DNA from: Sulfurimonas sp.
GTDB lineage: Bacteria > Campylobacterota > Campylobacteria > Campylobacterales > Sulfurimonadaceae
NCBI GenBank assembly: GCA_027063295.1
Contig: JAMORZ010000125.1
Span: 1 to 38,726, forward strand
Reading direction: 5' to 3'
Length of the DNA stretch: 38,726 nucleotides
The position numbers and the translations under genes were made by a program. A model generated the notes under the pieces. The model was not told the origin of the DNA. It was given only the letters and a program-made list of their open reading frames with translations, and did not search any database. This document shows positions 1 to 38,726 of the stretch, piece by piece. Positions within the stretch are counted from its first letter, which is position 1, and every line of letters begins with the position of its first letter.

Positions 1-146
1 CACACACTGCTACGACATCCACTTGAGTAGCTCAGTGTTGCATCTTCATGCGTTTTTATAAACTCCAAAGCCTCAAGTAAAGTAGCATCATCGTATGCTA
101 AAGTGTACTCTTGCACATGTTCGATACGCTCTATTTTTATCTTCAT
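1..146 (-). CDS. frdB: Succinate dehydrogenase/fumarate reductase iron-sulfur subunit, 5' part (runs off window)
   Basis: Manual translation from ATG at 146: MKIKIERIEHVQEYTLAYDDATLLEALEFIKTHEDATLSYSSGCRSSVC, the SdhB/FrdB 2Fe-2S N-terminus; directly downstream of the flavoprotein gene. Confidence 0.88.
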   Translation of the reverse strand, partial: MKIKIERIEHVQEYTLAYDDATLLEALEFIKTHEDATLSYSSGCRSSV

Positions 147-150
147 CTTG

Positions 151-1668
151 CTACTCCTTTATATAGTGAGCACCACAACTGCTCTCTCTTGCCAATGCAC
201 TCTCTATAACTTTTTGTGCTACCTCTAACATATTTGCAAACGATAAAAACTCTATCATGTTAGTGTTATACACCTCAGAACTATCTAAAACACCCATCTT
301 TGGTAGATCCTCTTGCATCTTCTCAAGTATACACAATGCCTCTTGCATCTGCTCATGTGTGCGAACAATCCCTACATTTTTATAAAGTAACTCCCCAAGC
401 TCTCTTTGTTTTTGGTAAAAATCTATCTCATTGCTACACTTAGCTACACTATCGTAAAAACTATGTTTTATGTGTGGAGAGGGAAGATGGTTGTTTTTTG
501 CATAAGTTGCTGCGGCTTTTCCCGCTTCTTTTCCAAACACCACTATCTCTAAAAGTGCATTGCCACCCAGACGGTTTGCACCATGTACTCTGTGGTTAGC
601 ACACTCACCACAGGCAAACAAACCTTTTATGTTAGTTTGTGAATTGTTATCTACCTTAACCCCACCCATAGTGTAGTGTGCAGCTGGCTTGATAGGGATA
701 AGATCATACACAGGATCAATATTTTCATACAGTTTTGCAAGTTTTCTCTCTTGAGGAAGATTCTCATCGATAAAACGCTCTCCAAGATGGCGAATATCTA
801 AAAAAACTTCTTCACCTTTTTCTATCTCTGCATTTATAGCACGACTCACCTCATCACGAGGAGCAAGTTCATCACAAAATCTCTCCCCTTTGGAGTTAAG
901 CAGATACCCACCCTCTCCACGAGCTGATTCCCCTATCAGTATGCTTGAGTTTTTCAATGATGTTGGGTGAAACTGAACAAACTCCATATCTACAAGATCA
1001 GCACCCGCTCTTGCAGCTGCTGCAATACCATCAGCAGTCGATGCTGTGGAGTTTGTAGAGTTTGTATCGTAGATCCTGCTATATCCACCAGTTGCGAGGA
1101 TGATAGATTTTGCTTTATAGAGCTCTTTTTTTCCACTACGAATATCAAGTATCAATGCTGCTGCTATCTCACCATCTTTACCCTTGAGTAGCTCCAAGAG
1201 ATACTTCTCAGCTCTCATCTCTATCCCCAAAGCAAGAGCCTTGTCGTAGAGTGTATGGAGTATCTTAAGTCCTGTATAATCTTGTGCATAACAAGCTCTA
1301 GGAGCAGATGCTCCCCCAAGTCGTCTTTGAGCAATCTTGCCATCTTGAGTACGTGAAAAACATACCCCTATGCTATCGAGCCACTCCACTGCCTCTTTTG
1401 CTTCTGAGCACATAAAACGTACCGCTTCCTCATCTGCTTGACCATGAGCAGACTTGAGAGTGTTGGCAATATGCGCATCAACACTATCTTCACTCACATT
1501 TGAAAAGGCTGCGTTTATACCGCCTTGAGCCATACATGTCTGGCTTCTTGTAGGGTACTCTTTTGTCAGCACACACACATCCGCACCTGCCTCTTTGGCA
1601 AATATGGCACTGCTCAGCCCTGCTCCACCAGCACCAATAATCAGTACATCACACTCAAATATCTCCAT
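151..1668 (-). CDS. frdA: Succinate dehydrogenase/fumarate reductase flavoprotein subunit (short form)
   Basis: GAGGAG FAD motif, AQGG, QFHPT, ELAPRD, HYTMGG, HGANRLGGN; adjacent Fe-S subunit gene; sdhA versus frdA naming uncertain. Confidence 0.85.
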   Translation of the reverse strand: MEIFECDVLIIGAGGAGLSSAIFAKEAGADVCVLTKEYPTRSQTCMAQGGINAAFSNVSEDSVDAHIANTLKSAHGQADEEAVRFMCSEAKEAVEWLDSIGVCFSRTQDGKIAQRRLGGASAPRACYAQDYTGLKILHTLYDKALALGIEMRAEKYLLELLKGKDGEIAAALILDIRSGKKELYKAKSIILATGGYSRIYDTNSTNSTASTADGIAAAARAGADLVDMEFVQFHPTSLKNSSILIGESARGEGGYLLNSKGERFCDELAPRDEVSRAINAEIEKGEEVFLDIRHLGERFIDENLPQERKLAKLYENIDPVYDLIPIKPAAHYTMGGVKVDNNSQTNIKGLFACGECANHRVHGANRLGGNALLEIVVFGKEAGKAAATYAKNNHLPSPHIKHSFYDSVAKCSNEIDFYQKQRELGELLYKNVGIVRTHEQMQEALCILEKMQEDLPKMGVLDSSEVYNTNMIEFLSFANMLEVAQKVIESALARESSCGAHYIKE

Positions 1669-4628
1669 TAACTCTCCTCATCTAGTTGCACTTCAATTAT
1701 AATCGTAAATATAGCACCATCTTTGCCATTTTTTACATAAATATCACCATTATGATAATCTTTTAAGATAATTTTAGACATATACAGCCCAAGTCCTGTT
1801 CCATTTTTATCTAGCTTTGTTGAATAATAAGGATCAAATATCTTGTCGATGATCGCTTCATCAACTCCCCCTGCATTATCCTCAATCTCAATAAAAACTT
1901 TTTGCTCTTTTGTAAAACTTCTTACTTTCAACAAAGGGTTCTCAATCTCTTTTACTACAAACTGATCCTTTGCATTTGAAAAGATATTTAAAGCTACCTG
2001 CATAAATTCATTTTCATGCATCATGATCTTTGTATCACTTTGAAGTAAAAATTCTGTTTGTATATTGTGACTCTTAAGCATATCTTCTACAAGTCTAAAA
2101 GCTTTTGTTAAAACATCATCGATATACAGTTTACTAGGTTGTGTATGTGGTTTGTAGTATGTACTAAAATCTCTAATGATCTGTGAGAGATTTTGCACAT
2201 AAAGAGCGATCTTATCTAATCTTTCATCAAGATAGATATAAAATGCTTCTCGCTCTTTTGGATCACTTAAATCATACTTTTCAAGCTTAACAACAGTTTT
2301 TATGGCAACTTGAGTTGCAGATATCGCACCAAGAGGTTGTTTCCATTGGTGAGCTATCATTGATAGCATCTCCCCCATCTGTGCCAAGCGAGATTGTTGA
2401 AGAAGATAATCATCTTTGCGTTTGAGTTCCTCTTTGATCAAAACACGCTCTGTCACATCCTGTACTGTACCATGTGAAAGTAGTGGCTCTCCATCTTTAT
2501 CGTAGATCGTTTTACACTGCTCAAGCACATGTTTTATCCTACCATCTTCCATGAGTAACCTATGTTCAACACGATACGGCTTGTTAAATATAAGGGAGTC
2601 CTCATAGGTTGATTGTAATTTCTCCACATCTTCAGGATGAACTTTACTAAGAAATATCTCAAAAAGCTCCTCTTCACTTACACTCTTTGAATCAACTTCA
2701 AAGATTTTAAATGTTTCTTTAGACCATTTAAGATGTTTGGTTTTGATATCAAGTATCCATGAGCCTGTTTTTGCTACCTCTTGTGCTTTTTCAAGATCAG
2801 CAACAGCGTGAGCAATCTTTTTTTCCAGATTTTGATTGATCTCTAAAACCTTTGTTTGAAGCTCTTGGAGTTGTTTGTTTTTCTTGTTGAGTACATAATG
2901 TTTGAAAAGAAAAATCAAAAAAAACACAACCACTGCCGTTGAAGCTTCATACAGATACTTATAAGAGGTCGTATTTGTGTATGTTACTTGTACCCAACTG
3001 TTAAGGATCTGCTGAAGATCCATAGGTTTGATATCTCGTGAGAGCTTTTCAAAAATACTAAACAAAACAGGATCATCTTTACGAACGCCAAAACTCACCT
3101 CTACCTTTTTATCAAACTGTCCAGAGATCTGTAAACTGTTTTGTGCCATATTTTTAATAGCATATGCACTTGCTATGAGTACATCAATATGCCCATAAAA
3201 CTTTCCATTGAGTACCCCTTGTAACCCCTCTTGTGTTGACTCAACAATAGTAAGTTTTACATTTGGATAGCGTGCTTGCAGATCCTCGATAAACGACTGA
3301 CCCCGTGAAACTGAGAAGCTTTTATCTAAAACAGTATCAAAATCGATAATATAATTGACACCTTTTATTGTTGTTATTACTAGAGGCTCATAATGATACG
3401 GAGTTGTAAAACGGAAAAAATGTTCACGGGATGGTGTTTTTGCAGCGATTGGCAAGATGTCACACTCTTTATTCATCCCTTTTTTTAAAGATTCAACCCA
3501 ACTTTTACTATCTACAAGCTTATAATGTATATCAAGCTCTTTTTGAGTAAGTTCTAAAATCTGAGCACCAATGCCAACATACTTACCATCTTCGATAGCA
3601 CTATAAGGTTTTGCATTTGGCAAAACACAGATTTTTATCTCACCTTTTTTTTGAAGATACTCTTTTTCTTTTTTTGTAAACTTGATATCTTGATAGATAC
3701 ACTCTTCAAGATCAATCGTTCCACTCACAATCCCCATAAGTTTATATGCATCAAAAATTCTTTGTATTTTATTATCTTCTATATCACCAAGTACCACACC
3801 TTTTGTGTATGCTAAATGTTTTAAAACCTTTGCTTCATACAAAAGTGCTGCTCTTGTTTTATGTTGAGGGTTATAATGTTTGTAAACAAGATCTACACTC
3901 TCATCAATATGTTCAAAAGCATATTGCCACCCTTTTAGGGATGCCTTTCTAAACGCAGCTACTCTTTTTGGATGGTTGCTAAGTTCATCTTCACTTGTAA
4001 AAAGGATATCACCATAAAAGTCAAAACCTCTCTCTTTTGGATTGAATTCTACAAATTTGATCCCTTTTTGTTGCAGAATATAGGGTTCATTTGAACTATA
4101 TCCTGCATAAAGATCTACTTTTTTTTCTATAAGATCATTGATATCAAATGTATGGTCAACATAACTAATGGTGCCTTTATCGATAAAACTTGTTGTAATC
4201 ATCGCATCAATAGCAACTGTTTCACTTGCATCTTTTGTCATCATAATTGTTTTATGTTCAAAATCTTGTATAGTTTTTATTTGCGAAGACTTCAGTGCAA
4301 TGAGCTCTAATGGAGAGTTTTGAAAAATAGCAGCAAGTAAAACGATCTTGTAACCCTCTGCACGAGATTTTACAAGGCTTGAACGCCCTATTGCGTATGT
4401 ACTTTTATGTTGAACAACATTCTTCACTACATCTGTGTCGTTTGTATATTTTTGCAAAGTAACATCAAGTCCTACATCTTTGTAAAACCCTTTTTGCTTT
4501 GCAATATAATACCCAGCAAATTGAAACTGATCTAACCATTGAAGTTGTAGTGAAACTTTTTCCAAAGGTTGTGCACGTGATGAAAACAGTAGTGTAAAAG
4601 AGAGCAATAACAATACAACAAATCTCAT
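1668..4628 (-). CDS. Membrane sensor histidine kinase: NMT1/THI5-like and PBP-type periplasmic domains, PAS, HisKA, HATPase
   Basis: Signal peptide; LQLQWLDQFQFAGYY (NMT1/THI5-like); PAS/PAC (VHPED...GTVQDVTE); IAHQWKQPL, EDNAGG, GTGLGL. Confidence 0.88.
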   Translation of the reverse strand: MRFVVLLLLSFTLLFSSRAQPLEKVSLQLQWLDQFQFAGYYIAKQKGFYKDVGLDVTLQKYTNDTDVVKNVVQHKSTYAIGRSSLVKSRAEGYKIVLLAAIFQNSPLELIALKSSQIKTIQDFEHKTIMMTKDASETVAIDAMITTSFIDKGTISYVDHTFDINDLIEKKVDLYAGYSSNEPYILQQKGIKFVEFNPKERGFDFYGDILFTSEDELSNHPKRVAAFRKASLKGWQYAFEHIDESVDLVYKHYNPQHKTRAALLYEAKVLKHLAYTKGVVLGDIEDNKIQRIFDAYKLMGIVSGTIDLEECIYQDIKFTKKEKEYLQKKGEIKICVLPNAKPYSAIEDGKYVGIGAQILELTQKELDIHYKLVDSKSWVESLKKGMNKECDILPIAAKTPSREHFFRFTTPYHYEPLVITTIKGVNYIIDFDTVLDKSFSVSRGQSFIEDLQARYPNVKLTIVESTQEGLQGVLNGKFYGHIDVLIASAYAIKNMAQNSLQISGQFDKKVEVSFGVRKDDPVLFSIFEKLSRDIKPMDLQQILNSWVQVTYTNTTSYKYLYEASTAVVVFFLIFLFKHYVLNKKNKQLQELQTKVLEINQNLEKKIAHAVADLEKAQEVAKTGSWILDIKTKHLKWSKETFKIFEVDSKSVSEEELFEIFLSKVHPEDVEKLQSTYEDSLIFNKPYRVEHRLLMEDGRIKHVLEQCKTIYDKDGEPLLSHGTVQDVTERVLIKEELKRKDDYLLQQSRLAQMGEMLSMIAHQWKQPLGAISATQVAIKTVVKLEKYDLSDPKEREAFYIYLDERLDKIALYVQNLSQIIRDFSTYYKPHTQPSKLYIDDVLTKAFRLVEDMLKSHNIQTEFLLQSDTKIMMHENEFMQVALNIFSNAKDQFVVKEIENPLLKVRSFTKEQKVFIEIEDNAGGVDEAIIDKIFDPYYSTKLDKNGTGLGLYMSKIILKDYHNGDIYVKNGKDGAIFTIIIEVQLDEES

Positions 4629-4647
4629 AAATACCCCTCTATATCAA

Positions 4648-5052
4648 TTATACCACAACTGCTAAAAGATAATAACGAGCTACACGCAAACTTCCCGCAA
4701 TAACAACAAACCAAACAAAACGCAAACGCAACACACCTGCAACTAACGTGAGTGGATCTCCAATGATGGGAAGCCATGAAAGCAGTAGTGCAAAGTAACC
4801 ATACATGTGTCCATACTCATAAGCTTTTTTACCCGTTTTTGAACCAAGCAGTTTTGTTTTTGTTTTTTCATATAAAAAATAGCCCAAGTAGTAGTTAAGC
4901 ACTACTGCTAAAACATTACCACTTGAGGCAAAGAGCATTGCATTTGAGAGTGGCATATCGTTTTGAAGGGCTACAACAAACGCAGCTTCTGAAGAAAAAG
5001 GTAAGATGGTTGCTGCTAAAAATGCAGCAAGAAAGAGAGTAAGCTCAGCCAT
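4648..5052 (-). CDS. YqaA/DedA-family membrane protein
   Basis: FLAATILPFSSE and LLSWLPIIGDPLTLVAG motifs; hydrophobic. Confidence 0.85.
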   Translation of the reverse strand: MAELTLFLAAFLAATILPFSSEAAFVVALQNDMPLSNAMLFASSGNVLAVVLNYYLGYFLYEKTKTKLLGSKTGKKAYEYGHMYGYFALLLSWLPIIGDPLTLVAGVLRLRFVWFVVIAGSLRVARYYLLAVVV

Positions 5053-5054
5053 AA

Positions 5055-5984
5055 CTAGGCTTGAAAACTCTCTTTGATATTCTCTATCACAAGTGCTATA
5101 AGTTTTTGACGTGCTTCAAGAGAGGTCCATGCAATGTGTGGAGTGAGATAGAGATTTTCTTTATTTTTCACAGCTAAAAGGGGTGATGTTATATCGAGTG
5201 GCTCTTTTGTAAAAACATCAAGCCCTATCTTGATATCTTTTTCATCTACAACCCTTGCAACTGCCTCCTCATCGATAATACCACCACGCCCAAGGTTTAA
5301 AACCACTGCACCATCTTTACACATGAACAGTTGTTCATAAGCTAAAAGCCCCTGTGTTTTTTCATTGAGTGGGGCATGGATAGTGATGATGTCACAAGTC
5401 TGTAGCATGTTTGGCAGAGTTGTTCTTTGGAAATCTTCTGTACGATTTACTCCACTTGTAGAGTAGTAAAAAACCTCAGCACCAAATGCAGTTGCCACTT
5501 TTGCAACCTCTCGACCTATAGTTCCAAGACCTATGATCCCCCACTTTTTCCCCTTAATCTCAAAGAAAGGGTGGCTCACATCTGTAAAGAGTCCACTTTT
5601 TGAGTAGCTCTTATCTTTTACACTCTCATCATAGTATCGTGAATGAGATATAAGATACAAAAGCATCGCAAATGTGTGTTGTACTACTGAATCTGTAGAG
5701 TACCCTGCTACATTTTTCACCTCAATACCCAGCTCTTTTGCAGCTACTAGATCTACATTGTTCATCCCTGTTGCAGCGATGCAGATAAGTTTGAGTGATG
5801 GGGTATTTTGCATATGTTCTTTTGTAATAACAACTTTGTTAGTAACAATAACATCTACGTTTGTTAGTCTCTCTTGCGTTTGATCGGGTGTAGTTTTATC
5901 ATACACCACAACCTCACCAAGAGTGCTAAAACCATCTAAAGGGGTATCACCAAATGTTAAGGCATCTAAAAGTACTATTTTCAT
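5055..5984 (-). CDS. D-2-hydroxyacid dehydrogenase (glycerate dehydrogenase-like)
   Basis: ATGMNNVD, GIIGLGTIG, NLGRGG, LDVF, TPHIAW motifs. Confidence 0.9.
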   Translation of the reverse strand: MKIVLLDALTFGDTPLDGFSTLGEVVVYDKTTPDQTQERLTNVDVIVTNKVVITKEHMQNTPSLKLICIAATGMNNVDLVAAKELGIEVKNVAGYSTDSVVQHTFAMLLYLISHSRYYDESVKDKSYSKSGLFTDVSHPFFEIKGKKWGIIGLGTIGREVAKVATAFGAEVFYYSTSGVNRTEDFQRTTLPNMLQTCDIITIHAPLNEKTQGLLAYEQLFMCKDGAVVLNLGRGGIIDEEAVARVVDEKDIKIGLDVFTKEPLDITSPLLAVKNKENLYLTPHIAWTSLEARQKLIALVIENIKESFQA

Positions 5985-6331
5985 TCTATCTCGTTTAATT
6001 CTTGAATTCTTTGTTTTGTTTCACGAAGTTTACACTCAGAAGCTTCCCCAAGTCCTGCTGAACCACTATGCTTATGGTAGTAAAAATTACATTTAGCATC
6101 GCTATATCGGATCCACAATCTTTGTACATTTCGTAAATCATCTTTACGAAAAGACTCAACTCTCTTCATCGCCTTTTTATAAGCGATATTAAGCAGTTTA
6201 TCTTGTCTTATAAGCTCTTTTTCAGTGCAAGACAGAGCACTATATTCATCTCTTGCACTCTCTAGACACTCTTGATAAACATCTCCAAAGAGAGATGTTG
6301 AAAGTGCAAGAGAGATGACAAGCTTAAGCAT
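5981..6331 (-). CDS. Secreted DUF1311/LprI-family protein
   Basis: Signal peptide; C...D.LLN.AYK...LR..QR.WI.Y.D..C pattern. Confidence 0.75.
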
Positions 6332-7490
6332 CTTTGATTTTTTTGATCATCTCTTGAGCTTGAGAAAGAGCATCTTGTACTTTTGCAAATACAAGTGCAA
6401 CAGCGAGTCTTCTTCCTTTGTGAGCTTCTGGTTTTCCAAACACTCTTACAAAAGAGTTTTGAGTAAAAAGAGACTCATCTACCTCTACAACTGGGGCAAA
6501 ACCGTGTTCACACTCAGATTTAAACGCAGCAGATGCACCATCACCATAGAATGTAAACCCTAGTGGAAGTCCAAGCACTGCACGAAGGTGAAGTGCAAAT
6601 TCACTCTGGCTTTGTGTTATAAGTGTTACCATACCCGTATCGTGTGGACGAGGGGAAACCTCAGAGAAGTAAACCTCATCACCTTTTATAAAAAGTTCCA
6701 CACCAAAGATTCCACGACCACCAAGACCATCTGTGATCGTTTTTGCCATCTCTTGTGCTCTTTGTTTTGCTAACTCACTCATAACAGCTGGTTGCCATGA
6801 GAACACATAATCCCCATCGCGTTGCTCATGCCCAATAGGCTCACAAAATACAGTCTCTTTGCCGTTTCTAGCTGTAAGCATCGTGATCTCATAGTCAAAA
6901 TCTACAAATGCTTCTACTATAAGTTCACTTGCATCACCACGAGCCTCTTTTGCCATCTCCCATGATGCGGGAATATCTGCTTCACTTCTTGCTACACTTT
7001 GCCCATGCCCTGAGCTACTCATAACAGGCTTGATCACACATGGAAAACCGAGTCTTTTTGCCGCTTCGAGCATACCCTCTTGCGTTGTCACAAACTCGTA
7101 AGGACCTGTTTTTAACCCTAACTCCTCTGCTGCAAAAACACGGATATTTTTACGGTTCATCGTTTTGTTTACAGCTTCTGCGTTTGGAATAACATTAAAT
7201 CCTTCAGTTTCGGCTTTGAAAAGTGCAGAGATACTGATCGCTTCTACCTCTGGTAAGATATAATCAGGTTTTTCGCGACGGATCACTTCTAAGAGTGCTT
7301 CTTCATCTTGCATATTGACCACATAGCTTCTATGTGCCACTTGATGTGCTGGAGCATTTGCATACTTATCTACAGCGATAGTTTCAAGTCCTAGACGTTG
7401 CGCTTCTATAACAACTTCTTTACCTAGTTCGCCAGAACCAAGTAACATAACTTTTTTTGAGTTTGATTTGAGGGGAGCAGAGAATTGCAT
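6324..7490 (-). CDS. purT: Formate-dependent phosphoribosylglycinamide formyltransferase
   Basis: [35 protein letters not shown]. Confidence 0.97.
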
Positions 7491-7520
7491 CGATATAATT
7501 CCTTCTTTAATATTGAAAGA

Positions 7521-7529
7521 ATTATATCA
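7521..7529 (-). promoter_or_regulatory. Extended -10 sigma70 promoter for purT operon
   Basis: Minus-strand TGATATAAT ~30 nt upstream of purT ATG; SD AAGGA follows. Confidence 0.55.
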
Positions 7530-7543
7530 AAATTGGATTAAAT

Positions 7544-9706
7544 TTACTGTTTTAATCCAATAAGAGTTTGTAACATCTGATCTGATGTTGTGATTGTTTT
7601 ACCATTTGCTTGATATCCACGTTGGATAATAATAAGCTGAGTAAGAGAACGTGATAAATCAACATTACTCGCTTCAAGTGCCGAAGACTGTATAAATCCA
7701 CGCCCAGCAGTTGCTGCTGTACCGATGATAGGATCACCTGAGTTGGCTGTTTGGTTAAACACATTTCCACCCTCAACTGAAAGACCTTCGTTGTTGGTAA
7801 ATTTTGCCATAGCGATCTGTGCTAGACCAAAACTTCTACCATTGGAAAATGAACCAACTAATGTTCCTGATTGATCGATACGAATCCCAACAAGATCACC
7901 ACCCGTAAAACCATCTTGGCTGATCCCTGATGTAGCTGAACGACTATCAAAAGATGTCATACCATCAAACTTGTTTGCTGTACCAAACGAAAGGCTCACT
8001 TGTTGATCTGGAGCAGAACCATTATTTCCAGAGAAGGAAACATTTGGTGGATTATATGATGCTAAAGATCCATCATTGTTAAAACGGATAGATCCTTTTT
8101 TTTCATTATATGGAGCTGTTGTATCGATCGTTGCAGGATTTGGCACTGTAATAGTCATATCCCATGTACTTCCTGTTGCAGTATCAAGTGCTGTTTTTCT
8201 AAACTCCATTCTAAGAGTATGTTTTGAACCCAAAGAGTCAAAGATATCGATAGAACTTGAGTGTGTTGCAGCATTAAAACTTTGAGAAAATGCTTTTCCA
8301 CCGCTTGCAGTTGGTAAAATAGAGTTTAGTGCTTCCATATTTCTTGTAAAACGAGAGTTATCTACAACCACTTGACCTTGTCTTTGATCACTATAACCTG
8401 TGATTTTGATATTCATATCATAATCACCATCATCTGAGCTACCAGGGTTGATAATCTCAAATTTTCCTTGATCAGTCACTCTTACTTCAATATTATTCTC
8501 ATCTTCAATACCATCACCATCTCCATCACCAACATGACGAGCTTCATCTTCCATAAACTTTCTCAAATCAGCCATGGTAGTAAATGTTTTATCACCACCT
8601 AGAGTATTTCCTGCAGAAGTTGAGTTATACTGATATCTGTGTGCTGTTGTATCACCATCTCCATCGTTAAAGCCTGCATCACTATCACCCGTTACGATGT
8701 CGATATTATGTGACGCTGCTGCATCACCATTTGTATTTGTAAGTTTAAGAGCATATTCACCATCGGCACTTCCTGCTACAACTTCTGCTGTAACACCTGT
8801 TTTTGCTGTTTGTGCATTAATCGCTGCTGCAAAAGCATTCGCATCTGCTGATTTACCATCACCCGTTGTATCGGCATGAATAGCGATCTTATTTCCTGAA
8901 ATACCAAGCTCAGGATCTACACCAAGTTCAATATCCATATCTCCATTTCCAGAAACATCACCACCAGTGAAAGTTGCTGTACGAAATGAGATCCAAACCC
9001 CTTGTTTATCTTGAAGCGAAAATGCTTCACCTGTTTCATTAAACATTACTCCAATGTTACCTGAATTAATAGGATTTCCATTTTTATCTATCGCTGCTGG
9101 TTGAAGATTTGATGCACCAGATTTGACTTCATAAGCAGGTGAAAAACTCTCTACTAATGGACCAGAATTAAGATTTGCTTTTAACACAACTTCACTTGTA
9201 GGTTGTGCAGGAGTTGTCAGTCCTGGTGGGATATTGATATCTTGAATAGGTGCAGTGGAGTCTACTTTACCTGTTACAGGATCACGTAACCACCCTTGGG
9301 CGATAAAACCATTGTTATCCACAAAGTTTCCACCCGCATCGAACTTAAAGTCCCCTGCACGTGTGTATTTATAAGTATTTCCACCATCTGGAGAGATAAT
9401 AAAAAATCCATCTCCTTGGATCGCAACATCGGTATTTTTATCTGAGTTTTGCACACTTCCTTGTGCAAAGATACGTGTCATTGAGCTTACAGTTGAACCA
9501 AGACCTACTTGAACAGGGTTTTTACCCCCAAGTTGCCCTTGTGGTGCTGTAGCAATAGCTTTCGTTTGAGATAAAAGATCCGAGAAGTTTGCACGTGAAT
9601 ATTTGTAACCAATTGTATTTACATTTGCAATATTGTTTGACTCTACATCCATCGCAACTTGGTGCGATTGTAGACCGGACACCCCGGAAAAAAGTGATTT
9701 TAACAT
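7544..9706 (-). CDS. flgE: Flagellar hook protein (long form)
   Basis: SNNIANVNTIGYK, YTRAGDF, LEASNVDLS...QRGYQAN; large variable centre. Confidence 0.93.
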   Translation of the reverse strand: MLKSLFSGVSGLQSHQVAMDVESNNIANVNTIGYKYSRANFSDLLSQTKAIATAPQGQLGGKNPVQVGLGSTVSSMTRIFAQGSVQNSDKNTDVAIQGDGFFIISPDGGNTYKYTRAGDFKFDAGGNFVDNNGFIAQGWLRDPVTGKVDSTAPIQDINIPPGLTTPAQPTSEVVLKANLNSGPLVESFSPAYEVKSGASNLQPAAIDKNGNPINSGNIGVMFNETGEAFSLQDKQGVWISFRTATFTGGDVSGNGDMDIELGVDPELGISGNKIAIHADTTGDGKSADANAFAAAINAQTAKTGVTAEVVAGSADGEYALKLTNTNGDAAASHNIDIVTGDSDAGFNDGDGDTTAHRYQYNSTSAGNTLGGDKTFTTMADLRKFMEDEARHVGDGDGDGIEDENNIEVRVTDQGKFEIINPGSSDDGDYDMNIKITGYSDQRQGQVVVDNSRFTRNMEALNSILPTASGGKAFSQSFNAATHSSSIDIFDSLGSKHTLRMEFRKTALDTATGSTWDMTITVPNPATIDTTAPYNEKKGSIRFNNDGSLASYNPPNVSFSGNNGSAPDQQVSLSFGTANKFDGMTSFDSRSATSGISQDGFTGGDLVGIRIDQSGTLVGSFSNGRSFGLAQIAMAKFTNNEGLSVEGGNVFNQTANSGDPIIGTAATAGRGFIQSSALEASNVDLSRSLTQLIIIQRGYQANGKTITTSDQMLQTLIGLKQ

Positions 9707-9757
9707 CTTAAATCCTTTAGTTTCTATCTCTTGTAGATAGAGTTAGTATAAGGATTA

Positions 9758-9775
9758 AAGCATAAAGTGTTCCAA
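9758..9775 (-). promoter_or_regulatory. Sigma54 (-24/-12) promoter of flgE
   Basis: Minus strand TTGGAACACTTTATGCTT, GG-N10-GC spacing. Confidence 0.8.
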
Positions 9776-9779
9776 AAAT

Positions 9780-11042
9780 CTAAGCATCCATTTGAAGAGC
9801 TTTTTGGATCATCTGATCTGCAGTTGTTACAGATTTGGAGTTTGCATCATAAGCACGTTGATAGATAATCAGTTCAGTAAGTCCTACACTCATCTCAACA
9901 TTTGAGTTTTCTAAAGCAAAATTCATCACCTCTGCACCTATCACATTTTGCCCTAATTCATCTGTAAAAAACATTGGTTTACCACTGTTGTCACTTACTT
10001 TGAAATGTGTTCCATCAATCCGATCAAGTCCTTGATCATTTTGAAAATGATACACTGCAATTTTACCAACAGAGCTTTGCATACCATTTGTAAATGTAGC
10101 TACAACTTCTGCATTTTTATTGATGGAGTATCCCATCAAATCACCACCAACAGTTCCATCTGTAATACTTGATCCTGGAACAACTGGTGTATCTATAGAG
10201 ACTATCCCACTATACCCTAAACCTAAATCAATATTCACCTGTGTACCATTGTTATCAATAGTTGTAAGTGTTGAAGATACAAGAGCCCCTGATTCGTCAA
10301 AACTAATCTCTCCATACTCTGTAGCATACACAACACTTCCATCATGAGATTGAGTTGTTGCTTTTACACTCCACTGTGTTCCTGGTGGAGCTTGGACAGG
10401 CTTCTTTTCAAATTCCAAGCGCAAGTCATTGTTATTCCCCTGAGAATCGATCACATGTGCACCAGTTGTTACTATCTCATATCCCTCTTTACCGACACCA
10501 ATATTTGCCATAAACTTTGCATTTTTTGTCGGTTCAGCAGGGTATGTAAGTGTTTTTGGAAAACGTAGTTTTTGCTGTGCTGTTGATGCACCAAGTTTGA
10601 TCTCATCAAGTTTTTTTGTTAATGTATCATTTGCAGAGATATTATCTCCCATAGTACCAAGAACATAAAACCCATCTTTTGTAACAAGTGCATCATCTGG
10701 ATTAAATCCAAAAGATCCATCTCTTGTGTAAAGAGTATCACCTTGATCACCTTGAATCCCAAACCATCCATCACCTAAAATTGCCAAGTCTGTACTTCTA
10801 TCTGAAAGTGAAAAAGAACCCTGTGCATTGCTCATGCTAGTAGCTTGCATCTGCACACCAACACCAACACTATCACTTAGTGAAGCACCTGTGTTCATCT
10901 CATTTTCAAACAAAGATGCAAACTCTGCATTATATGAACGAAAACCTGTTGTTGAAATATTTGCAAGGTTATCTGAAACTATATTGATACCACTAGAGTA
11001 TGTTTGTAATCCAGAAATACCAGAATAAAATGCCTGAGTCAT
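9780..11042 (-). CDS. Second flagellar hook/basal-body protein (short FlgE paralogue)
   Basis: SDNLANISTTGF, YTRDGSF, LENSNVEM...QRAYDAN; downstream of flgD. Confidence 0.85.
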   Translation of the reverse strand: MTQAFYSGISGLQTYSSGINIVSDNLANISTTGFRSYNAEFASLFENEMNTGASLSDSVGVGVQMQATSMSNAQGSFSLSDRSTDLAILGDGWFGIQGDQGDTLYTRDGSFGFNPDDALVTKDGFYVLGTMGDNISANDTLTKKLDEIKLGASTAQQKLRFPKTLTYPAEPTKNAKFMANIGVGKEGYEIVTTGAHVIDSQGNNNDLRLEFEKKPVQAPPGTQWSVKATTQSHDGSVVYATEYGEISFDESGALVSSTLTTIDNNGTQVNIDLGLGYSGIVSIDTPVVPGSSITDGTVGGDLMGYSINKNAEVVATFTNGMQSSVGKIAVYHFQNDQGLDRIDGTHFKVSDNSGKPMFFTDELGQNVIGAEVMNFALENSNVEMSVGLTELIIYQRAYDANSKSVTTADQMIQKALQMDA

Positions 11043-11051
11043 AATATACTC

Positions 11052-11717
11052 CTAGTACACTTCTTTAACATTTTCAAGTGGAACATAGTTTGAACCAAGC
11101 TTAAGGAGTGTTTGACCACCATCAAAACGTACCGATTCGATAGGGTATGCACCAAGACGAGTTTCTCTAGCTGTTCCATCTTGATCTGTATATTTTGCTT
11201 TAACATGGTAGATACCACTATTTGCACCATTTCCAGCACTATCAAGTCCATCCCATGTGAACTGATAAACACCTGATGGGTTTGTACCGATATCCATACT
11301 TTTTACAAGATTGTTATTACTATCTAAAATCTCAACAGATCCTTGCTGAATCGACTCTGGAAAATATATCTCAAATGAGGAACTACCACCTTCATCATGA
11401 ACGATCGCATCACTTCCCAAATCTGCTGTTTTCCCTATTGCACCAATTGTAGAGAACTGTTGTGTACTACCCATAGAATCAGCCAAATCTTGCAGAGTTT
11501 TATTTGTATTTTCTGCCGATTCAAGTGATGCCAATTGAGATGTTTGGGAAAGAATCTTCTCGCTGTCCATAGGTTCTGTTGGATCTTGATGTTGCAACTC
11601 TACCAAAAGTAGTGTCATAAAGTCATCTTTGCCAAGTTTTGTTTTATCTTTTACTGATTTTTCAAGGGCAGCCACATCTGCTGTAGTTGCTGCATTGAGT
11701 CCTGTTGAAGTAATCAT
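11052..11717 (-). CDS. flgD: Flagellar hook capping protein
   Basis: LGKDDFMTLLLVELQHQDPTEPMD; FTWDG. Confidence 0.95.
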   Translation of the reverse strand: MITSTGLNAATTADVAALEKSVKDKTKLGKDDFMTLLLVELQHQDPTEPMDSEKILSQTSQLASLESAENTNKTLQDLADSMGSTQQFSTIGAIGKTADLGSDAIVHDEGGSSSFEIYFPESIQQGSVEILDSNNNLVKSMDIGTNPSGVYQFTWDGLDSAGNGANSGIYHVKAKYTDQDGTARETRLGAYPIESVRFDGGQTLLKLGSNYVPLENVKEVY

Positions 11718-11727
11718 CTCAAATCCT

Positions 11728-13152
11728 TTAAGCGTAGTATGGAACTACAATTTCAAGAGAGCTTAGAATCTCTTCATGCTCCTCTTGCTGAGCAAAGTAG
11801 TTGTACTCTTGCTCTTGTTGTTGTCCTCTTTGGTGTTGTTGCTGCTGTTGTTGAGATTGAGCGTTTTCACCTTGAGAGCCACTATTAAAATTTAATGAAG
11901 CATTATTTATTCCATTATTTTGTAATTGCATTTTCAAATCATTTGCATTCATCGCCAATGTGTTGATAGCAGCATTGTTTGATGTGAGGTTAATATGAAG
12001 ATTTTTACCCCTCTGAACAATAGTTAAATCAACCTCTCCAAGTCTTTGAGGATTAAGTTGTACCTTTACCCTTGTAAATGGTGATTTATAATCATCAATA
12101 GCTGCTTTGACATCTTGAGAGAGATACTTTGTCATCTGTTTTGCTTCGTTGAGTTTAACTTCAAAACTATCTGCTTTAAGTACAGACCCTCCATCTTGTT
12201 TTGCAACAACACTCTCTTGTGTATCACCTTTGAGAAGAGACTCTAAGTTTTGTGTTGATTCTTTGGTTGCCTGTGGTGCTATCACTTTTGCTGTTGCTAC
12301 AGAAAAATCAGCTGTCAAAAATGGTGTACTTGCATCACTTTTTTGCACTTTGTCACCACGAAGCAACATCTGCAGTGTCTCATCTGCTTTTTGTTTTGGT
12401 GTTTTTTGCTCTGGTTGAACTAGTTTGGTTTGCACAAGCTGTTGGGTTGTTGGTTGAGTCATCTGTTGATGTTGCATTTTTGTGTTTTGTGCTTGAGACC
12501 CTTGTTGAGCTACAACCTGTTTGGTCTCTTTTTTGATATTTTCTTCAAATTGTGGTGTATCATCAGCCTGAACTTGCTGTGAGTTTTTCAAATCTTTTTT
12601 TACAATATGTTTTGGTTGAGTATCACTCTCTACAAGATCATCATTACCCAAACTGCTTTTAGTTGTGGTTTTTCCTTCAGATGTCACCTCTTCTAAAGTG
12701 ATATTTGAAACATCAATATCAAATTTCTTCGCCATATCAACAAGACCTTTGAGTGTTTGTGGCAAATCTTTTGTCTGTGCTTTTTTATACCCTTGGGAGT
12801 TATAGATCTGCTCTTTAAGGTAAGCTTTTGCATCTTCAATACGAGTTTGAAGCTCTTTTGATATAAGCACAGCAAGCTCGCCCTCTCCCATCTCCTCTTC
12901 ACCTTGTAATAAAGTAAGCAATGATGTTTTGCCATCAGTACTCTTAGTCTCTGTGGTATCCTCTTGTTCACCTAAAAGGGCAACAATACCATTTTGTGCC
13001 CCTTGAGAGTTTTTTTCATCCTTTTGTGACACCACACCTTTAAGAAGTTCAGAAAAAGAAAGAGCACCCTCTTTGGGTTCATCTTGTGTAGAGAGGGAGC
13101 TTGGTACAGATGTAGAAGGTTTTTCTGGGGTTATATCTAAAGATATCATCAT
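11728..13152 (-). CDS. fliK: Flagellar hook-length control protein
   Basis: Low-complexity N-terminus, C-terminal LNPQRLGEVDL domain, poly-Q tail, upstream of flgD. Confidence 0.85.
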   Translation of the reverse strand: MMISLDITPEKPSTSVPSSLSTQDEPKEGALSFSELLKGVVSQKDEKNSQGAQNGIVALLGEQEDTTETKSTDGKTSLLTLLQGEEEMGEGELAVLISKELQTRIEDAKAYLKEQIYNSQGYKKAQTKDLPQTLKGLVDMAKKFDIDVSNITLEEVTSEGKTTTKSSLGNDDLVESDTQPKHIVKKDLKNSQQVQADDTPQFEENIKKETKQVVAQQGSQAQNTKMQHQQMTQPTTQQLVQTKLVQPEQKTPKQKADETLQMLLRGDKVQKSDASTPFLTADFSVATAKVIAPQATKESTQNLESLLKGDTQESVVAKQDGGSVLKADSFEVKLNEAKQMTKYLSQDVKAAIDDYKSPFTRVKVQLNPQRLGEVDLTIVQRGKNLHINLTSNNAAINTLAMNANDLKMQLQNNGINNASLNFNSGSQGENAQSQQQQQQHQRGQQQEQEYNYFAQQEEHEEILSSLEIVVPYYA

Positions 13153-13196
13153 AAGCTCCTCTTTCCCTTGTTTGAAATAGGGTTTTTTAAAGAGGT

Positions 13197-13212
13197 AGCA
13201 TATTATGTTCCA
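13197..13212 (-). promoter_or_regulatory. Sigma54 promoter of fliK-flgD-flgE2
   Basis: Minus strand TGGAACATAATATGCT, GG-N10-GC. Confidence 0.78.
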
Positions 13213-13217
13213 TGATA

Positions 13218-13637
13218 TCAGATAACTTTGGCAAACCTATCTAAACAGTGAAGGTCATACTTCAAAAATCGACTTACACTATCTTGCATAAAACCTAAAA
13301 TCTCCTCTGTTGTTTCCCCATCTACAGGGTAAGAGAGTAAAAAAGATTGTAAAGGCCTTGAGAAAAACTCATCAAACATTTTTTTGACTATCTCTGCACC
13401 ATACTTATCAGTATATGGCAACACAAAAAAATAGTCAGATTCATGATTTACAATAGAATCTGATGTCCTGAGTGTGGAGATAAGTGAAGCATCTATAAGT
13501 TCTTGATCGATCCCATCAAAATTACAATAAAGCAGTGTAAAACTCTCAGCTCTATTTTGGTCAAGTCTATCTGAAATACCGATGTTAAGATCCACCAGTT
13601 GTTTAAAATTATCAAACGAAAAATGTATACCAGCCAT
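13218..13637 (-). CDS. Hypothetical protein, degenerate GGDEF-like fold
   Basis: LRTSD...YFFVLPYTDKYGA and LSYPVDGET resemble GGDEF flanks; GGDEF motif absent. Confidence 0.6.
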   Translation of the reverse strand: MAGIHFSFDNFKQLVDLNIGISDRLDQNRAESFTLLYCNFDGIDQELIDASLISTLRTSDSIVNHESDYFFVLPYTDKYGAEIVKKMFDEFFSRPLQSFLLSYPVDGETTEEILGFMQDSVSRFLKYDLHCLDRFAKVI

Positions 13638-13700
13638 GATGTAACCTTTTTTAAGGAGTTTGTCTAGTATATCCTCTCTTTTCTAAAAGTTAAATAAGCA

Positions 13701-15365
13701 CTACTCTTCAAAAGAGACCAATTCACCACGTTTGAGCTTTGCGATCTTTCCTCTGTATTTTCTAATGAGAAAAGCCTTTTGCTCAAACGATATATTCGTA
13801 GCAAGATTGATCTTTTTTAATTCTCTCTCATAATACTTCATCAAAAACATACATAACTCTTGTGTTAAGTGCTCTTGCGTTTGTATTGCTCTAGTGCTCT
13901 CATCAACCATTATTGCCATCAACTCAGGTATCTGTGTATCTCCATTTAAAGCAGCCTGAAACTCCCGTGAGTGAAACTGTAAAAGAGAGGGGTCTAATAC
14001 ATCTAAAATCTGGTCTATAAACTCAGGATGCTCCAATATTGTTTTAATTAAAGTGAGTTCCCACATATCTCTGTGGGTATTTTTTTGCATAGGTTGCATT
14101 GTTTGTTGCGTTTGCTGAGGTGTGATTTTGACAAGTGAAGGTGAAACACCAAGCCCACCAAGACGTGAAGCAAGATAGGTTTTATACTCCTCTTGCAAGA
14201 TAGGAGAAAGTGTTTTAAGATAGCTCACCCCCTCTTGCATACAGGCCTCTTTGGCTTTTGGGTCTCTTAAATCATACAAAGAAAGAAGCTCATCGAGCAC
14301 AAACTCTATAAAAGGTTTTGGAGTATGAAAAATATCACTCAACTCCGCAATGCGACCCTCTTTTACCATATCTGCAGGATCTAGACCCCCTTCAAACACA
14401 ACCACTCCACCATTAAAGCCACTTGCACTTAAAAGTTTGCTTGCCTTCAATGCTGCTGCACGACCAGCTTTGTCGCCATCATAAGCCATCACAACACGGG
14501 GTGAGCCTTTTCGAAGCAGTGGCAAGTGCTCTTGTGTGAGTGCTGTTCCAAGTGTTGCTACTGCATGCTCAAACCCTGCTTGATGCAACATAATCACATC
14601 TAAATACCCCTCGGTGATGATAATCTCACTGCGTTTGTAGATAGACTGCTTTGCATGATGGTAAGCATATAAAAGTCGAGACTTGTTAAAAAACTTTGTC
14701 TCTGGAGAGTTGACATACTTTGCCTGATGCCCTGTGATAGTTCTTCCACCAAACCCTACCATACTACCATTTGCCGAGTGGATAGGAAACGTGATACGCT
14801 CAATAAAACGTGCATAGGTTTGATGCCGCTCAGAGTTGTAACCAACTACTCCCATCTCTACAGCTTCATTGATATTGAACTGTTGCGAGGTGATAAAACG
14901 CAGTGTTGCGTCTGAATCGGGTGCATAACCTATACCAAACTTCTCAATAGAGCTCTCATAGATGCCACGCTCTTTAATGTAGCTGAGTGCTGTTTGGTTT
15001 TGTGTTAGCAGTGTCTGATACCACTCGCTGAGTTTTTCTATCACCTGTGAGCGGGGTTTGTTATGTTTGTTATCTGTATATGTGAGTGTAAAGTTATAGC
15101 TTTGTGCAAGTTTCTCAAGCGCTTCAGGGTAGTTGAGCTTTTCATACTCCATCACAAACTTCACAGCATCACCACCAGCACCACACCCAAAACAGTGGTA
15201 TATCTGCTTTTGTGGACTCACTACAAATGATGGAGACTTCTCATCATGAAACGGACAAGGGGCTTTAAAGTTACCCCCTGCTTTTTTTAGCTCCACATAG
15301 TTTCCTACAACATCAACAATATCAAGTCTGGCTTTGAGTGCTTCTATGGAGTCTTGTGCTATCAT
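13701..15365 (-). CDS. dnaG: DNA primase
   Basis: CPFHDEKSPSF zinc finger, HCFGCG, KYVNSPET, EGYLDV, YDGDKAG TOPRIM. Confidence 0.98.
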   Translation of the reverse strand: MIAQDSIEALKARLDIVDVVGNYVELKKAGGNFKAPCPFHDEKSPSFVVSPQKQIYHCFGCGAGGDAVKFVMEYEKLNYPEALEKLAQSYNFTLTYTDNKHNKPRSQVIEKLSEWYQTLLTQNQTALSYIKERGIYESSIEKFGIGYAPDSDATLRFITSQQFNINEAVEMGVVGYNSERHQTYARFIERITFPIHSANGSMVGFGGRTITGHQAKYVNSPETKFFNKSRLLYAYHHAKQSIYKRSEIIITEGYLDVIMLHQAGFEHAVATLGTALTQEHLPLLRKGSPRVVMAYDGDKAGRAAALKASKLLSASGFNGGVVVFEGGLDPADMVKEGRIAELSDIFHTPKPFIEFVLDELLSLYDLRDPKAKEACMQEGVSYLKTLSPILQEEYKTYLASRLGGLGVSPSLVKITPQQTQQTMQPMQKNTHRDMWELTLIKTILEHPEFIDQILDVLDPSLLQFHSREFQAALNGDTQIPELMAIMVDESTRAIQTQEHLTQELCMFLMKYYERELKKINLATNISFEQKAFLIRKYRGKIAKLKRGELVSFEE

Positions 15366-15372
15366 AAAGTGT

Positions 15373-15378
15373 ATTATA
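15373..15378 (-). promoter_or_regulatory. -10 box directly upstream of dnaG (possible leaderless transcript)
   Basis: Minus strand TATAAT-acacttt-ATG; no SD. Confidence 0.55.
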
Positions 15379-15472
15379 CTATGATTGTTCTAAAAACTAA
15401 GGTGGTATAACACTTATAAAGTTGTCATTAAAACTGTACAATACAGATAAATTTTATAACAAAGGGGAGCGA

Positions 15473-15655
15473 ATGTGTCTTCTCATAGCTACTGCCATAC
15501 TTTTTGCAGCACTAAACTTCTATGATAAAGGGCTGACTACACAAGCATATATGAGTAGTTTTGTTGCTCTGTTGCTGTATAGTTTTTTCCTCTTTCGAAT
15601 GGTAAAAAACAGAAAATGTATCTTTGGAGATAAAAAAGATTGTAATAAAAGATAA
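15473..15655 (+). CDS. Small hypothetical membrane protein (60 aa)
   Basis: SD AAGGGGAG before ATG at 15473; two hydrophobic stretches and a C-terminal C-x7-C. Confidence 0.6.
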   Translation: MCLLIATAILFAALNFYDKGLTTQAYMSSFVALLLYSFFLFRMVKNRKCIFGDKKDCNKR

Positions 15656-15705
15656 ATTAAGGTATAATTGCATTTCAAATTTTAAAAGAAAGTGGGTGAT
15701 GTGAT

Positions 15706-15918
15706 ATGCCTGGTATCGTACTACGCCATGATGACAACTTTGATGCAGCTTACAGACGTTTCAAGAAGCAGACTGACCGTAACTTAATCGTTACAGAAGC
15801 TCGTGCTCGCCGTTTCCACGAAACTGAAACTGAAAAGCGTAAAAAATTCAAAATTGCATCTCGTAAGAAAATGCTTAAACGTCTTTATATGATGAGACGT
15901 TACGAATCACGCCTGTAA
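15706..15918 (+). CDS. rpsU: 30S ribosomal protein S21
   Basis: MPGI...[11 protein letters not shown]...YESRL; TATAAT at 15663-15668. Confidence 0.96.
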
Positions 15919-15939
15919 TATAAGCCTTCGGGCTTATAT
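15918..15939 (+). terminator. Hairpin after rpsU
   Basis: ATATAAGCC-TTCG-GGCTTATAT, 9-bp stem, UUCG loop; weak U tail. Confidence 0.7.
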
Positions 15940-16023
15940 ACTCCTAAAATCAAACCTCTACTTTAAGTTTTCTTTTTTCTATCCATTTCTAACAACAGAT
16001 GTCCAAAGCACTCTACAATTCTA

Positions 16024-16053
16024 TTGATTTATGTTCATTTAATATGCTATAAT
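16024..16053 (+). promoter_or_regulatory. Sigma70 promoter for intergenic RNA
   Basis: TTGATT (16024-29) and extended -10 TGCTATAAT (16045-53); no long ORF follows. Confidence 0.7.
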
Positions 16054-16059
16054 TTCATT

Positions 16060-16140
16060 GAAACATTAGAATGCCTCGTGGGTAGCTCCCACATAATGGC
16101 ACTGTAAGGGGTAAGATTTCGGTCTTATCCCTTTTTTTTT
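16060..16140 (+). ncRNA. Candidate ~80-nt sRNA or terminated leader, complementary to the SD/start of the downstream peptide ORF
   Basis: Bounded by promoter and terminator; 16061-75 AAACATTAGAATGCC pairs with GGCATTTCTAATGTTT 16195-16210 (one bulge). Confidence 0.6.
16106..16140 (+). terminator. Rho-independent terminator
   Basis: AAGGGGTAAGAT-TTCG-GTCTTATCCCTT with a T9 run (16132-16140). Confidence 0.85.
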
Positions 16141-16204
16141 GCCTTTTTTTTGGCATTTCGTGGGTAGTGTTGGGTGGGAGTGCTATTGCAAAGGGGCATT
16201 TCTA

Positions 16205-16261
16205 ATGTTTAGGATTATAATCCTATTGCTAATCCTTGGTTATTTTACTAAGTTATTTTAG
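16205..16261 (+). CDS. 18-aa hydrophobic peptide MFRIIILLLILGYFTKLF, Ibs-like candidate type I toxin
   Basis: SD-like AAGGGG at 16191-96, ATG 16205, TAG 16259-61, hairpin just after; size and composition resemble Ibs peptides. Confidence 0.62.
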   Translation: MFRIIILLLILGYFTKLF

Positions 16262-16306
16262 CACATGGAGAGGGTAGCTCCCTCTCTTTGTTACTTCTCG
16301 CCAATT

Positions 16307-17548
16307 CTAAAACTCAATCCCAATTCCAAATAATAACTGATAATCATCCTTAAGAGGTTCAACCCCATTTGCCTCTATCTCTGGTTTTTCAATATGATCC
16401 CATATCCCTGTGATATCAAAGTCCAACCATGATAAAAGTTCATTTTCAAGTGTTGCTATCATGTGATGTTTATAGAGTCCAGACTTTTTGTCTGTAAAGG
16501 TCAAATTGTATTTAAAAGTGATATCACTTACCTTAGATATCTCATACTCAAACCGTGTACTCATCTCAAGTGCAAAAGAGGTAAGTTCATCCTCTTCTCC
16601 ATCAACAACAGATATATACTCGGTATGAATCATCGCTGGACCACCAGAGATATCCCACTCAATCTTTTTTTTATCAATAATAGTATATCCCAAACCTATA
16701 CCCAAAGAGTATTGATTATCAATATTTTGAAACTTATCTTGATAATATTCTGAAAATATTGGTGTCCAGAAAAAATAGCGAGTGATATATACATCATACT
16801 TTTCATTGAGACGGTGATCGTTTGCAGTTTCAACTCCATTGACATTAGATATACGACCTATATAATCAAACAACAACCTTGTTGTTGCTGTATTGCGTTT
16901 TATATTTGCTTTTACATTATAATCAAACTGCTCTTTGTTTCCTTCTCGTATCTCAACACTAATGGTTACTTTACCACTCCAATTATGTTGCTCTTTTTGT
17001 GATGATTTTGCAAGGGATACTATCTGATCTTTATCAAACTCATATGTATGATCCCCTTGAATGATCTCTATCTTTCCATTTCTATAACGTAAAATACCCG
17101 ATATACTTGCAACACCCTCTATATTTACATCAACGATATGATAACTCTTAATCTGCTTGATATCTTGAAAGTTGAAGGTATAGAGTCCTACCTCATCACT
17201 ATCAAACTCCAACTCCTCATCATACATAGCTTTAATCTCACCCTTAAACCACTCACCAGACTTTGTTTGTATCCAGTCATATTGTTTTGGAGTTGGTGAG
17301 AGATCTTCCCATGGTTGCTGCAGCTTTGCAAGATCGACATGACCACCATCATCAACATCTTGTGCCACATCGCTGATGGAGATTTTTGCTCTTGGTGCTT
17401 TTGTGCGATCATCTTTATTTGCTTTTTGGCGAAGCTGTTCTTCACTTAACCCTGACATATCTTCAATAATAACAGGTTCTTTTGAACTCTCTTGCATCTC
17501 TTGTGCCATCAAACCAACAACACACAACAACCAAAAAAGAAGCTTCAT
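16307..17548 (-). CDS. DUF481-type outer-membrane beta-barrel protein
   Basis: Signal peptide, amphipathic strands (YSLGIGLGY), C-terminal GIGIEF. Confidence 0.72.
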   Translation of the reverse strand: MKLLFWLLCVVGLMAQEMQESSKEPVIIEDMSGLSEEQLRQKANKDDRTKAPRAKISISDVAQDVDDGGHVDLAKLQQPWEDLSPTPKQYDWIQTKSGEWFKGEIKAMYDEELEFDSDEVGLYTFNFQDIKQIKSYHIVDVNIEGVASISGILRYRNGKIEIIQGDHTYEFDKDQIVSLAKSSQKEQHNWSGKVTISVEIREGNKEQFDYNVKANIKRNTATTRLLFDYIGRISNVNGVETANDHRLNEKYDVYITRYFFWTPIFSEYYQDKFQNIDNQYSLGIGLGYTIIDKKKIEWDISGGPAMIHTEYISVVDGEEDELTSFALEMSTRFEYEISKVSDITFKYNLTFTDKKSGLYKHHMIATLENELLSWLDFDITGIWDHIEKPEIEANGVEPLKDDYQLLFGIGIEF

Positions 17549-18616
17549 CTAAAGCTTTCCATACATCTCATTGTAAAAGTTTAGTGCATATCTATCACTC
17601 ATACTAGCAATATAATCAGCAACAACACGGTGTTTCTTGCGAGTTTGAAGTTGCTCATAGTAAAATGCTGGGAGCATTTTGTCCTCCTCCATCAAACCAT
17701 GGTAAAGCCCTTTGATAGCCTGTTTTCCAGCATACATCTTGCGTACAATATCTTTAGACTGATACATCTTGACAAAAAGAAGTTTTTTGAGTTTTTTTAT
17801 CTTGCTCTCAAGCTCTTTATCAAACCCTATAGGAAACACTTCACCATTTTTTACTCTTGGAGTAGAGTAATCAAGTATAGAGTAAACCAAATGGTTGATC
17901 ATATGGGAGCTAAAACGGTAGCGAAACATCTCGTCTTCTTCTCTTCCTACCCCTTCAGCTTCCACCTTTGCAAGTATCTCACAAGCAAGTTCACTCTCTT
18001 TTAGATCATCAAAACTGATAAGCCCTGAGTTTACACCATCATCTATATCATGACTGATATAAGCTATCTCATCAGCTCTATCGACAACCATAGCTTCATA
18101 CGATGGATGTTTTTCAAGATCAAAAAGCTCATCTATTTTTTTGGGTAAAAACGATTTTTTATAAGGGTAGGAGTGTTTGAGGATACCTTCAAGTGTAGCA
18201 AATGTAAGGTTAAGTCCATCAAAATCTTTGTAACGTTTCTCAAGGCTTGAGACCACACGAAAGCTTTGAAAATTATGCTCAAAACCGTTTGTAAAGCCAT
18301 CTGCTTTTAAGCACTCATCGAGTGTATCGCCACCCACATGACCAAAAGGGGTATGCCCAAGATCGTGTGCCAAAGCGATAGCCTCTGCAAGAGATTCGTT
18401 AAGTCCGAGTTGAGAGGTGATAGAACGGGCAATTTGTGATACCTCTATGGAGTGTGTCAAACGTGTTCTAAAAAAATCACCCTCATGATTTAGAAAAACC
18501 TGTGTTTTATACTCAAGTTTTCTAAAACTTCCTGAGTGGATGATCCTATCACGATCGCGGGCATAAGGGTTACGAAAATCTTTATCTATCTTATGAAATC
18601 TCTCAAATGGCTGCAT
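17549..18616 (-). CDS. dgt: Deoxyguanosinetriphosphate triphosphohydrolase (HD family)
   Basis: RDRDRIIHS, KTQVF, RTRLTHSIEV, HDLGHTPFGH, DYIASMSD. Confidence 0.93.
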   Translation of the reverse strand: MQPFERFHKIDKDFRNPYARDRDRIIHSGSFRKLEYKTQVFLNHEGDFFRTRLTHSIEVSQIARSITSQLGLNESLAEAIALAHDLGHTPFGHVGGDTLDECLKADGFTNGFEHNFQSFRVVSSLEKRYKDFDGLNLTFATLEGILKHSYPYKKSFLPKKIDELFDLEKHPSYEAMVVDRADEIAYISHDIDDGVNSGLISFDDLKESELACEILAKVEAEGVGREEDEMFRYRFSSHMINHLVYSILDYSTPRVKNGEVFPIGFDKELESKIKKLKKLLFVKMYQSKDIVRKMYAGKQAIKGLYHGLMEEDKMLPAFYYEQLQTRKKHRVVADYIASMSDRYALNFYNEMYGKL

Positions 18617-19146
18617 TATGCTTTTTTGATAAACTCTGTTTTAATAAAGATCTTTGTACCATTTACACGACCCTCAACATGAGTCGGATCATTTGGTGCA
18701 AGAGCGATGCGTGTTACAGTTGTACCACGTTTAGCAGTAAAACCTGCACCTTTTACCTCGAGATCTTTAAGTATTACGATACTGTCACCCGCTTGAAGCT
18801 CTACACCGTTTGCATCTTTATACACAAGTTTGTTTGCTTCTGCGTTTATCGCTTGCTCTGCGAGTTTAAGCTCATCTTCTTCAAGATACATCATATCAAG
18901 CATATCTTGGCGACCAAGTTTGTTCCACAAAATGTAGCTAAGTACTTTTACAGCACCCACTTCACTCCACATAGCATCATTTAAACAATTAAAGTGTGTC
19001 TCATCAAGATCTCCACTCTCTATTTGTGTTTTACAATTAGCACAAACATAAACGCTTTGCTCTTCACTTCCATCACTTACAGGGAGCTCCAAAACACTTA
19101 TATCTTCGCTAGATCCACACAGTTCACATACTTCACTTCTTGCCAT
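18616..19146 (-). CDS. phnA: PhnA-domain protein
   Basis: CELC/CANC N-terminus; DANGVELQAGDSIVILKDLEVKGAGFTAKRGT. Confidence 0.88.
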   Translation of the reverse strand: MARSEVCELCGSSEDISVLELPVSDGSEEQSVYVCANCKTQIESGDLDETHFNCLNDAMWSEVGAVKVLSYILWNKLGRQDMLDMMYLEEDELKLAEQAINAEANKLVYKDANGVELQAGDSIVILKDLEVKGAGFTAKRGTTVTRIALAPNDPTHVEGRVNGTKIFIKTEFIKKA

Positions 19147-19178
19147 ATCTTTTCCTTTTATATTTTTTGCAATTATAT

Positions 19179-20282
19179 CTAATCTTGCTTATAAGTTACT
19201 ACTTTATTGCGACCACTCTCTTTAGCCTTATAAAGAGCCTTATCAGCATTTTCTACGAGTACTTCTACAGAAGGGATCTGTTGTGTGCACTCAGCCAAAC
19301 CTATACTACAGGTGATCTTTTCAACATTATCAAACTCAAACTTTTCAACCATCTCACGTAGTTGTTCGCACTTATGTGCAGCATTGTGAAGATGTGTATG
19401 GGTAAAGACAATAACAAACTCCTCTCCACCCCATCGACCAAAGATATCTGTTTCTCTAAGAAGCTTTGTAAAAATCTGTGAAAAATTTACTAAAACCTCA
19501 TCACCAATATTATGGCCATATTTATCGTTGATATGTTTGAAAAAATCGATATCTACAATAGCAACACAAAAAGGGATGTTATAGCGTTTTGATGTTTGTA
19601 ACTCACTCACTAAAAGTTCATGAACACGGCGTCTATTGAAAACATTTGTAAGATAATCTTTTTGGGCATTATCTTTAAGCTGTTCCATATAAAGCTTGTT
19701 TGCCTTTTCTTTCTCTTCTAGAAAAATATTTGTGCGATATATCGCTAACTCTGTTATGTACACCATATATACAAGTACAAGTGATGAGAGAACAAAACGG
19801 ATATAACTATGAAAGTTCCATAACCCATCATCCCACACTCCAATCCCAAAATATGCTATGCTAAATGCAATAGCATAAAAAACCAATGAGATAATAAGCC
19901 CTTTTTTATGCCCATTGAGCGGGATGATAAATAGAGGTAAAAAGATAAGCCAAACAAGGCCATTATCGTTGTTTTGATTTAAATAGAGATATGCAAGAAA
20001 AAAGAAAAAAAGATTAAGACTACTAATTTTGATAGCAAGTTGAAGTGTTTTTTTGTGTTGAAGCTGAAACAGAGAATAGATAGAAACAATAGATGCAAAA
20101 GCATCAATAAGAGCTAAATTATATTTATGATAAACAAAAAAGTTCAATGCTCCAAAAGCAATAAGAATAAAAGCAGCAATAGAGAGAAAAACTCTGACAA
20201 TTATCTCTTTACGAAGTTCAAAATAGTTTTCTCTTTGAATATTGGCAGTAAAAAAATCGTATAATTTTTGACGTATCTGCAT
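19179..20282 (-). CDS. Membrane diguanylate cyclase
   Basis: N-terminal TM helices; DIDFFKHIND.YGH, RETD I-site, RWGGEEF. Confidence 0.92.
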   Translation of the reverse strand: MQIRQKLYDFFTANIQRENYFELRKEIIVRVFLSIAAFILIAFGALNFFVYHKYNLALIDAFASIVSIYSLFQLQHKKTLQLAIKISSLNLFFFFLAYLYLNQNNDNGLVWLIFLPLFIIPLNGHKKGLIISLVFYAIAFSIAYFGIGVWDDGLWNFHSYIRFVLSSLVLVYMVYITELAIYRTNIFLEEKEKANKLYMEQLKDNAQKDYLTNVFNRRRVHELLVSELQTSKRYNIPFCVAIVDIDFFKHINDKYGHNIGDEVLVNFSQIFTKLLRETDIFGRWGGEEFVIVFTHTHLHNAAHKCEQLREMVEKFEFDNVEKITCSIGLAECTQQIPSVEVLVENADKALYKAKESGRNKVVTYKQD

Positions 20283-20300
20283 ATTTAAGAGCCAAAAGGC

Positions 20301-20522
20301 CTACTCTTCTTTATCAAACTTAATATCTTTATCATCTACTTTTTTCTCTTCAGCGACTTTGTTAAAAGCTTTATCTGCTTCCTCTTCGTTGTAGTTACGA
20401 CACTCATGAGGCATCATACCATTAGGTTCAGATGCTACCTGATCACACATTGTACCATTGATAGTGATACCACTACACCCTGCAAAAAACAATCCAAATG
20501 CCAAAAAAATAAGTTTGTACAT
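20301..20522 (-). CDS. Small hypothetical lipoprotein
   Basis: Lipobox FAGC after hydrophobic signal. Confidence 0.7.
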   Translation of the reverse strand: MYKLIFLAFGLFFAGCSGITINGTMCDQVASEPNGMMPHECRNYNEEEADKAFNKVAEEKKVDDKDIKFDKEE

Positions 20523-20527
20523 ATATT

Positions 20528-21361
20528 TTACTTCTCTCTTATAATTAAATCTAGGTATTTTTTAGGAGTTACCTTCATCATCTCTTGTGCTAACCAACGT
20601 ATCTGAAAAAATGCAGCTCCACTGTTACGAAGAGTAAAATAATTTTTTAAACTTCTAAGATTGAATGTCACAACCATATCAACTTTTACATTATCGGTGA
20701 TAATATGCTTAAAAGCATCCCCAACATTGCGTTTTTTCTTACCAGCTTCAAGTGCTTCGTAAAGTTTTTGAGGTTCTTTGGCGAACTCCTTAAGGTGTTT
20801 TAGTGAGCTTTTTGCAACTGCTAAAGAGTAAAAATCTTCCACTTGAGACTTTTGAAACATCAACTTATCATACATCGCACTAATCTCAAGGCGATTGTAA
20901 CTCTCATCAGCTGTTACAAACATATCAAACGCAAGCACTTTTTGGATAAAAAACTCTTTGTCCCCTCCATGTTGCGATGCTACAAATGCATTGATGAGTG
21001 AACTCATCGTATAACGAGTACTTCGCACACTAATCGCCTGAATACGGTGTCTTGCATGCTCTTGAAGCACTCCACGACTCGTACCACGAATGAGATAGCT
21101 TAAATTTGCATGCTCTAAAATAGAATGGTGAAAATAAGTCCATGACAGATCATCGAGCAGCTCTGAGTCATCTATAGCATTTAACTCTTTACACATCTCT
21201 TGGTTTGGGAGTGTTGATTCTATCTGTTGAATCACTTCATTTTCAGAGTTACTAAAAGAGTCATAACAGGTTCTAGCTGCCGCTTCAGCAACACCAATCC
21301 CAGTATCTTGCAACATTACAACTTCTGGTTTTGTGTATTTGATCCCGTAAACCTCTTCCAT
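20528..21361 (-). CDS. thyX: FAD-dependent thymidylate synthase
   Basis: HHSILEH, QEHARHRIQAISVRSTRY, NLRSL. Confidence 0.92.
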   Translation of the reverse strand: MEEVYGIKYTKPEVVMLQDTGIGVAEAAARTCYDSFSNSENEVIQQIESTLPNQEMCKELNAIDDSELLDDLSWTYFHHSILEHANLSYLIRGTSRGVLQEHARHRIQAISVRSTRYTMSSLINAFVASQHGGDKEFFIQKVLAFDMFVTADESYNRLEISAMYDKLMFQKSQVEDFYSLAVAKSSLKHLKEFAKEPQKLYEALEAGKKKRNVGDAFKHIITDNVKVDMVVTFNLRSLKNYFTLRNSGAAFFQIRWLAQEMMKVTPKKYLDLIIREK

Positions 21362-21401
21362 AACTACTACTCCCTTTTTTACTTAATATATTTTAACATA
21401 A

Positions 21402-22472
21402 TTAACGAGAAAGACTAAAGCCTATCCCAAATTTATGCAATTTATGATCATAATCTATCAAACTCTCACCATATCCACTAAATGCTTTTGCATAAAAAAA
21501 GAGAGTTTTTGAACCAAATACAGGGTATGTATAACTCGCTTCCAATGCTCTGTACTTACTAAAAGTGTGTCGTGATGAAAGTTTTAAGATATGCTCTTTA
21601 TAGGGGACAATCAATTGCACTTTTGTATAGCCCATATAATCCATAAGATCTTTATTGTACTCAAGACTCAGTACATCTTTAAAAACATCAAACTCCACAA
21701 ACGCAAAGCCAAACTGAAAAAATGCACTTAGATTAACATAGTTCCATGAGCGCTCCTCTTCACCACCCCGTCCATTTGACTGGTGTGCAAAGTTAAAACG
21801 CAACCCTTTTAGATAGTTATATGAAAAAGGGAGTGTGATAAAAAACTCAGGATTATAGTTTGTCTCTCTAAAATATGCAGAGTCTGCATAGAGTTGCCAA
21901 AAAGATTTTTGTGAATATGCCAAAGTGTATGTCTCATCAAACCCAAAAACATCTGCAGCAAAATCATACTTCAAACTTACTTGAAACTCTACTTCAACAT
22001 CTTTTGCTTTGTGTTTATTTGTATCTGCATAATGGCTACCACCTCTGTAACTAAACGGTAAAAAATAATTTGCATGATGAGCTTCTATGCTGTAAAGAGA
22101 CTGTGTGTATTGTTTGAGTGTTTCACGGGTAATCTGATCTGTTGGTTTATCAAGACTGTTATAGATCTTCATCTTTACTTTTTTAATATCTCTGTTTGGA
22201 TCTTCCTCTTTAATCTTCCAGTAATACCCACGAGATGAAAGCTTATAGTAGTGTTGTGACTTCTCTACATCAACTTCGCAACCCTCTCCATGCTCATACA
22301 TATACCCCAAGATATAAGCAGCATCATAATCGTTTTCCTCTTTAACAAGCTTTTCAAAAAGCACTAAAGCTTTTGCAAACTCCCCCTCTTTGTAGAGATT
22401 GTATGCTTTTTCAAATGCAGCTCCATATACAAAAACAGCAAAGAAAAAAGAGAGTAAAAAAGCTCTTAACAT
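21402..22472 (-). CDS. pldA: Outer-membrane phospholipase A with N-terminal Sel1-like repeat
   Basis: EFQVSLK, YSQKSFWQ, FRETNYNPE, HQSNG, RSWN, GYGESLIDY; N-terminal Sel1-like pattern. Confidence 0.85.
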   Translation of the reverse strand: MLRAFLLSFFFAVFVYGAAFEKAYNLYKEGEFAKALVLFEKLVKEENDYDAAYILGYMYEHGEGCEVDVEKSQHYYKLSSRGYYWKIKEEDPNRDIKKVKMKIYNSLDKPTDQITRETLKQYTQSLYSIEAHHANYFLPFSYRGGSHYADTNKHKAKDVEVEFQVSLKYDFAADVFGFDETYTLAYSQKSFWQLYADSAYFRETNYNPEFFITLPFSYNYLKGLRFNFAHQSNGRGGEEERSWNYVNLSAFFQFGFAFVEFDVFKDVLSLEYNKDLMDYMGYTKVQLIVPYKEHILKLSSRHTFSKYRALEASYTYPVFGSKTLFFYAKAFSGYGESLIDYDHKLHKFGIGFSLSR

Positions 22473-23107
22473 TTTTGTACACCATCTATGATAGGGACAA
22501 AATCACAATCTTCAAGCTCCTCCTCTTCAATACGACCATTTGATTTCATAAAACGTGTAATCACCTGTTTGCCATCTTTGTAGATAGGTGCGATCAAGAT
22601 CCCATCTTCAGCTAACTGCTCAAAGATTTTTTGTGGGATCTCTTTTGCAGTAGCAGAAAAAAGGATTCTATCATAAGGAGCATAAGCTGCCCAACCATTT
22701 TGTCCATCATCTGTTCTTGTGTGAACATTGTTGATGTTGAGTTCTCTAAATCTTTTTTTTGCTTCTAAGATAAGTGATTCTATACGTTCTATCGTAAAGA
22801 CACCACGAAAAAGATGAGAAAGCACTGCTGCTTGATACCCACTTCCACACCCTATCTCTAAAACTCTGTCTGCTCCACGTGGAAAAAGGTACTGTGTCAT
22901 TTTTGCAACAGTCAATGGTGAGCTGATATACTGTGCACCACCTATTGGCAAAGCATCTAGCTTGTAAGCATTGTTTCTAAATCCTAAAGGGACAAAAGCT
23001 TCTCTGTCTGTTTTTGCAATCGCCTCTTTCACCTCTAAAGAGAGGGGAAAGTGTTTTTCTATCTCATCTGCCATTCTTGCTGTTTTTGTTGCTTTTATCT
23101 TATCCAA
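22466..23107 (-). CDS. pcm: Protein-L-isoaspartate O-methyltransferase
   Basis: ISSP, VLEIGCGSGYQAA, APYDRI, FVP. Confidence 0.95.
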   Translation of the reverse strand: MDKIKATKTARMADEIEKHFPLSLEVKEAIAKTDREAFVPLGFRNNAYKLDALPIGGAQYISSPLTVAKMTQYLFPRGADRVLEIGCGSGYQAAVLSHLFRGVFTIERIESLILEAKKRFRELNINNVHTRTDDGQNGWAAYAPYDRILFSATAKEIPQKIFEQLAEDGILIAPIYKDGKQVITRFMKSNGRIEEEELEDCDFVPIIDGVQKC

Positions 23108-23108
23108 A

Positions 23109-23852
23109 CTATTTTATCCCCACATCCATATATCTTCTCATTTTTTCTATCTCTTTTGTACTGTATGGCACACAAAGTGCCTCTGCTTTTTCGTTGCGAC
23201 TCTCTTCACCCATCGGGGTGATGATACCACTAAGAGCTGTACACTCATCATTTTGTGCATCACTTGCCACTACATAACACTGGTTGATGATGGCAAGTGT
23301 TTGGGTAATGGCACGAAAGTTCTCAGAACGGATCTTCCCCCACCAAGCACACACTGCTATCACATCGGCACCCTCACTCATCTGCCACAGCTCTTTAAAA
23401 CGCAACTCAAAACAGATAAATACAGCGATTTTAATCCCATCTACTGTGATGATTTTAAACTCATCATCACTCCCCTCTAGCATATACTTATGCTCATCAC
23501 CAAAACGAAACAGTCTCGCTTTTGCACGCTCATACACCACTTCGCCATTATGAAACACCTTGGCTACATTATAAACACCATCGCTGCGTTTCTCTACCAT
23601 AGTTAAGATAATGATCTTCTCAAAAGAGTGTTGTTTTATTACCTCAACTGCTTTGGTGCTAAATGCAACCATAGCATCAAAGTGTTCATAATCATACCCA
23701 CTCAAACACACCTCAGGAGCGACAATTAGTGAGTGCTTTGGTTGTTGTTCTATCAGTTCTATAAGTGTTGTGAGATTTGTCTCATAATCACTCTGCACTT
23801 CAAAAAGTAAAGAGCACAGAGTATATGGAGTGTTTTTAGAAGTCATCATCAA
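23109..23852 (-). CDS. Carbon-nitrogen hydrolase (nitrilase family)
   Basis: [17 protein letters not shown] Glu-Lys-Cys triad. Confidence 0.88.
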
Positions 23853-24858
23853 AAGAGAGAGAACCTTTGGAGTAGTTTGTTACTGTTCCCTCAAAGAAGT
23901 TTGTTTTTTGGTCATTAAATTTTGCAAAATCATCAACCCACTTGATAGGGTTTGCTACATCATAAAGCTTGTCAAATCCAACAGAAGCAAGTCTGTCATC
24001 TGCAAGGTACTTGATATACTGCTCTACAATATCATCAGTCAAACCTAAAATCTGCCCTTGAGTGATATATTTTCCCCATTCAGTCTCAAGTTTTACCGCT
24101 TCTTCAAACATCTCAATCACATCAGCTTTAAGCTGCTCTGTAAAAAGGTCTGGTCTCTCTTTGCGAAGTGTATTGATAAGATTTTGGAAAAGTACAAGGT
24201 GAGTCACCTCATCACGTTGGATAAAACGGATCATCTGTGCACTTCCTAGCATCTTACCTGAGCGTGCAAGTGTGTAGATATAAGTAAAACCACTGTAAAA
24301 GTAGATACCCTCTAAGATCTGGTTTGCAAAACAAGCTTTGACAAAGTTTGTCTCACTTGGGTTTGTTGCAAGCTCTGTATAAACTCTAGCGATCGCATCA
24401 TTTTTACCTTTGAGCATCATATCACGACGCCAAAGCTCATAGATCTCCTCTGAATTTGTGGAGATACTATCAACCATAACAGCATACGACTGAGAGTGAA
24501 GTGCTTCTTCAAATGATTGGCGAACCAAGATAAGGTTGATCTCTGGTGAAGTCACATAAGGGTTTACGTTGTCGATGATGTTATTTGTTTGGAGTGAGTC
24601 CATAAAGATAAGCTGTGAGAGTGCTTTATCATAAGCTGTTTTTTCAGCATCTGTGAGGTTTTTGTAGTCATTGACATCACGTGTCATATCTACCTCTTTT
24701 GGGAACCATGTGTTGTTTAACATCATCTCCCAAAGATTATATGCCCATTGATACTTAATATTGTTGAGCTCAAAGATACCTGTTGGATCACCACCAAAGA
24801 TTTTTCTATCGTTGACATTTTCAGTAGATGACGGGTTGTAGATCTGTTTTCTTTTCAT
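23836..24858 (-). CDS. nrdB: Ribonucleotide reductase class Ia beta subunit
   Basis: [29 protein letters not shown]; start moved to ATG 24858 behind SD GGAG. Confidence 0.95.
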
Positions 24859-25043
24859 TTGAGCTCCATTAAAAAAAGATGGTATATTTTTGCGATTATA
24901 CAACTAAGTTCATTAAAAATAGTTTGTAAAGTTGAAAAATAAATATCTGTAAGTTAGTTGCCCTTTTTCTTCAGTATAATCTTATTTTATATTAGATACA
25001 CTTGTTTTACTTAGGTGACAAAATCAACAAAAGAGGTGTGATT

Positions 25044-26141
25044 ATGAGACTTTTTGGATCAACAGGGGTAAGTGTTGAAGAGTTTAAGCAACTAGAACAA
25101 GACTACAGAACTACCCAAAATGAAAATCAGATACTCCGCAATGAAATTACACAACTCCAAGAGCAACTTCAAGCTGCACAAGAGAGATCACACAGCACCA
25201 CCATTACAGATAAACTTGCCAAACTCCAATCAAACAATCTTAAACTCAATATCGCCGATATCCAAGGGAATATAGCAGAATCTGTTAGTAGTTCCAAAGA
25301 AAGTCTCCAACACACAAACGATCTTGTAGAGAGTCTTGCAAATATCTCTCAAAAAACGCAACAGGTTTTTGAGGTGCTTGAAAATCTCAACCAACTCTCC
25401 ACATCTTCCGTAGACACCATCAATGGTCTCTCAGAAAGAACTGAAGATATCACATCTATCTTGACACTTATCAAAGATATCTCAGATCAAACAAACCTTC
25501 TTGCACTCAATGCTGCCATAGAAGCAGCTCGTGCAGGGGAACATGGTCGTGGTTTTGCCGTGGTTGCTGATGAAGTAAGAAAACTGGCAGACAGAACAGA
25601 CAAAGCAGTAAGCGAGATCAACATATCGCTACAAAGTATGAAACAAGAGGTTGACTCGATGTCTGATCAATTCTCATCACTCCAAACAAATGTTGAAGAG
25701 TCAAATCACCTCATCGATGAGCTCAACACGGCCATAAAAACGAACTATGATGGACTTCAAGAGTCGTTCCACTCTATGGGATTTTCAAACGACAGAGTAT
25801 TTATCTCCTTGGCAAAACTCGATCACATCCTATGGAAAGCAAACACCTACTACTCCGCTTTTACAAAAGAGGAACAATTTAGTTTTGTTGATCATCACAA
25901 CTGTCGCCTTGGAAAGTGGTACTACGAGGGTGATGGTAGGGAAAACTTTTCACATACACCTCACTACAAAGCACTTGAAAATCCTCATGCTATTGTACAC
26001 AACGGTACGCACAAAGTGTTTGACCTTATCAAAGCTTCATCAGTTGATAGTGATGCACTTGTTGCTGCGTTTGATGAGATGGAGAAAGGGAGTCTTGAGG
26101 TGTTTAAAATTCTTGATAAAATACTCCACGACAAAGACTAG
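25044..26141 (+). CDS. Soluble methyl-accepting chemotaxis protein with C-terminal CZB zinc-binding domain (TlpD-like)
   Basis: [34 protein letters not shown]; [21 protein letters not shown]; no TM; SD AGAGG before ATG 25044. Confidence 0.9.
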
Positions 26142-26144
26142 ACC

Positions 26145-27110
26145 ATCAAAACTTTTACACCTGCATTTGGACTTGGCAACTGCCATCTACAAACCATCTA
26201 CTCCACTCTTTTTGACAACAAACAAAAGGTTGCATTTAAAAGAGAAGAGTTTGTGCTTGAAGATGGTGACTTTGTAGAGTGTTTTTGGCATAAAACTCAT
26301 AAACAAACACCCACTCCATCACTTGTTGTATTTTTTCACGGACTTGCTGGAGACTACTCATCACCTTATATTCAAGGCAATGTAAAAGCCCTAAGTGAAG
26401 CAGGGTTTGACACTGTTGTGATGCACTTTAGAGGGTGTGGCACAAAACCAAACACCCTTCCTATCTCCTACCACAGTGGCAAAACAGATGACCCACTTGC
26501 GTTTGTTACACACCTAAGAGAAAATACACACTATACCAAGATATATGGTGTTGGTTTCTCTTTAGGGGCAAATATGCTTTTAAAACTCTTGGGGGAGAGC
26601 AGGAAAAACTCCCCTTTTGACAAAGCTGTTGCCATCTCTGCACCTATGCAGCTTGATATCTGTGCAGATGCCATCAACAAAGGGATATCAAGGTACTATC
26701 AATACAGACTTTTAAAGGAGTTAAAAAACTCTCTTGATGAAAAGTATGAACATTTTGATATGGAAAAGCTACTCAACTACAAACGCAGTGATATTGCAAA
26801 GATAAAAACTTTTTGGGAGTTTGATGAGGTCTATACAGCGCCTATTCATGGTTATGCATCTGCACAAGAGTACTACACCAAATGCTCTTCAAAACAGTTT
26901 TTAAAAGATATCACCACCCCAACACTTATCATCCACTCAAAAGATGATCCTTTTATGACTCCAGAGGTTATCCCAAACACTAAGCAGATCTCATCAAGCA
27001 TAACACTCAACATCACTAAAAAAGGTGGACATGTCGGATTTGTCGAGGGGAGTTTTTTTACCCCAAAATACTATCTCGAAGAGGAGATTATTGGGTTTTT
27101 TCAAGCTTAG
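26145..27110 (+). CDS. YheT-family alpha/beta hydrolase (true start uncertain; first canonical start is GTG 26253)
   Basis: HGLAG, HFRGC, GFSLGAN, DDPF, GGHVGF; in-frame upstream FTPAFGLGNCHLQTIY matches the family N-terminus. Confidence 0.8.
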   Translation: MKTFTPAFGLGNCHLQTIYSTLFDNKQKVAFKREEFVLEDGDFVECFWHKTHKQTPTPSLVVFFHGLAGDYSSPYIQGNVKALSEAGFDTVVMHFRGCGTKPNTLPISYHSGKTDDPLAFVTHLRENTHYTKIYGVGFSLGANMLLKLLGESRKNSPFDKAVAISAPMQLDICADAINKGISRYYQYRLLKELKNSLDEKYEHFDMEKLLNYKRSDIAKIKTFWEFDEVYTAPIHGYASAQEYYTKCSSKQFLKDITTPTLIIHSKDDPFMTPEVIPNTKQISSSITLNITKKGGHVGFVEGSFFTPKYYLEEEIIGFFQA

Positions 27111-27114
27111 TGAA

Positions 27115-27440
27115 TTATTTGGATAAAACAGCTATTATTTTATCTATCTGGATTTTTATTTGTGGGAGTTTTTGAGTTGCTACATTCCAAACAATCTCTT
27201 CATCAATTTCAAAATACCAATGAATAAGCTTGTCTCTCATCTTTGCCATTAAAGACCATGGTAACTCATCAAACTTATCTGTTATCTCTCTTTTGGTATC
27301 TGTTTTGCAGCTTCACCTATAACTTCTATCTCACGAATACAGGCACTCACTGTTTTATCATCTTGAACAAAAGCTTCATAATCCATATCTAGTATATAAA
27401 TCTGAATTTTTTCAATCCTTTTGCTTATATCCTCTAAAAA
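27115..27440 (-). pseudogene. HepT/DUF86 HEPN ribonuclease toxin remnant
   Basis: LEDISKRIEKI...IEVIGEAAKQIPKE, frameshift at GAGAGA (~27285-91), then ...PWSLMAKMRDKLIHWY (RX4H); start lost. Confidence 0.85.
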
Positions 27441-27615
27441 AAGTTAGTAAATCAGGTATTTTCTTAAAATCTACAAGTATATCTAAGTCACTTTTTTGTG
27501 TTTGTTCTTCACGAACATATGAACCAAGGATATACAATGTTTCTACAGAATATTTATCCAGCAGATACGGTTTTAGAGTAAGCATATTATGTTTTATCTG
27601 CTCAAGTGATAACAT
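27412..27615 (-). pseudogene. Truncated minimal nucleotidyltransferase (MNT antitoxin)
   Basis: GSYVREEQTQKSDLD = GSX10DXD; runs into HEPN sequence after PDLLTF; SD GAAGGAG and TGCTATAAT upstream. Confidence 0.82.
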
Positions 27616-27764
27616 GAACACTCCTTCTCTTTGAATAATTATAGCATACTTGTATCAATTCTTAAATATACCTTCTATATTATTTTTATTTCTCATCTTC
27701 TTAACATTGCACTAATACAAAAATGTAATAATTCCATAATGAAAACTATACTAAAGGATTTTGT

Positions 27765-29072
27765 TTGAAAAAAACAGGATTAGCAGCTTTTTTATGTTTT
27801 ACACTCTCTCTTCAAGCCCTTACACTTGATGAAGCGGTGCAAACAGCATTGAACAACTCTGTAGAGATAAAAAAGATCTCCATGGATGTAGAACTTGCAA
27901 AAGAGAACATCAAAGAGAAAAAAGCTTCCCATTATGGTAGAGTTGATTTTCAAGGCTCATACACCCACTACAATCTACCACGAACACTTACACCTCTCAC
28001 CCCTGCCAGTATGGTAAATGGAGCAGCACAAATCCCTACAACACAAGATATTTTTGTTGCGGGTGTTGCTTACAATGTCAATCTGTTTACAGGTATGAGT
28101 GATACACACTCCATAGAGATAGCAAACCTTCAAAAAGAGATGGCAAAAAACATCACTGCACTAAGCAGTGAACAAATCATATACAATGTAAAGACTCTTT
28201 ACACAAATATCTTGGCTCTCAATGCCCAGATAGATGCACAGCAAGAGTATGTGGAAGCTCTTAAAAAGCTTCACGAGGATATTGAGCTTAAAGTCAAACT
28301 TGAAACACTCTCAAGAATTGATGAGCTTAAATCTCTTGCAGAGCTTAACCATGCAAAAAATGATCTTAAAAAGATCACAACAAACAGAGATATCCTTAAA
28401 GAGAGTCTTGCAACACTGATGTTTGTAGATACCATCTCCAACCTTGAACCTATAGATATTAAAGTAGATGAGATACCACTAAAGCAAAACAACTATAAAG
28501 CAACACTTATGCAGAGTAAAAAACTCACCCTCTCAAAACAATCTATCCAAAAGAGTATAAAGCAAGAACAGATAGCCTCTGCATCATACTATCCAAAAGT
28601 TGCACTCAATGCATACTACGGACAGAGTGCGGGTTACAACGATGCAACAAATCCAAAACCTGATGAGTTTAACCATGAACAGCTTTGGCAAATAGGTATT
28701 GACCTGAAGTGGAACATCTTTGACTTTGGAAAAACATCATCACTCACACAAAAAAGTAAAATCGCTACACTTCAAGCACAACTCGATGAAGCACAGACAA
28801 AAAGAGAGCTTACAAAAGATCTCAAAGAGGCTCTAAGCAAGATTGAACTTGCTATATCAAGCTACAAGAGTGCACAAAGTGAACTCTCACTTATGGAAGA
28901 GACTCAAAAGATAGAACAGATCCGTTACGACAATGGTGCTAGTGATATCAACGATCTACTCTATACAAAAGCTCGTTACCAACTTGCACACAGTGGCTTT
29001 ATCAATGCTCGTTATGAGTATCAAAATGCCATCGACTACCTCAACTATATTCTTGAAAAAGGAAACAAATAA
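27765..29072 (+). CDS. TolC-family outer-membrane efflux protein
   Basis: Signal peptide, LTLDEAVQTALNNS, YYPKVAL, WNIFDFG; SD AAAGGA before TTG. Confidence 0.9.
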   Translation: MKKTGLAAFLCFTLSLQALTLDEAVQTALNNSVEIKKISMDVELAKENIKEKKASHYGRVDFQGSYTHYNLPRTLTPLTPASMVNGAAQIPTTQDIFVAGVAYNVNLFTGMSDTHSIEIANLQKEMAKNITALSSEQIIYNVKTLYTNILALNAQIDAQQEYVEALKKLHEDIELKVKLETLSRIDELKSLAELNHAKNDLKKITTNRDILKESLATLMFVDTISNLEPIDIKVDEIPLKQNNYKATLMQSKKLTLSKQSIQKSIKQEQIASASYYPKVALNAYYGQSAGYNDATNPKPDEFNHEQLWQIGIDLKWNIFDFGKTSSLTQKSKIATLQAQLDEAQTKRELTKDLKEALSKIELAISSYKSAQSELSLMEETQKIEQIRYDNGASDINDLLYTKARYQLAHSGFINARYEYQNAIDYLNYILEKGNK

Positions 29073-30142
29073 TGAAAAAAATACTTATCATCATCCCTAT
29101 TATTGCTCTTGTTGCTTTAGCAGCATCAAAACTTATCGCAACAAAAAAAGAGATAGCTTCACAAGCGACCCCTTTAGCACTTAACTACACCATCAAAACA
29201 ACACACACACAAGAAAAAGAGGTTGCACAAAAACATACTTATCTTGCCAATGTCAAAAGTGACAAAGAGGTACAGATCATGACAAAACTCTCTGGTGTTA
29301 TTACAAAACTTTATGTAAGTGAAAGTGACGAAGTAAAAAAGGGTAATTTACTCGTAAGTATTGATGACTCATCACTTCTAAGTTCACTCAAAACACTCAA
29401 AAAAAATTTTGAAGTTCAAAAAAGTGATGTAGAGTACTACACAACTATTCAAGAAAGAAATGAAAAACTCTATAAAGCAAATGCAATATCTAAAGAGAAA
29501 TATGATGCTTCAAAACTTCAACTCTTAACGAAAAAAGCGGCTATGGAAGCTACTAAAGATAAGATCAGTTCTATCAAATCTGATCTTACTTACCTTCAGG
29601 TAAGAGCACCTTTTAGCGGTGTTGTATCTTCTATATACATGCACAAAGGTGATCTTGCATCACCACAAAAGCCTATCCTTTCACTCAGTGCTAAAAAACA
29701 AAAAATGACTTTTAGTTATGCTTCTACAAAAGGTGATGTAAATATTGGAGATAAAATTTTAGTAGAGGGTGAAGATGTTGGTGTTATCTCAAAAATCTAT
29801 CCAAATGCAAAAAACAACCTCAATATTGCTGAAGTAAAACTCTCTAAAATTCTTCACTTAAGAAATGATTCTTATGTTTCTATTGAAGTTGTTACGCGCA
29901 CACAAAAAGGGTGTAGTGTACCACTAAGTTCTATTCTTCACACAAAAGATGCTACATATATTTTAGTCTTTGAAGATAAAAAATTCTCAAAACTTAAAGT
30001 GGATGTTTTACTGGAAAACGATGCAGAAGCGATCATTTCTCCTTGTAGTGATCTACCTATTGCACAAGCAAGCGAGTCAAAACTTGCAGTACTTCCTTTT
30101 TATGAAAATTTAACACTTGTTGGAGAGAGTGATGAAAAATAG
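29072..30142 (+). CDS. RND efflux periplasmic adaptor
   Basis: SGVITKLYVSESDEVKKG and VRAPFSGVV lipoyl-like halves. Confidence 0.9.
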   Translation: MKKILIIIPIIALVALAASKLIATKKEIASQATPLALNYTIKTTHTQEKEVAQKHTYLANVKSDKEVQIMTKLSGVITKLYVSESDEVKKGNLLVSIDDSSLLSSLKTLKKNFEVQKSDVEYYTTIQERNEKLYKANAISKEKYDASKLQLLTKKAAMEATKDKISSIKSDLTYLQVRAPFSGVVSSIYMHKGDLASPQKPILSLSAKKQKMTFSYASTKGDVNIGDKILVEGEDVGVISKIYPNAKNNLNIAEVKLSKILHLRNDSYVSIEVVTRTQKGCSVPLSSILHTKDATYILVFEDKKFSKLKVDVLLENDAEAIISPCSDLPIAQASESKLAVLPFYENLTLVGESDEK

Positions 30143-33100
30143 TTCTTGGATAGAATCTCTTCTGAAGAGACCCTATTTTATCTACTCCTTTTTAACCCTT
30201 TTTGTCTTCATAGGGCTTGTTGGGTATCAAAAACTAGATAGAAAACTTTTTCCAGATTCAAACTACCCTGAGATTGCTGTAGTGGTTGTTCAGCCTGGTG
30301 GAAGTGCCAAAACACTCGCAGCAAATGTAAGTGTTCCCATAGAGGAGGAGCTTTATACTCTTGATGATATTCGCCGTGTGTACTCCACAACAATCGACGA
30401 GGTAAGTGTTATAAGAGCTGAGTTTGAATACTCCAAAAACCTCGATATGGCAGCAAGTGATGTAACAAACTCCCTCAACAAGATCCGCTCATCTTTGCCT
30501 AACAACATCAAAGAGCCACAGGTACATAAAATCTCCTCTGCAACAGCACCAATCATCGTTATCGCAGCAAGTGGAGCAGACCTTGAGAGTATAAGAGATC
30601 TTGCACAAAACGACATAAAACACAGGCTTTTAAAGATACAAGGTGTTGCAAATATTGATATCTTTGGTGGATACAAAAAAGAGATCCAAATCATCATCGA
30701 TAAAAACAAACTTGATGAAAACGGACTAAGTTTTGCAACAGTTTTAGCCAAGATAGAAAAAACTTCTCAAGACTATACAGTAGGTTTCATCACCAACAAC
30801 ACAAGTCGCTACCTGCTCAAAGTCAATGGCAAACGCAACACTATAGCCAAACTAAAATCTATACAAATCACACAAAACATCGCTTTAAAAGATGTGGCAA
30901 AAGTGTACTTTGGACACTACGAAAACTCTGCTGAGTATTTTGGAAATGGAAAAGAGGCTATCGCTATTGCCGTGCAACGCTCAGAACATGCAGATGTTGT
31001 TAAAACGATAGAAAAAGTGGAAAAAGAGCTTGAAAAAATCAAGAAAGAGTACAAAGGGCTTGATTTTGAGATTACAGATACACAAAAAGATACTATCGTT
31101 TTAAGTACTCAAAATATGTTCTCATCACTTCTTGATGCGATTATCCTCTCAACTATTGTTGTATTTTTGTTTTTGGGAAGCTTCAGACAAGTACTTGTTG
31201 TACTTTTTACCATCCCTATCGTTTATGCTTCTACTATCGCACTTATGTGGATAGTAGGGATTGAGTTTAATGTTGTAACCCTTACAGCTATCATCTTGGC
31301 ACTTGGTCTGCTTCTTGATGATACTGTTGTTGTTATGGAGAACATCGAACGTCACTACAGAGAGCTTCACGATGAGATACACAAATCTGTTTTTGCAGGA
31401 ACGAGGGAGATTATGTTCGCTGATTTATCTGGTACTATCACTACGATGATAGCACTCTCCCCTATGCTCTTTGTAGGTGGTTACCCTCAAACTGTATTTC
31501 AACCACTTGTTGGAACACTTCTTTTGGCACTTGTAGCATCTTATGTTATCTCCATCACTGCTGTACCTCTTCTCTCTTTAAAGCTTTTAGCACTCAAAAA
31601 TGAGAAACTTCTTGCACTTGAGAGCTGGTTTAATAACCTAACAAACATCGCAAATAACCACACACACAGATTTTTTGCTACTATCTTACATGCAGCACTT
31701 AAACGCAAATCTGTAGCAATAGGATACTTTGTTGTACTGTTTGTGTTGTTTGCTATAAGTGTTAGAGGTGTTATGCCAACTGTTGGTAAAGAGCTGATGC
31801 CACCTATGGATACAGGTGGAGTTAAAATCTCTATAGTAACCGACTCTAACCTTCCAATAGAAACAACAAGAGAGATCTTAAAAAAAGCAAATGTGATCAT
31901 TGCCAAAAATGGAAAACTTGATTATCTCTCAAGCTCCATAGGGAGTGAAGCTGGGGTTTTAAGTATAGGGAGCGGCAGTGGGATTGACCATATCGCTATC
32001 ACAGCAACTTATGTAAACCGCTACAAGAGAGAGGAGAGCATCTGGGATATTGAACATCGTCTGCGTGAACAACTCAGCCAGATCGAGCATATCAAATCTT
32101 TAGATGTTGTTGATTATGGTGCTACAGCTCTTGCATCACTTCGTGCTAACATAGATGTAACACTCTATGCAAAAGATTTTCACAAACTGCTTCAAGCAGC
32201 AGATGAGGTAAAAGATGCGATGAACCACACACAGGGGGTTGTGAGTGTATCCACCACATGGAATATGGACAAGATTGTATATAACCTTAACATTGATGAG
32301 CAAAAGCTCCACTTCTATGGTGTCAATATGGCAGAGGTTACATCACAGGTGCAACTTCTTCTGCGTGGAAAAATTGTTACAACATTTCCTCTGCTAAACG
32401 CAACAGACTACAATGTGCTTGTTTGGGTCGATGAGAAGATGCGAGACTCCAAAGAGAAGATACTCTCCATGCTTATCGATACACCAAAAGGGAAAATCCC
32501 ACTCAATGCGATTGCTACAATCTCACAAAATAAAGAGCCTAGTATCATCACTCGTGAGGGGCTTATGTACACCCTTAATGTGTATGGATTTAGAGAAAAA
32601 GCAGCCATCTCACACATTATGGATAACTTTGAAAAAGCATTTGAGGGTAAAAAACTCCCAGATGGTGTAGAGATGGAGCAAACTGGTGACATCAAACAGT
32701 TTAAATCCTCTGCAGCTCGTATGATCAGTGCTATTGGTTTTGCTGTTGTACTTATCTTTTTTACCATCATTACACTCTTTAACAGTGTGAAGATCTCGCT
32801 GATGATCATCCTCTCGATTCCACTCACTATCATAGGTGCTTCATGGACGATGCTTTTTATGGATTATCACACCTCAATGCCAGCGATGATGGGATTTATC
32901 TTGCTTAGTGGTATCATCGTAAACAATGCCATCTTGCTTATCCACTTTGCACAAGAGAAGATCCAAGAAGGACTTAGTAAAACTGATGCAATGTTAGAGA
33001 GTATCAAGATCCGTACCCGTCCCATCCTTATGACTGCGTTTGCTGTTGGCGCTGGTATGTGGCCAGTTGCTCAAGGGAGTGCTATCGGACTTGAAAGACT

Positions 33101-33221
33101 TGCACCACTTGGAGCAGTTGCTATTGGTGGGCTTATTGTTGGAACATTTTTAACACTTGTTTTTATCCCTCTTGTTTTTATCTGGTTTATAAAAGAAGAA
33201 AATTTAGAACAAGAGCTTTAA
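30132..33221 (+). CDS. RND efflux permease (AcrB/AcrD/AcrF family)
   Basis: GLLLDDTVVVMENI, GIIVNNAILL, RTRPILMT; ATG 30132 after GGAGAG. Confidence 0.93.
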   Translation: MKNSSWIESLLKRPYFIYSFLTLFVFIGLVGYQKLDRKLFPDSNYPEIAVVVVQPGGSAKTLAANVSVPIEEELYTLDDIRRVYSTTIDEVSVIRAEFEYSKNLDMAASDVTNSLNKIRSSLPNNIKEPQVHKISSATAPIIVIAASGADLESIRDLAQNDIKHRLLKIQGVANIDIFGGYKKEIQIIIDKNKLDENGLSFATVLAKIEKTSQDYTVGFITNNTSRYLLKVNGKRNTIAKLKSIQITQNIALKDVAKVYFGHYENSAEYFGNGKEAIAIAVQRSEHADVVKTIEKVEKELEKIKKEYKGLDFEITDTQKDTIVLSTQNMFSSLLDAIILSTIVVFLFLGSFRQVLVVLFTIPIVYASTIALMWIVGIEFNVVTLTAIILALGLLLDDTVVVMENIERHYRELHDEIHKSVFAGTREIMFADLSGTITTMIALSPMLFVGGYPQTVFQPLVGTLLLALVASYVISITAVPLLSLKLLALKNEKLLALESWFNNLTNIANNHTHRFFATILHAALKRKSVAIGYFVVLFVLFAISVRGVMPTVGKELMPPMDTGGVKISIVTDSNLPIETTREILKKANVIIAKNGKLDYLSSSIGSEAGVLSIGSGSGIDHIAITATYVNRYKREESIWDIEHRLREQLSQIEHIKSLDVVDYGATALASLRANIDVTLYAKDFHKLLQAADEVKDAMNHTQGVVSVSTTWNMDKIVYNLNIDEQKLHFYGVNMAEVTSQVQLLLRGKIVTTFPLLNATDYNVLVWVDEKMRDSKEKILSMLIDTPKGKIPLNAIATISQNKEPSIITREGLMYTLNVYGFREKAAISHIMDNFEKAFEGKKLPDGVEMEQTGDIKQFKSSAARMISAIGFAVVLIFFTIITLFNSVKISLMIILSIPLTIIGASWTMLFMDYHTSMPAMMGFILLSGIIVNNAILLIHFAQEKIQEGLSKTDAMLESIKIRTRPILMTAFAVGAGMWPVAQGSAIGLERLAPLGAVAIGGLIVGTFLTLVFIPLVFIWFIKEENLEQEL

Positions 33222-33252
33222 TCCCCTAGTTTAGGGGAGATAAAGCTCCCCT
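33222..33252 (+). terminator. Overlapping alternative hairpins after RND operon
   Basis: TCCCCTA-GTT-TAGGGGA or AGGGGAG-ATAAAG-CTCCCCT. Confidence 0.45.
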
Positions 33253-33261
33253 TACCCCTTC

Positions 33262-33289
33262 TATCACTTTTTTATCACTTTTGTATAAT
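33262..33289 (+). promoter_or_regulatory. Tandem TATCACTTTT repeat plus TATAAT upstream of hybrid kinase
   Basis: Repeats at 33262-71 and 33273-82; -10 at 33284-89. Confidence 0.5.
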
Positions 33290-33327
33290 ATAATTCAACT
33301 TTATCTTTACAGGTTTAGGAGTTTGTT

Positions 33328-35361
33328 GTGGAAAATCTCAGCACAAAACAATTGCAAGAAAAATTTGCTGAAGCAGCACAAAAAATCGATACTGCTAAAA
33401 ACAATATAGAGATCAATACTATCTTACAAGAGCTAGTAACATCATCTCTTGATGCTGAATTTTCATCTATCTGGTTTTATGATGCTAAAAAGTTTGTTTT
33501 GCTAAGGGAAAGGGAAGATTCTTATGTAAGAGAGCTTGACCTTTCTGTCAAAAAAGGGATCATCTACAAATGTTTTATGACACAAAAAAGTTCTCTTTAT
33601 AACTACCTTGCAAGTGATAAAGATTATATAGCTTCTATCGACAATCCAGATGGTATCAAAATCAAATCAAAAATCATGCTACCACTCTTTGATAAAGAAA
33701 ACTTTATCGGTATCGTTACTGCCTATAATTCCATCAACAAAAATAAAAAATTTTTCAAAGAAGATATGAAAATTCTTGAAGCACTCTCACCATTTATTGT
33801 AGAGATACTTTTTAAAATGCACCTTCCAACAAAAGAGACAAAAGAAGATACTCATATCATACAATCTATCGAAAATATCCAAAAAGTTCAACAATCTTAC
33901 GATAACAACACCACTTCTACAGAAGTTTCTGAAGATGTTTTAACATTTGTTTCTAATTTTGTTCATGATATCAGAACACCAGCAAATACTCTTTATGGTT
34001 TTTTAGAGCTTTTAGAAGAGCAGATAGAAGACTCTAGACTCAAAAGCTATCTTTGCAATGCAAAAGAGAGTGCTTTATTTATCAACGAGATGACAACCTC
34101 TGTACTTGATCTTGTTTCAAACCATAAAGAGAGTTCTCAAGATAGTTTAGAAGAGGTTGATACACTCAAATTTTTCTCTGCAATTGCAAAATCTTTTGCA
34201 TCAAATATGTTCTCAAAACACATAGCATTTAATGTTTATATAGATCCTTTACTTCCAAAATCGATAGAGATTGATGCTCTTAAGATGAAAAGAGTCATCT
34301 TGAACCTTCTTGGAAATGCTTATAAATTTACACCAAACAACAAAACAATTGAATATATAGTTCGCTATATACCAACAACACAAAAAATCGCTATTAGTAT
34401 AGAAGATACAGGGATAGGGATACCTAAAGAAAAACAAGCAGATATATTTAAAGCTTTTGAACAAGCTGCAGATACAACAGCTCTGAACTATGGGGGAACT
34501 GGTCTTGGACTTTTTATATCGGCACAATATGTTCAAAAGCTAGGTGGAGAACTACAACTAAAAAGTGAAGTAGATAAGGGGAGTCGCTTCAGTTTTGAGC
34601 TTCCTCTTAAAATCGTAGATAAACAAAACTGTTTTGCATCTCTACAAAATCCAAACACATCTGTAGCTATCGTTATGGACAATGACAACAGTTTTACAGC
34701 AAATAACCTAGCACGATATATGGTACGAATGGGGATCAAAAAAGAGAATATCTATGCTTTTAAAGATATACAAAGTGTCGATCAAACACTCTCTCATATC
34801 ATTATCTTCCAACATAAGATTGACTTTGAGACATTGAAACAAATAACACAGAGTGGGAAAAAAGTACTTTTGATCGAAGAGGATCTTTTCTCAATAAATA
34901 AAGATGATCTTTGCAATGTATGTGATGTTGTTTCACAATATGGCTACATCGCCAATGAACTCTATAAGTTTATCAACACACATAAGATCCCAAAAGTGCT
35001 TGTGGCTGATGATGATGCTATTAGTGTGATACTTATAGAAAATATTTTAGAAGAGGAGTTTTGTGAGCTAAGTATTGCAAGAGATGGACAAGAAGCACTC
35101 GATCTTATCATAGAATCGTACCAAAACAATGATCCTTTTACTTTAATATACATCGACAATGAGATGCCTCAAGTTACAGGTATTGATGTGATGAAAAGAG
35201 TTAGAGCATACGAAAAAGAGCATAACCTTCCACATATCTATACAGTATCTACCTCAGGAAATGCACCTCAAACACAAACAAATAAAGAATACTTTGACTA
35301 TATCATGGGAAAACCCTTTAGAAAAGATGATATCAAAAAAGTACTATACAAACACAACTAG
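33328..35361 (+). CDS. Cytoplasmic hybrid histidine kinase (GAF-HisKA-HATPase-REC)
   Basis: FVHDIRTP, NLLGNAYKFT, EDTGIGI, GGTGLGL, VADDD...IDNEMP...KPF; no TM. Confidence 0.9.
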   Translation: MENLSTKQLQEKFAEAAQKIDTAKNNIEINTILQELVTSSLDAEFSSIWFYDAKKFVLLREREDSYVRELDLSVKKGIIYKCFMTQKSSLYNYLASDKDYIASIDNPDGIKIKSKIMLPLFDKENFIGIVTAYNSINKNKKFFKEDMKILEALSPFIVEILFKMHLPTKETKEDTHIIQSIENIQKVQQSYDNNTTSTEVSEDVLTFVSNFVHDIRTPANTLYGFLELLEEQIEDSRLKSYLCNAKESALFINEMTTSVLDLVSNHKESSQDSLEEVDTLKFFSAIAKSFASNMFSKHIAFNVYIDPLLPKSIEIDALKMKRVILNLLGNAYKFTPNNKTIEYIVRYIPTTQKIAISIEDTGIGIPKEKQADIFKAFEQAADTTALNYGGTGLGLFISAQYVQKLGGELQLKSEVDKGSRFSFELPLKIVDKQNCFASLQNPNTSVAIVMDNDNSFTANNLARYMVRMGIKKENIYAFKDIQSVDQTLSHIIIFQHKIDFETLKQITQSGKKVLLIEEDLFSINKDDLCNVCDVVSQYGYIANELYKFINTHKIPKVLVADDDAISVILIENILEEEFCELSIARDGQEALDLIIESYQNNDPFTLIYIDNEMPQVTGIDVMKRVRAYEKEHNLPHIYTVSTSGNAPQTQTNKEYFDYIMGKPFRKDDIKKVLYKHN

Positions 35362-35370
35362 GAGAAAACT

Positions 35371-35892
35371 ATGACAAAACCACAACCAAATGAAACTGAA
35401 CATATCGTCAAAAATGTTGATCTTATCGTATCTAAATCAGATGCAGAGGGAAACATCACTTATGTAAACCCTATCTTTGTTAAAATATCTGGATATTCAC
35501 AAGCATCTCTACTAGAGCAACCCCATTCAATCTTAAGACATCCAGATATGCCAAAAGTGATCTTTGAATATCTTTGGAAAAATATCAAAGAAGGAAAAGA
35601 TGTTGTTGCTTATGTAAAAAATCTTTGTGCTGATGGTGGCTACTACTGGGTACTTGCAACCGTTAAGATGGCAAAAAATCCAGATGGAAGCTTTAGAAAC
35701 TATATGTCAACACGTCGCTGTATCACTCAAGAAGCAAAAGATCAGATCTCACAGTTTTACAAAGAACTTTTAGATGTTGAAAAAGAACAAAGCTACGAGG
35801 CTTCTTATGAGATGTTTGAAAACTTCTTAACAAAGCACAACATTTATGATAATCAAGCATTTAACACATATATGAAAAGCTTAAATAAATAA
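35371..35892 (+). CDS. Stand-alone Aer/CetB-type PAS protein
   Basis: ITYVNPIFVKISGYS...HSILRHPDMPK...W, VKNLCADGGYYWV. Confidence 0.88.
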   Translation: MTKPQPNETEHIVKNVDLIVSKSDAEGNITYVNPIFVKISGYSQASLLEQPHSILRHPDMPKVIFEYLWKNIKEGKDVVAYVKNLCADGGYYWVLATVKMAKNPDGSFRNYMSTRRCITQEAKDQISQFYKELLDVEKEQSYEASYEMFENFLTKHNIYDNQAFNTYMKSLNK

Positions 35893-35902
35893 AGGAAAAA
35901 TA

Positions 35903-36292
35903 ATGATCGATTTTAATGAAAAAATGAAAAAACTCTCAAGTGTACATGGCTACTTAGGTTCAGCTGTCCTTAACTACTCTGGTGAAACTCTCTATATCGA
36001 TGAAGAAAATACAGGTACTGACATCGGTTATGCTTCTGCTATTTTCAATGACTCATTTCGCTCTATCAATGAAGCATCACTCGATATCGGTTTTAGTGAT
36101 ATCTCATCATTTGAAACTAAAACACAAGATGGGCATGTTTTTTTGATGAGAAGTGCAAGTGCTAGCGTTGAAGATACACTTTCCAAGATAGATATTTTTT
36201 GTATCTTTAGAGATGATGGAAATATTGCTCTTGCAAAAATGGTTATCGAAAAATCAGCAAAAATTATCTCCGAAGAGTTAGTAAAGATATAA
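35903..36292 (+). CDS. Roadblock/LC7-like small protein
   Basis: LSSVHGYLGSAVLNYSGETL N-terminus and GNIALAKM C-terminal helix; 129 aa. Confidence 0.55.
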   Translation: MIDFNEKMKKLSSVHGYLGSAVLNYSGETLYIDEENTGTDIGYASAIFNDSFRSINEASLDIGFSDISSFETKTQDGHVFLMRSASASVEDTLSKIDIFCIFRDDGNIALAKMVIEKSAKIISEELVKI

Positions 36293-36296
36293 CTAG

Positions 36297-36833
36297 ATGA
36301 AAACAATCTACTTTATCCGTCATGCGAAAACAAAAAACCTTCAACGGGGTGAGAGTGACTTTGAACGCTCACTCAAACAAAAAGCCTATAAACAAATAAG
36401 TATCATAGGATCTTACTTAAAACTTAGAAAGATACAACCTGATCTTATCTTATCATCTTGTTCTCTTAGAGCCCAAGATACTAGTTTAAAGCTTGCAGAA
36501 AAACTTGAATATGAGGGAAAGATAGAGTACTTTAAAGAGCTTTATGTAGCTCCTAATGAAGAGGTTATTGAGATACTTAAAGCACAAGATGATGCACAGA
36601 AAACTCTGTTTGTTGTAGGTCACAATCCATTTTTAAGTGAACTTGTAAATATCCTAAGTAGTGAACATATTGCAAAGATTCCGACAATGGGTGTTGTGTG
36701 TGTCCATTTTGAGCAAGAAAAGTGGAGTGAGATTGAAAAAACAAAAGGAAGAGTAGAATTTTTCATCTTTCCTAAACAATTTCAATACTATTTACCTCAA
36801 GAGTTTAGGACTGCTTCGGTAATCATACCTTAA
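36297..36833 (+). CDS. sixA: SixA-like phosphohistidine phosphatase
   Basis: FIRHAK, DFERSL, VGHNP. Confidence 0.85.
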   Translation: MKTIYFIRHAKTKNLQRGESDFERSLKQKAYKQISIIGSYLKLRKIQPDLILSSCSLRAQDTSLKLAEKLEYEGKIEYFKELYVAPNEEVIEILKAQDDAQKTLFVVGHNPFLSELVNILSSEHIAKIPTMGVVCVHFEQEKWSEIEKTKGRVEFFIFPKQFQYYLPQEFRTASVIIP

Positions 36834-36859
36834 TTGAGCTTGTTTTATACAAGCTCAAT
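36833..36859. terminator. Hairpin between convergent units
   Basis: ATTGAGCTTGT-TTTAT-ACAAGCTCAAT, 11-bp perfect stem. Confidence 0.75.
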
Positions 36860-36892
36860 AAGGAGAAAATCAACTAAGCATACATTGAGAAA

Positions 36893-37194
36893 TTATATGC
36901 TGGAGAGCTTTGAGAAGTTTGTGTGTTTGATTGCGCTCATCAAAATAGCCATAGGGTTGACAACTTTTTTTGGCATATATTTTACATCAACACTTTTCCC
37001 TGTATCTAACCTTGTAAAACGTACATCACCTACAATATCTGCATCATATAAAAGTAACTCTCTACGGTTAAATTTACCTGTAGGTATACCGCCAAAACCA
37101 TAATTTGTTGTTGCACCTGTAATGTTTGATAAAACACACCCTACAACACCTGCATTATAGTTTCAATATCATCAAAAAATTGGAGGTATTACAT
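36893..37194 (-). pseudogene. FmdE-like protein remnant
   Basis: SD AAGGA, then ATG TAA YLQFFDDIETI; another frame gives NAGVVGCVLSNITGATTNYGFGGIPTGKFNRRELL...FTRLDTGKSV; family call from recollection. Confidence 0.6.
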
Positions 37195-37264
37195 AAGATA
37201 TCCTTTTTCTTTTTTATCTTAAAAACTATACTCCTATATTGTTACTTAAATGTTAACATCTCCA

Positions 37265-38017
37265 TTAGAGTGCTTTTGATTTTTTTAACCCCTCTTGCTT
37301 ATACCCTTTTGCATAAAGATGTGATTCTATAGTCGCTTGTTGGGTTAAAAAGTCACCAAACAAAATAAGAGCGATACCTTTGATATCTTTTACACTCTCT
37401 TGAATATCATCAATACACCCTTTATATATCTTCTCATCTTCCCATGTTGCTTTTTCAACCACCCAACATGGAGTTGTTTTAGCATATCCTAGTTCGTATG
37501 CAGTGTTTTTTAACTTCGATATAAGACGGATTGAAAGATAAAATGCAAAAGATGAGTGTTTGTTTGAAAGAAGCTGTTTTAAACTCTCTGGATTTGGTGT
37601 TTTCCCTGCAACCCTTGAGATGATAAGTGTTTGTGAGATACCAGGGATGGTGTATTCTATTCCAAGTGATGCTGCTGCACCAAATGCCGCACTCACACCT
37701 GGTATAACCTCAAAATCGATTCCATTCTCTTCTAAAAATGCAACCTGTTTTGCTGTTGTTGAAAATAAAGAGCTATCCCCCGTATGTAAACGTACAAAAC
37801 GTTTATGGTGATGCTCTTTGATAAATGCAAAAATATCCTCATAACTCATATCTGCTGAGTTTTCTATCAATGTTCCCTCTTTGCACCAGCTCAAAAGCTC
37901 TTTTGGTACTAAACTTCCAGTATATAAAACAACTTCTGCGTTTTGTAGTGCCTTCATCCCTTTGAGGGTTATAAGTTCAGGATCACCAGGACCTGCTCCA
38001 ACAAATTGTACCATCAC
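37265..38017 (-). CDS. cobM: Precorrin-4 C11-methyltransferase (CobM/CbiF)
   Basis: FVGAGPGDPELITLKG, YTGSLV, RLHTGD, IPGVSA, PGISQTLI. Confidence 0.92.
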   Translation of the reverse strand: MMVQFVGAGPGDPELITLKGMKALQNAEVVLYTGSLVPKELLSWCKEGTLIENSADMSYEDIFAFIKEHHHKRFVRLHTGDSSLFSTTAKQVAFLEENGIDFEVIPGVSAAFGAAASLGIEYTIPGISQTLIISRVAGKTPNPESLKQLLSNKHSSFAFYLSIRLISKLKNTAYELGYAKTTPCWVVEKATWEDEKIYKGCIDDIQESVKDIKGIALILFGDFLTQQATIESHLYAKGYKQEGLKKSKAL

Positions 38018-38726
38018 CTACCCCTTTGAATTTTCTACTGCTCTAAAATGATGCAATACATTTCTAATCTCAACAGCCTTAAACGGTTTTCCTACAAACT
38101 CTGAAAAATACTCATTTGCATCAACTATCTCACCAGATGTTGAAACACTATAAAGTGGATCAAGATCATTTTGCTTTTCATATTCTCTTACTCTTTTCAT
38201 AACCTCTACACCCGAGATAAATGGCATCTTATTGTCGATATATACAATATCATAAGGGGCATTATCACTATATGCTTGTAAAATCATATCTAAAGCACTT
38301 TGACCATCTTTTGCGATCTCTAAGCTACAATACTCATTTTCTAAAATCTTCTCTAACAAAAAGATACTCGTCTTATCATCATCTACAAGTAACACTTTTG
38401 GTATCTTTTGTGTATTGATAAATTTATAAAGCTCATAAGCATAATAATCATAACACGAAATCACTTCACAATGCGCCAAACATCCATCACTTGCTATTGA
38501 AAAAAGTTGTTCTTCTACTATCAATACTTTTTTAAAAGAGTTAAACAACTCCTCCATATCCTCTTGTAATTTATGTTGCATCACAACAAGATGGGTGGAA
38601 TTTTTAAGAGGTATCTTTTCAAATTGATCAACTACAGTCAAATTATTTTTATCTATCCCCATCTTTAAAAGGTATCTTTGGATAGTTTGTACAACACTTA
38701 TATCTTTTTTATCAGTAACTATCGCT
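38018..38726 (-). CDS. Hybrid histidine kinase paralogue, C-terminal part (starts beyond window)
   Basis: Frame stays open upstream of 38662 (AIVTDKKDISVVQTIQRYLLKMGID); REC domain; collinear with C-terminus of 33328..35361. Confidence 0.85.
   Translation of the reverse strand, partial: AIVTDKKDISVVQTIQRYLLKMGIDKNNLTVVDQFEKIPLKNSTHLVVMQHKLQEDMEELFNSFKKVLIVEEQLFSIASDGCLAHCEVISCYDYYAYELYKFINTQKIPKVLLVDDDKTSIFLLEKILENEYCSLEIAKDGQSALDMILQAYSDNAPYDIVYIDNKMPFISGVEVMKRVREYEKQNDLDPLYSVSTSGEIVDANEYFSEFVGKPFKAVEIRNVLHHFRAVENSKG

Follow-up and report, generated by a model that had tools for sequence, protein, structure and literature searches.

The stretch between rpsU and the DUF481 gene of the window (the whole 38,726 nucleotides of Sulfurimonas DNA that were analysed) harbors a member of a real, unannotated, order-wide RNA-peptide family of Campylobacterota, and this element is likely a type I toxin-antitoxin module that is run from a single promoter. 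Its parts and the two flanking genes are given here in window coordinates.

16045..16053, forward strand: extended -10 promoter box, TGCTATAAT, with the transcription start predicted at ~16060
16060..16140, forward strand: candidate antitoxin, a predicted terminated short RNA of ~80 nt (from folding, with putative ends)
16061..16077, forward strand: single-stranded tail at the 5' end, with complementarity to SD and start codon (16193-16210)
16078..16092, forward strand: hairpin 1, whose loop (16083-16087, TAGCT) is predicted to kiss the loop of the 3' hairpin
16095..16103, forward strand: linker, complementary to 16179-16187, 5' of the SD
16106..16140, forward strand: T1, the internal intrinsic terminator, a 12-bp hairpin (16106-16133) with nine T (16132-16140)
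16140..16155, forward strand: small optional hairpin 3' of T1 (from folding)
16160..16180, forward strand: G-rich motif, from column counts across homologues
16190..16210, forward strand: SD (AAAGGGG, 16190-16196) plus start region, to which the 5' tail is complementary
16205..16261, forward strand: ORF (ATG to TAG) for an 18-aa hydrophobic peptide, the candidate membrane toxin
16267..16287, forward strand: 3' hairpin, with loop 16275-16279 (TAGCT) as the predicted kissing target
15706..15918, forward strand: rpsU (ribosomal protein S21, Pfam PF01165), with its own hairpin, outside the module
16307..17548, reverse strand: DUF481 gene (Pfam PF04338), the convergent 3' neighbor, outside the module

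The preliminary description of this DNA had named the promoter TGCTATAAT, a transcript whose 5' end is the complement of the SD-to-start region, and a second helix, and each of these is found: the box lies at 16045-16053, 16061-16077 pairs with 16193-16210 in a duplex of -22.4 kcal/mol (predicted), and 16095-16103/16179-16187 forms 9 bp with one G-U (-12.5 kcal/mol with slightly wider segments). The hairpin that it placed after the stop codon is likewise present (16267-16287) but is often not a canonical terminator, as at least five T within the 8 bases past the extended stem occur in only 12/76 elements of the family, a count that is too low to the extent that stem extension absorbs some of the T. 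Because this hairpin so often comes without a T tail, the 3' end of the message is uncertain. The fold of 16055-16300 reaches -91.9 kcal/mol (z = -7.4), and none of 200 shuffled sequences was equally stable. Hairpin 1 with its loop-loop kiss had not been noticed in that description, nor had the multi-copy, order-wide family. In the window copy both loops read TAGCT, with a self-complementary AGCT core, so that the kiss core is 4 bp only; hairpin 1 is melted in the lowest-energy fold, and retaining it costs 2.9 kcal/mol. Further upstream, between dnaG and rpsU, a 77-codon ORF on the forward strand (15422-15655) has a hydrophobic stretch and a weak MASE6 match (E 0.012).

Across the family the order of the parts is constant: an extended -10 box, an RNA of 77-103 nt (tail, hairpin 1, linker and T1), the G-rich motif, the SD, the ORF and the 3' hairpin. 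The unusual same-strand sequence of RNA, terminator and peptide that was first read from the window alone is upheld. Most counts were made on 76 of 80 elements (L124 and three long-peptide elements were left out), with a few automatic hairpin mis-picks (e.g. L054, L129, L141, L144) retained. The -10 box carries its TG extension in 69/76 homologues and fits gnTAnaAT, reported as the -10 motif of this group (PMC3847290). T1 has a median stability of -18.7 kcal/mol in the family, and among the 11 sites of the window's genome at which a distinct hairpin (≤-12 kcal/mol) is joined to T8, five are the T1s of the five copies of the module. A hairpin and T tract near-identical to some T1s ends another gene at L043:1393-1429 (oriented) and in L061; this gene is presumably the one for EF-Ts, which is consistent with T1 being an ordinary strong terminator.

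The short RNA itself has little conserved sequence. The most sequence-conserved part of the element is the G-rich motif, a result that is partly circular since the motif served as a search anchor. It has no fixed pairing partner, as predictions variously pair it with the ORF or the 3' region or leave it unpaired. The motif could be a block to 5' exonucleases or a ribosome standby site. An upstream ORF behind its SD-like GGGA was considered and rejected, as a suitably spaced start codon is found in 14/80 elements only.

The number of promoters bears directly on how the module would work. In a co-oriented two-unit type I system the message would be transcribed from a second promoter close to the G-rich motif, with the upstream RNA as an antitoxin gene in its own right, an arrangement that would suit the very tight appearance of T1. 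TAGTGT at 16165-16170 of the window does fit TANNNT, and its +1 would fall just before the first target site. At this sole candidate place for a second promoter, however, TANNNT is matched in 29/76 elements only and is absent from whole subfamilies, a near-consensus -10 lies anywhere between T1 and the SD in only 10/76, and in 16/80 elements no more than 22 nt separate T1 from the end of the G motif, a spacer into which the optional hairpin cannot fit either. We regard this arrangement as distinctly unlikely. On the opposite strand, an extended -10 was found in 8/76 elements (scanned from 20 nt before the start codon onward), and TA[TC]AAT past the stop codon in 5/80, as opposed to both of two Ibs-like loci of the Helicobacter type. 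A second or antisense promoter is rejected because neither is conserved across the elements, and both the short RNA and the read-through message would thus come from one promoter.

Assembled RNA contigs of relatives are available from four runs, with a depth of 2-50 on the element versus ~4-27 on parts of the neighboring gene and the promoter region, but these contigs are from other strains and are uninformative on transcription, strand and ends. Two of them end at 16100-16102, yet also reach upstream of the promoter, and were given no weight.

Judged by its substitution pattern, the ORF is under coding selection. Among 34 members of the window's subfamily pN/pS is 0.30 in frame, whereas the other five frames give 0.39-2.5 with stops in 17-34 of the 34 sequences, and variability tracks codon position. 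A pattern that was blind to the ORF returned 85 matches, with an ORF in 71/78 that have the terminator hairpin and in 0/7 that lack it; of the seven hairpin-bearing matches with no ORF, four are decayed copies, two are contig ends and one is an unrelated record. Peptides of the main type have 18-21 aa, with a median GRAVY of 2.1 and a net charge of +1 or +2 in 69/76. A second peptide type of 28-32 aa with a charged tail is found in Helicobacter-type and plasmid members on the same RNA chassis. Divergent loci extend this picture: L213 and L168 have other hydrophobic peptides of 26-31 aa behind the same terminator and G motif, L211 is without the G motif, and L165, which lies on a second replicon along with Par-like and IS genes, combines a short leader with a peptide of 24 aa.

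The preliminary description called the peptide Ibs-like. The resemblance stands, but Pfam Ibs_toxin (PF13956) has no match in the window's own genome (E≤10) or at the family loci of two carriers, and the module lacks the overlapping antisense gene that ibs/sib has. Profile sensitivity is low for peptides of 18-21 aa. BLASTP against one Ibs-like peptide gave no alignment. Five homologous peptides, including 31-aa and 20-21-aa ones, are without a Pfam or NCBIfam match, and a Fst/Ldr peptide signature was accordingly not found in these homologues; an Atlas lead to Fst scores 0.78, under its noise level.

Five loci have decayed in the same direction (L025, L053/L125, L076, L118, L131), with promoter, RNA and T1 kept and the ORF or its start codon lost, and the reverse, an ORF kept and the RNA lost, was not seen among the loci read. 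As the searches were anchored on terminator and G motif, this one-sided count is biased toward relics that keep the RNA.

The central result concerns three sites at which the short RNA matches downstream sequence: the tail with the SD and start region, the linker with a segment 5' of the SD, and hairpin 1 with the 3' hairpin through a loop-loop kiss. These were assessed on 45 later-found elements that are independent of the formation of the hypothesis, and the 31 discovery elements give agreeing results. The kiss averages 5.56 bp in cognate versus 3.2 bp in non-cognate combinations (permutation p = 1e-4), with 5 bp or more in 36/45 cognate pairs against 15.5% of non-cognate ones. The tail/SD duplex amounts to 18.9 kcal/mol when cognate and 7.1 when not, and the linker duplex to 9.3 and 3.6 (p = 1e-4 for each). 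Since kin are not independent, each element was also compared with its closest relative in disjoint pairs, the relative being identified from a region outside the RNA and the two loops. Cognate combinations beat swapped ones in 33/37 pairs for the kiss (4 ties), 37/38 for the tail (1 tie) and 33/38 for the linker (5 ties), with no losses at any site. Loop sequences even exchange sides between lineages (TGATTA/TAATCA versus TAATCA/TGATTA, and TGGTTA/TAACCA versus TAACCA/TGGTTA). In the long-peptide subfamily the contacts are reordered, with an extra site just past the stop codon, and covary as well (16 elements, p = 1e-4 each). The stem covariation that was sought after the first reading of the window is thus present at all three contacts in the 76 elements, and comparative analysis indicates that the contacts are locus-specific, although such covariation is blind to whether the pairing takes place in cis or in trans.

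Locus specificity is also seen within one genome. Each RNA of the four complete paralogues in the window's genome binds its own message best; for the window RNA, cofolding with its own message gives -13.9 versus -12.0 and -11.6 kcal/mol, a margin of ~2 kcal/mol only. Co-resident par loci are described as not interfering with one another (PMC7472228).

The same contacts may also silence the message from within. The predicted cost of opening the region from the SD to +6 has a median of 13.6 kcal/mol for the full-length RNA, as against 7.5 once the RNA is cut at T1. It is higher by more than 1 kcal/mol in the full-length RNA in 59/76 elements, while truncation brings no clear opening in 17/76, and ~7.5 kcal/mol still has to be paid in the truncated message. 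In the short RNA, the mean predicted unpaired fraction is 0.67 for the tail and 0.94 for the loop. In several subfamilies (L056, L063, L101), bases past the 3' hairpin can pair with the coding region and may lock the 3' end further, as happens in aapA or hok messages.

It is conceivable that the pairings act in cis only, within the read-through RNA, with T1 setting a low output, the short RNA as a by-product, and a signal (temperature, a protein, or ribosome standby at the G motif) opening the fold for the synthesis of a small membrane protein, toxic or not. All of the contacts are compatible with cis folding, the full-length RNA folds very stably, and covariation cannot separate the two modes. 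We nevertheless hold this to be unlikely, as a loop-loop contact 190 nt off, together with an exposed tail and loop, is a trait of trans-recognition in described systems (PMC7472228, PMC5416894), and paralogue-specific sequences are not needed for folding in cis. The RNA, moreover, has almost no conserved sequence that could make up a ligand pocket, and its gene context is random. A further alternative retains action in trans and reverses its sign, with the short RNA binding a silent read-through RNA and turning its translation on. The two-isoform layout is the same in IsrK (PMC4825925), but as its complementarity is to the SD and start codon, the short RNA of the module would cover both on binding, making this reading very improbable. 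Repression in trans by the short RNA, as part of a type I module, remains the preferred interpretation.

The distribution of the family is consistent with this interpretation. The window's genome has five copies, four complete and one cut by a contig end, each with different neighboring genes. The ORF conservation and copy number that were to be checked after the preliminary description turned out as a conserved, coding ORF in a multi-copy element. BLAST relatives are found in 53/150 genomes of the same genus. A pattern search of the GTDB collection, using the T run and G-rich motif only, returned 84 loci, mainly under Sulfurimonas titles with some Arcobacteraceae. A profile search across the order matched 20/151 genomes, and the 19 loci read consist of 16 full members, one divergent and two false. 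In the Helicobacter-like family the profile matched 23/121 genomes (of 16 loci read, 10 are real and 6 false), in the Arcobacter-like family there are matches in 44/130, and in one further family none was found in 60 genomes sampled. The weak profile matches in the H. pylori-like genus fall in the poly-G tract of a fucosyltransferase-like gene or are due to chance. Some modules form tandem arrays or clusters, with spacings between a few hundred bases and a few kb (L060/L088, L053; genomes G486, G508, G548), and the highest number of matches in one genome is 8.

Members are also found on mobile elements. A Helicobacter-type member matches 33 plasmid records, all from Campylobacter, of which 31 are conjugative and 19 match over most of the length; these copies are convergent to transfer genes. 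The plasmids are presumably pCC42-like, and the names used here for the families of relatives are likewise our assumption. On one of the plasmids, NZ_MH634987 (L183:4001-4325), RefSeq annotates a hypothetical protein across the module on the opposite strand, which is probably a shadow ORF, and the real 31-codon ORF is without annotation. One viral contig carries a member. Plasmid searches with the window sequence and with L158 gave no real match, and a phage search with L164 gave no match. There is no member on pVir (cjrA/cjpT), on which cjrA is reported to reside (PMC7826846), the best matches there (E 0.03 and 0.007) both being partial. The occurrence of the module is patchy, multi-copy and plasmid-borne, which is a toxin-antitoxin-like distribution. 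In two metatranscriptome runs contigs are near-identical to 16007-16102, and one of them shows other sequence upstream of 16007; this position may be the left edge of a recently moved unit.

This distribution argues against a 6S-like structural RNA with a housekeeping role and against an element tied to rpsU whose ORF arose by chance. The long, rod-like fold and the failure to detect 6S elsewhere in the genome (82% complete) might be cited in favor of such an explanation. The rpsU loci of 29 relatives contain no full-length element, and in four of them rpsU runs into DUF481 within ~100 bases, so that a linkage to rpsU is rejected. In one relative a relic is found behind rpsU, at the same site (L025:1820-1990), with promoter, RNA and T1 intact and the ORF deleted from the G-rich region to the 3' hairpin. 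The question of a known structural RNA, which the preliminary description had raised, is answered by the scans: the window and 10 homologous loci are without an Rfam match at gathering score, RF00013 included (8 weak matches at E≤10 all lie under their gathering scores), and scans for tRNA/tmRNA and 6S gave no match. The 6S gene of this group is reported upstream of purD (PMC3847290). Together with the multi-copy, patchy occurrence and the coding selection on the ORF, these results largely refute the housekeeping explanation, which can hardly be right. The reading of the element as type I-like is, on the other hand, supported by the conserved, coding ORF, by the covarying stems and by the lack of an Rfam or 6S match.

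A fuller version of the type I interpretation can be proposed, which we favor on balance. The module would be a one-promoter cassette in which the terminated leader is a par-like antitoxin acting in trans and the read-through RNA is a toxin message that stays self-locked until its 5' domain is cut; the chassis would be modular, accommodating two unrelated-looking peptide types, order-wide, and would probably stabilise conjugative Campylobacter plasmids. Most transcripts would stop at T1, yielding an abundant antitoxin of ~80 nt. The few that read through would carry their own antitoxin at the 5' end, folding back over the SD and start codon, a cover that is predicted to silence the full-length message. 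A cut between T1 and the G-rich motif that takes off the 5' domain would make the ribosome-binding site accessible. With the SD of the read-through RNA locked in cis, activation would depend on this loss, and only the free short RNA would then hold back translation. By analogy with RNA II of par/Fst, the short RNA may first engage the truncated message through the loop-loop kiss at its 3' hairpin, with pairing then spreading to the SD/start and upstream sites. Once transcription halts or the DNA is gone, decay of the short RNA would let the peptide be synthesized and act at the membrane. The toxicity of the peptide is suggested by its type, by the tight, multi-layer silencing, by the multi-copy and plasmid spread, and by the five relics that have lost the ORF or its start, of a kind that the searches favor.

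If this proposal is true, the terminator fixes the ratio of antitoxin to toxin as in type III systems, with silencing by base-pairing. Searches that expect an opposite-strand RNA would miss the module, as its antitoxin is a same-strand leader; inverted repeats and a covarying kiss around a small ORF are suggested as a search rule for other phyla. The proposal would also give a phylum with few described type I families a large, unannotated one, provide natural sets of orthogonal RNA switches, and identify a candidate maintenance system of conjugative Campylobacter plasmids.

A literature search found no description of the module, most subscription papers being outside its coverage. The HRC-4 motif of Arcobacter, described as a three-stem junction with 14 examples in variable context and no function assigned (PMC6429828), could be a fragmentary earlier sighting, a comparison that is based on its description only. 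The antitoxins of the T1TAdb families are separate RNAs, either overlapping the mRNA or situated to its 5' or 3' side, and in the available part of that source none is described as the terminated leader of the toxin's own transcript (PMC8594479). The module is not a member of Ibs/Sib, AapA/IsoA or Fst/RNAII.

With Ibs/Sib and the Ibs-like loci of H. pylori the module shares peptide size (17-21 aa) and make-up, multiple copies and cognate-specific recognition (PMC2943612, PMC2887945, PMC8594479), and by eye the peptides of the 20-aa subfamily (e.g. L160) end like the published H. pylori Ibs-like ones (PMC2887945). Sib, however, is described as a 140-nt RNA from the opposite strand that spans the whole ORF and recognizes ibs in the ORF and start region (PMC2943612). 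Two Helicobacter-type Ibs-like loci also differ from the module, being without an internal T run (T1) and the G motif and having an antisense -10 past the stop. In published listings H. pylori IsoC shares its strand with the Ibs-like ORF that it overlaps, which is either a listing convention or an error (PMC8594479 Table S2, PMC2887945 Fig. S1). AapA/IsoA of Helicobacter and Campylobacter has in common with the module its phylum, a silent mRNA activated by processing (as is proposed here), kissing loops, chromosomal repeats and mobile elements (PMC5416894). AapA and IsoA are nevertheless encoded on opposite strands (PMC5416894, PMC3417511, PMC13584709), IsoA being a fully complementary RNA with its own promoter and activation occurring by 3' trimming (PMC5416894), whereas the complementarity of the module resides in same-strand inverted repeats and the window peptide has 18 aa against 28-32 aa for the AapA toxin.

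Same-strand regulators are also on record. IsrK of Gifsy-1 has one promoter and short and read-through isoforms, of which the short one regulates the long one in trans, but it activates translation and controls an antiterminator (PMC4825925). The P4 CI RNA is a same-strand antisense RNA derived from a leader, but it is cut from that leader and acts through premature termination of replication genes (PMC4825925). As far as that account goes, neither of the two is a stand-alone peptide module. The layout of the type III systems toxIN, abiQ, tenpIN and cptIN is shared: a single promoter, followed first by the antitoxin RNA, then by an intrinsic terminator and a toxin gene that is reached by infrequent read-through (PMC8167048). 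Their RNA consists of tandem repeats that bind an endoribonuclease protein (PMC8167048), whereas the module has no tandem repeats, a hydrophobic product of 18-32 aa and an RNA that is antisense to the message.

The closest resemblance in recognition is to par (Fst-RNA II) of E. faecalis pAD1, where a small antitoxin makes dispersed contacts, namely a loop-loop kiss at the 3' hairpin and two short blocks that mask the SD and start; the sequences are locus-specific there as well, and the toxin is a small membrane peptide, as is predicted for the module (PMC7472228). The 28-32 aa subfamily is like Fst in having a hydrophobic stretch and a charged tail. What par alone has are two convergent promoters, DNA direct repeats that are read both ways, a shared bidirectional terminator and a home in Firmicutes (PMC7472228); its convergent promoters and shared bidirectional terminator were sought in the elements and not found. 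In comparison with par, the module makes do with one promoter and one strand, and builds its contacts from inverted repeats that must co-evolve.
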